A DNA stretch of 64,000 nucleotides from Bryobacterales bacterium (GCA_965237575.1 CBDEGI010000004.1:2953746-3017745); one strand, 5' to 3'; shown: positions 1 through 64,000, counted from the stretch's first letter. A program made the numbers and translations. The notes: a model not told the origin generated them from the sequence alone.

Positions 1-38
1 TGATCCTCTTAGGGTCCGGAGCCCCGGCGACGCGGTTT

Positions 39-800
39 CTACACCTCAGCTACGAGAAACAATCGGGGGAATGGGAAGAGCGCGCGACCGTCGGGCTGCG
101 CCGGGAAGGCTTGCTCTATTTTTTCTTGGTAGGCGGCAAGGAACGTCTCTTGCTCTTCGGCCGGTAGCCGTTCGAGGTAGGGACGCAGCCCGGTCCCTCG
201 CATCCACTCGACGATCGAGGTGGGGCGTTCGAGCATATGCCAGTACGTCGTCTGCCAGATTTCCAGCTTGGCGGTCAGCGGCGGCAGCAGACGGTAGTAC
301 CCATCCGGCTCGAGAATCTCGAAGGGCTCAGGGCGCGGATCGAGCCAGGCCCGCCAGGGCGGCTCGGCGCAGAGTTCTTCAATCGCAACGTGCGCCGAGC
401 TTTGCAAGTGGTAGGGGATCTGTATCGCAAGGACACCCGACGGCTGCAAGTGCCCGACTAAGCGCGGCAAAAGGACCCGCTGGTTCGGTATCCACTGGAA
501 AGCCGCGTTCGAGAAGATCAGGTCCACGGGCTCAGTTGGTTGCCACTCGGCGACGTCGGCCTCGGCCCATTCCGCCTCCACGCCGCTCAGCCTCGCCTGC
601 ACCAGCATCTCGGCCGAGCTATCGACGCCGGTGATTTGGGCGATGGGCCAACGGGCGCGCAACGCGGCGGTGCTGTTGCCGGGACCGCAACCCAAGTCCA
701 CGATCCCCCGTGGCTCGGTCAACCCGATCCGCTGGATCAGATCGAGGCAGGGTCGAGTGCGCTCGTCACCGAATCGAAGATATAGTGATGGGTTCCACAT
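39..800 (-). CDS. tam: trans-aconitate 2-methyltransferase (SAM-dependent)
   Basis: N-term WNPSLYLRFGDERTRP, SAM motif VDLGCGPGNST, SNAAFQW, C-term FPFPRLFLVA typical of Tam. Confidence 0.9.
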   Translation of the reverse strand: MWNPSLYLRFGDERTRPCLDLIQRIGLTEPRGIVDLGCGPGNSTAALRARWPIAQITGVDSSAEMLVQARLSGVEAEWAEADVAEWQPTEPVDLIFSNAAFQWIPNQRVLLPRLVGHLQPSGVLAIQIPYHLQSSAHVAIEELCAEPPWRAWLDPRPEPFEILEPDGYYRLLPPLTAKLEIWQTTYWHMLERPTSIVEWMRGTGLRPYLERLPAEEQETFLAAYQEKIEQAFPAQPDGRALFPFPRLFLVAEV

Positions 801-945
801 CGCGAATCGTCATATTGTGGCTGATCAGCGAAGCGGGCGGCACGAGATCCGCGCGAACCAGTAACCCATTTTGGGCGCATATCGCCTGATCCATTCTGGC
901 GCCGGGTCGACTCGGCCACCGCCAACTCAACAAGTAGGGAAAATC

Positions 946-1530
946 ATGCGCCATCAGGCATGCCCGCTGTTAGCCGTTGTCCTCGCGTCGATGCTCGCCT
1001 TCCCGCAGCGCGGCTGGGGACAGCAGCTGGGCCTACAGGTTTTGGTTCTGTCAGGTGAGGCGGCGACCAACGACGTTGAGATAAGGGCAGCTAGCGAGCC
1101 GGTCGTGGAGGTACGGAACCGTCAAGGCGAGCCGGTGCCGGGGGCCAAAGTCGTCTTTCGTACTCCAGCAGTGGGACCCAGCGCGATGTTCTACGGCGCG
1201 TCGCGGACCATCACGATGACCACCGACGAGACCGGACGCGCGACGGCCGGCGGCATGATGCCCAGCACCGAGCCGGGAGAGTTTTTCATCGACGTGACCG
1301 CAACGAGCGGCTCGCTCAAGGGTCTCGCCACAATCGCACAAACTAACGTCATGACGCGCACCGTCGAGAAGAAGAGGCGGTTCGGCTGGCGGTTCTGGGC
1401 CGCCATGGGCGCGGTCGCGGCGCTCGGCACCGCCGCCGCTATCCAGAGGAGCAACGACCCCACAGGTCCCCGATCCGCCGCGAGTTCGTTAGGCTCGGCC
1501 GGCTTGAGCCCCGCCCCGTTTGGCCCGTAG
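946..1530 (+). CDS. secreted/membrane-anchored hypothetical protein with Ig-like (Big/invasin-type) fold
   Basis: Signal peptide; VEVRNRQGEPVPGAKVVF and TTDETGRATA resemble Ig-like/carboxypeptidase-regulatory strands; basic patch plus hydrophobic C-terminal helix. Confidence 0.55.
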   Translation: MRHQACPLLAVVLASMLAFPQRGWGQQLGLQVLVLSGEAATNDVEIRAASEPVVEVRNRQGEPVPGAKVVFRTPAVGPSAMFYGASRTITMTTDETGRATAGGMMPSTEPGEFFIDVTATSGSLKGLATIAQTNVMTRTVEKKRRFGWRFWAAMGAVAALGTAAAIQRSNDPTGPRSAASSLGSAGLSPAPFGP

Positions 1531-1626
1531 GAGTCGGCGCGGTATCCAGTTTGAATCGCCGGGGCCTCGCAGTCCGGAGATAAGGCGTCGACCTGCCACT
1601 GAGAGCTGCAAGCGTGAGCTTGCGTT

Positions 1627-1760
1627 GAGGTACGGCTAGCAAACACGGTCGCCCATCGAGTTACCCACAGGTCGACACGCGGGGATCCAGCGCGATCTTG
1701 GGTGGCTGGAACAAGGTCAACGCAGGCTAACGCCCGCGGCTCCGAGCAACGGGGTGGCGC
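1627..1760 (+). repeat. diverged ~130-bp intergenic repeat, copy 1
   Basis: Aligns with 2827-2988 (GAGGTACGG..CTAGyAAAsACGGT..ATCGAG..ACAGGyCGA..ATCCAGCG..GGCTGGAAC..GGTCAACGCAGGCTrACG..GCGGCTCCGAG). Confidence 0.7.
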
Positions 1761-1868
1761 CTCATCGCCGATTCTTCTACACCTACTGGGCCGGCGTAAG
1801 CAACCCTGCGACGCAAGGGTGTGCGGCAAGTCGCGGCCACCGCGCATGGCTACGCTACCCTTACCCGC

Positions 1869-2798
1869 ATGATCCACATTACAGAAGACCAAGTCCGCGA
1901 AGCTCTCCCGATGACCAAGGCCGTCGAACTCGTCGAGGACGGGTTCCGCCGCCTCTCCGACGGCCGCGCGGTGAACCAGCCGCGCCGGCGGGTCGTGCTC
2001 GACAACGGCGCCTGCCTGCACTATATGGCCGCGGGCGAGAACGAGGCCGGCTATCTCGCAACCAAGGTCTATGCGACGCGCCCGCGCGTGGGCGCCCGTT
2101 TCGCCGTATTGCTGTTCGATGCCGAGACGACCGAGCTGCTCGCCACCATCGACGCCAACGCGCTTGGGCAGATCCGAACAGGCGCGGCCAGCGGCGTTGC
2201 CACGCACCACATGGCACGCGACGATGCGACTACGCTCGGGATGATCGGCAGCGGCTTTCAAGCCGAGACGCAACTCGAAGCCATCGCCGCGGTTCGCAAA
2301 CTCAAACGGGTGCGGGTCTACAGCCGCTCGGCCGAACGCCGGGAAGCCTTCGCGCGCCGCATGAGCCAACGCCTCGCGCTGCCCATCGAGGCCGCCGCCA
2401 GCGCCGAGGCCGCCATCTCGGAAGCCACAATCGTCGTCACCGTCACCACGGCCCGCGAACCGGTCTTCGACTCCGCCGCGCTCTTGCCTGGCTGCCACAT
2501 CAACGCCGCCGGCAGCAATCATCACAGGCGGGCCGAGATCGATGCCGAAGCCGTATCGAGGGCGCAGGTTGTGGCGGTCGATTCGCTTGAGCAAGCTCAA
2601 ATGGAAGCAGGCGATCTCATTGCCGCTCATGCCGCGGGGCGCTTCGGCTGGGGCCGCGCCGTCGAGCTTTCCGCGATTGTCGCCGGTGCCTCTCCTGGAC
2701 GCACCTCCGGCGAGGACATCACTCTGTTTGAATCACAAGGCCTCGCGATCGAAGATCTGGTCGCCGCCGCGCATGTATATCAAGGGCTCAGCGCCTAA
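1869..2798 (+). CDS. ornithine cyclodeaminase / mu-crystallin family protein
   Basis: RTGAASGVAT, Rossmann IGSGFQA, HINAAGSN, ITLFESQGLAIEDL motifs. Confidence 0.9.
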   Translation: MIHITEDQVREALPMTKAVELVEDGFRRLSDGRAVNQPRRRVVLDNGACLHYMAAGENEAGYLATKVYATRPRVGARFAVLLFDAETTELLATIDANALGQIRTGAASGVATHHMARDDATTLGMIGSGFQAETQLEAIAAVRKLKRVRVYSRSAERREAFARRMSQRLALPIEAAASAEAAISEATIVVTVTTAREPVFDSAALLPGCHINAAGSNHHRRAEIDAEAVSRAQVVAVDSLEQAQMEAGDLIAAHAAGRFGWGRAVELSAIVAGASPGRTSGEDITLFESQGLAIEDLVAAAHVYQGLSA

Positions 2799-2826
2799 GG
2801 AGTTGAGACCCCAAATCCACGATTCA

Positions 2827-2988
2827 GAGGTACGGACGGAAGTCTGCGCTGAGATGCTGCTAGTAAAGACGGTTGTTGATCGAGGCGCGTACAGGCCGAT
2901 TTCCATGGGGAATCCAGCGGCTAACGGAGGCGGCTGGAACCGGGTCAACGCAGGCTGACGGCGGCGGCTCCGAGTGGCGGTTGGGCGG
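2827..2988 (+). repeat. diverged intergenic repeat, copy 2 (24-bp insertion relative to copy 1)
   Basis: Same motif blocks in the same order as 1627-1760; conserved TCCAGC/GCTGGA stem. Confidence 0.7.
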
Positions 2989-3003
2989 CTGGCTATGCCG
3001 GCC

Positions 3004-3699
3004 CTACACAGCTCCCCGCTGCCGCTGAGGCTCGGGCTCCCCGGTCGACGGGATCCCCACCCAATGACTCGGCCGCTCCAACCCTTCCGGCAACTGCGTC
3101 GCCTCGTCGCCAACAGCCTGGTCGATCTGCTCCTGCGTGAGACCCTTGGCGGACCGAAGATCCGCTCCATGCACGAGCGCGCCAGCCATCGTCGCGTCCT
3201 TGATCACCGCGTCCGCGCACGCCGCCCCTTCCAGATTCGCCATCTTCAAGCAGGCCCCTTGCAAACGAGCCCCTTGCAACGCGGCCTGGGCAAGACACGC
3301 TCCTCCCAAGTCGGCTCCCTGGCAATCCGCTCCCGCCAGGTTGGCGCCCTCGAGGTCCGCTTCCCACAAGTCCGCGCGGGCGAGCCGGGCTTGCTGAAGG
3401 TCCGCGCCTCCCAGGTGGGCGGAGCTCAAGTTCGCCTCTTCGAGATAGGCCCCGGAAAGATCCGCGCCCTGCAGCCGCGCCCCGCCGAGATCCGCGTGGC
3501 GCAGGTGAGCGCCGTTCAACTTGGCGCTCTCGAGGCGGCAATCGCCGAGGTTGGCCTGCTCGAGCCGCGCGCCGCCCAAGTCCGCCGCCGCCAGGTCGCA
3601 ATTAAACAAGTCGGGCCGCGACTTCGGATGCTCCTGTCTCCAAACGTTCCACGCGCTGACGCCTTGTTTGAGAATCTCAAGCTGCTGCTGGTTGGCCAC
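3004..3699 (-). CDS. pentapeptide repeat protein
   Basis: A(D/N)Lxx repeats; N-term LKQGVSAWNVWR; C-term LTQEQIDQAVGDEATQLP; GTG start after GGAGG. Confidence 0.9.
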   Translation of the reverse strand: MANQQQLEILKQGVSAWNVWRQEHPKSRPDLFNCDLAAADLGGARLEQANLGDCRLESAKLNGAHLRHADLGGARLQGADLSGAYLEEANLSSAHLGGADLQQARLARADLWEADLEGANLAGADCQGADLGGACLAQAALQGARLQGACLKMANLEGAACADAVIKDATMAGALVHGADLRSAKGLTQEQIDQAVGDEATQLPEGLERPSHWVGIPSTGEPEPQRQRGAV

Positions 3700-3961
3700 C
3701 ACCACACCTCCGTTACAGCCGTGATCTTTGACCACGATGCCTCAAGATCAAGGGAAACGGTAGCAAAATGTTGACCCCTTGCGCGATTCGGTCTCTCAAG
3801 CGGCGCCGACGCACCTGGCAAACGTCCCACCGTTCCTACAGTTTCGGACGTGAGCGGCAGGCCCGGGTCCATCGAGCGAATGCCAAAGGTGCACGTGTTC
3901 ACACCGGGTGGTGGTGGGCCACAACCGCCTTGCAGGATCCCCGCTCGAATCCAAGCCAGGG

Positions 3962-3970
3962 TGGTATAAT
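3962..3970 (+). promoter_or_regulatory. candidate extended -10 promoter element for korAB
   Basis: TGGTATAAT about 135 nt upstream of the korA start. Confidence 0.45.
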
Positions 3971-4105
3971 GACGCCCTGTAGCAGCGAGCCGGAAGACGC
4001 AAGGCTCGAGACGTGGGGGACGGACCTTGCCCCGCCGGCCGAGTCCGGTGGGAGAAGATGTTCCGCCTGCCAGCCGGCTCGAAGGCCCGCTAAGGAGCGA
4101 CTCGA

Positions 4106-5887
4106 ATGGCTTCAAGAGAGTACGACTTTGCCCTGGCCATCGGCGGGGCGGCCGGGCAGGGAATCGCCACGCCGGGTGGCATACTAGCGCGAATCTTCGC
4201 TCGACGTGGCCTCCATTTCAACGCATATAACGCCTATCAGTCGATTATTCGCGGCGGCCACATTTTCCTGACCATCCGCGTCAGCGATCAGCCGTTGACC
4301 AACCACGGCGATAAGCTCGACTTGCTGCATTGCCTCAACCAAGACACGATGAACCGGCATCTTACGTTGATGGGACCCGGCAGCCGAGTGGTTTACAACA
4401 GCGACACCATTGAACCCGGTGAGGCCGCCGAAGGCGTGCAACTGTGCCCTCTACCGATCGCCGAACTGACCGACAACAACCGCAACAAGCTCGTTCAGAA
4501 CACCGTCGCCCTGGGTGCGGTTTCGTTCCTGCTCGGGCTCGGGTTCGACGTTCTTGAAGCGTCGCTGACGGCGCAGTTTCAGCGAAAAGGGCAGGACGTC
4601 GTCGATGAAAACGTGGCCATGGCCCGTGCCGGCTTCGACTACACAGGCTCAAACTTCGAGCCCTTCCCGGACCCAGCTCCCGCCAACGACAAGCCTTTGG
4701 CTGTCTGGACCGGCAACGAGGCCTTAGCGATGGGTGGGGCCGCGGCGGGCGTGAAGTTCTACTGTGCGTACCCCATGAGTCCTGCGACCGGGGTCCTCCA
4801 CTGGATGGCGAAGAACGCCCGCGACCTCGGCATCATGGTCCGCCAAATCGAGGACGAAATCGGCGTCGCCAACATGGCCGTCGGGGCCGCCCACGCAGGC
4901 CCGCGGACGATGTGCGCGACCTCGGGCGGCGGCTTTGCGTTGATGACCGAAGCCATCGGCAGCGCGGCCATGATGGAAATCCCCGTGGTCTTCATCAACG
5001 TCCAGCGGGCCGGTCCCTCCACGGGCGTGCCCACCAAGACCGAGCAGGGCGACCTGTGGCAGATGCTCGGCGCCAGCCAAGGCGATTTTGAACGTTTCAT
5101 CGTGGCACCCAAAAGCGCCCTCGACGCCTTCAACACGATGCCTGAGGTCTTCAACTTGGTGGACAAGTGCCAGTGCCCGGGTATCGTTCTTTCCGACCTG
5201 CTCATCTCCGAGGGAACCTTCAGCGTCGTTCCCGATGACATCAACATGCACCCCACGATCGACCGCGGCGAGCTGATCACCGAACCCTCCACGACCGATG
5301 GCTACAAGCGCTACCTCATCACCGAGAGCGGAGTCTCTCCACGCGCTCTGCCCGGGCTCGAGGGCTACGCTCACGTGGTCGCCACCGACGAGCATGACGA
5401 AGACGGAATTCTGATTAGCGACGAGTACACCAACCCGCTCAAGCGGCGCGCGATGGTGGAAAAACGAAATCGCAAGTTTGCCAACATCCTCGATGACATC
5501 GAGGCACCCGCGTTGGAAGGTCCCGCGGATGCCGACGTGACATTGATTGGCTGGGGCTCGACTCACGGTGTCATTCAAGAGGCTGTCGAGCAGCTCAACG
5601 ACTTGGGGCTAACCGCCAATCAACTGGCGTTCAAGTGGATTGTCCCTCTGCACGCGCAAGCCGCCATCGACATCATCTCGAAGGCCAAGCGGTCGATCAT
5701 CGTCGAAAACAATCATTCCGGCCAGTTCCACCGGTATCTGCGGGGCGAGACAGGCATTACGGTCGACGGCCACATCCGCAAATATGACGGCGAACCGTTC
5801 CAGCCGCACCATATCGTTGCCGGTGTGCAAGAGCAGCTTGCCGGGACCACCGACCACTACGTGCCAACCCAGGAAATCATGGTTTAA
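4106..5887 (+). CDS. korA: 2-oxoacid:ferredoxin oxidoreductase alpha subunit
   Basis: GGAAGQG, YPMSPAT, EDEI, TSGGGFALM, QRAGPSTGVPTKTEQGDL motifs. Confidence 0.93.
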   Translation: MASREYDFALAIGGAAGQGIATPGGILARIFARRGLHFNAYNAYQSIIRGGHIFLTIRVSDQPLTNHGDKLDLLHCLNQDTMNRHLTLMGPGSRVVYNSDTIEPGEAAEGVQLCPLPIAELTDNNRNKLVQNTVALGAVSFLLGLGFDVLEASLTAQFQRKGQDVVDENVAMARAGFDYTGSNFEPFPDPAPANDKPLAVWTGNEALAMGGAAAGVKFYCAYPMSPATGVLHWMAKNARDLGIMVRQIEDEIGVANMAVGAAHAGPRTMCATSGGGFALMTEAIGSAAMMEIPVVFINVQRAGPSTGVPTKTEQGDLWQMLGASQGDFERFIVAPKSALDAFNTMPEVFNLVDKCQCPGIVLSDLLISEGTFSVVPDDINMHPTIDRGELITEPSTTDGYKRYLITESGVSPRALPGLEGYAHVVATDEHDEDGILISDEYTNPLKRRAMVEKRNRKFANILDDIEAPALEGPADADVTLIGWGSTHGVIQEAVEQLNDLGLTANQLAFKWIVPLHAQAAIDIISKAKRSIIVENNHSGQFHRYLRGETGITVDGHIRKYDGEPFQPHHIVAGVQEQLAGTTDHYVPTQEIMV

Positions 5888-5905
5888 CAGACCAAGGAGA
5901 GATCA

Positions 5906-6799
5906 ATGAGTACTACCGCCGAACCGATCGTTCAGCTCACGCCGAAGGACTTCAAAGGTAAAGTCGATCCCGACTGGTGCCCTGGGTGTGGGGACTTCGG
6001 CGTCCTGCGAAGCTTTCAGACCGTTTGCGCGGAGATGGGTCTCCGGCCGCACGAGATCGTCGTCGTCAGCGGCATCGGTTGTTCGTCGAACTTCCCTGGC
6101 TACGTCAGCAGCTACGGGATGCACACTTTGCACGGCCGGGCGCTGGCGGTTGCCACGGGCGTGAAAATGGCCAACCACGAGCTGACTGTGGTGGTAGCCG
6201 GCGGCGATGGCGACGGCTATGGGATCGGCGGGAATCACTTTGTGCACACCGCCCGTCGCAACGTCGATCTCACCTACATCGTGATGAACAATCAAATCTA
6301 CGGGTTGACCACCGGCCAGGTCTCGCCGACAAGCTGCGACGGGATGAAAACCAAGAGCACCCCGTTCGGCAGCGTCGAGAGGCCCGTCAATCCGATCACT
6401 TCGTCGATCATGAACGGGGCGACGTTCGTCGCCCGCGGTTATAGCGCCGACCCCAAGCACCTGAACATGCTCATCCGCAAAGGCATCGAGCACAAAGGTT
6501 TCTCGTTGATCGATGTCTTCAGCCCCTGTGTCACCTTCAATCACGACAACGACTACGCGTTCTTCAAACCCAGGGTGAAGAAGCTCGATGACGAGAACCA
6601 CGACACCAGCGATTGGAAGGCCGCCTGCGAAAAGGCATTGCTATGGGGCGACACCATCTACACGGGGCTGTTCCTGCAGAAACGAGAGCCCACGCTCGAC
6701 GAGCAGGAGCCGGTACTGGAGGAGGGTGGTCCGCTGGCCTTCCGGCCCCCCGCCCTCACCAAAGAGCAGTCGGCCCGCGTCATCAAGCGGATGATGTAG
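5906..6799 (+). CDS. korB: 2-oxoacid:ferredoxin oxidoreductase beta subunit
   Basis: WCPGCGD, SGIGCS, TPP-binding GDGDG..NNQIYGLTTGQ; AGGAG RBS. Confidence 0.93.
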   Translation: MSTTAEPIVQLTPKDFKGKVDPDWCPGCGDFGVLRSFQTVCAEMGLRPHEIVVVSGIGCSSNFPGYVSSYGMHTLHGRALAVATGVKMANHELTVVVAGGDGDGYGIGGNHFVHTARRNVDLTYIVMNNQIYGLTTGQVSPTSCDGMKTKSTPFGSVERPVNPITSSIMNGATFVARGYSADPKHLNMLIRKGIEHKGFSLIDVFSPCVTFNHDNDYAFFKPRVKKLDDENHDTSDWKAACEKALLWGDTIYTGLFLQKREPTLDEQEPVLEEGGPLAFRPPALTKEQSARVIKRMM

Positions 6800-6992
6800 C
6801 CGGCCTTTGACTGGTTAAAACCGGCCAAGCGAATTTTGATCAGGCCAGGCGTGTTACGCCTGGTACCCCCTCGGCTGGCTGAAGTGCTCTAAAGCAAAGT
6901 GAAGTCGGCGGCACCACCAGGGGCGGAGCCGTACGGAATCCTCCCCCTGTGCGGATCTTCGAGTTTGCTAGCTAGGTCGCTTGAGCGGTGCG

Positions 6993-7450
6993 TCAGTGCC
7001 CGAACCCGACCCGGGTTAACACTTTGTCGAACCGTGGATCCGAGCGCACTCCGTCCCACACGGAATGGTGCTTGAGGGTGGCAACCAAACAATCCCGGTC
7101 GTCGATTGCCCGATCCAACCATTGAAACGCTTGATCCTTCTCGCGAATACCTATGGCCACCATCGCCAACACGACCCCCGATAGATACCCTTGGGCCCTG
7201 CGCCGTTCTAGCTCAGCCAGTACTTCCAGAGCCTTATCCTTTCTGCCGGTGACGCCGTAAGCCCATCCCAGAAAGGCTTGGGCGATAGGGTCACCATGGC
7301 CCAAGAGGCTCCCTTTTTCAAACGACTTCAGCGCGTCCTCATACGCGCCCGTTCCCATCTGGGCGGCACCCAGAACCACGTAAATGGTAAACCAGTTCGG
7401 ATCCATATCGAGTCCCTTGCGGCACTCTTCAAGGGCTTGATGGTACTGCG
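6993..7450 (-). pseudogene. C-terminal TPR remnant of a kinase/adenylate cyclase-TolB-TPR protein
   Basis: TPR helices ending WDGVRSDPRFDKVLTRVGF, parallel to the C-term of 35173-37470; no plausible N-terminal domains. Confidence 0.65.
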
Positions 7451-7497
7451 GAAGGCAAGTTTCTACGCTTTCTGGACCCGATGAGGGAAGACTTCGA

Positions 7498-7719
7498 ATG
7501 GCTAAGCCCAAGATCACTCGACGGCAGATCATTGCCGGCTCGCTGTTCGCGGCGGCGAGCGCTCCCGCGGCGTCGGTGTGGTGGTGGGTCGATCAGGTCA
7601 AGGAGAACGACCTCAGCCGGTCACGCGCCAGAGAGTTTCCGGTGATGAAGATCGATCCGACGATCGCGGACGCGCTCAGCCGGGTACCGCAAAGCTTGCC
7701 GTGGATGGAGTGCTGCTGA
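7498..7719 (+). CDS. short ORF with Tat-like signal (probable truncated gene)
   Basis: ITRRQIIAGSLFAAAS twin-arginine-like leader; GAGGG RBS; only 73 aa. Confidence 0.35.
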   Translation: MAKPKITRRQIIAGSLFAAASAPAASVWWWVDQVKENDLSRSRAREFPVMKIDPTIADALSRVPQSLPWMECC

Positions 7720-7743
7720 TCGGCGAGCATGGCGATCTGCCCG

Positions 7744-9903
7744 TCAGTCCTGTAAGGCGAAAGCGACGACGCTGCCGCCAGCCGGTCTGCCCGACTTTCC
7801 ACCGCCGGCGGAGATGACAACGAACTGCTGCCCCGCCACCATGTATGTGCTGGGTGTGGCGTTGCCGCTGAAGGGCAGCTTAGTCTGCCACAAGATTCGG
7901 CCCGTCTCTTTGTCGAAAGCGCGGAAGGTCTCGTCGGCGCTGGCGCCGATGAAAATAAGGCCACCGGCGGTGACCACCGGGCCGCCATAGTTCTCGGTGC
8001 CGGTCGGGGGAATGCCTCTCGCCGTTAGCTCGGGATACTCTCCCAGCGGAACCTTCCATTTGATTTTGCCGGTGTTGAGATCCACTGCGTTCAACGTGCC
8101 CCAGGGCGGCTTGATCGCGGGATATCCCTCGTCATCAAACCAACGGCGGAAACCCGCGAAAGTGTAGGGTGGGTCATCTCGTCGTACGCCACGCCGTTTG
8201 CGTCCACTTTCCAGATAGGCCGACGCGGGCTGTTCCTTGCCGAGCAGGAAGTCGACAATAGCGCGGCGCTGTCCCTCCCGTAGTGCGCCGAAACCGGGCA
8301 TGCGCCCCGCACCCTCATCGACGACGCGACTCATCTGCGCTTCCGTACTTCTTTCCACGATGTTCAGCAGCGATGAGAAGCCCGCCGCGGGATCTCCACG
8401 GCGATCGAGGCCGTGACAATAGGCGCAATGGATCGCGTAGCCGCGCTCACCCACCGAAACCGGCTTACCGTCCGGACGGTGTGTGGCGACCATCTGATAG
8501 ATCCAGGGTATTTCGTTGACGTTTACGTAGTAGATGCCATCGGGATCGGCCGCCGCTCCTCCCCATTCCATCCCGCCGTCAAAACCTGGAAAGATGATCG
8601 TCTCCTGTAGGCTTGGGGCCGGAAATGGCCCGTAAGATCCAACGCGCTTGTAGCGCAGCGACGTCATCGCCGCGGCTCCCGGCGATATGTTCGATGTGTC
8701 GTTTTCCGTATACACTTGCCGCGTCAGCGGGGGTGGTTTTGTCGGAAACGGCTGCGTGGGCCAGGTCTGCTCTCCGGGCAAATCGGTCTGTGGTACGGGG
8801 CGTTCATGGATCGGCCAGAGGGGCTCGCCCGTCACCCGGTCGAAAACAAACAGAAGCCCGTTCTTGGTGCCTTGCGCGACGGCGTCGATTGTGAGCCCGT
8901 TGTGAGTGACGGTGAGCAGCACCGGCGGAGTGGGCAGATCCTTGTCGAGCAGATCGTGGTGCACAAGCTGCTGGTGCCAAACCCGCCGCCCCGTGTTGGC
9001 TTCCAATGCGATGAGCGAGTTCGCGAAAAGGTTCATGCCATGGCGATCACCTCCCCAAAAATCATCGGGACCGGCCGTCTCGGTGGGCACATAGACGATC
9101 CCCAGTTTTTCATCCAGAGCGAGGCCCGACCAATTCGACGCCGCGCCTATCTTCTTGTACGCATCCGGCGGCCACGAGTAGTACCCGTACTCGCCCGGAC
9201 GCGGAATGGTGTAGAAGATCCACTTCAGTTCGCCTCGGCGCACGTCATAGGCCCGGATCGTGCCGGGGCCATTCGTGTTGCCCCCGACGATGTAGAGATC
9301 CTCATAGATCACTCCGGGCGTATTGATGACGACACTCGGCGGACTCTCCTGACCGTGAACCTCGACTCCGGCGCCGAGATGGATCGAGCCATTCCGGCCG
9401 AAGCTGGGAATCAGCCGACCTGTCTTCGCATTCAGAGCGTAGAGGTACGGACCGGCCCCGGTAAAGATCCGGCGGTCGTCGCCGCTCTCCCAGTAGACGA
9501 GACCCCGCTGCCTTTTGGCCGCGCCGCCCGGCCGCTCCGTTGTCGGATCGAACCGCCAGATCTCCTTGCCCGTCGCCGCATCCAGGGCGATGACTTTTCG
9601 TGTGGCCGAGGCGGTATAGAGAACGCCCTTGAGGACCAGGGAATTCGCCTGGAACTCCCCGCGGTCGCCTGTATCATAGGTCCAAGCCACGCCGAGCCGC
9701 GCGACGTTGCCCTTGTTGATCTGGTTGAGCGTCGAGTAAAGAGTGCGGCCTTTACTGCCCAGATACACAGGCCAGTCTCGATTCGCCGGGTGCACCGAGG
9801 CTGGCGGACCGCCGGCTTGGCCGGCAATCGGGACAGGAGAGAACAGCAGAACGCACGCGGAGAATGATAGCGCCCTATGCAGTAACACCCAGGCTGTATG
9901 CAT
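7744..9903 (-). CDS. PQQ-dependent (glucose/quinate-type) dehydrogenase with internal cytochrome c domain
   Basis: Signal peptide; W-G-D-R-G-NLFANS, HHDLLDKD, FDGGMEWGG, CAYCH haem motif, PPWGTLNAVDL. Confidence 0.88.
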   Translation of the reverse strand: MHTAWVLLHRALSFSACVLLFSPVPIAGQAGGPPASVHPANRDWPVYLGSKGRTLYSTLNQINKGNVARLGVAWTYDTGDRGEFQANSLVLKGVLYTASATRKVIALDAATGKEIWRFDPTTERPGGAAKRQRGLVYWESGDDRRIFTGAGPYLYALNAKTGRLIPSFGRNGSIHLGAGVEVHGQESPPSVVINTPGVIYEDLYIVGGNTNGPGTIRAYDVRRGELKWIFYTIPRPGEYGYYSWPPDAYKKIGAASNWSGLALDEKLGIVYVPTETAGPDDFWGGDRHGMNLFANSLIALEANTGRRVWHQQLVHHDLLDKDLPTPPVLLTVTHNGLTIDAVAQGTKNGLLFVFDRVTGEPLWPIHERPVPQTDLPGEQTWPTQPFPTKPPPLTRQVYTENDTSNISPGAAAMTSLRYKRVGSYGPFPAPSLQETIIFPGFDGGMEWGGAAADPDGIYYVNVNEIPWIYQMVATHRPDGKPVSVGERGYAIHCAYCHGLDRRGDPAAGFSSLLNIVERSTEAQMSRVVDEGAGRMPGFGALREGQRRAIVDFLLGKEQPASAYLESGRKRRGVRRDDPPYTFAGFRRWFDDEGYPAIKPPWGTLNAVDLNTGKIKWKVPLGEYPELTARGIPPTGTENYGGPVVTAGGLIFIGASADETFRAFDKETGRILWQTKLPFSGNATPSTYMVAGQQFVVISAGGGKSGRPAGGSVVAFALQD

Positions 9904-10210
9904 TGTCCTTATGCGTCAACCGCCAGCCGAAAGCTTGAATCGGGTTGAGGCATCCCCCCCCCCGCGAATTTTGCCGGCAGCCTCCGAAAGATTGTTGCAC
10001 TTTTGGGGCACGTCGGTCGGACGTCCATAGATCTCACTCGATTTACGACTCGCGCGCCAGCGCTGACGGATTCCGCGGGCGTGAGGACTGAGTGAAGGCG
10101 GAGCACCGCACCCGTGCCAGCGACGCCCGCTCGTGCTGCGGCTGAACCGCCCTCAAGTCATTCTTGCAGTCAGCGTTCAACTGACCGGATGGAAAAAGGG
10201 GAACCACAGC

Positions 10211-10239
10211 CGTTAACTTGACAACCCCTCGGCGACTCC
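10211..10239 (+). repeat. left arm of imperfect inverted repeat (partner 12981-13009)
   Basis: CGTTAACTTGACAA-N8-CGACTCC; the reverse complement with identical spacing lies at 12981-13009. Confidence 0.55.
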
Positions 10240-10286
10240 TGCGCGTCCTGCCAGCCTGACGACAGTTGCATTAAGCTGATCGAGTA

Positions 10287-11675
10287 ATGACATATGGTCG
10301 ACCTCTTCTGCTTCTCCTCTGTGTATTCGCGCTTGACGCCGCGGGCGCCGAGTTGCATGTGGGCCGGGCCGCCGTTTCGATCACCCCTCCCATTGGCAGC
10401 CCGATCGGAAGTTCGTACGGGCTTAGGCCCGCCGCCGGCGTGCGGGACAACCTGTTCGCGAAAGCGATCGTTTTGGAATTGGACGGCGCCAAAGCCGCGA
10501 TCGTCGCGTGCGACCTCATAAGCATCCGAAAAGAGATCGTGTCGGAAGCGCGCCGGCTTGTCGGCGCCGGCACCGGCGTACGCGGCGACCAGATGATGCT
10601 GAGCGCGACGCACTGCCACGCCGGACCGCAGATGCATCCACTTTTCCTGTCACAGGTCCCTGATGCCGCGCGGAAACTCGGAGAAGAGTACGTCGCTAAA
10701 CTCCCGGGCAAAATCGCCGCAGCCGTGCGCTTGGCGGAAGCCGATCTGCAGCCGGCCCGTGTCTGGACGGCGTCCGCTCAGGAACATGAGATCAGCTTCA
10801 ACCGGCGCTTTCTCATGAAGGACGGCTCGGTTCGAATGAACCCTGGCCGAGGCAATCCTGAGACCGTGCGAGCCGTCGGTCCTATCGATCCTACCGTCTC
10901 AGTCATCTACTTCGATACCCCGGAGGGGAAGCCTCTGGCAACCCACGTGAATTTCGCGCTCCACGTCGCGATTGCAGGCGGCGGTGAGGTGTCTGCCGAT
11001 TACCCTGGCGTGCTCTCACGAACGCTCTCCGCGGTGAAAGGCCCGGACATGCTGACGCTGTTCACCAATGGCATGTCGGGAAACATCAACCATCTCGATG
11101 TGAACGACAGCAGGCAGTTGCGTGGGCACGTGGAGGCGGCGCGCATAGGCACCATCCTGGCGGCGGACGTTCTGAAGGCCTACAAGCGCCTGCGGCCGTT
11201 GACGCCCACGAGATTGGAGGCCCGCACGCACGCGGTCGCGGTGCCCGCGCCGACATTCGCCCGTGAAGAAGTGGAGGCGGCGCGAAAAACTTTGGCGGAC
11301 TTCGGCAAGCCCGGCGCGCCTGCGTTTCATGACGTTGTGCGCGCATGGAGGGTGCTCGATGTTGCGGCTCTCGATGGAGGGCCTCTCGACACGGAAGTGC
11401 AGGCGATTGCGATCGGCGACGAGCTGGCGTGGGTCGGCATGCCTGGGGATGCGTTCGTTGAACTCGGCCTGGCGATCAAGCAGAACTCGCCCTACCGCTT
11501 CACGGTCGTTAGCGAGCAGTCAGCCAGCGGCTCTATCAGCTACGTGCCCAACCGGAAGGCGTTTCCCGAGGGCTCCTATGAAGTGATCAGTGCGCGTTTC
11601 GAACCGGGCGGTGGCGAACTGCTGGCTGAAGCGGCTATCCAGCTTCTTATCGACATCTACCAGAGGTCCAACTGA
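10287..11675 (+). CDS. neutral/alkaline ceramidase-like secreted hydrolase
   Basis: Signal peptide; ITPP, SATHCHAGP, FNRR, NFALH, SADYPG, YVPNRKAFPEGSYE motifs. Confidence 0.8.
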   Translation: MTYGRPLLLLLCVFALDAAGAELHVGRAAVSITPPIGSPIGSSYGLRPAAGVRDNLFAKAIVLELDGAKAAIVACDLISIRKEIVSEARRLVGAGTGVRGDQMMLSATHCHAGPQMHPLFLSQVPDAARKLGEEYVAKLPGKIAAAVRLAEADLQPARVWTASAQEHEISFNRRFLMKDGSVRMNPGRGNPETVRAVGPIDPTVSVIYFDTPEGKPLATHVNFALHVAIAGGGEVSADYPGVLSRTLSAVKGPDMLTLFTNGMSGNINHLDVNDSRQLRGHVEAARIGTILAADVLKAYKRLRPLTPTRLEARTHAVAVPAPTFAREEVEAARKTLADFGKPGAPAFHDVVRAWRVLDVAALDGGPLDTEVQAIAIGDELAWVGMPGDAFVELGLAIKQNSPYRFTVVSEQSASGSISYVPNRKAFPEGSYEVISARFEPGGGELLAEAAIQLLIDIYQRSN

Positions 11676-11950
11676 GCCCGGATAAACTTGGAGCAGTTAC
11701 GGAGTACTGGGTCTACCAGCGATCCCGTCTGCGTTGGAAACGTTGAGGTTATCGTGTCCGAGTTGATAGTCTCGAAGAACCATGCGAAGCATCGGCTGGC
11801 CGACGAAGGCTAACGTGTCGCCCGAGCCCCACGCAAGATGCTGCCGTACAAGTGATTGTTAAGTGTGCCTGCGGCGAGCCTCCCACGCCGCTTGAAGGGC
11901 GCACCGGGATCGATTGCCGGATGTGACTGGAGCATCCGGGATTGGCCCAA

Positions 11951-12206
11951 ACTGGGGTATGCACTTGACTCCCGAAGCCCCAAGGTCTAGTATCCGGGCT
12001 CTGGAGGACTATTCGCGCACGCTGGGGAGTTTCAAGAGCGCTTCGCCTTCAGGTTTCAAAGTCAACCGCTGCCGTCCCCCCGCGGGGCGCAATGAGCGGC
12101 GGCTATAGGACCCACGACCGCTGCCCGATGGCCCCTCGAGGGTGCGGTCGCCGCAGTCGCCGACCACAAGGTGTGGGGTCGTCGGGAGTCAAGTGCATAC
12201 CCCGAT
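11951..12206. mobile_element. MITE copy A (~256 bp, non-autonomous)
   Basis: 25-bp TIR ACTGGGGTATGCACTTGACTCCCGA vs reverse complement ATCGGGGTATGCACTTGACTCCCGA (2 mismatches); flanking direct repeat (T)GGCCCAA at 11943-11950 and 12206-12213. Confidence 0.88.
11965..11993 (+). promoter_or_regulatory. sigma70-type promoter inside MITE A left end, overlapped by an NrdR-box-like 16-mer
   Basis: TTGACT (11965-70) -17 nt- TAGTAT (11988-93); CCCCAAGGTCTAGTAT at 11978-11993. Confidence 0.55.
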
Positions 12207-12311
12207 GGCCCAATTGTTCTTACATCGCCGTCCCGCATGCCAGAACCCCAAAAGGCATTCCAAGAGGGCGGCGGCGGTCCAGCGGTGGCCCTTCCGGTGT
12301 GTGAATCTCCG

Positions 12312-12839
12312 TCACTTTACGGTGAAGAGTACGGAAGCGCTATGGTTCTCCCACTCCAGCGTGAGCTTGCCCTCATCGCTCAGTGTGTATTTCAGGTTCT
12401 CTACCATTGTCGACGGCTTGCTCATGGTCATCTTGACGCGGCCGAGGTCCTGCGCCTGGTCATAGCTCAGCCCCCATTGGCCGGTTTGCTTGTTTAGGAT
12501 GAGCTCCCAGTTGTTGGGGTCCGCCAGATTCACGAATAGCGTGTAGTCGCCACTCGGTACCGCTAGGCCACCAATGTCGAGAGTGGCATCGGTATGAAAG
12601 GCGGTGGCGGCGTTTGCGCCCGCCCTCCAGACCGGATAGGCACGGTCTTGAGCGATTCTCCCGTCCTTGCCAAAGAGTTTTCCTTCTCGGCCTCGCACCC
12701 TCGGTGACGAGTAAGTGATAGTGATCGTGTTGCCGCCGATTGTCACCGTTTCCGTTGCCCCTGGGCTTTGTTGAGCTGGGGCGAGACTCGCGGTGCCAAG
12801 GAGCGCGCCGATTGAGATGCAGATCAGAAGATCCTTCAT
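12312..12839 (-). CDS. DUF2911 domain secreted protein
   Basis: Signal peptide; SP..T..ITYSSPRVRGR, WRAGANAAT, NKQTGQWG, LEWEN. Confidence 0.88.
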   Translation of the reverse strand: MKDLLICISIGALLGTASLAPAQQSPGATETVTIGGNTITITYSSPRVRGREGKLFGKDGRIAQDRAYPVWRAGANAATAFHTDATLDIGGLAVPSGDYTLFVNLADPNNWELILNKQTGQWGLSYDQAQDLGRVKMTMSKPSTMVENLKYTLSDEGKLTLEWENHSASVLFTVK

Positions 12840-12980
12840 GTCCGGGTCCCTCCTAGTCTTGACCAGGATTTCCATTTTGGCATCCTGACGCCGAGAGCAT
12901 ACACCCACTCTGGCCCCCAGCACAACCCGGCAGGATCGGGGGATGAGCGAGGACCGGTTGCTCGTGAATCTCTGTTGTCG

Positions 12981-13009
12981 GGAGTCGGAGCGCCATTGTC
13001 AAGTTAACG
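12981..13009 (-). repeat. right arm of imperfect inverted repeat (partner 10211-10239)
   Basis: GGAGTCG-N8-TTGTCAAGTTAACG. Confidence 0.55.
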
Positions 13010-13137
13010 ACGCAAAGGCGGTTTGCCTCGAAGATCGTCCGAGGGTTCTCCGCCTCGGCAAAGACACGGGCCTTCTTCCAGCCGGCGATAGGGTATCGTT
13101 TCGGCCTCGGCCGAGCGGCTGCTAGAATGCACCCGAG

Positions 13138-14541
13138 ATGACCCTTTGGTTGGTGCTGCTTCCGGCGTTGCTTTTAGCCCCTACCTTGCATGGCGCGGAC
13201 TGGATGCGCTTTCGGGGACCGAACGCCACGGGCGTGGCTGCGGGGCCGATCGTTGAGCGGCCTTCGCTTGACGGAAATTTGCTTTGGAAAACGCCGTTGC
13301 CGACAGGGCATTCTTCCCCGGTGGTCAGCTCCAAGAAGATCTACGTCACGGCGGTTGAAGACGAAAGACTCTATACGCTGGCGCTCGAGCGGGAAACCGG
13401 AGAGATCCTGTGGCGTAGGGAAGCGCCTCGCCCGCGCCGCTCGGAACTTCATGAGAACAACAACGCCGCCTCGCCTACGCCGACGAGCGACGGCGAGAAC
13501 GTGTATGTATTTTTCGGCGATTTCGGGTTGCTGAGCTATGGCCCGGACGGCAACGAGCGTTGGCGCGTCCCGCTGGGGCCGTTCGTCAACATTCGCGGCA
13601 TGGCGTCGTCGCCGGTGGTGGAGAACGGGAAGGTCTTCCTGCTGTTGGACGACGACAGCGGCCGTTCGTTCCTGATCGCCGTCGACGCTGAGACGGGCCG
13701 GGAGTTGTGGCACGCCGACCGCAAGGAGTTCGGCAAGGGGTTCTCGACGCCGGCCGTGTATCGTCCCGCGCATACGCCGGCGCAATTGATCGTACCGGGG
13801 TCCTTCGCGCTGCTGTCGTACTCGATGGAAACAGGCGAAGAACTGTGGCGGGTCGGCGGACTGTGCTGGCAGGCCAAGGCGGTGCCGCTGATCGACGACA
13901 AGCGCGCCTATTTCAACTGTCAGGGGGCGGCGACGGATGCGATGGCCGGCCGGTATTCGGACTTCGCGGGCGCGTTGAAACTCATGGACGCCAACGGCAA
14001 CGGCGCTCTGGATCAGGACGAATTCTATGAGAGGCGCCGCGGCAAGTTCCCCGAGTACGACTTCAGCAAGGACGGCGTGATGGACGAGCGTGAATGGAAC
14101 TTCTTCGTGCGGCGAATGGCGACGCGGCCCGGCATTTTCGCGGTGCGCCTGGGAGGGCTCGACGAGGTAAGCGACACCCGCGTGGAATGGGCCCAAGAGC
14201 GAAGGATGGGGAATGTGCCGTCCCCGCTGCTGTATGAGCGAGTGATCTACTCCGTGCGCGACGCGGGTATTCTGTCAAGCATCGACGCCGAGACAGGAGA
14301 GATTCTCAAGCAAGCGCGGCTGCCGCAAGCGATGGGCGCCTACCGTGCATCTCCGGTCGCCGCCGACGGCAAGCTGTTCTTGTTGGACATGGAGGGCACG
14401 CTCACCGTGGTGAAGGCCGGGGGCCAATGGGAAGTGTTGCACAGCTTGGCGCTCGACGAGGGCGGTAGCGCGACCCCGGCCATCGCCGACGGTCGGCTCT
14501 ACGTGCGTACCCACCAGAACCTCTATTGCTTCGGAGAGTGA
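13138..14541 (+). CDS. PQQ-like beta-propeller (BamB-like) secreted protein with EF-hand-like insert
   Basis: DWMRFRGP start, GHSSP/ASPTP/SSPV repeats, DANGNGALD and DFSKDGVMD loops. Confidence 0.85.
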   Translation: MTLWLVLLPALLLAPTLHGADWMRFRGPNATGVAAGPIVERPSLDGNLLWKTPLPTGHSSPVVSSKKIYVTAVEDERLYTLALERETGEILWRREAPRPRRSELHENNNAASPTPTSDGENVYVFFGDFGLLSYGPDGNERWRVPLGPFVNIRGMASSPVVENGKVFLLLDDDSGRSFLIAVDAETGRELWHADRKEFGKGFSTPAVYRPAHTPAQLIVPGSFALLSYSMETGEELWRVGGLCWQAKAVPLIDDKRAYFNCQGAATDAMAGRYSDFAGALKLMDANGNGALDQDEFYERRRGKFPEYDFSKDGVMDEREWNFFVRRMATRPGIFAVRLGGLDEVSDTRVEWAQERRMGNVPSPLLYERVIYSVRDAGILSSIDAETGEILKQARLPQAMGAYRASPVAADGKLFLLDMEGTLTVVKAGGQWEVLHSLALDEGGSATPAIADGRLYVRTHQNLYCFGE

Positions 14542-14705
14542 AGCGCGGGCTTAGCGGCTGCCGGCTCGCTCGGCGCGCTGCTTGATGTTCCGGAAAAACC
14601 CTTGGGTGGACGTTGTAGATGATAACGTCCGACCAGGTATCGTTCGCAAAAAGTCAATCTGGGCCTGATGGCCTTCGCCAAGCTCCGTAGCCATGGATTC
14701 TCTGA

Positions 14706-15880
14706 TCACCTTTCGAAAGAGTCGCGTAGCGCAGGCAGATGTTTGAGGGCGTTCTGGTAGTAGATTTTGCGGATCACCTCATCGGGCAGATAGGCACCGT
14801 GGATCGCCCAGCGTCCCTGTAGGGGCGCCCCCAGCGGCGACAGCATTTGCGCCGGGTGGTCGAAGTACTCATCGTCGGTCTCGAAATATCGCCAGTGCGG
14901 TGTCCAGAATCGCTCGACTTGGCGGCTCGGATTGCCATCCGATCCGAACAGCACGCGGTTCTGGTATTTGATCAGGAACGCGCGGCCGGAGAAGGGCTGC
15001 CGGCCGAGATCCTGGATACGGGCAGAGACTTCCACATCGACGTTGGGAAACTTGTCGAGCATTTCCCCGACGCGCTTCAGATCGAAGGAAATCATCGCGA
15101 TGTGTGCGTTCACGAAGCGCGTGTTGGGGTGTGCGGCGAACATGTTCTCGCGATGCTCGAAAATCTCTTCAATGCCAGGCGGCCGCTGCCGTAATAGTTC
15201 CCGTCGACGTCGCTACGCCACTGACCGGCCTCCCAACGTTCGTTCGCCGGACCGATCGGCTGGAAGCGAGCAACCGAGTCGCTGACGTGGATCATCACGG
15301 GCTTGCTGTGGCGGGCGCACATCTCCCAGACGGAGTCCAGACGCGGGTCATCACATTGAACGTATGTGCCGTCCGCGTTTTGAACTTCGAGACCGAGCCG
15401 TTTGCTGATCTTGAGTCCCGCGGCGCCGGCTCGGAAACAACGATCGAGTTCGGCGGCGGCCTGTTCCGACCAACCTGGCTCGTCGATGCCTTCCCAATCG
15501 ATGCGGGCGAACTGCAGGAATCGGTCGTTGTAGGGTTCGCTCGCCTTCATGTTCTTGTCGAAGGTCTCGCCATAGCCGCCGTCCATGTTGCAAATGACGC
15601 CCACGCCTGCCTGGTCCATCTTGGCGATCATCGCCTCATAGTCTTCGAGGGTTTGCATCCTGCGCCCGTGGAAGTGAAAGTCAACGGTGGGATACTTAGC
15701 CTTCTCGATGGGTGTTCGCTTGACGACAAGTACCGAATCCGGCATCGGCCCCTGCTCCGGCGCCGGCTTGAAGTCCGGGTGATTGGGAAACTGAAGCGTA
15801 GCCCCGGTCTGTTCTGAAGGGGTATGGGAACAGCCGATGGCGAAAACGAACAGCACCAACTTGAACCATCGTTGTTTCAT
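14706..15880 (-). pseudogene. amidohydrolase family lipoprotein, split by one frameshift near 15180
   Basis: Lipobox, DFHFH, GLKISK, MIHVSD in the 5' ORF; VNAH, LFGSDG, KIYYQNA in the 3' ORF; frames join as YYGSGR/PGIEEIFEHRENMF. Confidence 0.8.
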
Positions 15881-16065
15881 GGACCTCTCTCCTCTGCGCG
15901 AGCCGGCTGCGGGTCTGTCCCCTGCCACCGCCGGCCTAGAGTCTAGAGCGGCTGGTGTGGTCTGTCAATCTGGCCGCCGCCTGCTGGATGAGATACGATC
16001 ACGGGGCAATCGACGATCCGGCTACCGCCGGACGAGTCGTCCGCCAAAATGAGTGGAGTCGCGTC

Positions 16066-16773
16066 ATGAAAGGACAGATATTCTTGCACGCAGCGGCTTG
16101 GCTTCTAGCCGGTTCCGTCTGCGTATTGCTGCGGTGCGGCGACAGCACGTCCCCTGCCGACTCGGAACACCAAACCTGGACGTTCGACCGGCTTGACGAA
16201 ATCGGGGGGCACCGGCCGACAGTTTTGGGCGATCCGCGTGTGATCGATACGGCGCTCGGGAAAGCAATCGAGTTCGACGGGGCGGATGATGCCCTCTTTT
16301 TCGACGTCCACCCGCTCGCCAATACCGAGACGTTCACCTGGGAGGCCGTTTTTCGTCCCGATGGCGGCGCGGTTGAGCAGCGCTGGTTTCATCTCAGCGA
16401 AAACCCGGCGACCGGTGCTGACCCGGAGAATCGCATGCTATTTGAGATTCGAGTAATCGACGACCAGTGGTGTCTCGACGCCTACGTTCAGTCGGGTGAC
16501 GCTCGCAAGGCACTGCTCGATCGCAGCCACCTCCAGCCGCTCGGCGACTGGTATCATGTGGCCGCGGTCTATGACGGCCGCGAGTTTCGCAGCTACGTCA
16601 ACGGCGAGTTGGACGGCGCGGCCGAACTTGACCTGCCTCCGCAAGGCGAGGGGCGTTCTTCGGTCGGCGTGCGAATCAACAAGGTTTACTACTTCAAAGG
16701 AGCTGTCCGCCAGGCTCGCTTCACGCGGCGGGCGCTTGCGCTGGACGAGTTTTTGAAGTTGCCGAAACCGTAG
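16066..16773 (+). CDS. LamG/concanavalin A-like domain protein
   Basis: AIEFDG, FTWEAVFRP, WYHVAAVYDGREFRSYVNG, FKGAVRQARF. Confidence 0.85.
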   Translation: MKGQIFLHAAAWLLAGSVCVLLRCGDSTSPADSEHQTWTFDRLDEIGGHRPTVLGDPRVIDTALGKAIEFDGADDALFFDVHPLANTETFTWEAVFRPDGGAVEQRWFHLSENPATGADPENRMLFEIRVIDDQWCLDAYVQSGDARKALLDRSHLQPLGDWYHVAAVYDGREFRSYVNGELDGAAELDLPPQGEGRSSVGVRINKVYYFKGAVRQARFTRRALALDEFLKLPKP

Positions 16774-16774
16774 T

Positions 16775-17020
16775 AGCCAGGGCGAGAGGTTCGAGGGCCG
16801 GTTCACATAGTACTCGGACCACACCAGCAGCAGACACCCATCTTTCAACGGGAAGATCTGTTGGTGGTCGTGCCGAGGATTCTCGGCCGTCCAAGGGCAG
16901 AGGCTGAACAACTCGCCGAGTCCCCCCTTGGGCTGCGCGGGCCCGGGTGTTTGCGAGTGCAAGCGCACCTGATGACAGCGCAACGAACCTTCGCCGGTCG
17001 ATGCCTTGATAGCTCTTCAT
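16775..17020 (-). pseudogene. 5' fragment of Tat-exported sialidase-like gene (frameshifted, truncated)
   Basis: DRRRFVAL Tat leader then, in another frame, CPWTAENPRHDHQQIFPLKDGCLLLVWSEYY (sialidase-like N-terminus); ends at the convergent LamG gene. Confidence 0.55.
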
Positions 17021-17029
17021 TGCTGCTTC

Positions 17030-17359
17030 CTCGCGTTGACGGTGACCGTCGTAGCCGTCGAGACCACCACCGGCCCCCGCTGGAACGTCTTGAAGGACGA
17101 CGAACCCACCGTCACTCGGTACCGGCCCACCTGCAGGTTGGGCATCAAGAAGTTGCCCGAGTCTCGTAGATTCGGTTACTGACTCCAGGCCGGTTTCGAG
17201 GTTGAGAATCCTGATCTCGGCCCCGGGAATTACGGCGCCGGTCGTATCCTAGACGGCGCCTGTGATCGCCCCGAAATTCCCTTGCCCCATGGCCACCGGA
17301 GAGCTGATCCACATGCCAAAGAGCACCAACAACAACCATTTGCCTGAATCGATCTTCAC
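17030..17359 (-). pseudogene. N-terminal fragment of TonB-dependent receptor (carboxypeptidase regulatory-like domain)
   Basis: Signal + GQGNFGAITGAV*DTTGAVIPGAEIRILNLETG, frameshift, GNFLMPNLQVGRYRVTV..FKTF; barrel missing. Confidence 0.7.
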
Positions 17360-17360
17360 C

Positions 17361-18866
17361 TTAGAACCCGCTAGGTTTTTGTTTCGAGTTGACCGAGCTA
17401 CGGAGCGCCCCGTACAAAAGGTCCTCCGAGCAAACCGTCAGCGGTGAAAGCAAGCTGGTGACATATCCTGTGAAGAAAGTCACGACCGTTCCGATGCCAC
17501 AATACCACGACCAAGAGATGTCCGTACTGGTCATGACCATTACGACGCTTGCCATTCCCAGTACCGAGCCGATGACGACGCCGGCGGCCCCGGCCCGCTT
17601 TACGAAAATGCCGAGAAGAAACATCCCAAAAAGAGCGCCGGTAATCACGCTGCCAAGCTTGATTCCCGCGGTTATGACCGTTCCAAATTGAAGTACGAAA
17701 AGAGCGGCGACAAAACTGAAGCCGCCCCAGAAAAGTGTCAGCAGACGGGCGCGACGAATCCAGGCTTGCTCACCGGCGTTGTCTGAGAAGTGGAGCTGCC
17801 AAACGTCGACGAGGGTTACCGTTCCCATCGAGTTCAGCATCGAGCTGAGCGTTGACATTCCCGCGGCAACTGCGGCCGCGATGAATGCGCCCTTGAAGCC
17901 CGTGGGCAGCGCCGCCATGACGAACGCCGTAAAGACTCGATCGGGCGGGGTACCCGGCGGTACGCTGCCCGGCTGCAAAGTATTATGAGCGAATAGAACG
18001 ACGCCTACGAAAAGAAAGATGATCCACAGGCCTAGGATGCCGACGCTGCTGAGTAGAATCGTCCGGCGGGAGTCCCGCTGCGACGGCGTCGTCATGTAGC
18101 GCTGAATCAAAACTTGATTGACGCTCTGGTTTCCGGCGTGCCAAAACAGCATGCTCACAAGGGCCGCCCAGAACGTAATCTCCGCCGTGAAATCGAACGA
18201 GAAGTTGAACGTGCGCAGTTTGTCATGCTCCGCGGCGGTTTGGATCAGTACCGACAGGCCACCCTCCGTGGTGGAAACGGTGTAAATCAGCAGACCGACG
18301 GGCACGGCGGCGAATACGAAAAATTGGACGACATCGGTCCAGATGACGGCCCTCATGCCACCGATCGACGTGTAAAGTAGAGTCGCGACCAGCAAGATCG
18401 CGACGGCCGCCTCGTAAGAGATTCCAGTTGCTTCCGACATGACGAGACTCGGTGCGGCGATCACTGTGCCTAACACGAGCGCCGTTTCGATCTGGAAGAT
18501 CAAGCTGGCGTACGATTGAACGCACGAGTTGAATCGTCTGCCCAGGTACTCGTAGGCAGAGGTGATCTTGAGGTGGCTGTAGAAAGGCAGGAAGATGACG
18601 GCTGCGATTAGCGCCGCCAACGGCAGCACCAGGTACATCTGCAGATAGGTCAGATCCCCCGCGAAAGAAAGCCCGGGCAGACCGATCAGGCTCTTGGCGC
18701 TGATGCCGGTGGCGACCATCGAGGCCGTGGCCGCCAGCCAAGGAACTTGGCGATTCCCGAGAAAGTATTCGGAGGTGGAAGACTGCCTACGGCGGGAGGC
18801 AAGCAGCCCCACCAGCGTTATGCCGATCACGTAGACAGCAATGATGGTGTAGTCGAGCAGCGACAT
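17361..18866 (-). CDS. sodium:solute symporter (SSS family)
   Basis: LDY..EYFLGNR, SAYEYLGRRF, GGMRAVIWTDVVQ, QRY, AAGMSTLSS; about 13 TM segments. Confidence 0.92.
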   Translation of the reverse strand: MSLLDYTIIAVYVIGITLVGLLASRRRQSSTSEYFLGNRQVPWLAATASMVATGISAKSLIGLPGLSFAGDLTYLQMYLVLPLAALIAAVIFLPFYSHLKITSAYEYLGRRFNSCVQSYASLIFQIETALVLGTVIAAPSLVMSEATGISYEAAVAILLVATLLYTSIGGMRAVIWTDVVQFFVFAAVPVGLLIYTVSTTEGGLSVLIQTAAEHDKLRTFNFSFDFTAEITFWAALVSMLFWHAGNQSVNQVLIQRYMTTPSQRDSRRTILLSSVGILGLWIIFLFVGVVLFAHNTLQPGSVPPGTPPDRVFTAFVMAALPTGFKGAFIAAAVAAGMSTLSSMLNSMGTVTLVDVWQLHFSDNAGEQAWIRRARLLTLFWGGFSFVAALFVLQFGTVITAGIKLGSVITGALFGMFLLGIFVKRAGAAGVVIGSVLGMASVVMVMTSTDISWSWYCGIGTVVTFFTGYVTSLLSPLTVCSEDLLYGALRSSVNSKQKPSGF

Positions 18867-19119
18867 GGCCTTGCCGTCTCTACAAGTCCATCAGGTTATC
18901 TAGCCATCCATCTACGCCCCAACGCCCCAACGGCACGGATCACCGGTGGAGGGAGGACCTAGAGAGCGGGTTTTTCAGGAAGGAGCACTCCGGGGAGCTG
19001 AACGTCATGAGTCTCATCCCAGGCGAATTTCCAACTTGGATCTTGCGCGCCTCAACTCTACGCCCCTCCGTCTCCCGAATGCAAGGATTCTTTTGACCCC
19101 AGGCAGGCACGCACTGGGC

Positions 19120-19265
19120 CGGGTATTGCGACGTGACCGCCCATCCCACGGAGGAGTGGACCGCAGTAGATTCGAGAGGCATTTCTCTGGGAGACGGCTC
19201 CGTGTTTCCTACTGCGCGACCGGGACAGGATCTATGGAGGGGCCTGTTGGGACTGCGTGGCGACA
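19120..19265 (+). mobile_element. decayed integrase-core (rve) transposase remnant
   Basis: Across a frameshift reads VTAHPTEEWTA-IREAFLWETAPCFLLRDRDRIYG, resembling rve-type transposases. Confidence 0.6.
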
Positions 19266-19491
19266 CCCGCCGACTGAGAGTGTTGAAGGCCCTCCACGGC
19301 CGCGAACGGCGCATCTGCTCAAGTCGCAGCGATCGGTCTTCTGGAACTCGCTCACGTCGTCGCGAGAGCTTCGTGCCCCGTGGCTTCGAGCAGGGCGCGG
19401 CGGGTCTCGGCGGTGGCGTGTACAGTACAATGGGCTTGCATCGTGCCCAGACAGCTTGGAACATGTCCTACGACAGCCGAAGGGACAATAC

Positions 19492-21090
19492 ATGAAACAT
19501 GCCATTCTCGTGACCTTGCTGTTCATGCTGCCTGTGGTTGCCCGCACTGATGAGCCCATCCACATCGGCTCGCGGCGAGAGTTGTTCGTGGACGACTATC
19601 TCGTTGATCGCCTCGTGGGCAAAGCGGAACTGCGGTTGCATCAGCCCACGCCGCGGGGAGTAGCGCTCGTACATGATGCTCCCTGGGAAGGGAACGCAAC
19701 CGCATACCACAGCATTTTCAAGGATGGCGACCGCTACCGCATGTACTATCGTGCCTGGCGGCTGACCGTCGACTCGGACCAACTCAATCAGGGCATCGTG
19801 AGCCTTTGCTACGCCGAAAGCCGCAACGGAATTCACTGGAAGAAGCCGCAACTGGGGCTGCACGAGTTTCAGGGCAGCAAGGCCAACAACATCGTCATTT
19901 CGAGCGAGATGGCCGTGGATCATCAAGTGACGATAGGAGGTCCGGCCGTCTTTCGGGACCAGAATCCGAACGCGCCGCCGGATGCTAAATACAAGACCTT
20001 CCTGATCTCCAAGAGCCCACTCGGCATGCGGCCATACAAGTCGGCCGACGGCATCCACTGGTCGCCCATGACCGAAGAGCCGACGATTACCAACGGTGCG
20101 TTCGACTCGCAGAACCTCGCGTTCTGGGACCCTACTCGTGGTGAGTATCGGGCATTTTGGCGGTATTTCACGAAAGGGACCACCAACGACAAGACATGGA
20201 AGCCGGGCGGTGTGCGTGGCATCCGCACTGCCACATCAAAGGACCTGCGGCGTTGGAAGAACGAGGCCGATCTCGCCTATGTCGATTCACCCTCGGAGCA
20301 ATTGTATGAGAACGGAGTTGCGCCTTATCACCGCGCACCACACCTGTTGATTGGATTTCCGGTTCGCTATATCGATCGGGCCGCTGCACCATCCACCTCG
20401 GACAGCAGTGGCCGCGACGCCGCTGGTGCGGAGCGGACTCGCGCGTGGCCGGCGTCGCTACGGGCGCTGCCGGAGCTTCAACAGCGCGAAGCGCGGGCGG
20501 CGGCGAGCGAACGCTACGGCAGTGCTTTAACCGAAGGTTTGCTGATGGCCAGCCGCGACGGGGCTACATTCAAACGTTGGAACGAGGGCTTTCTGCGGCC
20601 TGGAATCGAACGTCCGGGTACGTGGAACTACGGACAGCAGTTCATCGGCTGGCATTTGGTAGAGACCGCGTCGCAACTTGCGGGAGCGCCCGACGAACTC
20701 TCGCTTTACGCGACCGAGGGCTACTGGACTGCGCGGCAGGGAACCTCGTTGCGGCGCTACACGTTGCGGCTGGATGGCTTCGTTTCGGTGCAGGCTCCGA
20801 TGAGTGGCGGCGAACTCATCACGAAGCCACTGACGTTCACGGGCAAGTCGCTTTCGCTCAACTTCGCCACGTCGGCGGCGGGCAGCCTACGCGTCGAACT
20901 GCAAGACGCGAGAGGAAAAGCTCTGCCAGGCTACACGCTCAACGATTGCGACGAGTTGTTTGGTGACACGGTTGACCGGACAGTCACCTGGCAAAGCAAG
21001 AGCGACCTAGCGGCCTTGATTGGTCACGTCGTGCGCATGCGATTTGTATTGCGCGACGCCCATCTGTTTGCGTTTCAATTCGGCGAGTGA
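19492..21090 (+). CDS. secreted glycoside hydrolase-like five-bladed beta-propeller protein
   Basis: IGSRRELFVDD, PWEG, YRMYY, YAESRNGIHWKKP, FDSQN, LRLDGF, FGD C-terminal motif. Confidence 0.75.
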   Translation: MKHAILVTLLFMLPVVARTDEPIHIGSRRELFVDDYLVDRLVGKAELRLHQPTPRGVALVHDAPWEGNATAYHSIFKDGDRYRMYYRAWRLTVDSDQLNQGIVSLCYAESRNGIHWKKPQLGLHEFQGSKANNIVISSEMAVDHQVTIGGPAVFRDQNPNAPPDAKYKTFLISKSPLGMRPYKSADGIHWSPMTEEPTITNGAFDSQNLAFWDPTRGEYRAFWRYFTKGTTNDKTWKPGGVRGIRTATSKDLRRWKNEADLAYVDSPSEQLYENGVAPYHRAPHLLIGFPVRYIDRAAAPSTSDSSGRDAAGAERTRAWPASLRALPELQQREARAAASERYGSALTEGLLMASRDGATFKRWNEGFLRPGIERPGTWNYGQQFIGWHLVETASQLAGAPDELSLYATEGYWTARQGTSLRRYTLRLDGFVSVQAPMSGGELITKPLTFTGKSLSLNFATSAAGSLRVELQDARGKALPGYTLNDCDELFGDTVDRTVTWQSKSDLAALIGHVVRMRFVLRDAHLFAFQFGE

Positions 21091-21383
21091 CGACAAATGG
21101 CTATCCGCTTGGGGGGTATGACCTTTGATGCCGCCCGAAAGTCTCGGTGCTGGTGTAGAGGTCTTACCGTAAGCCTGGCAGCGGTATCGACGACGCCTTC
21201 CCCATTTCGTCCGGTAGAAGCCGTGACGGACACTCTTCCGGCGGCGGCTTTTCCCGCCACTGGGCAGTCCCTGTTTGCCAACTAGGACTCTTCATTGCTC
21301 TTGGACCGGACGGCAGCAGGACTGGTTGCCCCGGAATTGGACCTCAAATCCTAGCAGCTACGGGAGTTACAATTGGGTCGCCA

Positions 21384-22834
21384 ATGATTGATAGCGGAAG
21401 CACCTCGGATGACGCTACCATCTTCTCGTCGATGGCCGAGGGTTCCATCAGTCGATGCCGCCTCCTTGGGAAGCTCATTATTGAATTCACGCCCGGGCCC
21501 TTGGCCCGATGTTTCTCGCTTGCCGTTTTGCTTCTACTGCCCGGCCGGTTGGGTCCCTACGGAGATCTGCCGAAGCCGGAACCGCCGAAGATCCCGGTAG
21601 AGCAGATCGTGCAAGAAGCGGTCGAGGCCGCCGAGTCTTTGCCGCGCCTACACAGCCTTCTGATCACTTGGAAAGACGAACGCCTCCTCGAGCGCTACTT
21701 TCACGGAGCTCGTGCATCGAGCGCCGCGAACGTCAAATCGGTATCGAAAAGCGTGATTTCCGCACTGGTCGGTATCGCGATCGCGCGCGATCTGATCCCT
21801 GGGGTGGATGCTTCCATCGCGCCCTATTTCCCGAACGTTCTCGGCCCAGGATCGAATCCCCAAAAACGGACGAAGTGGGGTATCCATTTGACTCAGGTGA
21901 CCACAACATACTGTGGTTGGCCATTGGCGGCCCCCGGAAAGGCTTGCCGATAGCACCACGTTTCCAAGCCTGCGATGGCCATGGCGCGTGCGTAATCCTT
22001 GATCGGCCCGAAACGCAGCCTCGTGGCCCAATTGCCTGTAGACCGGCGTCTGGCGCCCCAGGGTGCATTCTGGGTGCAGTGTGCTGGCGTCCATGGATCG
22101 ACCAAACCACAACGCCTAGGGGCTACCTGAGTCAAGTGGATACCCCATTACGGACGATTCAGATCGAAGACTTGCTGACGATGAGGTCCGGGCTTGAGCC
22201 CACCAGCGGGAGGAATTTCGGAGCCTGGGTGGCGAGCCGGAGTTGGGTACGGAACGCCTTAACTCGCCCGCTTATTCGGCTCCCTGGAACGGAGATGGAC
22301 TACAGTACGGGCAACACGCATCTGCTCTCGGCGATACTCACCAAGGTTAGCAAGAGAAGTACCTGGGCGTTCGCTCAAGAGACGCTCGCGAAGCCTCTCG
22401 GCTTCGACTTGGCCAAATGGCCTCGTGATCCCGAGGGCATCTACCGTGGTGGCAACGACATGGAAATGACGCCGAAAGAGATGATGTTATTCGGCAAGCT
22501 CTACCTCAACCGGGGTCGCGCCAACGGCCGGCAAATCGTCCCTGAATCTTGGGTCGATCAGTCTTTCGTGCCACGGGGACGTTCTCGCTATAGCGGGAGA
22601 CTCTATGGCTACGGTTGGTGGATTCGGAGGCTCGGCGGTCGAGCCGTTTATTACGCCTGGGGCTATGGTGGACAGTTCATCTTTGTCGTCCCCGACCTCG
22701 AGGCCGTCATCGTGACGACTTCTTCGACACAACCCGGCCGGGGCCGTCGCGCCCATCGGGCAGCGCTCTACGACTTAGTCGGGGGAGTCGTTACGAAGCT
22801 GTGTGCAAACCGAGGCAACTCGGCCTGGCTCTAG
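21384..22834 (+). pseudogene. serine hydrolase (beta-lactamase class C-like) interrupted by MITE B
   Basis: SVSK motif in the 5' part; LLTMRSG, YST, AWGYGGQ in the 3' part; removing the element plus one TSD restores QKRTIQIEDLLTMRSG; start uncertain. Confidence 0.88.
21874..22149. mobile_element. MITE copy B (276 bp, non-autonomous)
   Basis: 25-bp TIR AGTGGGGTATCCATTTGACTCAGGT vs reverse complement AATGGGGTATCCACTTGACTCAGGT; 8-bp TSD ACGGACGA (21866-73, 22150-57). Confidence 0.93.
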
Positions 22835-22999
22835 CGTTCGATGAGTGTCGAGACACTCATGCCTCACAATGCCCTCCAGCGAGCTGGAACGCGGCGATCG
22901 AGGGGCATTCAGCGACCGAAACGGGAGCCAACGGAGCATCGAATCGTGCGAGGAGAACGAAGATCTTGCATCCAAGCCGTGGAGAGGAGTACCCTGGCC

Positions 23000-23790
23000 G
23001 TGCCGGGATGGCCAAGACGGAAATCTGTGCTAGCAAGAACTCGCATTTCCCTTTCTGTACCACTCCTACCAGGGCTCCTCGCAGCCGTAGCTTGGGCTGC
23101 GCCTCCGGCCACCTTTGAATCCGATATCAAGCCCATCCTGGATACCCGCTGCGTTCTTTGTCATGGCGCTACCGCGCCACAGGCCAGTCTCGATCTCCGA
23201 TCTCTCGAATCCCTGCTGAAGGGTGGCAAGTCGGGTCCCGCGATCGTCCCGGGATCGGCCGGCGGCAGCATCCTTGTGGAGAAGCTGGTCACGAAGTCCA
23301 TGCCCCGGACCCAAAGCTCAGCGATGCCGAGGTTGCGGCAATTCGAGGCTGGATCGACGCTGGGGCCCTGAGTGCCGAGGACGAGTCCGCTTCTCTGGTG
23401 ACGGAGAACGACGTTCTGCCGATCTTTCAAGTGCGGTGCCTCGTCTGCCACGGGAACGCGTGAGCAGAGAGGCGGACTCGATCTGCGAACGCGTGCCAGC
23501 CGTTTAAGAGGTGGTACATCAGGCCCGGCCCTGGTGCTAGGACAACCCGAAGAGAGTCTATTGATCCAGAAGATCGAATCCGGCGCGATGCCTCCGGTCA
23601 AGATGCAGTTCGACTATGCGGTCCGCCCGCCCAGCGGCGCCGAACTGGGCAAGTTGAAGCAGTGGATCGCCGCCGGCGCGCCTGGGGCGCCTCCCGCGAA
23701 AATGGAGGCCTTAAAGATTACAGCCGAAGACAAAACTTTCTGGGCCTTCCAGCCCCCACAGCGTCCCCAGCAGCCCCAAGTGCAATACAA
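23000..23790 (+). pseudogene. planctomycete-type cytochrome c (PSCyt1 x2) protein, frameshifted and truncated
   Basis: CVLCHG and CLVCHG haem motifs, GGKSGPAIVPG, IRGWIDAGA, WAFQPP; frameshifts near 23305 and 23460; downstream domains missing. Confidence 0.75.
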
Positions 23791-23991
23791 GTCTTCACAG
23801 GGTTCACTCTACACGGGTCGTTCGACAATCGCTCCCCGGTTGGGCGCGTGCGGCTCTCGTTTGATGTACGCTTCCAGCCCGAGTGCCACCCGGCCGACGA
23901 CCCACGCTACTTCGGTCCTGACCCTGTCGGAACCAAGGGCGCCGGTTACGCCGATATGCGCGCCGCCCAGCCGCTGGAAGCATCGCGCTGA
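23790..23991 (+). pseudogene. 3' fragment of phytanoyl-CoA dioxygenase (PhyH)-family gene
   Basis: FTLHGSFDNRS..RVRLSFDVRFQP..DPRYFG is a PhyH-like C-terminus with no 5' part. Confidence 0.6.
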
Positions 23992-24130
23992 ACCTCTCGC
24001 CCGGTTGGCGGAGCGTTGTTCGTTCACGCGAAGCCTGGTGGAGCACGAAGCGAGGTACGTGTAACGGCCCGGTCCTCGTGTTGGGTCAGCAACGATGTCC
24101 GATTCGCACGGACCGGTTTTGGGATGACGC

Positions 24131-25121
24131 CTATTCGCCCATCAGAGCTTTCGCTTCCGCAGCGATCTGACGGACGATCTCGCCGGCGGGTTGGACCCTA
24201 TTCACGAGACCGACGCCTTGGCCGGCATAGAGGGCCATGGAGTCGATATCGCCAGTGGTTTCCTGGTGAGGCGTGAAGCCCATGAAGCGACGGACCTCGA
24301 CCCTCTCCCCGCCAACCGCCGTTGATCCGACCACCGGCTCGTCGGGACGACCCTCGTTCCCACGTGCTTCCTCAGCGAGCCACTGTTCGACGAACGACGT
24401 GCGGAGAACGCGGTGCGGGCATTCGGCCAGCTATAGCCGAAGAGCGTTGTACGGATCGTGTCACCTTCGCGGGCGTCCAGTATCCTCTGCCGATAGACCG
24501 GATGTGTTCTCGCCTCCTCGGCCGCGAGGAACTTGGTTCCGAAAACGGCGCCCTGCGCTCCCAGCGCCAGGACCGCCACTAGCCCGCGGGCGTCGGCGAT
24601 GCCTCCCGAGGCGGTCACCGGCGTGGGAGACACGGCCCCCACGACACGGGGAACCAATGTCAAAGTGGAAACCTCGCCTCTGACGTGCCCGCCCGCCTCG
24701 ACGCCCTGCGCGATGATCACGTCCACGCCGGCGTCTGCTGCGGTTTTCGCCTCGGCGACGCTCCCGACTTGATGAATCACCTTGAGCCCCACCTGATGAG
24801 CAAGGTCCACGAAAGCCGACGCGGGTCACCCCAGAAGAAAGACAGCAGCGGCACACGCTCTTCGATGCACACGGCAACCTGCTCATCGACGTCCGCGGGT
24901 AGCAGCATGTTGACGCCGAAGGGCCGGTCGGTTCGCTCTCGCAGCGCACGGATATCATTCCGCAGGATCTCGGGAGGGTTGCGGCTGAACGACATCAGAC
25001 CGAGCCCGCCGGCCTGGCTGACCGCGCCCGCCAGGTCGGGCCCCGTCACGAAGCCCATCGGCGCACAGAAGATCGGAAATCGAATTCCTAAGAAACTGCA
25101 GAGCGGGGTGTGGAGTCTCAT
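24131..25121 (-). pseudogene. nitronate monooxygenase (2-nitropropane dioxygenase) with two frameshifts
   Basis: PIFCAPM..AVSQAGGLG..PFGVN / AQGVEAGGH..ASGGIAD..GTKF / ALYAGQGVGLV in three frames; shifts near 24815 and 24420. Confidence 0.85.
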
Positions 25122-25339
25122 GGATACCCTCGCTACCAACGGGAAGTCAACTCGGCTGGCGACGGGAAGACTGTTTCCCGTGTCGCGCCGACACAATCCG
25201 CTCCTTCAGTGTGACCACACAGCCTACCGGCGTATTGCCCAACCGCTTTGCTGAAGCGGCCAGGTCGATGCAGCGCCGCATCATTCGTTAGTCGAGGGCC
25301 AGGTCCCGGCCGGCATGGTTTCGACGCGGCCTTTCCGGT

Positions 25340-26991
25340 TCACTCCTCCCGCAACCCCAGCGCCTTGATCTTGGAGGCCAGAGTCGTGGGCCTGAGCCCG
25401 AGCAGCTTGGCGGCTCGGCTGGGCCGGAGATCCTCCAATGCGCCGCCTCCAAGGCCGCCAGCAGATTCTCGCGCTCTTGGCGTTTGAGGTCGCTGTATTT
25501 CAGAATCTCGTTGGGGCCGCGCTTCGACCTGCCACCCACGATGGGCGTCCGCTGGCTCTCGTGTGAGTCTGGAGGCAAAGCAAACTCTAGAGGGCCCGAC
25601 TGCGCTCCGATGACCGCCCTCTCGATGATGTTCTGCAGCTCCCGGACGTTGCCCGGCCAGTGGTAGCGCTGAAGGGCTTCGACATGACGGCGCTTGAGCT
25701 TTTGCGGAGGAACACGCAACCGCCGGCAGGCCACCTCGAGGAAATGAGCAGCCAACATCGGCACGTCGTCCAACCTCTCGCGGAGAGGAGCCACCTCGAT
25801 GGGGAAGACGCTGAGCCGGTAGTACAGATCCTCCCGAAACCGGCCGGCCTCGACTTCCTGTTTCAGATCCCGATTGGTCGCGGTGATGACTCTGGCGTCG
25901 ACCTTGCGCGTGCGGTCTTCCCCAACACGCTCGAAGGTCCCTTCTTGCAAGACGCGCAACAGCTTGCTTTGTAGATCCAACGGGATCTCGCCCACTTCGT
26001 CCAGAAAAAGCGTTCCCCCGTCGGCTAGCTGAAAACGCCCAACGCGGTCGCGAATCGCGCCGGTGAACGCTCCCCTGACATGGCCGAAGAACTCGCTTTC
26101 AAACAGCTCCCGCGGCACGGAACCGCAGTTCACCTTGACCATGGCGCGGTCCTTGCGGTGGCTGCGCTCGTGAATGGCCTGTGCGACCAGCTCTTTCCCC
26201 GTCCCTGATTCCCCACAGATCAACGCGGTCGTATCGGCGGGCCCTACAAGGCCAACCTGGTCCAAGACTTTCCTCAGCGCTGAGCTTTGACCGATCAGAT
26301 CTCCGAAGCCGTGAGCGACTTTGACTTCTTGTCGAAGGTACTCGTTTTCGAGTTCCAGCCGACGATGGAGTTGCTCGATCTCCTCGAACGCTCGGGCGTT
26401 GGTGATCGCTACCGCCGCGTGGTCCGCGAACAGACGCAGCCAAGCCACCTCTTGCGGACCCAGGCCTTCGCGCGTAAACACTCCCAAGACGCCCAGGATC
26501 TCGCCGCGGAACGAGAGTGGGTGGCCGACAAACGAGCGGATGCCCTCTCGACGCAGCCAGTCGTCGTGGCCGATCCACTGCTTGTCGCCGGCCGTGTCCA
26601 GCAGCCGTTCCGATTCCCCGCTCGCCCCGATGCGTCCAATGATCCGGACACCCAGGGGGAAGCGTTGAAAGTCACCGTCCATCCGGTGCCACCGGTCGCC
26701 GCTCTCAGGGTTCGTCGGCCGTCCCATGCTCGCCTTCAGGTGTAGGCATTGTGCTTGGTCCGGGCACTCCGTCCGCATGGGGCATCGTTCGCAAATGTCA
26801 CCAGGTGCGACTAACCAGATGCGGGCGAGCGTGCAGGAGGCCTCGTCGGCCAACCCGGCCACGATCATCTGCAGCACGCTCTCCACGTCTCGAGCGCCCG
26901 CGACGGCTAGGGAGATGGACTGAAGCAGCTCCAGATTGAGAGACCGAGGTTCGGTCTGTTCGCCACTGCCCTGAGCTGGTGCGCTCGTCAT
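25340..26991 (-). pseudogene. GAF + sigma54 AAA+ (FhlA-like) activator; frameshift near 25418 removes the Fis HTH
   Basis: GESGTGKE, GAFTGA, FLDEVGE, WPGNVREL intact; HTH AAKLLGLRPTTLASKIKALGL lies in a shifted frame ending TGA at 25340. Confidence 0.85.
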
Positions 26992-27009
26992 GACCTGCAC
27001 CCATTAGAT

Positions 27010-27061
27010 ACGAGATCTCGTCGTCTGTCAACGATATATCGTAGTTTTGACGAGACTTCGT
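27010..27061. promoter_or_regulatory. three ACGA-N4-TCGT palindromes, candidate activator binding sites (UAS)
   Basis: ACGAGATCTCGT 27010-21, ACGATATATCGT 27031-42, ACGAGACTTCGT 27050-61, between the activator and the divergent operon. Confidence 0.7.
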
Positions 27062-27210
27062 TTCCGTCGTCGAGCCTCTCAAGTGCTCTTGAAACCTAAT
27101 GAAATCAGTTACCTAAATACTTTGCTGGGTTTTGGACAGCTACGTGTATCTCACACAGCGCAGTCACCTTTGGCTGCTGAACCGAATCGACATCACACGG
27201 GACAAACACG

Positions 27211-27987
27211 ATGACAATCCGAAACCTGGGAATGAACCGCCGAAACAAATCTATCCTGACCGTACTGAGTGCGGTAGCCGCTGTCTTCCTGGCGACCGGC
27301 GCTCTTGCTCAACTGCCCAACCCGGGCATGACGATCAACCCGGCCAACACGGCCTTGGTCATCACTGATCCGCAAAACGACTTTCTGAGTCCCGAAGGAG
27401 CCACATGGGGCGTCGTCGGCAAGAGCGTCACAGAGAATAAGACGGTCGAGAACATCGACACGCTGTTCAAGCTGGCCAAGGCTCGCGGCATTCCGGTTTT
27501 CGTTTCGCCGCACTACTACTACCCCACCGACCACGGCTGGAAGTTCGAAGGCGCGCTCGAAGCGTTGATGCACAAGATCGGCATGTTCGATCGCGCGGGC
27601 GCTTTGAGCGTTAAAGGCTTTGAGGGTTCCGGGGCCGACTGGCTGAAGCAGTACAAACGCTACATCGAAGACGCTGAGACCGTCGTCAGCAGCCCGCACA
27701 AGGTCTACGGCCCCGAGACCAACGACTTGGTCCTGCAGTTGCGGAAGCGCGGCATCGACCGGGTGATCCTGGGCGGCATGTCCGCGAATCTCTGCACCGA
27801 GAGCCACATGCGTGAGCTGGGTGAGCAGGGGTTCGAAGTCGCGGTTGTCAGCGACGCAACGGCCGCTGCTCAGGTAGCGGAGGGCGATGGCTACCAAGCG
27901 GCGCTTACGAACTTCCGCTTCATCGCCAGCGCTGTTTGGACCACCGCCGAAGTCACGGAAATGCTCGGCGGAGGGGTGACCGATTGA
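27211..27987 (+). CDS. isochorismatase-family cysteine hydrolase with signal peptide, copy 1
   Basis: ALVITDPQNDF, HKVYGP, GMSANLCTES (Asp-Lys-Cys triad); ALA/Q cleavage site. Confidence 0.9.
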   Translation: MTIRNLGMNRRNKSILTVLSAVAAVFLATGALAQLPNPGMTINPANTALVITDPQNDFLSPEGATWGVVGKSVTENKTVENIDTLFKLAKARGIPVFVSPHYYYPTDHGWKFEGALEALMHKIGMFDRAGALSVKGFEGSGADWLKQYKRYIEDAETVVSSPHKVYGPETNDLVLQLRKRGIDRVILGGMSANLCTESHMRELGEQGFEVAVVSDATAAAQVAEGDGYQAALTNFRFIASAVWTTAEVTEMLGGGVTD

Positions 27988-28074
27988 CAACGAACTGAGG
28001 TGGGCCGCCGCGGCCGGTACGCCAAGGTGGCCCGCTCTCACAACACAAGGAAGAATCCCAAAGAGGAGAAAGTC

Positions 28075-28821
28075 ATGTCGCGAACCAAACTCACACTCAC
28101 CGTACTCTGCGCCGCCGTTCTGTTGGCGACCAGCGCACTCGCTCAACTGCCTAGCCCGGGCATGAAGATTGACCCGGCCAACACGGCGTTGGTCATCACC
28201 GATCCGCAGAACGACTCGCTGACCCCTGAAGGAGTCGCCTGGGAATTGGTCGCCAAGAACATCAAGGAGAACAACACGGTTGAGAATATCGAAACACTGT
28301 TCAAGCTGGCCAAGGCTCGTGGCATTCCGGTCTTCGTTTCGCCGCACTACTACTTCCCAACCGACCATGGCTGGAAGCTCAAAGGCGCGCTTGAGGTGCT
28401 GATGCATAAGGTCGGCATGTACGATCGCGCGGGTGCTTTGAACCTCAAAGGTTTTGAGGGTTCCGGCGCCGATTGGGTGAAGCAGTACGAGCCCTACATC
28501 GAGGACGGCGAGACGGTCATCAGCACCGGGCACAAGGTCTACGGACCCGAGACCAACGACTTGGTCCTGCAGTTGCGGAAGCGCGGCATCGACCGGGTGA
28601 TCCTGGGCGGCATGTCCGCGAATCTCTGCACCGAGAGCCATATGCGCGAGCTGGTCGAGCAAGGCTTCGAGGTCGCGATGGTGAGCGACTCGACCGCCGC
28701 CGTTCAGGTGGCCGAGGGCGACGGCTATCGGGCGGCGCTCACGAACTTCCGCTTCATCGCCAGCGCTGTTTGGACTACCGCCGAAGTCGTCGAAATGCTC
28801 GGCGGCGAGGTAACGGATTGA
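28075..28821 (+). CDS. isochorismatase-family cysteine hydrolase with signal peptide, copy 2 (tandem paralogue)
   Basis: Highly similar to copy 1 with long identical DNA tracts; GAGGAG RBS. Confidence 0.9.
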   Translation: MSRTKLTLTVLCAAVLLATSALAQLPSPGMKIDPANTALVITDPQNDSLTPEGVAWELVAKNIKENNTVENIETLFKLAKARGIPVFVSPHYYFPTDHGWKLKGALEVLMHKVGMYDRAGALNLKGFEGSGADWVKQYEPYIEDGETVISTGHKVYGPETNDLVLQLRKRGIDRVILGGMSANLCTESHMRELVEQGFEVAMVSDSTAAVQVAEGDGYRAALTNFRFIASAVWTTAEVVEMLGGEVTD

Positions 28822-28899
28822 CAACGAACGACGCTGCCCGCCACGGTTGGCCGCCTGCAAAACACATACCAATAACGGACTACAAAAAGGGAGAAAATC

Positions 28900-29805
28900 A
28901 TGTCACAAGCACTACAGCAGACCAAACATCGCACGATTGAGATCCATGGCCTGGATATCTTCTACCGCGAAGCAGGACCGGCGGATGCACCGACGGTCCT
29001 GCTGCTGCACGGCTTTCCCACGTCGTCGCACATGTTCCGAAACCTGATTCCGCGGTTGTCGGATCGTTTCCACTTGGTGGCACCGGACTACCCCGGTTAC
29101 GGCGCGAGCGCGATGCCCGACCTGAAGGACTTCGACTACTCGTTCGACAACCTGGCCGAGGTCGTCGACCGCTTCGTTGAGACGATCGGCCTGGAACGCT
29201 ACAGCATCTACTTGATGGACTACGGCGCCCCGGTCGGCTACCGTCTCGCCACCAAGCATCCGGAGCGGGTCGACTCGCTGATTGTGCAGAACGGCAACAC
29301 CTACGAAGAAGGCCTTCGAGAATTCTGGAACCCCATCAAGGCCTACTGGAAGGACAAGACGCCCGAGAACGCCAAGGTCCTGCGGGACTCGCTGCTGACG
29401 ATCGAGGCGACCAAGTGGCAGTACACCCACGGTGTTCGCAACGTGGAGACGATCGCGCCGGACAACTGGTTCAACGACCAGTACTTGCTCGACCGTCCGG
29501 GGAACAAAGACATTCAGATCGAGCTGTTCTCCAGCTACGGGACGAATCCGCCGCTGTACCCCGAGTGGCAGGCCTACTTCCGCAAGCATCAACCGCCGAC
29601 GCTGATCGCGTGGGGAAGGAACGACTACATCTTCCCCGGGGAAGGCGCCGAGCCCTACAAGCGGGACTTGGACAACGTCGATTACCACTTGCTCGACACC
29701 GGGCACTTCGCACTTGAGGAAGACGGCGACGTCATTGCCAACTTGATGCGCGATTTCCTTGAGAGGAACGTCGTGCGGCAAGACGAGCGAGTTGCGGTTG
29801 CCTAA
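28900..29805 (+). CDS. alpha/beta hydrolase (epoxide hydrolase / haloalkane dehalogenase-like)
   Basis: [17 protein letters not shown], nucleophile [15 protein letters not shown]. Confidence 0.9.
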
Positions 29806-29823
29806 ACGAACGTCACGTCTTAC

Positions 29824-29855
29824 GGGCCGCCGGTGTGAGTCCGGCGGCCCTTCTT
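29824..29855 (+). terminator. intercistronic GC hairpin / possible terminator
   Basis: GGGCCGCCGG-N7-CCGGCGGCCC followed by TTCTT. Confidence 0.5.
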
Positions 29856-29869
29856 GAGGAGGATGAAGC

Positions 29870-30547
29870 ATGGACCGCCCAATCAGCGACATTGCCTTTA
29901 CGCCGGCAGTGAAAGCTGCCCAGGAAGCCAGAGGCTCCCGAACCGCCTACGCCAAGATGGAGCAACGAGGGGGCTGGAACGATGTGATTACGCCAGACCT
30001 GGAGGAGTTCATCGCTGAACGTGAATCCCTCTACCTCGGCACGGCCGGCGCCGATGGCCAGCCCTACATCCAGCATCGCGGAGGCCCCAAGGGGTTTCTG
30101 AAGGTGCTCGACGAGAAGACGCTGGCGATCGCCGACTACGTCGGCAACGCGCAGTACATCTCACTGGGCAACCTGACCGAAAACGACAAAGCCTTCCTCT
30201 TCTTGATGGACTACCCCAGTCAACACCGCATCAAGATTTGGGGAACAGCGGAATTCGTCGAAAAGGATCCGGTGCTACTTGACCGGGTGACCGACCCCGA
30301 CTATCAAGCGCGGCCGCAAAGGGTTCTTGTCTTCCACGTGAAGGCCTGGGATGTCAACTGCACGCAACACATCCAGCAACGGTTCACGGTCGAGGAGATG
30401 CAGCCGATCGTACAAAAACTACGCGACAGGATCGCCGAACTCGAAACGAGGAACAAGGCGCTCGAGTCACAACGGGCGGCTGGGATCGAACCAGTGCTCA
30501 CCGGACCGGTGGAAATCTCAAGGGCTGACGCATCCAAGGCTTCTTAG
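29870..30547 (+). CDS. pyridoxamine 5'-phosphate oxidase-related FMN-binding protein
   Basis: IAFTPAVKAAQ, GQPYIQHRGGPKGFL, GNAQYISLGNL, WDVNCTQHI. Confidence 0.88.
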   Translation: MDRPISDIAFTPAVKAAQEARGSRTAYAKMEQRGGWNDVITPDLEEFIAERESLYLGTAGADGQPYIQHRGGPKGFLKVLDEKTLAIADYVGNAQYISLGNLTENDKAFLFLMDYPSQHRIKIWGTAEFVEKDPVLLDRVTDPDYQARPQRVLVFHVKAWDVNCTQHIQQRFTVEEMQPIVQKLRDRIAELETRNKALESQRAAGIEPVLTGPVEISRADASKAS

Positions 30548-30658
30548 TGACTCCTGGTGGGTGCAGAGCAAACTCGGTTAGGGGAAGACGACCACGGCGA
30601 ATTCCGGCTATACGGTCCGTCGAAGCGGCCGATGTGAGTCTTGGAAGTTCGTGCGTCC

Positions 30659-31279
30659 ATGATTTCGCCTGTATCGAGTTCCGGTGCTACATTCCTGCGG
30701 CCAACGTCGAATCAGCCAAATCCACAGGCGGGCGAGGCGGCCGGTGCGGAACCCATAGGACAAACAGCCGAACAGCCCGAAAGCGCGGCGGTGCCGAATA
30801 CCGATCCGCAGGCGGAAGGCCCCGACGGGCTCACGGCGGAAGAGCGCGCGATCATCGCCGAGCTGACGCAGACCGACCGAGCGGTTCGGGCGCACGAGCA
30901 GGCTCATCTGGCCGCCGCGGGAGGCTTAGCGCGGGGTGTCTCCTTCAGCTACACCACCGGGCCAGACGGCAAGCAGTATGCGGTCGGCGGGGAGGTCAGC
31001 ATCGATACCTCTCCGGTGTCGGGAGACCCGCAAGCGACCATCCAGAAGGCCCAGCAGGTTCGGGCGGCTGCCAGCGCACCGGCCAACCCTTCCGGCCAGG
31101 ATCGCGCCGTCGCGGCCCAGGCCGCCGCCATCGAAGCCGCCGCACGGCAGGAACTCGCCGCGCAACAGCAGGAACAACTGGAGAAACTCCAGGAACAAAA
31201 CCGGTCGTCCCAGGCCGGCGAGTTCGACTCGAAGGACTCGTCGTCGAGCATAGGAACGATCCTCTCGCTGATCGCTTGA
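30659..31279 (+). CDS. SprA-related (putative metalloprotease, HExxH) family protein
   Basis: DRAVRAHEQAH..YTTGPDGKQYAVGGEVSID..AASAPANPSGQD. Confidence 0.85.
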   Translation: MISPVSSSGATFLRPTSNQPNPQAGEAAGAEPIGQTAEQPESAAVPNTDPQAEGPDGLTAEERAIIAELTQTDRAVRAHEQAHLAAAGGLARGVSFSYTTGPDGKQYAVGGEVSIDTSPVSGDPQATIQKAQQVRAAASAPANPSGQDRAVAAQAAAIEAAARQELAAQQQEQLEKLQEQNRSSQAGEFDSKDSSSSIGTILSLIA

Positions 31280-31340
31280 AGGGAATACGGCCCGGCCTCG
31301 TCCCCGAACCATCGAACCCCCATCCAGCGTAACTCGTCGC

Positions 31341-32453
31341 CTACTTGCCGTAGAACCAGTCGATGGGGATGCGGGCGACGTGGAGGCCGTCTCGCTTGTG
31401 GAAGCTGATGACGGCGGTGCCGTCGAGAAACAAGAGGCTGGGGTAGCCGTAGTCGTCGTTGGGGTCGCCCATGATGACGCGCTCGTCGGTCCAGGTGCTG
31501 CCGTCGTCGCGGGAAATCGCCGACACGAAAGGCGTGCGGCGCCTGTCGACACCGCCGGCACAACGCAGCAGCAAAAGATCGCCGGTCGAAGGGATCCGCT
31601 TGACGTTGAGGGCGGACGAGTTGGGCGGCAGCTTCAGGTCGCGCAGGTGTTCGCCCTCGGACCACGTTACGCCCTGGTCGCTCGAGTACGAGCGAACCAC
31701 GTAGCCGCTGTAGGTACGGCAGAGCATCATCAACCGCCCGTCCTTGAGCTCAACGACGTGGGGCTCCTGCGATTCAACCGGCAGGACGTTGATCATGTTC
31801 TTGCTCATGCGCCAGCTCAACGCGTTGTCGTCGGAATAGAAGACGTAGCTGACGAAACCGCGGTGATCGCCTCCCTCTTCGGCAAGCTCGTGCTCGACGG
31901 GCGCGATGATGCGCCCCGAGGAGAGCTGCACCAGCTTGTCGTTGTGCACGAGGTGGTAGCCGGGGTAGGGCGTCATGACGAACTGTTCGCCCCAGGTGCG
32001 GCCCTCGTCGTTGGAGCGGCGGTAGTAGCTCTGCCCGTAGCGCGGCATGGAGCCGGAGATGTAGATGTACGACATCAAGATCTGTCCGCTGGGGAGGCGG
32101 AGGAAACTTGGGTGGGCGTAGTTTGCTTTCTCGCCGTCAACGGGCTTCTCGAGCAGGGTGAACTTGGGGCCCCACGTCTTCCCCTGGTCGTCTGAGTGGC
32201 GAGCGAGAATCCGGCCCTCGGGATCGTCGGAGGTGTAGGCGAGCAGCAGACGACCGTCTTTGAGCAGCTCGATGTCTCCCGGCATGCCGCGATACCCGAA
32301 CCGGCGCTTCGGCCACTTCGCTGCGTGGACGACTTCGAACGACGGTTCCGCGGCGGGCGGCTCAGCCCTTGACAGGGGAGCGGAGCCGAGGAGAAGGAGC
32401 ACGCAAACGAGCAGGAGTGACGACGCAGAGAGAAGCCATTGTCGCTTGACCAT
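31341..32453 (-). CDS. exo-alpha-sialidase / BNR-repeat secreted protein
   Basis: Five Asp-boxes (SDDQGKTW, SNDEGRTW, SDDNALSW, SSDQGVTW, SRDDGSTW), QEP, YGYP. Confidence 0.85.
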   Translation of the reverse strand: MVKRQWLLSASSLLLVCVLLLLGSAPLSRAEPPAAEPSFEVVHAAKWPKRRFGYRGMPGDIELLKDGRLLLAYTSDDPEGRILARHSDDQGKTWGPKFTLLEKPVDGEKANYAHPSFLRLPSGQILMSYIYISGSMPRYGQSYYRRSNDEGRTWGEQFVMTPYPGYHLVHNDKLVQLSSGRIIAPVEHELAEEGGDHRGFVSYVFYSDDNALSWRMSKNMINVLPVESQEPHVVELKDGRLMMLCRTYSGYVVRSYSSDQGVTWSEGEHLRDLKLPPNSSALNVKRIPSTGDLLLLRCAGGVDRRRTPFVSAISRDDGSTWTDERVIMGDPNDDYGYPSLLFLDGTAVISFHKRDGLHVARIPIDWFYGK

Positions 32454-32561
32454 GAGGTTTCCTTTCAAGGCTCGGGGTTTTCGGGCTGAGCGGAATTCAG
32501 TCAGACGCGCCGAATCGTCCGACCGCGACAAGGCAACCTGCGTGTTAGCGTACCTCCGCTA

Positions 32562-32798
32562 CTACCGGGCCGCCTGCCAATCATCGACGGCATTGAAGTT
32601 GACGATGTCGCCCTTGATTTGCACGATGCCTTTCCAACGGCCCATCATCGGCGCACGACGCTCTCGCACCGGAACAACCTTCGCCACGGGTCGGCCATGC
32701 TTGGTGATGACAAGAGCGCGGCCCTGTTCGGCCACTTCGTCGAGCATACGGAGGCACTTGGCCCTGAACTCACTGGCACTCACAGTGGATTCTTTCAT
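32562..32798 (-). CDS. Phd/YefM-family antitoxin (no adjacent toxin)
   Basis: VSASEFRAKCLRMLDEV..ITKHGRPVAKVVP. Confidence 0.88.
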   Translation of the reverse strand: MKESTVSASEFRAKCLRMLDEVAEQGRALVITKHGRPVAKVVPVRERRAPMMGRWKGIVQIKGDIVNFNAVDDWQAAR

Positions 32799-32906
32799 CT
32801 CTTCATTCTAGAAACGACTGCGCCCAGCCGCAGGCGACGTTTCAGTACCACGATGGTCTGACCGGCGATCTATTGTACGCAGAGTCGATCCTGTCGAGGT
32901 GACAAA

Positions 32907-34850
32907 TTAGCGGTCGAGTGCCGCCACGATGGCGTCGACGTCGTAGACACAGCCGCCCCAGGTGCCGCCGCTCAGCCCCTGCAGAGTCGCCCATAGGCGC
33001 GTGTCGTCAGGGAGGGCTGGGTTCGCCGAGAGGTCCTCGCGCGGCGGACGGTCGGCAAGCATCTGGGCTCCTTTCTCGGGCTGCAAGGGTTCTCCCTGGT
33101 CGCCGACGAAGTTGATGCTCCCCTCGAGCCGGTTGCGGTCGATCGTGATCTGAATGCAATCGCCTTCGCGCAGTTTGCCGATCGGTCCTCCGGCGAGCGC
33201 TTCCGGGCCGACGTGGCCGATGCAGGCTCCGGTCGAGACGCCCGAGAAACGCGCGTCGGTAATCACGGCGACCTGCTTGCCGAAGGGCAGATACTTGAGC
33301 GCCGAGGTGATCTGGTAGATCTCCTCCATACCCGAGCCCATGGGGCCCAGGCAGATCAAGACCATCACATCGCCCGCCTCGATCTGGCCTGACCGGATCG
33401 CCTCGATGGCATCGGCCTCCCGCAGGAATACGCGGGCCGGGCCGGTCTTGCGGTAAACGCCGTCGGCGTCGACCACGCTTGGGTCGATTGCCGTGCTCTT
33501 GACGACCGAGCCTTCCGGCGCGAGGTTGCCGCCACAGAACGTGATCGTGCTGGTAAGGCCCTCGGCGCGAGCCTTACCCGAGTCCATGATGACGTCGTCG
33601 GGGTCGACTCCGTCTCTCGCCTGCAAGTGCTCCCGGAAGTTCCGGCGCCGCTCGCAGCCCTCCCACCAATCGAGCACGGCGTCGAGGGGCTCGCCGGTGG
33701 CGGTGAGCACCGATGTTTCGAGCAGGCCCAAGCGCCTCAGGTGCAGCATCACTTCCGGCACGCCGCCCGCCAAGAACACGCGCACGGTGGGATGCATGCG
33801 CGGGCCGTTGGGCAGCACATCGACCAGCCGCGGTACGCGGCGATTCACTTCGGCCCATTCGTCTACGGTGGGGCGCGGCAGGTCCGCGGCGAAAGCCACG
33901 GCAGGCAGATGAAGCAGCAGGTTGGTGGAGCCGCCAAAAGCGGCATGCACGGCCATGGCATTGCGTACGGAGGCGTCGCTGAGGACGTCCTTCGTCGTGA
34001 TACCGTCGGCTTCAAGGTGCTGCACGGCGCGGGCAGAGCGTCGCGCGGCGTCCTTCCAGACCGCCTGACCCGAGGGCGCGAGCGCGGAGTGCGGCAACGA
34101 TAGCCCAAGCGCCTCGCTGACGACCTGCGCGGTGGCGGCCGTCCCCAGGAACTGGCAGCCGCCGCCGGGCGAGCCGCAGGCGCGACAGCCTAGTTCCGAC
34201 GCCTCCGCCAACGTGAGCTTGCCGTGCGAAAAGCGGGCACCGATGGTTTGAACCGCCCCGGCGTCTTCGCCGTCCGAAGCCGGCAGAGTGACACCGCCGG
34301 GAATCAGCACGGTCGGAAGATCGTGCATCGAGGCGAGGGCGATCATCATCGCCGGCAAACCTTTGTCGCAGGTTGCCACGCCGAGTACGCCTCGGCGTGT
34401 TGGCAGCGATCGGATCAGCCTGCGCAGCACTTGAGCCGCGTCGTTGCGGTAGGGCAGGCTGTCCATCATGCCCGGTGTCCCCTGTGTACGGCCGTCGCAT
34501 GGGTCACTGCAGAAGCCGGCGAAGGGGATCGCGCCCGCCGCCTTCAACTCATGGGCCGCCTCTTCCATCAATAAGCCCACTTCAAAGTGGCCGGTGTGGT
34601 AGCCGAGAGCGATCGGGCTCCCGTCGGGGGCGCGGATGCCGCCTTGGGTGCTGAGGATCAGGAATTCCTTGCCGCCCAGTGTGGCCGGGTCCCAACCCAT
34701 GCCCGCGTCCTGGGTCCAGCCAAAGATATCGCCGCTGGGCCGCCGCCGCAACATCTCGGCCGTGAGCGGAAGGGTCCCCGCCGGACCCGGCGCACGAGTT
34801 TTGAGGTCGTAGATTGATGGATCACCCGAGTCGAGAATCTCGCTGACCAT
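32907..34850 (-). CDS. YjhG/YagF-family D-xylonate dehydratase (IlvD/Edd)
   Basis: [53 protein letters not shown]. Confidence 0.9.
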
Positions 34851-35172
34851 GCCTACGAGTATGACGGAAGGGTTGCGGCGGCCGGGTGTGGCTGGCATTT
34901 CGTTCGTCACCGCGCTAGCTGCCCCCTGATGTCTTGAAGTGTCCAGGATGCTGCTGCTGAGGAACGGGTTTGTAGCTCGTCTGTTGTCGTCGAGACTGGT
35001 TCGTCATCTAGCGCCTACCGAGGTGCGTCGAGGGATCGTGCCGGATGCTTTGTTGGGTGCTCTTGGGGACAGTCAGCGAATCTTCGCGCACGAAGGACAG
35101 TCGGTAAGGCTGTTGGTTCCCTGGGCGTGCGAGAAACAGGATGGCCGGGCAGCGCCCGCCGGGTACGAGATA

Positions 35173-37470
35173 ATGAAGCCAGCCGTGGCCGTTCAAAACC
35201 TCTCCCATTACGAAATCCTCGAACGGATCGCCGAAGGCGGTATGGGCGTGGTGTACAAGGCCCGCGACCTCAAGCTCGATCGCGTGGTCGCGCTGAAGTT
35301 GCTCTCGCCCGCTCTGTCCGCGTCCGCGGAAGAGGTAGAGCTCCTGTTTAAGGAAGCGCGGGCGCTCTCGCGCCTGAACCATCCCAACGTAGCCACGATC
35401 TACGAGGTCGAAGACGGCGCCGACAAGCCCTTCATGGCGCTCGAATTTCTGCCCGGCGGAACGCTGCGCGGGAGGATTCGCAAGAGCCGCGACAACGGCG
35501 CGGGACTGGGCGCCAAGACCGTCATCGAATACGCCCGCCAGGTCGGCCGCGGACTCGCACACGCGCACCGGCACGGCATCATCCACCGCGACGTAAAGAC
35601 CGACAACGCGCTGCTGACCGCCGAGGGTGCCGTGAAGCTCACCGACTTCGGCGTGGCGTTGGTCGCGGGGAACAAGCCGTCTCAGCCGGGCGAGGGAACA
35701 AGCGGAACCGCGGCCTACATGTCGCCCGAGCAAGCGCAGGGACTGGCGATCGACCATCGCTCCGACATCTTCTCTTTCGGCGTCGTGCTATTCGAGCTGG
35801 CCACGGGCGAGGTGCCCTACGCCGGGCAGCCCGCCGAAGCCATGCTCTACGACATCGTCAACACGCCGCCGCCGGCGATCCGCCAGTACCGCGACGATCT
35901 GCCCGAGAGCTTCGAACGCCTCGTGCGCAAGTTGCTCGCCAAGAATCCCGCGCAGCGCTACGCAACGATGGACGACGTACTGGCCGGCCTCGAGCACGTC
36001 CGGGGTGAGTTGAGTATCGAGACGACGCGCGCCCACCGCCGGGTTCGGCCGCCCGACCCCACGATCGCGGTGCTGCCGTTCGTCGACATGAGCCCGGAGC
36101 GGGACCAGGAGTACTTCTGCGACGGCATTACCGAAGAGATCATCGTCGCGCTGACGTCCATCAAGGGGCTCAAGACCGTCTCGCGCACGTCCTCGTTCCA
36201 GTTCAAGGGCGAGGCCTACGACGTGCGCAAGGTGGGCGAGCAACTCGGCGTCGATACCCTTCTCGAAGGGAGCGTCCGCAAGCTGGGCAATCGCTTCCGC
36301 ATCACCGCGCAGCACATCAACGTCGCCGACGGCTATCACCTTTGGTCACGACGCTTCGACCGCGAGATGGAAGATGTCTTCGCAGTCCAGGATGAGATTT
36401 CACAGGCGATCGTGGAAAACCTGCGGCTCAAACTGGTCGGCGGTGAAAAGCACACCCTCGTCAAAAAGCGAACCACGGACGTCGAAGCGTACAACCAGTA
36501 TTTGCAGGGACGCTACCATCTGAACCGGCGCGGCTATGAAGACATCCTGAAGGCGATCGAGTGTTTCGAACAGTCCAATTGTGCCGACTGCGATTTCGCG
36601 TACCCGCTGGCGGGGTTGAGCGAGGCGTATCTGCTGCTCGGATTCGGCCAATATCCCTCGCCCGACCCGCAAGGAGCGCGGCAGAAAGCCAAACAGGCGG
36701 CGCTCCAGGCCGTCGGCATAGACGAGGAGTCGTGTGAAGCTCACACGGCACTGGCGCTGGTGTACCACCGCATCGATCGGAACTGGACGGGCGCCGAGAA
36801 GGAGTTCCGCCGGGCGATTGAGCTGAATGACGGGTACGCCACCGCGCATCATCAGTTCGCGATGTTTCTAGCGGCCATGACTCGGTTTGAGGAAGCTGAG
36901 AGCGAGATCCGGCGGGCTTATGAGCTTGACCCGTTGGCCCCGATCATCAGCACGGCCGTGGGCCGGATCCTGCATTTCTGCCGGCGCTACGACGAGGCGA
37001 TCGAGCAGTTCCAGCGCACGATCGAGTTGCATCCGCAGTTCTCCGGCGTCTATTTCGACCTAGGAATAAGCTACGGCCAAAAGGGTCTCAACCAGGAGGC
37101 GCTGGCGGCGTTCGAGAAACTGGGCGAGTATGGGGGAGACGAATTCACCGTACTGATCACGCTTGCGACGTCCCATATCAAGCTCGGGGATCCCGAAAAG
37201 GCACAGTCTTATCTCGATGAACTCGACCGGCATGCCGAGACCCGCCCCTTGCCGCCGTCGGCTCGGGCGATCCTCGAAATCATGCGCGGGAATGTCGATC
37301 TTGCGATGGATTGTATGGAGCAAGCCTTCGAGCAAGACGCCTCGGCGTTGGCCTACTTGCAGTGTGAACCGGTGTTTGATCCGGTCCGGACACATCCGCG
37401 GTATGCGGCGCTAGTCGCAAGAATCGGTTTCCCGCAGAGCCCGACCGCGGGGGGACAGACTTCGGCGTGA
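35173..37470 (+). CDS. Ser/Thr protein kinase with TolB-like and TPR domains
   Basis: GGMGVVYKA, VALK, HRDVK, DFG, YMSPEQ; IAVLPF..EYFCDG; TPRs. Confidence 0.93.
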   Translation: MKPAVAVQNLSHYEILERIAEGGMGVVYKARDLKLDRVVALKLLSPALSASAEEVELLFKEARALSRLNHPNVATIYEVEDGADKPFMALEFLPGGTLRGRIRKSRDNGAGLGAKTVIEYARQVGRGLAHAHRHGIIHRDVKTDNALLTAEGAVKLTDFGVALVAGNKPSQPGEGTSGTAAYMSPEQAQGLAIDHRSDIFSFGVVLFELATGEVPYAGQPAEAMLYDIVNTPPPAIRQYRDDLPESFERLVRKLLAKNPAQRYATMDDVLAGLEHVRGELSIETTRAHRRVRPPDPTIAVLPFVDMSPERDQEYFCDGITEEIIVALTSIKGLKTVSRTSSFQFKGEAYDVRKVGEQLGVDTLLEGSVRKLGNRFRITAQHINVADGYHLWSRRFDREMEDVFAVQDEISQAIVENLRLKLVGGEKHTLVKKRTTDVEAYNQYLQGRYHLNRRGYEDILKAIECFEQSNCADCDFAYPLAGLSEAYLLLGFGQYPSPDPQGARQKAKQAALQAVGIDEESCEAHTALALVYHRIDRNWTGAEKEFRRAIELNDGYATAHHQFAMFLAAMTRFEEAESEIRRAYELDPLAPIISTAVGRILHFCRRYDEAIEQFQRTIELHPQFSGVYFDLGISYGQKGLNQEALAAFEKLGEYGGDEFTVLITLATSHIKLGDPEKAQSYLDELDRHAETRPLPPSARAILEIMRGNVDLAMDCMEQAFEQDASALAYLQCEPVFDPVRTHPRYAALVARIGFPQSPTAGGQTSA

Positions 37471-37494
37471 GGCGCCTCCCGGCCGCCACTCCCC

Positions 37495-39225
37495 ATGCAC
37501 AATGAGCAGAGCAGAGCTGGGCGCGGCCGCGCCGGCCTGCTGCGCGGCGCGGACCTGCGTGGTGTGGTGCTGCGCGGTCTGGTCCCGGTGGCTCTCGGGT
37601 TGGTGATGCTGTGGCAGGTCACCGCGACGTACCCCGAGTTCAACGCCACCTACGACGAGCCCTATCACATCGCCGCGGCCCTCGAGGCCTACCAGCACGG
37701 GCGATTCGCCAGCGGCGCCGAGCAACCTCCGCTAGCGCGCTGGGCCATTGGTTGGCTGCCGCATCGGCGTGGTGTCGAGTACCGCACGGTCTTCCATCGC
37801 AGCGCCGGCTCCGGGGACCATCTTGTTCATTTTGCCCGGTCCCTGCTTGAGGAACAAGGGGAATACTGGACCACGCTCAGGCTGGCACGCGGCGGAGTGC
37901 TGCTCTTCATACCGGTACTGATCTTCTTCGTGTACCGCTGGACGGTGGATCTGTACGGAGTGCTCGCCGGGTGTGTGGCCTGCGCGCTTGTTGCGTTCTC
38001 ACCGAACCTGCTTGCCCACGCCGGGCTCGCGACGGTGGATTTCGCCCTAGCGGCCCTGCTGACGGCCGCAGCCTACACCGCTTGGCGCTGGTGCCAAGCC
38101 CCGAGTGCTCGCCGGGCCGCAGTCGCCGGATGCATTGCCGGCTTCGCTGTTGGTTCGAAGTACTCGGCACTGGCCTATCTGCCGGTTTTCTTGGCAGGCT
38201 TCTTCCTCTTGTCTCGATGGCACGGCCGGGCACATACGAACCCCGGGGGCACCGGCGCCGTTCGGGCTGGCGCATCGCAACTTCTACTCTTCAGCGCGTC
38301 CGCTTTGCTAGCGCTATGGGCTTGCTTTGGGTTCGAGGCGCGTCCGCTACGTGACCCCAGCCGCCGACCGTACACCCGGATGGATCGTGTCGTCCCACCA
38401 GGCTCGGCGTTGAGCCGGACGTTGTATTGGGTGGCGGAGGAGGTTCCGATCCCGTTGCAAGATGCCGCTACCGGCGTCTCGTGGGTCGTCGACCATGCCC
38501 GGCGGGGGCATGAGGCCTTTCTGCTGGGCGAAGTCGGCACCGGGGGATGGTGGCACTATTTCCCGGTGGTGCTCGCGGTGAAAACCCCCTTGCCGTTTCT
38601 TTTGTTGATTGCGGGTTCCGGCCTACTTCTGCTGTGGCGGAACGACAGCGCGCTTGGTTCTCTGTGCCCTTGGGTCGCGGCGGCGGGAGTCTTGCTCGTA
38701 TCGATGACTAGCTCGATCAACGTCGGGGTGCGGCATATCCTTCCGATGTATCCTCTGCTGGCAATCTCGGCCGCGAGTTGTTTTCGCCCCGGCGGGGAGC
38801 GTGCACGCCCTCCCCTTACCATGGCCCTCGGGCTTCTGCTGCTCGGATGGCATGCCGGCGAGTCGTGGGCCGCGCGCCCGGACTATCTGTCTTATTTCAA
38901 CTCTTTCGCACGAGGCAGCGAACATGAGGTCTTGGGGGATAGCAATCTCGACTGGGGGCAGGATCTACACCGCCTGAGCCTCTACGCGAAACAGCAGGGG
39001 ATCGAATCACTGGCACTGCGATACTTCGGGACCACATCGCCCGAGATCCTGGGCCTGAAGCAGACGACGAAATTCGGCCCGCAAGACCGCCCCCGCGGCT
39101 GGGTGGCGAGCAGCGTTACTCATGTCCAGGGGATCTACGAGCCGAAGTCTGCCTGGCTGGAGGGCCGCGAGCCCCGCGTCAAGATCGGCAAGTCGATCTG
39201 GCTGTACTACATTGGCGGCGACTGA
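37495..39225 (+). CDS. GT-C membrane glycosyltransferase (ArnT/PMT, GT39/83-like)
   Basis: TYDEPYH, PPLA, SPNLLAH, GVRHILP, DSNLDWGQDL; many TM segments. Confidence 0.85.
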   Translation: MHNEQSRAGRGRAGLLRGADLRGVVLRGLVPVALGLVMLWQVTATYPEFNATYDEPYHIAAALEAYQHGRFASGAEQPPLARWAIGWLPHRRGVEYRTVFHRSAGSGDHLVHFARSLLEEQGEYWTTLRLARGGVLLFIPVLIFFVYRWTVDLYGVLAGCVACALVAFSPNLLAHAGLATVDFALAALLTAAAYTAWRWCQAPSARRAAVAGCIAGFAVGSKYSALAYLPVFLAGFFLLSRWHGRAHTNPGGTGAVRAGASQLLLFSASALLALWACFGFEARPLRDPSRRPYTRMDRVVPPGSALSRTLYWVAEEVPIPLQDAATGVSWVVDHARRGHEAFLLGEVGTGGWWHYFPVVLAVKTPLPFLLLIAGSGLLLLWRNDSALGSLCPWVAAAGVLLVSMTSSINVGVRHILPMYPLLAISAASCFRPGGERARPPLTMALGLLLLGWHAGESWAARPDYLSYFNSFARGSEHEVLGDSNLDWGQDLHRLSLYAKQQGIESLALRYFGTTSPEILGLKQTTKFGPQDRPRGWVASSVTHVQGIYEPKSAWLEGREPRVKIGKSIWLYYIGGD

Positions 39226-39267
39226 CTTGTCGGCGGGCTTGGGTCTGGAAGAGTTTCCCGCTACTTT

Positions 39268-39837
39268 GTGAACGATTCCAAAAACACCGGAGGTCTTTCG
39301 CCATGGGGCCGGTGGGGCGAGGTGTGTTTGGTGTCGGCGCTTGGTCTGTTGATGGTGTTCCGGGTTGTGGACACCTACAGCGAGTTCAATGCCACCTACG
39401 ACGAGGGCTACCACATCGCAGAAGGCCTGCGGCCTATCAGGACGGTAACTTTGCGATCGGTTCGGAGCAGGCTCCTCTCGCGCATTGGGCCACCGCCCTC
39501 ATTACCTGGCGTACTTCAACTCTTTCGCGAAAGGCCGGGAACACGAGGTGCTAGGCGACAGCAATCTGGACTGGGGCCAGGACCTGCATCGCCTGGCCCG
39601 CTAGTGGAGAGCCACGGCATCGACAAGCTGCATCTCGACTACTTTGGCGCTACCTCGCCGGGCGCCGTCGGCTTGGGCCATGCCAAGCTGTTCGGCCCGC
39701 AAGATCGACCCCGTGGCTGGGTGGCGATTAGCGTCACTCACCTGCAAGGAATCTACCAGCTGGCGTCGGCCTGGCTGGAGGGCCACGAGCCCCGCGCCAA
39801 GATCGGCAAGTCGATCTGGCTGTTTTGCCTGGCCTAG
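39268..39837 (+). pseudogene. internally deleted tandem paralogue of the GT-C glycosyltransferase
   Basis: YSEFNATYDEGYH 5' part joined to DSNLDWGQDL..KIGKSIWL 3' part; about 1.1 kb missing; frameshifts. Confidence 0.85.
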
Positions 39838-39902
39838 GAGCCCGGCGGACTAAAAGCCTCCGGGACTCAGGATCGAGACTCGGTCGCGACGGGCTACAAT
39901 AG

Positions 39903-40130
39903 TTGACAGCAGTAACACACCTACTGGAAAAGGCGTTCAAGGCCGCTGCGGACCTGCCCGACAAGGATCAACATGCGTTGGGATCGCGGGTGTTGCAGGA
40001 GATTGCCGGGGGAAAAGAGTGGGACGCTGCCCTTGCGAAGAAGCGGACGGCGCTTCGGAGCCTCGCTCACGAAGCCCGGGCGGACATCCAGGCGGGCCGG
40101 GTCCGAGAACTCATTCCTGACGACCTATGA
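39903..40130 (+). CDS. putative type II antitoxin
   Basis: LLEKAF..LPDKDQ..EWDAAL..LAHEARADIQAGR; stop overlaps the toxin start (ATGA). Confidence 0.75.
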   Translation: MTAVTHLLEKAFKAAADLPDKDQHALGSRVLQEIAGGKEWDAALAKKRTALRSLAHEARADIQAGRVRELIPDDL

Positions 40131-40387
40131 GGTCGTTCGCGACTGATCCGTTTTAGCCGCTGATCGAGGGTCTCCCCTCCTCCGTACGTCGTCAAGCTCG
40201 GGAGGCATTCCGGTTGTTCACGCAAGATCCTTTCCACCCCAGTTTGCACTTCAAGCAAGTAAAACACGAGGAAAACACTTGGTCGGCCCGGGTTGGAATA
40301 GGCTATCGGGTCCTCGGGATACGTGAGAAGGACCGCGTGACCTGGTTCTGGATTGGCTCGCACAGCGACTACGACAAGTTAGCGTGA
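40127..40387 (+). pseudogene. RelE/ParE-like toxin with in-frame TAG at codon 10
   Basis: MRSFATDPF*..DPFHPSLHFKQV..WSARVGIGYRVLG..WFWIGSHSDYDKL; TAG at 40154-56. Confidence 0.85.
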
Positions 40388-40487
40388 CTTGCACATCTCG
40401 TCGCCTTGCAATCGCCGCCCTCGGCACGCTTGTGGCGCGGACCTCAAAACCGGGGTCCGAGCTGCGGACAGTTGTGTCAGAAGAAGA

Positions 40488-40790
40488 TCGGTGCGGAGGG
40501 CGACCCGGCATGGTTGCTGGTCTCGCTCCCCCCACGCCCAACCGTGCCGGTTGCCACAGTCAGGATTGCTGTCCTGAGCCCCTCAGGTTAGTCACCAACG
40601 TAGCGTGGCAGGCCGGCTACTTGGACCGATTGGTCCTTCTTCGACGGCTCGAGTGTGGCGAAATCGACCGCCGTATACCGTTTCCTCAACGCACTCAGTC
40701 GATCGGAGCTAAGCTTCTGATGGCTTACGGCCAAGCGGACACCGGCTCCACCGTTATACCGCGTCATCCCCCCGGATCGGCGTCCGGGGC
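40488..40790. ncRNA. candidate structured non-coding RNA (unidentified)
   Basis: Run of at least five hairpins in a segment without a credible ORF; strand unresolved. Confidence 0.35.
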
Positions 40791-40835
40791 AAGGCCCGGA
40801 GCGCCAGTAGAGGTCCTCGACTGCGCGGCCGGGGA

Positions 40836-41210
40836 CTACTTCAACTCGACTGTCGCTCCGGCCTCGGTCAGCTTCGCCTGAAGCGCTTCAGCCTCGTCTT
40901 TGGCGATATTTTCCTTGACCGCCTTGGGCGGATTATCGACCAGGTCTTTGGCCTCTTTGAGGCCCAGGCTGGTCACTTCACGAACCGCCTTGATGACCGA
41001 GATCTTGTTCCCGGCCACGCCGGTGAGCATCACCGAGAACTCGGTCTGCTCCTCCTCCTCCTCCGCTGCCGCCGCGGCGCCGGGCCCTACGGCCACAGTC
41101 GCGGCCGCAGCCGAGACGCCGAGCTTCTCTTCGAGCGTCTTCACCAAGTCGGCCGCTTCCAGCAGTGTGAGGCCTTGAATCTGTTCAGAAATCGCGTTTA
41201 CATCAGCCAT
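40836..41210 (-). CDS. rplL: 50S ribosomal protein L7/L12
   Basis: [31 protein letters not shown]. Confidence 0.98.
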
Positions 41211-41271
41211 GTTGGTCGTAACTCCTTCTTCCGCGGCGGGTGCGGCCCGCCCAGTAATCTAGTTGCGGCGG

Positions 41272-41799
41272 TCAGGATGCGAACTTCTTCTCCTGAACCC
41301 CCTGATCAATCACCACCGCCAAGTTTCGTCCCACGGCATTGATCACCGTCGCCAGCCTTTGAGCAGGCGCCTGAATCAGGAACAACAGCTTGGCGTGCAG
41401 GTCGTCGCGGCCCGGCAGCTTCGCCAACTCGTTCAAAGCGGCCACATCGAGCACCCGCCCCTCAACGACGCCGGCCTTGAACGTAAACACCGCGTGGTCT
41501 TTGCCGTACGCCACTAAAGCTTTGACGAGGGCGACGGGGTCGTCGCCGCCGAAGGCCATCGAGGTCATGCCGGTCAGGTTCGACAGCACCTCCTCGTAGG
41601 GCGTACCTTCCGAGGCCAGCAGAGCCAAGCGATTCTTGAGAACGCGGTAGCTCGCCCCGGTGGCGCGAATCTGTTTGCGAAGGTCGTAGTCCTCCGCGAC
41701 TTTCAAGCCTTCGAAAGCGCAAAGGAACACGGTTGGCGACGTCGCCAAGTCGCTCCGAAGCTGATCGAGGTCAGCGGTTTTAGTTGCCTTGGTCTTCAT
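41272..41799 (-). CDS. rplJ: 50S ribosomal protein L10
   Basis: LRKQIR..VLKNRL, LAKLPGR; operon position. Confidence 0.96.
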   Translation of the reverse strand: MKTKATKTADLDQLRSDLATSPTVFLCAFEGLKVAEDYDLRKQIRATGASYRVLKNRLALLASEGTPYEEVLSNLTGMTSMAFGGDDPVALVKALVAYGKDHAVFTFKAGVVEGRVLDVAALNELAKLPGRDDLHAKLLFLIQAPAQRLATVINAVGRNLAVVIDQGVQEKKFAS

Positions 41800-41811
41800 C
41801 GCTATCAGCCC

Positions 41812-42510
41812 TTACGTCGTTAGATCCGAGACATTGAGCCGCACCGCCGGGCTCATCGTCGAGCACATCGTGACCGCCTCGACGTAGCGCCCTTTCGCCG
41901 CGGCGGGCTTGGCCTTGACCACAGCCTGAATCAGCGCTGTCGCGTTCTCGTTCAACATCTCGGTGGAAAAACTCAGCTTTCCAACCGGCACATGGATCAC
42001 GCCGCCTTTGTCGACACGGAACTCGACTTTGCCGGCCTTGATCTCCTGGACCGCTTGGGCGACGTCCATCGTCACCGTGCCCGTCTTAGGATTCGGCATC
42101 AGGCCCCTGGGTCCGAGAACCTTGCCCAGACGCCCCACGAACTTCATCATGTCGGGCGTGGACACCACGGCGTCGAAGTCAAGCCAGTTTTCGGTCTGGA
42201 TCTTCTTGACCATCTCTTCCCCACCCACGTGGTCGGCGCCGGCGTCCTCGGCCTCTTTGGCCTTGTCGCCCGCCGCGATCACGAGCACCTTTTTCGATTT
42301 GCCCAGCCCATGGGGCAGAACGACCGTGCCGCGGACCATCTGGTCCGCGTGCTTGGGGTTAACGCCCAAGTTCATATGCACTTCAACACTCTCGTCGAAG
42401 GAGGCGACCTTGTTCTCTTTGAGAAACGGGATCGCTTCCGTGAGCGGGTAATCCTGTGCGGTCAGCTTCTCGGCAGCCGCCTTGTATTTCTTGCCTCGCT
42501 TACCTGCCAT
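41812..42510 (-). CDS. rplA: 50S ribosomal protein L1
   Basis: [32 protein letters not shown]. Confidence 0.98.
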
Positions 42511-42562
42511 GACGTTCCTCTCCCTATAGGTCCCCGCCGTCGTGGAGGGGACTCCTTCGGGT

Positions 42563-42997
42563 TTATGCGCCCTCTATCCGGATTCCCATGCTGCGGGCCG
42601 TCCCGCTGATAATCTTGACCGCCGCCTCGAGGTCGTTGCTGTTGAGATCGGGCGCCTTCGCCTTGGCGATCTCCTCCACCTGCCGGTTCGTCACCGAGCC
42701 GACTTTGTTGCGGTTCGGCTCACCCGACCCCTTCGCCAGATTCGCGGCCCGCTTGAGGAGCACCGAGGCTGGCGGCGTCTTGGTGACGAACGAGTACGAG
42801 CGGTCTTGGTAGACCGAAATCACGACCGGCACAATCAGCCCGTCGAGATCGTTCGTGGACGTCTTCGCGTTGAACGCCTTGCAGAAGTCCATGATGTTGA
42901 TGCCCGCCTGACCCAGAGCCGGCCCGACCGGCGGCGCCGGCGTGGCCTTTCCGGCCATGATCTGCAACTTGATCTGCGACTTGATTCTCTTTGCCAT
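42563..42997 (-). CDS. rplK: 50S ribosomal protein L11
   Basis: [23 protein letters not shown]. Confidence 0.98.
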
Positions 42998-43008
42998 GAC
43001 CTATCCGT

Positions 43009-44049
43009 CTAGACTTTCTCTTTCTCGACTTGAAAGTATTCCAGCTCGACCGGCGTCCCTCGCCCGAAGATCGTTACCATCACCTTGATCGTACTGCGAT
43101 CTTCGTTGACCTCTTCCACCGTCCCGGTGAAGTTGGAGAACGGACCGTCGATGATCTTGACCCGATCGTTGTGGTCGAAGGTCATCTTGGGCCGCGGCTT
43201 CTCCTTCGACACCGTCTGCCGGTAGAGGATCTGGTTGACCTCGTCGTCGGCGAGGGGTGTCGGCATCTGACCGCTGCCTACGAAGCTCGTTACGCGGGGC
43301 GTGTTCCGTACCACGTGCCAGAGTTCGTCATCCATCTTCAGTTGCACCAACACGTAGCCGGGATAGAGCAACCGCTTACTGGTGACCTTCTGGCCGCCCT
43401 TCATCTCGACCACGTCTTCGGTCGGAATCAGGAGTTCGCCGATACGTTCGTCTAGCCCGAAAGCCTGTGCCCGGGAAAGGAGGCTCTCCTTGACCTTGTT
43501 CTCAAAACCCGAGTAGGTATGGATGATGTACCAATCCATACCCGGTACGCCCACCGAGATTGGCGCGGCGGCTTCTTCAGCCTCCTCAGCCTCCTCTGGG
43601 AGTTCGTCAACCACCGGCGCTTCTTCGATCTCCGCGGCCGCCTCGACTTCGGGGGCCTCCACAGCCTCCTCGGCCAGCTCCTGAGCCTCCTCTGCGGTCG
43701 GTAGGGCGGCCACTGCTTCCTCCACCGAGGCCTCTGAAAGGTCCTCCACCACCGGTTCCTCGGGAGCCTCTGCCTGCGCCGGTTCCTCCGCTGGAACCTC
43801 TTCCGCGGCCAAGACCTCTGGAGTCTCTTCTTGCGCCGGAGCTTCCTCCACGGGTTCCTCCGCCGCGGGGGCCACTGAAGCCTGGTCCACGGGAGCCTCT
43901 TCAACCGGCTCTGCCGTTACTGGGTCCTCGACCACTGGGTCCCTGACCACTGCGTCCTCGACGGGGGCCTCTTCGGCCATCTCGGTCGCTGCCGGAGCCG
44001 TCTCCGCCTCAACCTCGGTAACCTCGTTGATCGGCTCCATTTCGCTCAC
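43009..44049 (-). CDS. nusG: transcription factor NusG with long acidic N-terminal extension
   Basis: [14 protein letters not shown] and [22 protein letters not shown]; GTG start after AAGGAAGG. Confidence 0.93.
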
Positions 44050-44078
44050 AAGACTGACTCCCTTCCTTGCACCGAGGG

Positions 44079-44360
44079 CTACCGAGTAAACTGCTGGTAC
44101 AGATTCGTCTGTCCCAGGGCCAGAAGATAGTCCACCACGCCGAAAAACAGCGCGAAGGCAAATACCGTTACCAACACCACGACGGTGGTCGCTTGCACCT
44201 GCTTCCGGCTCGGCCAAGTCACCAGCCGCATTTCGCGCTCCAGGCCGTCTACATAAGCGCGAAACCGGGAGGGCCAAGTCGGAATCGCAGTCAGCACTCC
44301 GCCGATACCGCCCTGGGCGGCTTTCTTTGAACCCGATCCGCGTTTCGCGACCGTTGCCAT
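44079..44360 (-). CDS. secE: preprotein translocase subunit SecE
   Basis: EMRLVTWPSRKQV + single TM; between tRNA-Trp and nusG. Confidence 0.95.
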   Translation of the reverse strand: MATVAKRGSGSKKAAQGGIGGVLTAIPTWPSRFRAYVDGLEREMRLVTWPSRKQVQATTVVVLVTVFAFALFFGVVDYLLALGQTNLYQQFTR

Positions 44361-44427
44361 CACTCTGCTCCTTGCCGCACGACCTACCTATCCACACCTA
44401 CCCGAATGAACTGTTGAGCTTCAGGGG

Positions 44428-44502
44428 TGGCAGGGGCGGAGGGATTCGAACCCCCACTCGCGGTTTTGGAGACCGCTGGTCTACCGTTGAACCTACGCCC
44501 CT
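44428..44502 (-). tRNA. tRNA-Trp (CCA)
   Basis: Cloverleaf AGGGGCG..CTCCAAA..TTCGAAT..CGCCCCTGCCA. Confidence 0.96.
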
Positions 44503-44572
44503 AGGGAGCGGCCGGCTCTCCTTATCTTCGCATCCAGGGGGCCGGTTGCGCTACCCCAGCCGTCTGGCTCTT

Positions 44573-44725
44573 CTACTTGACCTCGCGGTGAACCGTGTGG
44601 CGACGCAGCCGAGGAGAATATTTCTTCAACTCAAGCCGGTTCGGCGTTTTCTTCTTGTTCTTCGTCGTCGTGTAGTTACGATCCTTCGTCTCTGTGCACT
44701 CCAAAGTCACGATCTCTCTCGCCAT
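44573..44725 (-). CDS. rpmG: 50S ribosomal protein L33 (50 aa; below ORF-track cutoff)
   Basis: [50 protein letters not shown]; GAGGAGG RBS. Confidence 0.96.
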
Positions 44726-44767
44726 TCGTTCCTCCTCGCAACCTTCCGAATCCAGTTTTCAGCGCCG

Positions 44768-45955
<1,188 letters not shown>

Positions 45956-45997
45956 CTTCGCCTCTCTTCGCTCTGTTGAAATCGGTAAGAAATTCGG

Positions 45998-46084
45998 TGG
46001 TGGACGGGAGAGGATTCGAACCTCTGTAGGACTGAGTCCGGCAGATTTACAGTCTGCTGCCTTTAACCACTCGGCCACCCGTCC
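45998..46084 (-). tRNA. tRNA-Tyr (GTA)
   Basis: 87 nt, long variable arm, anticodon loop CTGTAAA, encoded CCA. Confidence 0.96.
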
Positions 46085-46185
46085 GCTGAACTTAGATCCC
46101 TGTGTCTCGCAATTGCCTCTTTCCGGTTCCTCCGAACCAGTCCTGCTGAACCTCGGCACTTCCGCGTCGGGAAAATCGCGAATGC

Positions 46186-46261
<76 letters not shown>

Positions 46262-46301
46262 TTATCTTGTTCCCGAACCCGATGCCGTTAGGGGAGAACT
46301 C

Positions 46302-46376
46302 TGGAGCGGGAGACGGGAATCGAACCCGCAACCAACAGCTTGGAAGGCTGTGACTCTACCATTGAGTTACTCCCGC
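46302..46376 (-). tRNA. tRNA-Gly (TCC)
   Basis: GCGGGAG..CTTCCAA..TTCGATT..CTCCCGCTCCA. Confidence 0.96.
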
Positions 46377-46441
46377 CGGAAAGCCTGACTTGCCTAACTT
46401 GATCCGAAGCAATCTACGCCGCGGGCTCGACCATCGCTCAG

Positions 46442-46517
<76 letters not shown>

Positions 46518-46633
46518 CCGGGCCTATCCTCCTCGACACACCCGCACCGGGTGGTTACTGTTGAGCCGGGAACCCTGCCTGGATAGTCAACGCTCCAGGA
46601 CGCACAGGCCCTCGAGCCGACACCCTTTTATCC

Positions 46634-46662
46634 AGTATAAGGTCTTCCGAGTCCGGCGTCAA
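46634..46662 (-). promoter_or_regulatory. sigma70 promoter of the tRNA-tuf operon
   Basis: TTGACG-N17-TATACT on the minus strand. Confidence 0.8.
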
Positions 46663-46930
46663 AGCGCCCGTAATGTCCTGAGCTTGCGTTGCTGGGCACG
46701 TTGTAGGCTAAGGCTGCTGATGGTCCCGAGTTCTCCAACCCACATAGTAGCCGGCGCTGAAAATACCTAGCCCTACAACGACGAGCACTGTTACTAGCAG
46801 CAAGGTGTGCATGCGTGCCTCCGGCGGTGAAGTCTAACTCGTCCTGACAGACCTAGGATACTCGAAGCCGAGTCCGCGCTTCTCACTAGCCGTAGGACAC
46901 TACCAAGCGATGCGAAAAAGAGGCCGAGGC

Positions 46931-47842
46931 CTAAACGAGCGACTCCAGGTATTGCCGGGCACCGTTGATCTCGGCGGTGACCGCTTCCGTGGAGTCGAGG
47001 ATCGGTATGCCTCGCGGCACCGGGTGCATGAAGATCGATGTGAAGCCCGAGTAGGCGGTCTGTTTGAGGGCCGCAACGATCGGCGTGAAGTCAAGGGTGC
47101 CACGGCCGGGCAACTGCTCCAGCTCCTCGGCTTTGGGCAGCTTTTTGGATGCGCCCTTGCCGTGCTGCCAGGCGTAGAACATCACCATTCGTTCTCCGAG
47201 GTCACGGACGAGTTGGGCGATCAGCGACGGGTCCTGCGGAAGGTGATAGGGAGCCAGCGCGATGCCGAGGGCTTTGGACGGCGCGAACTCGACGAGCCAC
47301 TTCACCGCGTCCGGGGCGTCGATGAGACCGTTCCCGTGATTCTCGATGCCGATTGTGACTTGGTATTCTTCGGCGGCGGCGATAGGCGGCTTCATCTGCT
47401 CGGCGAAGAGCTTCACGGCCGCCCGCAACTCCGCCCCGCCGAGACCCTTCGGGCCGTGGCCGCCCGTGATGAGCAGCTTGCCGCCAAAAGCGCGCGCGAA
47501 CCGCATTTCGTCCCGCAGTTTGAACGGGCCGAGGTCATAGCGGGTCACCACGCCCAATTTGACCTGGTGCCTGGCGAGAAGGCGGCCGAAGGCCTCGCGA
47601 CCCATCTCCTCGATCTGCTCGCGCTGGCTGCCGTGTACGCGAGGCCAGATGTCGATGTGCTCGGCCCCGATCTTGGCGACTTCAGGAAGAATCTCCTCTA
47701 GTGGGGTCGTCCCATACATGCAAGAGGAGAGGACATAGCGGAAGCTCGTCTTCGCCGCGAGCGCGAGGGGGATGAACGGACCGAGGGCGGAACCGAGCGC
47801 ACCGCTCAAGAAGCTTCGACGGCTTGGCTTCCGGTTGTTCAT
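46931..47842 (-). CDS. sugar phosphate isomerase/epimerase (TIM barrel), Tat signal
   Basis: SRRSFL leader; IGIENH, QLPGRGTLDF, YSG. Confidence 0.8.
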   Translation of the reverse strand: MNNRKPSRRSFLSGALGSALGPFIPLALAAKTSFRYVLSSCMYGTTPLEEILPEVAKIGAEHIDIWPRVHGSQREQIEEMGREAFGRLLARHQVKLGVVTRYDLGPFKLRDEMRFARAFGGKLLITGGHGPKGLGGAELRAAVKLFAEQMKPPIAAAEEYQVTIGIENHGNGLIDAPDAVKWLVEFAPSKALGIALAPYHLPQDPSLIAQLVRDLGERMVMFYAWQHGKGASKKLPKAEELEQLPGRGTLDFTPIVAALKQTAYSGFTSIFMHPVPRGIPILDSTEAVTAEINGARQYLESLV

Positions 47843-48082
47843 CCCATGGACTCGGATTCGGCAAGGTACCACATGTCGTCCGCCATGATGTCGAGACTGA
47901 TGCTACCACGGCCAAGAACGCGCGACACGCCGCCGTGGGAGCCGTACCCGTGGCGATTGGGCTATCCCTTCCGCGGAAGGCTCGGCACGTCCGGCGTGCC
48001 GGCCGGATCTCCGCTCTTAACCGCAAGGGGTTTGCATCAGGGGGAATTTCGGTTTCGACCCAAGACCGCGTAGAATGCCGGG

Positions 48083-48898
48083 ATGGCCACGACGTTCTCA
48101 GACCGATTGCGCAGCGGGTCGAAACTGATCGGCAGTTGGTGCACCTTTTCGAGTTACGCCAGCGCGGAGGTGATGACCGAACTGGGCGTCGACTTCGCGA
48201 TCCTCGACTTGCAGCACTGCGAGCTGACCCAATCCGACTTCCCCGGTCTGCTAGGAGCCTTTCGGGGAACGGACGTTACACCGGTCGTCCGCGCTCCCGA
48301 AAACGACTATCACATCATCAACTGGCTCTTCGATCAGGGCGTGGGCGCGGTGATGGTTCCCATGGTCAACTCCGTCGAGGAGGCTCGCCGCGCCATCGAG
48401 GCCGCCAAGTTTCCGCCCGTGGGCAGGCGTAGTTTCGGACCCTATCGCGCCGCGCGGTACAGTTTCGGAGCTCAGGAGTACATGGCCGAGGCCGACCGGC
48501 TAGCCACCCTGATCATTCAAATCGAGAGCGCCGACGCCATCCGCAACTTGGAGGAGATCCTGGCCCTGCCGGGCGTGGACGCGGTTTTCGTCGGGCCGAA
48601 CGATGTCGCGTTCTCGATGCTCGAACCGGGGCAGTCGTTGGTTAAGCCCGCCAGTGAGAGTGCAGGAGCCGACGGCGCCAGCCAGTGGACCGCTTTCGCC
48701 CGTAGCCCTGCGTTAATGGCTCTTTGTGAAGAGGCGCTTCGCAAGGCCTCGGCGGCCGGCATTCCCTACGGGATGACCGGCGGCACGCGCGAGGAGGTGG
48801 ACGAGTGGCACGCCAAGGGAGCCGCCTACATGACTCTCGGCAGCGACTTCCTGTTCATGAGGTCGGGGGCGAGTCAGATCCTCTCGGGCGACACGTAG
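48083..48898 (+). CDS. HpcH/HpaI aldolase family protein
   Basis: DLQH, VMVPMVNS, FPPVGRRSFG, IQIES, VFVGPND. Confidence 0.9.
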   Translation: MATTFSDRLRSGSKLIGSWCTFSSYASAEVMTELGVDFAILDLQHCELTQSDFPGLLGAFRGTDVTPVVRAPENDYHIINWLFDQGVGAVMVPMVNSVEEARRAIEAAKFPPVGRRSFGPYRAARYSFGAQEYMAEADRLATLIIQIESADAIRNLEEILALPGVDAVFVGPNDVAFSMLEPGQSLVKPASESAGADGASQWTAFARSPALMALCEEALRKASAAGIPYGMTGGTREEVDEWHAKGAAYMTLGSDFLFMRSGASQILSGDT

Positions 48899-48946
48899 GG
48901 AGAGTGCCGCCTTGTGCCTTCCGGCAGGGCGTTTGGCTGCGGTTCC

Positions 48947-49366
48947 TCAGCCCACCAGCTCTTCCGTAATTACCGGTCCGGAATCGATCGTTTTCCTCAC
49001 CGGGCAGCGGGTTGCAATGTAGGCCAGCCGCTCTCGTTGCTCCGCGTCGAGGTCGCCCTCGAAGTACATCCGCACGTTGATCCGGTCGACCAGCCCGTCG
49101 TCGGCTTCGCACTCTTCGCAATCCCGCGCATGCACCCGCCCATGAGACAGCTCGAGGCGGACCTTGCCCAAGGCCCACCCCTTACGTCGCGCGTACATTT
49201 CGAGCGTCATCGCCGTGCAAACGCCAAGAGAGCTCAGTAGCAGCTCGTAAGGGTCGGGACCCAGACCGTCGCCCACGCCCTTCGGCTCATCGGCGAGCAA
49301 CGCATGACTATCGGTGGTGACAAGTGTCTGATAGTTATCGAGGCTGGTAACTGTAACCTGTGCCAT
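48947..49366 (-). CDS. OsmC family protein
   Basis: ADEP..GPDPYELL..LGVCTAMT..RCPV. Confidence 0.92.
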   Translation of the reverse strand: MAQVTVTSLDNYQTLVTTDSHALLADEPKGVGDGLGPDPYELLLSSLGVCTAMTLEMYARRKGWALGKVRLELSHGRVHARDCEECEADDGLVDRINVRMYFEGDLDAEQRERLAYIATRCPVRKTIDSGPVITEELVG

Positions 49367-49414
49367 GACAAATCTCCCCTGAGCAAGACGGGAACTTGCA
49401 GCCCGCGACCGGTG

Positions 49415-50437
49415 TCAGCACCCGCGAGAATAGAACCACGCTGAGGGCCGTCCCAGCGTGTCGTGGGCACGTACCCAGCCCCCGCCCAGCGCCGCGGGCT
49501 TCTCGGCAGCAGCGCAGGGGCTCCCCGATAGGATGACGACTTCGATCCACAGGTAGCCGTTCATCCAGCGATCGCCAACTACCTCGATGGGCACTTCGCG
49601 GCCCAGGTGGTTGCGCCACGTCGCGTCGATTCCTCGCGCGGGCGAGACGGGGTCCGGCTCTTCGAAGATCAGCCCATCCCAGCGCTCGTTGAGATAGGAC
49701 AGGTGTTCCAGCAGCAGGTTCTGAAGCGGGTGGAAGGTCCCGATGTGATCCGGTCCCACCCAGCCGCTCTGGCCATCCCGCGACGCGACCCGAAACCAGT
49801 TTCCCCACTGCCCGGATACGATCGCTCCCGAGGCCTCGTACGCGTACTCGGCACCGGCCAGTTCCTGCAACCGCGAGACCTCTCGCACAGTGACGGAATC
49901 GGGCCTGGCCTCCCCGCGGATGGGAATCGGCTTTCCCGTTGAAGGGCGCCCCTGGGCTTGCGCCACCCAGTCAAACAGAGCCGGGATTTCCACGATCCCC
50001 AGTACCTGCGGCTTCGTTCTCTCGGACCCGCCCGGCTCCCCCGGAGCAAACGGGGAGCGAGGGACCGTACGCGGGATGTCGTTCAATCCGCAGTCGGTCT
50101 TCCAGCCCAGGTTCTCGTAGCGGTCGCCGGAACTTGGGATGTAGACATAGGCCAGGTCCACTGCCTGCTTCCCGTTGACCCGCACGCTGCCGCCGACCCA
50201 CTCGGCCGTTTCCACTTGTACCGGCTGTTGCCAATCCTTGTAGACCAATTCGCGCGCCTCCCGAATCAACTCGGCGGCGCGGCGGCCGGTCTTCTCGTCG
50301 ACTTGGAGGCAGTGGTCAGCACGCGCTGGGAGCGAGAAGCAGGCAACCGCAACCACCACTATGGGCAGCGCGCGGCTGAGTGTGTTCCGGCGCTTGGCGG
50401 GCGGAGCGATGACAGGTTCGTCCATGGGAGACATCAA
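49415..50437 (-). CDS. secreted hypothetical protein (possible SH3-like segments)
   Basis: Signal peptide; WFRVASRDGQSGWV; C-term WFYSRGC. Confidence 0.55.
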   Translation of the reverse strand: MMSPMDEPVIAPPAKRRNTLSRALPIVVVAVACFSLPARADHCLQVDEKTGRRAAELIREARELVYKDWQQPVQVETAEWVGGSVRVNGKQAVDLAYVYIPSSGDRYENLGWKTDCGLNDIPRTVPRSPFAPGEPGGSERTKPQVLGIVEIPALFDWVAQAQGRPSTGKPIPIRGEARPDSVTVREVSRLQELAGAEYAYEASGAIVSGQWGNWFRVASRDGQSGWVGPDHIGTFHPLQNLLLEHLSYLNERWDGLIFEEPDPVSPARGIDATWRNHLGREVPIEVVGDRWMNGYLWIEVVILSGSPCAAAEKPAALGGGWVRAHDTLGRPSAWFYSRGC

Positions 50438-50533
50438 AGAGTCGCTACGCCACTAGGGACAGAGCGAACGACGCCTTCGCCCGTCCCGGTGACTGCACCT
50501 GAGGCTATCGCCGACAAGACTCCACAAGGGAGA

Positions 50534-51907
50534 TCAGATGTCCGACAGATGCTCTAACTTGCCGTTGGAATCACCCACCGACTCCGGCTGCACTCCCATG
50601 ATGTCGAGCATCGAGAGGTACAGATTCGTCATCGGTGTTTCCTCGGGATAGCGGGCGTGGCGGCCCGGGTGCAGCGCGCCGCCGCCGTGGCCTGCGACCA
50701 GCACCGGCAGGTCGTGATGGGTGTGCTTGTTGCCGTCGGCGAGCCCGCTGCCGTACAGGACCATCGAGTGGTCGAGCAGCGTGCCGTCGCCCTCTTTGAT
50801 CGAGTCCAACCGCTGGAGGAAATATGCGAACTGCTCCATGTGAAAGCGGTTGATGCTGCTGATCTGCCGGATCTTCTCTTCGTCGTTCTGGTGGTGGGTC
50901 AAGCCGTGGTGGGCATACGGTACGCCGATTTCCCGGTAGGTACGGTTGCTGCCCTCGCGACCGAGCATGAACGAAGTGATTCGCGTCAAGTCCGTCTGGA
51001 AGGCAACGACTTGAAGGTCGAACATCAACTTCGTATGGTCGGCGAACGAGACCGGAATGCCCGCCGGACGATCGATCGTGGGCTCGGCGTCAGAGGATGA
51101 GGTCTCGGCAACGGAAATCCTCTTTTCGATCTCGCGAACCGCGTCCAAGTATTCGTCCAATTTGCGCCGGTCGGTCGGGCCGAGATCACCCTTCAGCTTG
51201 CGGGTGTCCTCTTGAACAAAATCAAGGATGCTCTTGTCATACCGCCGCCGTTTTGCCCGCGCCGCCGGATCGTCTTTCGTGCCGGCACGCCCAAACAAGC
51301 GCTCAAACACCAGCCGCGGGTTGACCTCCGGCGGCATCGGCACGGTTTCGTTACGCCAAGAGACACTGTTGCTGTAGGCGCAACTGTAGCCCGAGTCGCA
51401 GTTGCCCGCCAGCCGGCCGTGCTCGGTACCCAGCTCGATCGAAGCGAAACGGGTGCGGTCGCCCAGCATCTGCGCCGCCACCTGATCGACCGAGACGCCG
51501 TTCTGAATGTCGGCGCCGTCCGTCTTTCGCGGGTGAACGCCGGTGAGAAACGATGCGGCCGCGCGGGCATGGTCACCGGGCCCGTCGCCCAGCGCCCGGC
51601 CGTTGTTATGGGTTAGCCCGGAGAACATGAGGATGTCGTCGCGGAAGTCCGCCACCGGCTCGAGCACCTTCGACAGGCTGAAGTTGCTGCCGACCTCGGC
51701 GGGAGTCCAGTCCTCCATGATGATCCCGTTGGGGACATAGGCAATAGCCATCCGCACCGGAGGCTTGCCTGTGGTGAGCTTGCTCGCGCTGCCGGCGAAC
51801 GCCGGGACCATCGCGTCGAGGAAGGGCAGCGCCAAGGCGGCGCCCATGCCTCGCAACATCGTGCGTCTGGAAAGGGCTCGTCTGGAAAAGGGTTGGCGCG
51901 TCATCAT
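50534..51907 (-). CDS. DUF1552 domain protein (Tat)
   Basis: SRRTMLRG..LPFLDAM, YVPNG, CDSGYSCAY, HHGLTHH, GTLLD. Confidence 0.92.
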   Translation of the reverse strand: MMTRQPFSRRALSRRTMLRGMGAALALPFLDAMVPAFAGSASKLTTGKPPVRMAIAYVPNGIIMEDWTPAEVGSNFSLSKVLEPVADFRDDILMFSGLTHNNGRALGDGPGDHARAAASFLTGVHPRKTDGADIQNGVSVDQVAAQMLGDRTRFASIELGTEHGRLAGNCDSGYSCAYSNSVSWRNETVPMPPEVNPRLVFERLFGRAGTKDDPAARAKRRRYDKSILDFVQEDTRKLKGDLGPTDRRKLDEYLDAVREIEKRISVAETSSSDAEPTIDRPAGIPVSFADHTKLMFDLQVVAFQTDLTRITSFMLGREGSNRTYREIGVPYAHHGLTHHQNDEEKIRQISSINRFHMEQFAYFLQRLDSIKEGDGTLLDHSMVLYGSGLADGNKHTHHDLPVLVAGHGGGALHPGRHARYPEETPMTNLYLSMLDIMGVQPESVGDSNGKLEHLSDI

Positions 51908-54288
51908 CGCTTCCCTCCGTCGCCCCGCCGCATCTGGAAGGGCCTGCTATTCACAATTGCGATCACCAGCCGCGAGAAACGGTAATCGTCCTCGGCGACT
52001 TCCTGCAGGATGTGTTCGATCGCGGGACGGTCGTAGCTCTCTAGCCCACGGCCTAGTGCGTAGGTTAACATCTTTTCGGCCAAACAACGGGCGAAGTCAT
52101 CCTTCTTGAGCCGCAGCACCGCCTTCATCTCGCTCGGGGTAGTAAAGGAGTGGCCTCCCGGCAGCGCGCCGGAGGTATCGAGCGGCAGGTCGCCCTCGTG
52201 GGTCCGCCAGCGGCCCACGGGGTCATAGTTCTCGAGACTGAAGCCGAGTGCGTCCATCTTGGTGTGGCAAACGGCGCAATCCGGGTCCGCGCGGTGGGTT
52301 TCCAAACGTTCCCGCAACGTCCGCCCCTGACTCGCTTCGGCTTCGTCCAGACTCACCGCTGCCGGCGGAGGCGGGGGAGGCGCACCCAAGATATTGTCGA
52401 GCAGCCACTTGCCGCGCAAGACCGGCGAGGTGCGCGTGGGATACGACGTGATCGTGAGAATGCTGCCCTGCGTCAACACGCCGCTCCGCCGGCTGCCGTC
52501 GAGGCTCACCCGCCGGAACTGCGGGCCATCGACGCCTTCCACTCCGTAGTGCCGAGCCAGCCGCTCGTTGAGGAACGTGAAGCGCGCGTCGAGCAGATCG
52601 AGGATGCTGCGGTCCTCATGCATCACGGTCTCGAAGAAGAGCTCGGTCTCGCGCCGCATCGCTTGCCGGAGATTCTCGTCGAAGTCGGGGAAGCGGTCCG
52701 GGTCGGGGGAGACGGTATCGAGATTGCGAAGCTCGAGCCACTGGCCCACAAAGTTGTCGACTAGCGCTCGGGATTTGGGGCTCGCCAACATCCGGGTGAC
52801 CTCGGCCTCGAGCGCCGTCTGGTCGCGCAACTCGAGGTCGGTGGCGCGTTGCAACAGCCGCTGGTCGGGCATGCTGCTCCACAAGAAGTACGATAGCCGC
52901 GACGCCAACTCGTATTGATTGATCGGATGCGCCGCCCGCGGGTCGTTAGGGTTGGGGTCCTGTTCGATCCGGAACAGAAAGTGTGGCGAAACCAATACGG
53001 CCTGGAGAGCCAATTGGATGCCCTGCTCGAAGGAGTCGCCCGACTCCTGGGCCAACGCGACGAGCCGCTTGAGCGCGTCGATCTCGTCCTGCCCCACGGG
53101 CCGGCGGTAGGCGCTACGGGCCAGATTGGCTACGATCTGTTGCGAACAACCAGGCCCATGCTGCCAGTTCCGGTGGCCACAAACGAAGATCTTCTTGTGG
53201 CTGGGGGTGAGGGGCGGCGACTTGCGGCTGAATGGCCCATGGATCTCCGCGCGGTCGAGGAAGGCCATGCGCCGAGGCTTCTTGTAATCCTTGGCCTGGT
53301 GGTCGGGGATCTTGGTCACATCGACCAGAAAGCGGCCTTCGATCGCGTGGACCCCGGCGTCCACGACCAACCTCAGGTCGCGCTGCCGATCGGCGTAGGC
53401 TCCCGGTGGGATCTCGACCACCTCGATGCGCTCCCCATCCACCGTAATCTCGAATGGCAGCGGCGGGGGCTTGGGCGGGTTCGGGTTGCCGGGTCCGGGC
53501 ATTGGAACTTCCCGTCGATCGACCCAGCGCACCCGGAGTTCATATTCGGCGTTGGCCGGGAACTCGTGCTTGAAACGGATCGCCCCCTCCCGCGAGTACG
53601 GGATGGGGTTGGGCTTCTCGAGTGTGTTCTCTTCCGGGCCGCGAGGAGCCAGGTAGCGCTCGAGCGTCGGCTCAACATAGGGCTCGGCTACAATCGCCTG
53701 TTCGGCGATCTGCTCGGCGGCGGCCAGGTAGCGCTCCATCAGTACGGGCGAGAGCGAAAGCACGTCGCCGATGTTGTCGAAACCGTAACCCGTATCGTCG
53801 GCGGGGAAGTCGTCGGCGGGCCGGAAGTCGACCCCGACGAGATCGCGGACCGTGTTGTTGTATTCAGCGCGATTAAGTCGGCGGGCTGTGACACGGCCGG
53901 GGTCGGGAGGATGCTCCTCCGCGCTCCGCTTCAGCTCGGTCTCGATCCATCGCAAGACGAGACCCGTTTCGTCACCGGTTGGCCGCGGACGCCCCTCGGG
54001 AGGCATGCGCCCTTCGGCCAGCACTTTCTCGATGCGCTCCCAGGTGTGAGGATCCTTGAGGGCGGACGTGGCATCCGAGAAGGCTTGGAAGTTCAGCTCC
54101 GCCATGGTCACGTCGGCGCTGTGGCAGGCCGTACAGTGCTTGGCGAGAAACGGCCGCACCGATTCTTGAAAGCCGGCCCCGGCGCCATCCGAGGATGGTT
54201 CGCCCACCGCGTTGGGCGGAAACATCGCAATCAGGATTGACACAGCACAAGGCACCCAAAGGGCCAATCGTTGGGGTCGAAGGTTCAC
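51904..54288 (-). CDS. DUF1592/DUF1588/DUF1585/DUF1587/DUF1595 cytochrome c-type protein
   Basis: CTACH, RRLNRAEYNNT, SPHFLFR, LASRLSYFLWSS, TSPVLRG, CAVCH; start uncertain. Confidence 0.9.
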   Translation of the reverse strand: MNLRPQRLALWVPCAVSILIAMFPPNAVGEPSSDGAGAGFQESVRPFLAKHCTACHSADVTMAELNFQAFSDATSALKDPHTWERIEKVLAEGRMPPEGRPRPTGDETGLVLRWIETELKRSAEEHPPDPGRVTARRLNRAEYNNTVRDLVGVDFRPADDFPADDTGYGFDNIGDVLSLSPVLMERYLAAAEQIAEQAIVAEPYVEPTLERYLAPRGPEENTLEKPNPIPYSREGAIRFKHEFPANAEYELRVRWVDRREVPMPGPGNPNPPKPPPLPFEITVDGERIEVVEIPPGAYADRQRDLRLVVDAGVHAIEGRFLVDVTKIPDHQAKDYKKPRRMAFLDRAEIHGPFSRKSPPLTPSHKKIFVCGHRNWQHGPGCSQQIVANLARSAYRRPVGQDEIDALKRLVALAQESGDSFEQGIQLALQAVLVSPHFLFRIEQDPNPNDPRAAHPINQYELASRLSYFLWSSMPDQRLLQRATDLELRDQTALEAEVTRMLASPKSRALVDNFVGQWLELRNLDTVSPDPDRFPDFDENLRQAMRRETELFFETVMHEDRSILDLLDARFTFLNERLARHYGVEGVDGPQFRRVSLDGSRRSGVLTQGSILTITSYPTRTSPVLRGKWLLDNILGAPPPPPPAAVSLDEAEASQGRTLRERLETHRADPDCAVCHTKMDALGFSLENYDPVGRWRTHEGDLPLDTSGALPGGHSFTTPSEMKAVLRLKKDDFARCLAEKMLTYALGRGLESYDRPAIEHILQEVAEDDYRFSRLVIAIVNSRPFQMRRGDGGKR

Positions 54289-54418
54289 GTCTCTATGAGC
54301 ATACAATTCCGGAACGAGCCACGCAGCTTGGGACGCTGCAGGAGGAGGTGACCCAGGGGCGGTGCTTGGCAGCAGCCGATGCCGGATCGGGCAGCTGCTT
54401 GGTATATTCTCGGACGTG

Positions 54419-55459
54419 ATGTCCAAGAAGCTTTTATGGGTCAGAAACACACTCGCAGTGGCGGTGCTACTGCTTCCGTCAATAGGGAGGGCCGAAGTGC
54501 ACCGCGTCATCAACAAACGCAACCACCACACCTTCGACCGCAATCACCCCATCGAGGCCCGCATCCGGCCCGGCGACAGGGTCATCACCAAGACCGTGGA
54601 CTCGGCTGGCTGGGACTTCCAGGGTGTGCGCCGTACCAAGACGCACGGGAACCCGCTCACCGGCCCGTTCTACGTCGAGGGGGCGCGCGCGGGCGATGCG
54701 CTCGTCGTGCATCTCGACAAGGTCCGCCTGAACCGAAAGTGGGGATACACGGCCTACCACATTGGCGGTTATGCCCTCACCGAGGATTACGAACGGCAGC
54801 CTCGGCTCTACGCAAAGGCAATGGTGCTTGGCGGCCCCAACAACTTCCTCGAAGGCCGCACCGACCTCGTCCCCTGGGTCATTGATCTCGGACGCAACAC
54901 GGTCCGCATGCGCGAACCCGTGAGCACGAAGATCAAGCTGGAGTTCAAGGCGCAACCGCTTCTCGGCTGCATCGGCGTCCCACCCGCCGGCGACGATGCC
55001 CCGCGTTCGGGTCCGACCGGCAACTGGGGCGGCAACATGGATTACAAAGAAGTCAAAGAGGGGGCCACCGTCTACATTCCCGTCTACCACGAGGGCGGCT
55101 TCTTGATGTTCGGCGACGGGCACGCTATCCAGGGCGATGGCGAGGCCGTTGGTTCGGGCGTAGAGACATCGCTCGATGTCGAGTTCACGATTGACCTCAA
55201 GAAGAATGCCCGACTTACGACGCTACGGATCGAGAACTCGGACTACCTAGTCAGCATCGGTAACAAGTCGGGCGATACGCTCAACGAAGCGCTCAAGATC
55301 GCAACAACGGATATGGTGCGCTGGCTGGTTGACGAGCACGGTCTCGAACCGTGGGCCGCGCACCAGCTCATTGGGTTTCAGGGCGAGTATGATGTTGCGG
55401 CGATCGCGGGAACGATCGGCTGCAAGATCCCGAAAGCGGCTCTATCGAACAAGCCCTGA
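54419..55459 (+). CDS. acetamidase/formamidase family protein with signal peptide
   Basis: NPLTGPFYVEGA, GGNMD, GDGHAIQGDGE. Confidence 0.9.
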   Translation: MSKKLLWVRNTLAVAVLLLPSIGRAEVHRVINKRNHHTFDRNHPIEARIRPGDRVITKTVDSAGWDFQGVRRTKTHGNPLTGPFYVEGARAGDALVVHLDKVRLNRKWGYTAYHIGGYALTEDYERQPRLYAKAMVLGGPNNFLEGRTDLVPWVIDLGRNTVRMREPVSTKIKLEFKAQPLLGCIGVPPAGDDAPRSGPTGNWGGNMDYKEVKEGATVYIPVYHEGGFLMFGDGHAIQGDGEAVGSGVETSLDVEFTIDLKKNARLTTLRIENSDYLVSIGNKSGDTLNEALKIATTDMVRWLVDEHGLEPWAAHQLIGFQGEYDVAAIAGTIGCKIPKAALSNKP

Positions 55460-55526
55460 CTCCCCGCCCTGCCGTATACGATACTCTGTGGTTCACGCCG
55501 TTCAACGCAGGTTTTTTGGAGGCCCC

Positions 55527-56482
55527 GTGAGGAAGTTCGTCTGGATCTTACCCGCTCTCGTTCTGCTCGGCATGCTACTGCCGTTGGGCGACGCGCAATC
55601 AGCACCCAAGCCGAAGCGCATCAGCAAGGCCGTCGATCTTCTCGCGCGCAAGCAGCCCATCTACTACTTCACCGAGGGCCGGGGCGGCAGCCAGGGAGGC
55701 TACAAAGAGGGCCTGCGCCTGGCGCAGACCTGGGCCGACTTCATCATCTACGAGATGGAGTTCGGCGCCTATGACGTGACCGAACTGCGCGAGTTCATGG
55801 CCGGGCTGATCCAAGGGGGCCCCACCAAGAGCGGCCACCGCACGCCGGCCGTGCAAGTGGTGCTGCCGATTGGCGGCTACGATGAGGCGACGGTTCGGGC
55901 AAACCACTGGATTATCCAGCAGGTTCTCGCGGCGGGCGTTCATGGGGTCACCTTGAACCACGCGCGAACGCCAGGGGCGGTGAGAGCTTTCGTCGAAGCC
56001 GCGCGGTTTGCGCACCGCAAGGGACCCGACCCGATTGGCGAGGGCATGCGGGGCAACGGCGGCCAACTCAATGCCTCCCGTGTCTGGGGCCTGTCGCCCA
56101 AGGAATACATGGAACGGGCGGAGCCTTGGCCGCTCGACCCCAACGGCGAGTTGCTTCTGGGTTTGAAAATCGAGGACAGGTACGCCGTCGACGTCGCCGA
56201 GATGACCACCAAGATCCCCGGCATCGGGTACGCCGAGTGGGGCCCGGGCGACATGGGACTCTCCTACGGAATCACCGAGGTGCACGACCCGCCCTACCCG
56301 CCGACAATTGCCAAGGCACGTGCCCGCGTACAAGCCGCCTGCAAGGCCGCCGGCATTGCGTTCCTCGACGTCGTCAAAGATCACAACGTGGAAGACCGCC
56401 TCCGCGAGGGGGTGATGATCGGAGCGACGAGCGCCCGGAGTACGGCGGAAATAGGACGCCGCTTCACGAAAAGACCGCAACC

Positions 56483-56489
<7 letters not shown>
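55527..56489 (+). CDS. HpcH/HpaI aldolase/citrate lyase-like protein with signal peptide
   Basis: EMEFG, GVHGV, LKIED, EWGPGDM. Confidence 0.75.
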
Positions 56490-58924
<2,435 letters not shown>

Positions 58925-58971
58925 AGACAATTGCGAGCCCACTGTGCCCGTGGTAGCCTCAAACCGACATC

Positions 58972-60255
58972 GTGAGGATCCGATTGAGAATCTGCGGGTG
59001 CTGGGCTGTCTGGGTGCTTCCGCTCACCGTTGCAATCCTGTTGTCCGGCGGCTGCGGCGTTGACCAGTCGTTAGAGAGCAACAGCGGCGTTCGCTCGTTT
59101 GCGCCGCTTTCTCCAAACCGCGAGATCGAAGTCCTTCGCGACGGCGAACGTGTTGGCGCCCTTCCGGCCGAATACATCCCGCTCGACTATCCCGACATGC
59201 CGTGGCGCGGTGACCCCGGCATCGGCATGAGTTCCGATGGGACGATTTACATCGCCCTCTACGCCAAGATCTTCGTTTCCACGGATGGTGGGCGTACGTG
59301 GGAGGCCCGCCTGATCGATGTCGGCTCGCTCGACCCGCCCACTGCCGAAAGGGCGAACTACGATTCGTTCGTGGTCCTTCGAGACGGGACTCTACTGTGG
59401 GCCTACCATTCGTCCGAACACGAGACCGACTTTGTCATTCGCAGTAAGGACGGCGGGAAGACGTGGGAGCCGTGGAGCCGAATCGTGGACCGTGCCCCTT
59501 TCGACGACGCCGGCGGCAATCAGAATTGCATGACGGAGTTTAAGGACGGGACGATCCTATGGCCCACGCGCCTGGGCCCGGCAAGCAGCAAAATCAAAGA
59601 GCGGGATGCGGCGTCAGGAACATGGCAGGGGCCGCCTCATTGGACGACCTACGTGTACCGCTCAACCGACGGTGGGCGAACCTGGGGGGAGAAGAGTCCG
59701 CTCCAAGAATGGGGCACGGAGACGAATCTCCTCGCACTTGCCTCGGGCGGATTGCTGGCAGCCATCCGCTATCAACGCTACGCCGAAGCGCCCGCCCCGG
59801 CCAACGAACCCGAAGACATCGCCGCCGCCGACCAGCAGAGGCAGGGCTCGGTCGGGAAGCGAGTCTTCCTGGCCGATTCATCCGACGGCGGGCGCACGTG
59901 GGAGGACTTTCGACCCGTCAGGCGGGAGGGCAGCGGGTTGATGGACATCGTGTTCGGCGAGGCTCACGGGCACATGGTCGAGCTATCGGACGGCACGGTG
60001 GTGCTTGCCCATGAGCGGCGCTATCCCTACGAGGTGGGCGACGTCAGGGCCCGCGTCAGCCGCGACCAAGGACAAACCTGGGCCCCGGAGGCGTACCGTC
60101 TGAGCCCCGGGCACGGCTACGCGGCAAGTGTCGTCTTGCCGGATGACACGATTGTGACGGCCCTGGGGAACACCCCGTTGAACAAAGAGGGCCGGTCGGT
60201 TGACGGCAAGTGGTACGCGCAGGTGGTCCGCTGGCGGCTTGAACGAGCCGACTAG
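58972..60255 (+). CDS. sialidase/BNR-repeat lipoprotein
   Basis: LSGGC lipobox; Asp-boxes STDGGRTW, SKDGGKTW, SSDGGRTW, SRDQGQTW. Confidence 0.8.
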   Translation: MRIRLRICGCWAVWVLPLTVAILLSGGCGVDQSLESNSGVRSFAPLSPNREIEVLRDGERVGALPAEYIPLDYPDMPWRGDPGIGMSSDGTIYIALYAKIFVSTDGGRTWEARLIDVGSLDPPTAERANYDSFVVLRDGTLLWAYHSSEHETDFVIRSKDGGKTWEPWSRIVDRAPFDDAGGNQNCMTEFKDGTILWPTRLGPASSKIKERDAASGTWQGPPHWTTYVYRSTDGGRTWGEKSPLQEWGTETNLLALASGGLLAAIRYQRYAEAPAPANEPEDIAAADQQRQGSVGKRVFLADSSDGGRTWEDFRPVRREGSGLMDIVFGEAHGHMVELSDGTVVLAHERRYPYEVGDVRARVSRDQGQTWAPEAYRLSPGHGYAASVVLPDDTIVTALGNTPLNKEGRSVDGKWYAQVVRWRLERAD

Positions 60256-60256
60256 T

Positions 60257-61438
60257 CTAGCCCGCCGCTTCAACCGCCTCGCTGAACAGCGCGGCAACGT
60301 CGTCGGCAGAGCGGCGATTCGCCGTCTCGTTCACCCTCAGCAGGACACGTTGCCACCCGTCACCCGAAGGCTTACCTCCGGTCGAGATGGTGACGCCCCG
60401 CTCGGCCAGCGCGGCCCCGACCTGCTTCGGATCGGCCTTCATGTGCAGGGCCACGATGTTCGAGCCGTTTGGAATGCGTTCGACGCGGTAGCGCGAATGC
60501 TGGTCGAGCTTCTTCCAGAGCTTCTCGGTGTTGTCGACAGCGGAGCGGTAGCGCTGCTCGAATCCACCCATGTAGTGGAGCACGACCGACGCGTACATCC
60601 AGGCCTTGGGAAGCGCGCCGCCGAACATACGCCGCGTGTCGACCATCGGCTCGATGTACTTCTTCGGGCCGGCCACCACGGCGCCGCAGCCTCCGTTGAA
60701 GTACTTGTGAAGCGAAACGTAGAGCGTGTCGAATTGATCGGCGTACTGCCGGACGGATACGCCTGAGTAGGCCGCTGCGAGGAACATGCGGGCGCCGTCG
60801 AGATGCGTGCGAATACCTTGCTTCCGCGCATAGGCGCAAATCTTCTTCATCTCGCCGAAGTCGAAGACCTCGCCGTCTTTACGCCGTACCGGCGACTCGA
60901 TCATGATCGCGCCGACGGGTTTGTTGCCGCGCAGGCCGGCATTCCACTCGACTTCCTCTTTGACCTCGTCCAAGGTGAACGTCGCCCGGCCCGTTCCCAT
61001 CGGGATCAGCTCGAGGTTGCTGAGGATCGGTCCGCAGTTCACCGAGTCGGCGTAGTAGTGGCTCTCGCGCGGGACGATGACTTTGGTGTCGGTTTCGGCA
61101 ATGTGCCGCACGGCGATCTGGTTCGCCAGCGTCCCCGTGCCGAAGAAGATGGCCGCTTCCTTGCCGAGGAGTTGAGCGAACTTGGCTTCGAGTTCGTCAA
61201 TGGGGCCCCCGACAGAGTAGCTATCGAGTTTGATCTCGTTGTCGGTGGCGACTTGGTGCAGCAGCGCCGCCCACTCGCGAGGCTTGAGCGGCACGCCGTC
61301 GCCGGTCAGGTAAACATGGCGGTCCGCTTCAGGGTTCAGTGAGGTCTTGGCTGCACCTGCCGCGGATGCCGCGCTGGCTCCGGCGAAGGTTGAGGCGGCG
61401 CTCCCGGCAAGGAAGTTCCTGCGGTTGATTGATGACAT
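60257..61438 (-). CDS. low-specificity threonine aldolase family (PLP), Tat signal
   Basis: NRRNFL leader; TGTLANQ, HLDGAR, SLHKY (PLP Lys). Confidence 0.85.
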   Translation of the reverse strand: MSSINRRNFLAGSAASTFAGASAASAAGAAKTSLNPEADRHVYLTGDGVPLKPREWAALLHQVATDNEIKLDSYSVGGPIDELEAKFAQLLGKEAAIFFGTGTLANQIAVRHIAETDTKVIVPRESHYYADSVNCGPILSNLELIPMGTGRATFTLDEVKEEVEWNAGLRGNKPVGAIMIESPVRRKDGEVFDFGEMKKICAYARKQGIRTHLDGARMFLAAAYSGVSVRQYADQFDTLYVSLHKYFNGGCGAVVAGPKKYIEPMVDTRRMFGGALPKAWMYASVVLHYMGGFEQRYRSAVDNTEKLWKKLDQHSRYRVERIPNGSNIVALHMKADPKQVGAALAERGVTISTGGKPSGDGWQRVLLRVNETANRRSADDVAALFSEAVEAAG

Positions 61439-61524
61439 GAATTCGCTCCTATTTTTGCGCTGGGTTTTGCAACGGCTCAGCAGCCGACGGGCGGGCGCCG
61501 CGTCCGATGAGTGGGGGCCCGCCC

Positions 61525-62472
61525 CTACGGAATGGGCTTGGCGCGCTCCATCACCCACGGAGCGATGGACGACGATTCGTCGCCCCAGGGGCGCCCGTGG
61601 TAGTTGAACTCCTCGCCGTACTTGAAGCCGTGCTTGGCGCCGACCGCCGACGACAAATCCTCGACGTAGGCGCGGATCAGCGCGCGCGTCGACGGCTCGG
61701 TGATTTCATTCAGCAACGAACTCGGCTTGCCCGCCATCGCGAGCCGCGCTTTCGTGTGAACCGCATAGCGGTGGTTGCGATTCCTCAGCGCCTGGATCGC
61801 CGCGACCTTGCGATTGAAAGTCTTCGTAATGTCGACCGGCATGAACTTCGCCGCCCGATGGCCGCCCTCGCCCGGGCGGTAGGGCCGGTAGGTCGTGTAG
61901 TAGTAGGTTTCGCGGGGTCCATGTCCGCGCAGGCCGGCACGCGTGGCCTCGGGCATAAAGTAGCCGCCGTTTGAATAGTTGGTCTCTTCGGCCGCGCGGC
62001 CTGTGAAGAATTGGTCCCAGTCGGGCTCGTAGTGGGTGTAGGGATCGGGGAGGAAGAGTTTCTCCGGCCTCCAGTACCGGATCATGATCGAGTAGTGGTT
62101 CCGCATCTCGTTGCTTGAGCTGTGCGACAGCTCGCCGCTCTTGTCGTTGATGTTGAGGATCTCGCGGACGCCGAGCATGCGCGCGGCCTTCTCGGCCTCC
62201 TCGACGTTGGCGAGGCGCGTCTCGGCCGGTCCTAGCGCAACGGAGTCCTTCTCGTCGTTGGCGGCTTGCAAGACGTAAACGTTGTACCCTTCGTCGATGA
62301 AGTTGGCGAGCGTGCCGCCGCAGGCGAACAGATAGTCGCCTGAGCCGGCCGTGATCACGATGATGTTCTTGCTCCGCTGCGCCGCCAGGGTGGAGACGAA
62401 CAGCAGCAGCAGCGCGATCGCACCCAGCGTCCCCCTCAGCGTTCTCCTCTCAAGCCTTCTCGTTCGTCCCAT
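61525..62472 (-). CDS. PIG-L/LmbE-family deacetylase-like protein, degenerate active site
   Basis: GGTLA..G..V..NDEK, E.EKAARMLG, VDITKTFNRKVAA, YGEEF; HxDD reads GSGD. Confidence 0.7.
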   Translation of the reverse strand: MGRTRRLERRTLRGTLGAIALLLLFVSTLAAQRSKNIIVITAGSGDYLFACGGTLANFIDEGYNVYVLQAANDEKDSVALGPAETRLANVEEAEKAARMLGVREILNINDKSGELSHSSSNEMRNHYSIMIRYWRPEKLFLPDPYTHYEPDWDQFFTGRAAEETNYSNGGYFMPEATRAGLRGHGPRETYYYTTYRPYRPGEGGHRAAKFMPVDITKTFNRKVAAIQALRNRNHRYAVHTKARLAMAGKPSSLLNEITEPSTRALIRAYVEDLSSAVGAKHGFKYGEEFNYHGRPWGDESSSIAPWVMERAKPIP

Positions 62473-62801
62473 TTCGTTGCTTCCCCTCCGAGGCCCCCAC
62501 ATTCTAGCACCATGGCCCGCGGGGTTCGATAGAGCTACTGGCGGCCTCAATACCGGGAATCGCTCGGCAGAGTCACAGAAAAACAAAATCGCTTTCTCGT
62601 TTGTTTTCAAGCGATTCGTCGTTCGCAGACTCGGCTGGAGGGGGATCGGACTCTACACTGTGTACAGAGGCGCACAGAGCTTAGCGGCTCCGCACCCGCT
62701 AACAAATTTTGTCGTACAGGAGCCTTGGTGGCTGGCCGATATGTTGTTTTGTGACAGACGCCGGCCGCGGCAAAAAAGTAGCGCGGTTAGGAGCCTGAGA
62801 A

Positions 62802-63974
62802 GTGGGATACCCGGCAACAGTCAAAAAGAAGCTTGACCCCGCCCTGACGGGCCGCGAAGCCGAAAAACTCGAAGCGGACCTGCGGCGGCGCATCATTGGA
62901 CAAAGCGAGGCCATCGAGCAGATCATCAACGTTTATCAGACCTACCTGGCGGGGATGAACAGCCCAGGACGTCCGGTGGGCAACTTCCTGTTTCTAGGAC
63001 CCACTGGCACCGGCAAGACCCGCGCCGTCGAAGCCACGGCCGAGTCGCTGCTCGGTGACGAACGGGCCGTGATCAAGATCGACTGCGCCGAGTTCCAGCA
63101 CAGCCATGAGATCGCCAAGCTGATCGGGTCGCCCCCCGGCTACCTTGGGCATCGCGAGACACACCCGCTGCTGAGCCAAGAGGTCTTGAATCAGTTCCAC
63201 ACCGAGAAGCTCAAGATCTCGTTTATCCTGTTCGACGAGATCGAAAAGGCCAGCGACGCCCTGTGGAACCTGCTGCTCGGCATTCTCGACAAGGCCACGC
63301 TCACCCTCGGTGACAACCGCCGGGTGGACTTCTCGAAGACGATGATCTTCATGACGAGCAACCTTGGCGCCGCTGAGATGAGCGCTATGACGAGCCCAGA
63401 GCTGGGTTTCGCAGCCAACCGTCCGGAGCCGAAGGACCTGCGTTCTGACAAGATCAGTCAGCGCATCTCGAAAGCCGGTATTTCGGCCGCGCGGCGCAAG
63501 TTTACGCCGGAGTTCATCAACCGTCTCGACAAGATCGTCGTCTTCAAGACGTTGGGAGAGGAGGAACTGCGGCAGATCCTCGATCTCGAGTTGGCCTACG
63601 TGCAGAAGCGCGTCTTCAACGGCACGCCTTTCCTCTTCCAGCTCACCTCCGCGAGCAAGGACTATCTGCTCGAACACGGGACCGACGCCAAATACGGCGC
63701 CCGGCACTTGAAGCGGTCGATCGAGCGCTCGCTCGTCTATCCCATGGCGAACCTGATCGCGACGGAACAGATTCACGCCGGTGACCTGATCGAGGTCGAC
63801 TTCGACTGCGATCAGGCGGAGATAACGTTCGAGCGCGCCGACGAAGACCTGCCCGTGTACGCCATGTTCCGCGCCGCGGGCCTTGACCTGCCCGAAGACT
63901 ACGAACTCAACCCCGGCCCCGTGCCCGTACCCCGCTCGACCACCAACGGCCTTCACAGGCTGACCAGGCGGTAA
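62802..63974 (+). CDS. stand-alone ClpA/B D2-type AAA+ ATPase
   Basis: IIGQ, FLGPTGTGKT, IGSPPGYLGH, LFDEIEKA, MTSN, PEFINRLD, YGARHL; no N or D1 domain. Confidence 0.9.
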   Translation: MGYPATVKKKLDPALTGREAEKLEADLRRRIIGQSEAIEQIINVYQTYLAGMNSPGRPVGNFLFLGPTGTGKTRAVEATAESLLGDERAVIKIDCAEFQHSHEIAKLIGSPPGYLGHRETHPLLSQEVLNQFHTEKLKISFILFDEIEKASDALWNLLLGILDKATLTLGDNRRVDFSKTMIFMTSNLGAAEMSAMTSPELGFAANRPEPKDLRSDKISQRISKAGISAARRKFTPEFINRLDKIVVFKTLGEEELRQILDLELAYVQKRVFNGTPFLFQLTSASKDYLLEHGTDAKYGARHLKRSIERSLVYPMANLIATEQIHAGDLIEVDFDCDQAEITFERADEDLPVYAMFRAAGLDLPEDYELNPGPVPVPRSTTNGLHRLTRR

Positions 63975-64000
63975 GCGGCAGAGGGTGGCGTAGGCTTCCA

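Follow-up and report, generated by a model that had tools for sequence, protein, structure and literature searches.

Transposons are known to heed Dam, IHF, DnaA and LexA; to our knowledge, the dNTP pool is not among the known signals. In IS1, IS10, IS50, IS30 and IS911, the transposase represses its own promoter, located in the left end repeat, or sites for host factors lie in the ends. The insertion sequence (IS) ends considered here resemble those systems in that a left-repeat promoter is overlapped by a putative protein site and end binding may be coupled to gene control, but the sites of those five elements are not palindromes resembling the box of a nucleotide-pool repressor. We know of no biochemistry for elements of the IS1595 family, and no paper describing a palindromic inner module in their ends was found among titles and abstracts. 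The repressor NrdR, for its part, is considered specific to ribonucleotide reductase genes.

As described in PMC13584703 and PMC12051234, the NrdR operator consists of two boxes with a linker of 15-16 (or 26-27) bp, and in the experiments reported there an isolated box was not bound by E. coli or S. coelicolor NrdR, either in vitro or in vivo. By the rule formulated in PMC13584703, positions C4, A6, A8, T9, T11 and G13 of the box are conserved, of which C4, G13, A6 and T11 are critical while the centre is tolerant; positions 5, 7 and 10 are free, and at least 63% A+T is needed between C4 and G13. The canonical operators presented in that paper (E. coli nrdAB, nrdHIEF and nrdDG; S. coelicolor nrdAB and nrdRJ) share with the IS ends the same 16-bp partial palindrome and the overlap with the core promoter. 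They differ from the IS ends in having two boxes 15-16 bp apart instead of one; moreover, the IS box sits at both ends of a transposon and not before a reductase gene, and its MITE copies are degraded.

Two MITEs and their IS1595-family parents

The window, that is, the whole 64,000-nucleotide stretch of DNA from a Bryobacterales bacterium that was analysed, harbours two MITEs with the following features (the 16-mer is called the box; bits refer to the nrdJ-box matrix introduced below).

11943-11950 and 12206-12213: 8-bp direct repeat TGGCCCAA, flanking MITE A on both sides
11951..12205, no strand assigned: MITE A (family of about 72 copies, 244-254 bp between GGGG ends)
11954..11971, + strand: left terminal repeat of MITE A, outer module GGGGTATGCACTTGACTC
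11965..11993, + strand: inward-facing, sigma-70-like, promoter-like site TTGACT-N17-TAGTAT, a legacy of the parent IS; its -10 equals box positions 11-16
11978..11993, + strand: left inner module (box) of MITE A CCCCAAGGTCTAGTAT; 8.8 bits; C4, A6, T11 and G13 kept, A8 changed to G
12164..12179, - strand: right inner module (box) of MITE A ACCCCACACCTTGTGG (reverse complement); 6.8 bits; T9 changed to C
12186..12203, - strand: right terminal repeat of MITE A, outer module
21866-21873 and 22150-22157: 8-bp direct repeat ACGGACGA, flanking MITE B on both sides
21874..22149, no strand assigned: MITE B (family of about 151 copies, 259-274 bp between GGGG ends)
21877..21894, + strand: left terminal repeat of MITE B, outer module GGGGTATCCATTTGACTC
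21901..21916, + strand: left inner module (box) of MITE B CCACAACATACTGTGG; 14.9 bits; T11 changed to C
22107..22122, - strand: right inner module (box) of MITE B CCCCTAGGCGTTGTGG (reverse complement); -1.7 bits; C4, A6, T11 and G13 kept, centre GC
22129..22146, - strand: right terminal repeat of MITE B, outer module

The first-pass annotation had placed a 16-mer at all four MITE ends, 6 nt inside TTGACTC, and its coordinates were reproduced. The 18-nt terminal repeat GGGGTATSCAYTTGACTC has four perfect matches in the window, compared to 0.05 expected from shuffles; a fifth match (25113-25130, 3 mismatches) lacks an accompanying box and appears fortuitous. At both MITEs the 8-bp direct repeats lie 2-3 nt outside the GGGG, the exact tips being slightly uncertain, and the contigs of other MITE A copies part at 11950-11953 and 12205-12209. 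MITE B is contained in a PF00144 (beta-lactamase family) reading frame at 21509-22831.

Genome-wide, there are 547 ends of this type (at most 3 mismatches) and 254 paired elements, including 72 of 244-254 bp, 151 of 259-274 bp and 19 longer than 900 bp; 18 copies measure 912-1083 bp. The end types to which the four 16-mers of the window belong comprise 74, 53+16, 147 and 149 copies. Since the 16-mers represent four end types of two repeat families, their fixed offset does not amount to four independent events. The approximately 1-kb autonomous copies found elsewhere in the genome each bear one long frame for a protein of 310-317 aa with PF12760, the N-terminal IS1595 zinc ribbon (E 2e-13 in both autonomous types), and PF12762, the DDE_Tnp_IS1595 domain (E 9e-29 and 4e-31). 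With their length of about 1 kb, a single gene, terminal inverted repeats and an 8-bp target duplication, these parent elements belong to the IS1595 family. The window elements are short, noncoding and high-copy, bear a target duplication and have their ends in common with the 1-kb autonomous elements, i.e., they are MITEs, and the two MITE families descend from IS1595-family insertion sequences. Just as in the IS1595 family and its known MITEs, we see an element of about 1 kb, a zinc ribbon/DDE transposase, inverted repeats, an 8-bp target duplication and short non-autonomous derivatives.

The ends are built of an outer module, GGGGTAT-N4-TTGACTC, a 6-nt spacer and a 16-bp palindrome, CCnCwAnATnTwGnGG, so that the 16-mers constitute the inner module of a bipartite terminal inverted repeat of about 40 bp. 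In metatranscriptomes (four runs of one study) the MITE is present as assembled contigs with a depth of 600-1500 vs. 4-16 for the flanks; this ratio approximates the copy number and hence says nothing on MITE transcription or its starts.

Likeness of the inner module to NrdR boxes

The same annotation had suggested that the NrdR-box-like 16-mers may bring transposition under nucleotide-sensing control, for which the host should possess nrdR. The gene is present and intact (TIGR00244 at 185.9 bits; PF22811 and PF03477, zinc ribbon and ATP-cone), and 37 of 41 relatives were found to have it as well. A single reductase gene turned up, nrdJ, which lies on another contig with a classic tandem NrdR operator of its own. 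Upstream of nrdJ, the two best sites are 30-32 bp apart in 25 of the 26 training loci, with one of them between -35 and -10. An NrdR-like tandem also precedes mraZ in 16 of 29 loci of this order, so the NrdR regulon may here extend beyond the reductase genes.

The scoring matrix was derived from 48 nrdJ boxes of 26 relatives, and the training boxes themselves score 9.1-20.2 bits. Four autonomous elements provide eight end types, seven of which score 13.9-19.6 bits and the eighth 9.8 bits. In the background, 23 of 7,469,227 positions reached 16 bits, some of them being unmasked relics of the elements, and the observed score was matched by 10 of 20,000 shuffled 48-nt ends for the autonomous element IS-A and by none of 20,000 for IS-B. 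The results show that the likeness of the parent IS ends to true NrdR boxes is far above chance; a matrix-based comparison with shuffled controls had been proposed earlier. Recurrent high-scoring GTACCACATCTTG sites lie in apparent coding stretches of a paralogous gene family and not in repeats.

All six conserved positions of the NrdR box are present in each of the eight autonomous end types of this genome, and the fixed (4, 6, 8, 9, 11, 13) and variable (5, 7, 10) positions in the IS ends are the same as in the NrdR boxes according to PMC13584703. When compared by eye to the experimentally bound boxes in Table 1 of that paper, several IS ends differ at just 2 of 16 positions. For the four MITE ends, the claimed likeness is real as judged by the matrix but uneven (8.8, 6.8, 14.9 and -1.7 bits): none retains all six positions, three retain the critical C4, A6, T11 and G13 (15 of 16 cells over all four ends), and the left end of MITE A is the only one to combine these with at least 63% A+T.

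Scanning of 10 whole autonomous elements revealed one strong box per end. No second box at a fixed coordinate was found between -80 and +125 of the 547 ends, nor was a partner box found at 30-32 or 42-43 bp or, by eye, at 21 bp. The two boxes of an element are 186-206 bp apart in the MITEs vs. about 960 bp in the IS.

The promoter scan of the region called 2 promoter-like sites vs. 0.0 in shuffles, with TTGACT-N17-TAGTAT at 11965-11993 among them, in agreement with the earlier observation that the left motif of MITE A overlies such a site. The autonomous IS-B has the same promoter-like site 8 nt ahead of the transposase GTG start. At the left end the box overlies the -10 of the predicted transposase promoter; at the right end of the autonomous elements the box is equally kept and the transposase promoter is absent.

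Conservation and loss of the palindrome

Examination of more copies and of autonomous relatives, also suggested in the first-pass annotation, showed the motif to be conserved in three phylum- or class-level groups: related elements from Acidobacteriota, Alpha- and Gammaproteobacteria have the box at an identical offset. Retrieval of related loci yielded Acidobacteriota in 80 of 80 cases (71-93% identity). In a tally by eye of 40 autonomous ends (8 own, 22 from 11 Acidobacteriota element types and 10 from named plasmid-borne IS), all six positions are kept in 34 and C4, A6, T11 and G13 in all 40; the CC at positions 1-2 is also kept. The box persists at both ends in elements whose transposases share as little as 38% identity, whereas the adjacent 6-nt spacer varies freely. 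In two relatives the right-end box is displaced 10 nt inward, i.e., by one helical turn, consistent with both modules being recognised from the same side of the double helix.

The named IS1595-family relatives seen were ISAcr1, ISRhtr1, ISRama1, ISCsp2, IS1595, ISKpn3, ISEc70 and ISBbi1. The same box is borne by ISAcr1, its Tardibacter and Sphingomonas relatives, ISRhtr1 and an element on a Legionella antarctica plasmid; its distance from TTGAC is unchanged or, in elements lacking TTGAC, it lies within about 1 base of the corresponding position. For the IS1595 family overall, however, the palindromic inner module is not family-wide. Boxless elements are nested among the box-bearers (the ISRama1/ISCsp2/Ralstonia/Enterobacter/Methylomagnum clade, a Methylocella element and an Indioceanicola element), of 20 named plasmid loci inspected, 14 are without the box, and the more distant IS1595 groups have only asymmetric repeats of about 25 nt. 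Within IS1595, the palindrome is an ancient trait of a single clade and was lost in nested clades. All boxless elements, nested and distant, retain the zinc ribbon, and aligning the N-termini of 11 box-bearing and 7 boxless transposases revealed no residues that track the presence of the box. Comparison of 26 NrdR with 120 transposase N-termini by hhalign, made with a possible shared ancestry of the two zinc ribbons in mind, gave a probability of 68% over 26 columns, essentially the four cysteines, with the NrdR Asp15/Arg17 stretch largely gapped.

Candidate binders of the palindrome

From the anatomy of the ends, their copy numbers, family, promoter-like site, conservation and statistical NrdR likeness, all documented above, we infer which protein might bind the box. 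The best explanation, to which we give about an even chance, is that the inner module is bound by the transposase and doubles as a promoter operator. The transposase, probably as a dimer, would recognise the palindrome together with the outer module at both ends. Because the box covers the -10 of TTGACT-N17-TAGTAT, the transposase bound at the left end would silence its own nearly leaderless gene. The MITEs would have retained just what transposition needs, the arms of the box, with the centre drifted: having reached about 72 and 151 copies despite disrupted centres, they suggest that the centre is unneeded for mobility while the arms persist. Binding by the transposase is supported by the presence of the box at both ends of every autonomous type here with a promoter at the left only, as well as by the retention of CC at positions 1-2, which NrdR does not need. 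On the other hand, transposase sites are rarely palindromes, the module is dispensable, no residue pattern in the N-terminus tracks the box, and both the score range and the pattern of conserved positions match NrdR boxes, a likeness which, if the transposase is the binder, would reflect either coincidence or a similar mode of DNA reading.

That the ATP/dATP-sensing NrdR binds the box, represses the left-end transposase promoter and perhaps acts at both ends, making either the expression of the transposase or the pairing of the ends depend on the nucleotide pool, is the main competing explanation but rather doubtful. Most of the checks proposed for this idea turned out favourable, and in its favour stand the intact nrdR, found in 37 of 41 relatives, the well-defined tandem operator of the lineage upstream of nrdJ, and parent IS ends scoring like true boxes far over background, several of them only two positions away from bound boxes of Table 1 in PMC13584703. 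The box lies on the -10, as at nrdJ promoters; it is a losable add-on in related elements, as a site for a host factor should be; the experimental rule set out in that paper (critical C4, G13, A6 and T11, tolerant centre) fits 40 of 40 autonomous and 3 of 4 MITE ends; and the tandem before mraZ hints at a wider regulon. Nevertheless, NrdR control does not follow, because each end has a single box, the right end retains it without a promoter and the MITE boxes are degraded, and a subterminal transposase-binding site, which had been named as the alternative, appears at least as likely. No partner stands at 30-32 or 42-43 bp, and isolated boxes were not bound by the E. coli and S. coelicolor proteins in the assays of PMC13584703 and PMC12051234. 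Between boxes of adjacent tandem MITEs the distance would be 60-63 bp, by our estimate out of helical phase with the linkers of 15-16 and 26-27 bp for which binding is reported. Promoter control would leave the right-end box unexplained, the CC is conserved beyond what NrdR requires, binding to single boxes would mean titration of the repressor by several hundred MITE ends, and titles and abstracts on NrdR together with transposase or insertion sequence revealed no link between them. As one box is insufficient for NrdR, one tetramer would have to span both boxes of the element, or the transposase would have to assist. In the former version, which we consider unlikely, one ATP/dATP-loaded tetramer would clamp the left and right single boxes of one element, so that with a full dNTP pool the promoter would be silenced and the ends held or blocked, and both would be released when the pool falls. 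If so, this would be the first transposon governed by a nucleotide-pool sensor and the first NrdR site looping between single boxes.

Another dimeric factor of the host or the element might bind the palindrome as a transposition accessory, with NrdR likeness arising from partial motif overlap. The palindrome behaves accordingly, as an add-on lost in nested clades, present at both ends and displaced by a whole helical turn, but the 1-kb element has no further open reading frame, no other regulator with this motif came to light or is known to us, and the match to NrdR boxes is as good as that of genuine sites; we deem this explanation improbable. Least probable, and already disfavoured, is a 16-mer without function of its own, i.e., inherited sequence plus a -10 hexamer resembling NrdR boxes by chance. 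The six-position core with an AT-rich interior does occur 818 times in 7.47 Mb of background, which gives a hit somewhere in a 45-nt repeat a chance of about 0.3%, and very many repeats have been surveyed; yet the box is retained at both ends down to 38% transposase identity while the 6-nt spacer changes freely, and the right end has no use for a -10.

Whichever protein binds, a whole IS clade in Acidobacteriota, Alpha- and Gammaproteobacteria carries at both ends, and on its transposase promoter, a box whose sequence cannot be told apart from that of a genuine NrdR box. Were it bound by NrdR, transposition would be coupled to nucleotide status, and the MITE ends, several hundred in number, would act as a sink for NrdR or as a mobile collection of its sites. 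Were it bound by the transposase, the ends would represent a clean example of a two-module repeat containing a palindromic operator, and would caution that lone NrdR-box matches in genome scans can be transposon ends.

Two-module ends of the MITEs and of their autonomous parents

The two short non-autonomous elements of the window, MITE A and MITE B, bear terminal repeats built of an outer module, GGGGTAT-N4-TTGACTC, and an inner module, the NrdR-box-like 16-mer (the box). Just as the first-pass annotation had it, all four 16-mers start 6 nt after TTGACTC in the inward reading. The 18-nt terminal repeat is present in the window in four mismatch-free copies vs. 0.05 expected. A fifth match (25113–25130, three mismatches) has no box behind it and was rejected.

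Features of MITE A and MITE B (window positions)
11951–12205: MITE A (GGGG-to-CCCC 11954–12203), with the 8-bp direct repeat TGGCCCAA on both flanks
11965–11993: TTGACT-N17-TAGTAT, called as a promoter-like site
21874–22149: MITE B (GGGG-to-CCCC 21877–22146), with the direct repeat ACGGACGA on both flanks

MITE B is housed in a frame of 441 codons (21509–22831) that belongs to the beta-lactamase/serine-hydrolase family and is uninterrupted by a stop across the entire element; the PF00144 match in this frame is limited to residues 215–421.

The search of the genome (7.55 Mb, 4 contigs, up to 3 mismatches) revealed 547 terminal-repeat ends, of which 39 are unpaired and the rest make up 254 paired elements. 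Most pairs fell into two size classes, 72 at 244–254 bp (family A) and 151 at 259–274 bp (family B), the remainder comprising 12 pairs of other short sizes, 18 at 912–1083 bp and one at 2644 bp. The four 16-mers proved to represent the four kinds of end found in families A and B (74, 53 + 16, 147 and 149 copies), so their fixed offset was inherited and does not reflect four independent events. The single gene of the 1-kb copies, 310–317 codons long, encodes an IS1595 zinc ribbon (PF12760) together with the DDE domain of IS1595 (PF12762). In one such autonomous parent, IS-A, the transposase frame crosses the right-end box (L033, the IS-A locus, 1085–1102), and hence the box also codes for the last residues of the protein.

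MITE arrays arranged head to tail, with 12–15 nt between neighbouring elements, are frequent in this genome (for instance, contig 4, 1967974–1968817 and 2340794–2341903), which suggests insertion beside a resident end. A third small MITE-like element (contig 3, about 234590–234840) adjoins a family B copy; its outer repeats have diverged, and it carries two well-preserved boxes of 19.3 and 14.5 bits.

Likeness of the box to the nrdJ operator and its conservation in relatives

The genome does encode NrdR, the ATP/dATP-sensing repressor of ribonucleotide reductase genes (185.9 bits, zinc ribbon and ATP-cone). In this 94.6% complete genome, the sole reductase gene found is the class II nrdJ; neither a small reductase subunit nor a class III enzyme was found. 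The nrdJ gene is preceded by two boxes whose starts are 32 bp from each other, the second lying between TTGACA and the −10 element. A search of 41 relatives detected nrdJ in 37; of the 30 loci fetched from them, 28 have the strict C-A-AT-T-G core upstream of the gene. The 48 nrdJ-upstream sites from 26 relatives, own genus excluded, were used to build a palindromised matrix, on which these training sites score 9.1–20.2 bits and the genome's own nrdJ boxes 16.9 and 10.0 bits. The best two sites are 30–32 bp apart in 25 of the 26 loci. The operator of this lineage thus matches the NrdR architecture described in PMC13584703, where two 16-bp boxes are separated by a 15–16 bp linker.

Scores of element ends on the nrdJ matrix (bits)
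MITE A: left 8.8, right 6.8
MITE B: left 14.9, right −1.7
IS-A: 13.9 and 15.8
IS-B: 16.5 and 19.6
1083-bp autonomous type: 16.3 and 16.1
1048-bp autonomous type: 16.7 and 9.8

Outside the elements, among 7,469,227 positions, 79 score at least 14 bits, 23 at least 16 and 5 at least 18; element relics left unmasked account for several of these. Shuffled 48-nt ends attained the observed score in 10 of 20,000 trials for the IS-A left end and in none of 20,000 for the IS-B left end. The matrix scores and the shuffles showed that the proposed likeness to an NrdR box is real, with the parents resembling such a box more closely than the MITEs do.

The motif is conserved well beyond the window. Of 40 autonomous-element ends tallied by eye, 34 retain the six conserved positions (C4, A6, A8, T9, T11, G13) and all 40 retain the critical four (C4, A6, T11, G13); for the MITE ends the corresponding values were 0/4 and 3/4. 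The two-module ends are shared by 80 related loci, all from Acidobacteriota, with transposase identity of 71–93%. Within this phylum, three element types have the central AT broken while retaining C4, A6, T11 and G13, and in one type both boxes lie 1 nt closer. In two Bryobacterales types (L113 and L119), the right-end box is displaced 10 nt further inward, i.e., by one helical turn, with the left ends as in other elements. One Bryobacterales chromosome (L054–L111) holds more than 50 near-identical autonomous copies, between which the first 1–3 bases of GGGG vary, so the true tips may lie slightly inside GGGG.

Among plasmid-borne IS1595-family elements (20 named loci examined, from 150 plasmid records with a match), the box stands at, or about one base from, the equivalent place in six and is absent from 14. 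The hosts sampled all belong to nrdR-bearing groups, whereas most archaea and Bacteroidota lack nrdR. Its spacing is exactly 8 nt after TTGAC wherever TTGAC is retained. Both ends are boxed in the elements of Legionella antarctica (18.0/16.5 bits), Tardibacter (16.0/17.1) and Sphingomonas (−1.7/12.8), and in ISAcr1 (17.5/7.3); only a left-end box was seen in ISRhtr1 (15.2) and a Rhizobium element (10.4). A transposase tree (31 rows) places every box-bearer in a single 24-member clade (support 95/94). Boxless elements are nested within this clade, namely the ISRama1/ISCsp2/Ralstonia/Enterobacter/Methylomagnum clade and the elements of Methylocella and Indioceanicola; this is most simply explained if the box was ancestral to the 24-member clade and lost at least three times. 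The repeats of the outgroups (IS1595, ISKpn3, ISEc70, ISBbi1 and others) are shorter and asymmetric. The boxless L041 (ISRama1), L043 (ISCsp2) and L039 (Methylocella) show an AT-rich inverted-repeat extension 12–19 nt outward past the GGGGTATCC block.

Candidate binders of the box

Judging from the sequence, the likeliest binder of the 16-mer is the transposase, to which we would give about an even chance. The 16-mer forms the inner module of a bipartite end repeat; end recognition would require it on both sides, and on the left it would also serve as operator for the built-in promoter, TTGACT-N17-TAGTAT. The transposase GTG start follows the −10 of this promoter by 8 nt, making the message almost leaderless. 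In the RNA runs covered, the MITE occurs in assembled contigs, which are uninformative about transcription. The MITEs have preserved the arms, and their centre has drifted. A plain transposase site is not a secure reading, however, given that the 16-mer is palindromic, that it shows the position pattern of NrdR boxes set out below and that the module was lost by elements still possessing the zinc ribbon. When the zinc ribbons of NrdR and the transposase were compared as profiles, the probability was only 68%, over the cysteine scaffold.

Binding of the box by NrdR itself, as the first-pass annotation proposed, is the main rival reading but looks rather unlikely; NrdR would need either to span both single boxes of an element or to have the transposase's assistance. 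The fixed and free positions of the box are those of NrdR boxes, and several ends differ at 2 of 16 positions from experimentally bound ones (PMC13584703, Table 1). Moreover, diverged copies retain exactly the rule reported in that paper, with C4, G13, A6 and T11 critical and the centre tolerant; the same paper reports that the NrdR of E. coli and that of S. coelicolor bind foreign boxes. However, according to its main text, NrdR needs two boxes, neither box 1 nor box 2 being bound in isolation; PMC12051234 likewise describes an isolated box as unbound, in vitro as well as in vivo, and questions a single-box site reported at topA. The transposon ends are single-box: across the 547 ends, no fixed coordinate between −80 and +125 showed a partner, and ten autonomous elements scanned whole have one strong box per end and none 30–32 or 42–43 bp away. 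In adjacent tandem MITEs the boxes would lie 60–63 bp apart (12–15 nt gaps), which we reckon out of phase with the bound linker lengths. Furthermore, the box is retained at the right end, which needs no promoter for the transposase (in IS-A it even overlaps the gene's last codons), and CC at positions 1–2 is kept, yet box edges are immaterial to NrdR in the account of PMC13584703. Canonical control of the ends by NrdR is hence unlikely. The MITEs are poor candidates for portable NrdR-regulated promoters as well, because the promoter is kept only at the MITE A left end, where the box scores 8.8 bits.

IS1595 elements and their MITEs are already known, and the NrdR-box-like inner module is apparently undescribed: among the titles and abstracts listed, none linked NrdR to a transposase or insertion sequence, and none on IS1595, inverted repeats and zinc made such a link, ISfinder lying outside this search.

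NrdR-like boxes upstream of mraZ

The two best-scoring NrdR-like boxes genome-wide, at 19.3 and 20.4 bits and 30 bp from each other, are located upstream not of nrdJ, but of mraZ-rsmH, with which the cell-division cluster begins.

Contig 2, 263914–263959 (L037, the genome's own mraZ locus, 415–460): box pair about 170–200 bp upstream of mraZ (L037 618–1076)

Of 29 loci from relatives, 16 have a pair 30–32 bp apart at this position, and 27 have one or more boxes scoring at least 9 bits. This conservation suggests that NrdR control may extend to the division operon in this order; no NrdR–mraZ link was found in the titles or abstracts listed. A second MraZ-like frame (contig 2, 134882–135283; 60% identity over residues 1–134) lies inside a 323-codon open frame.
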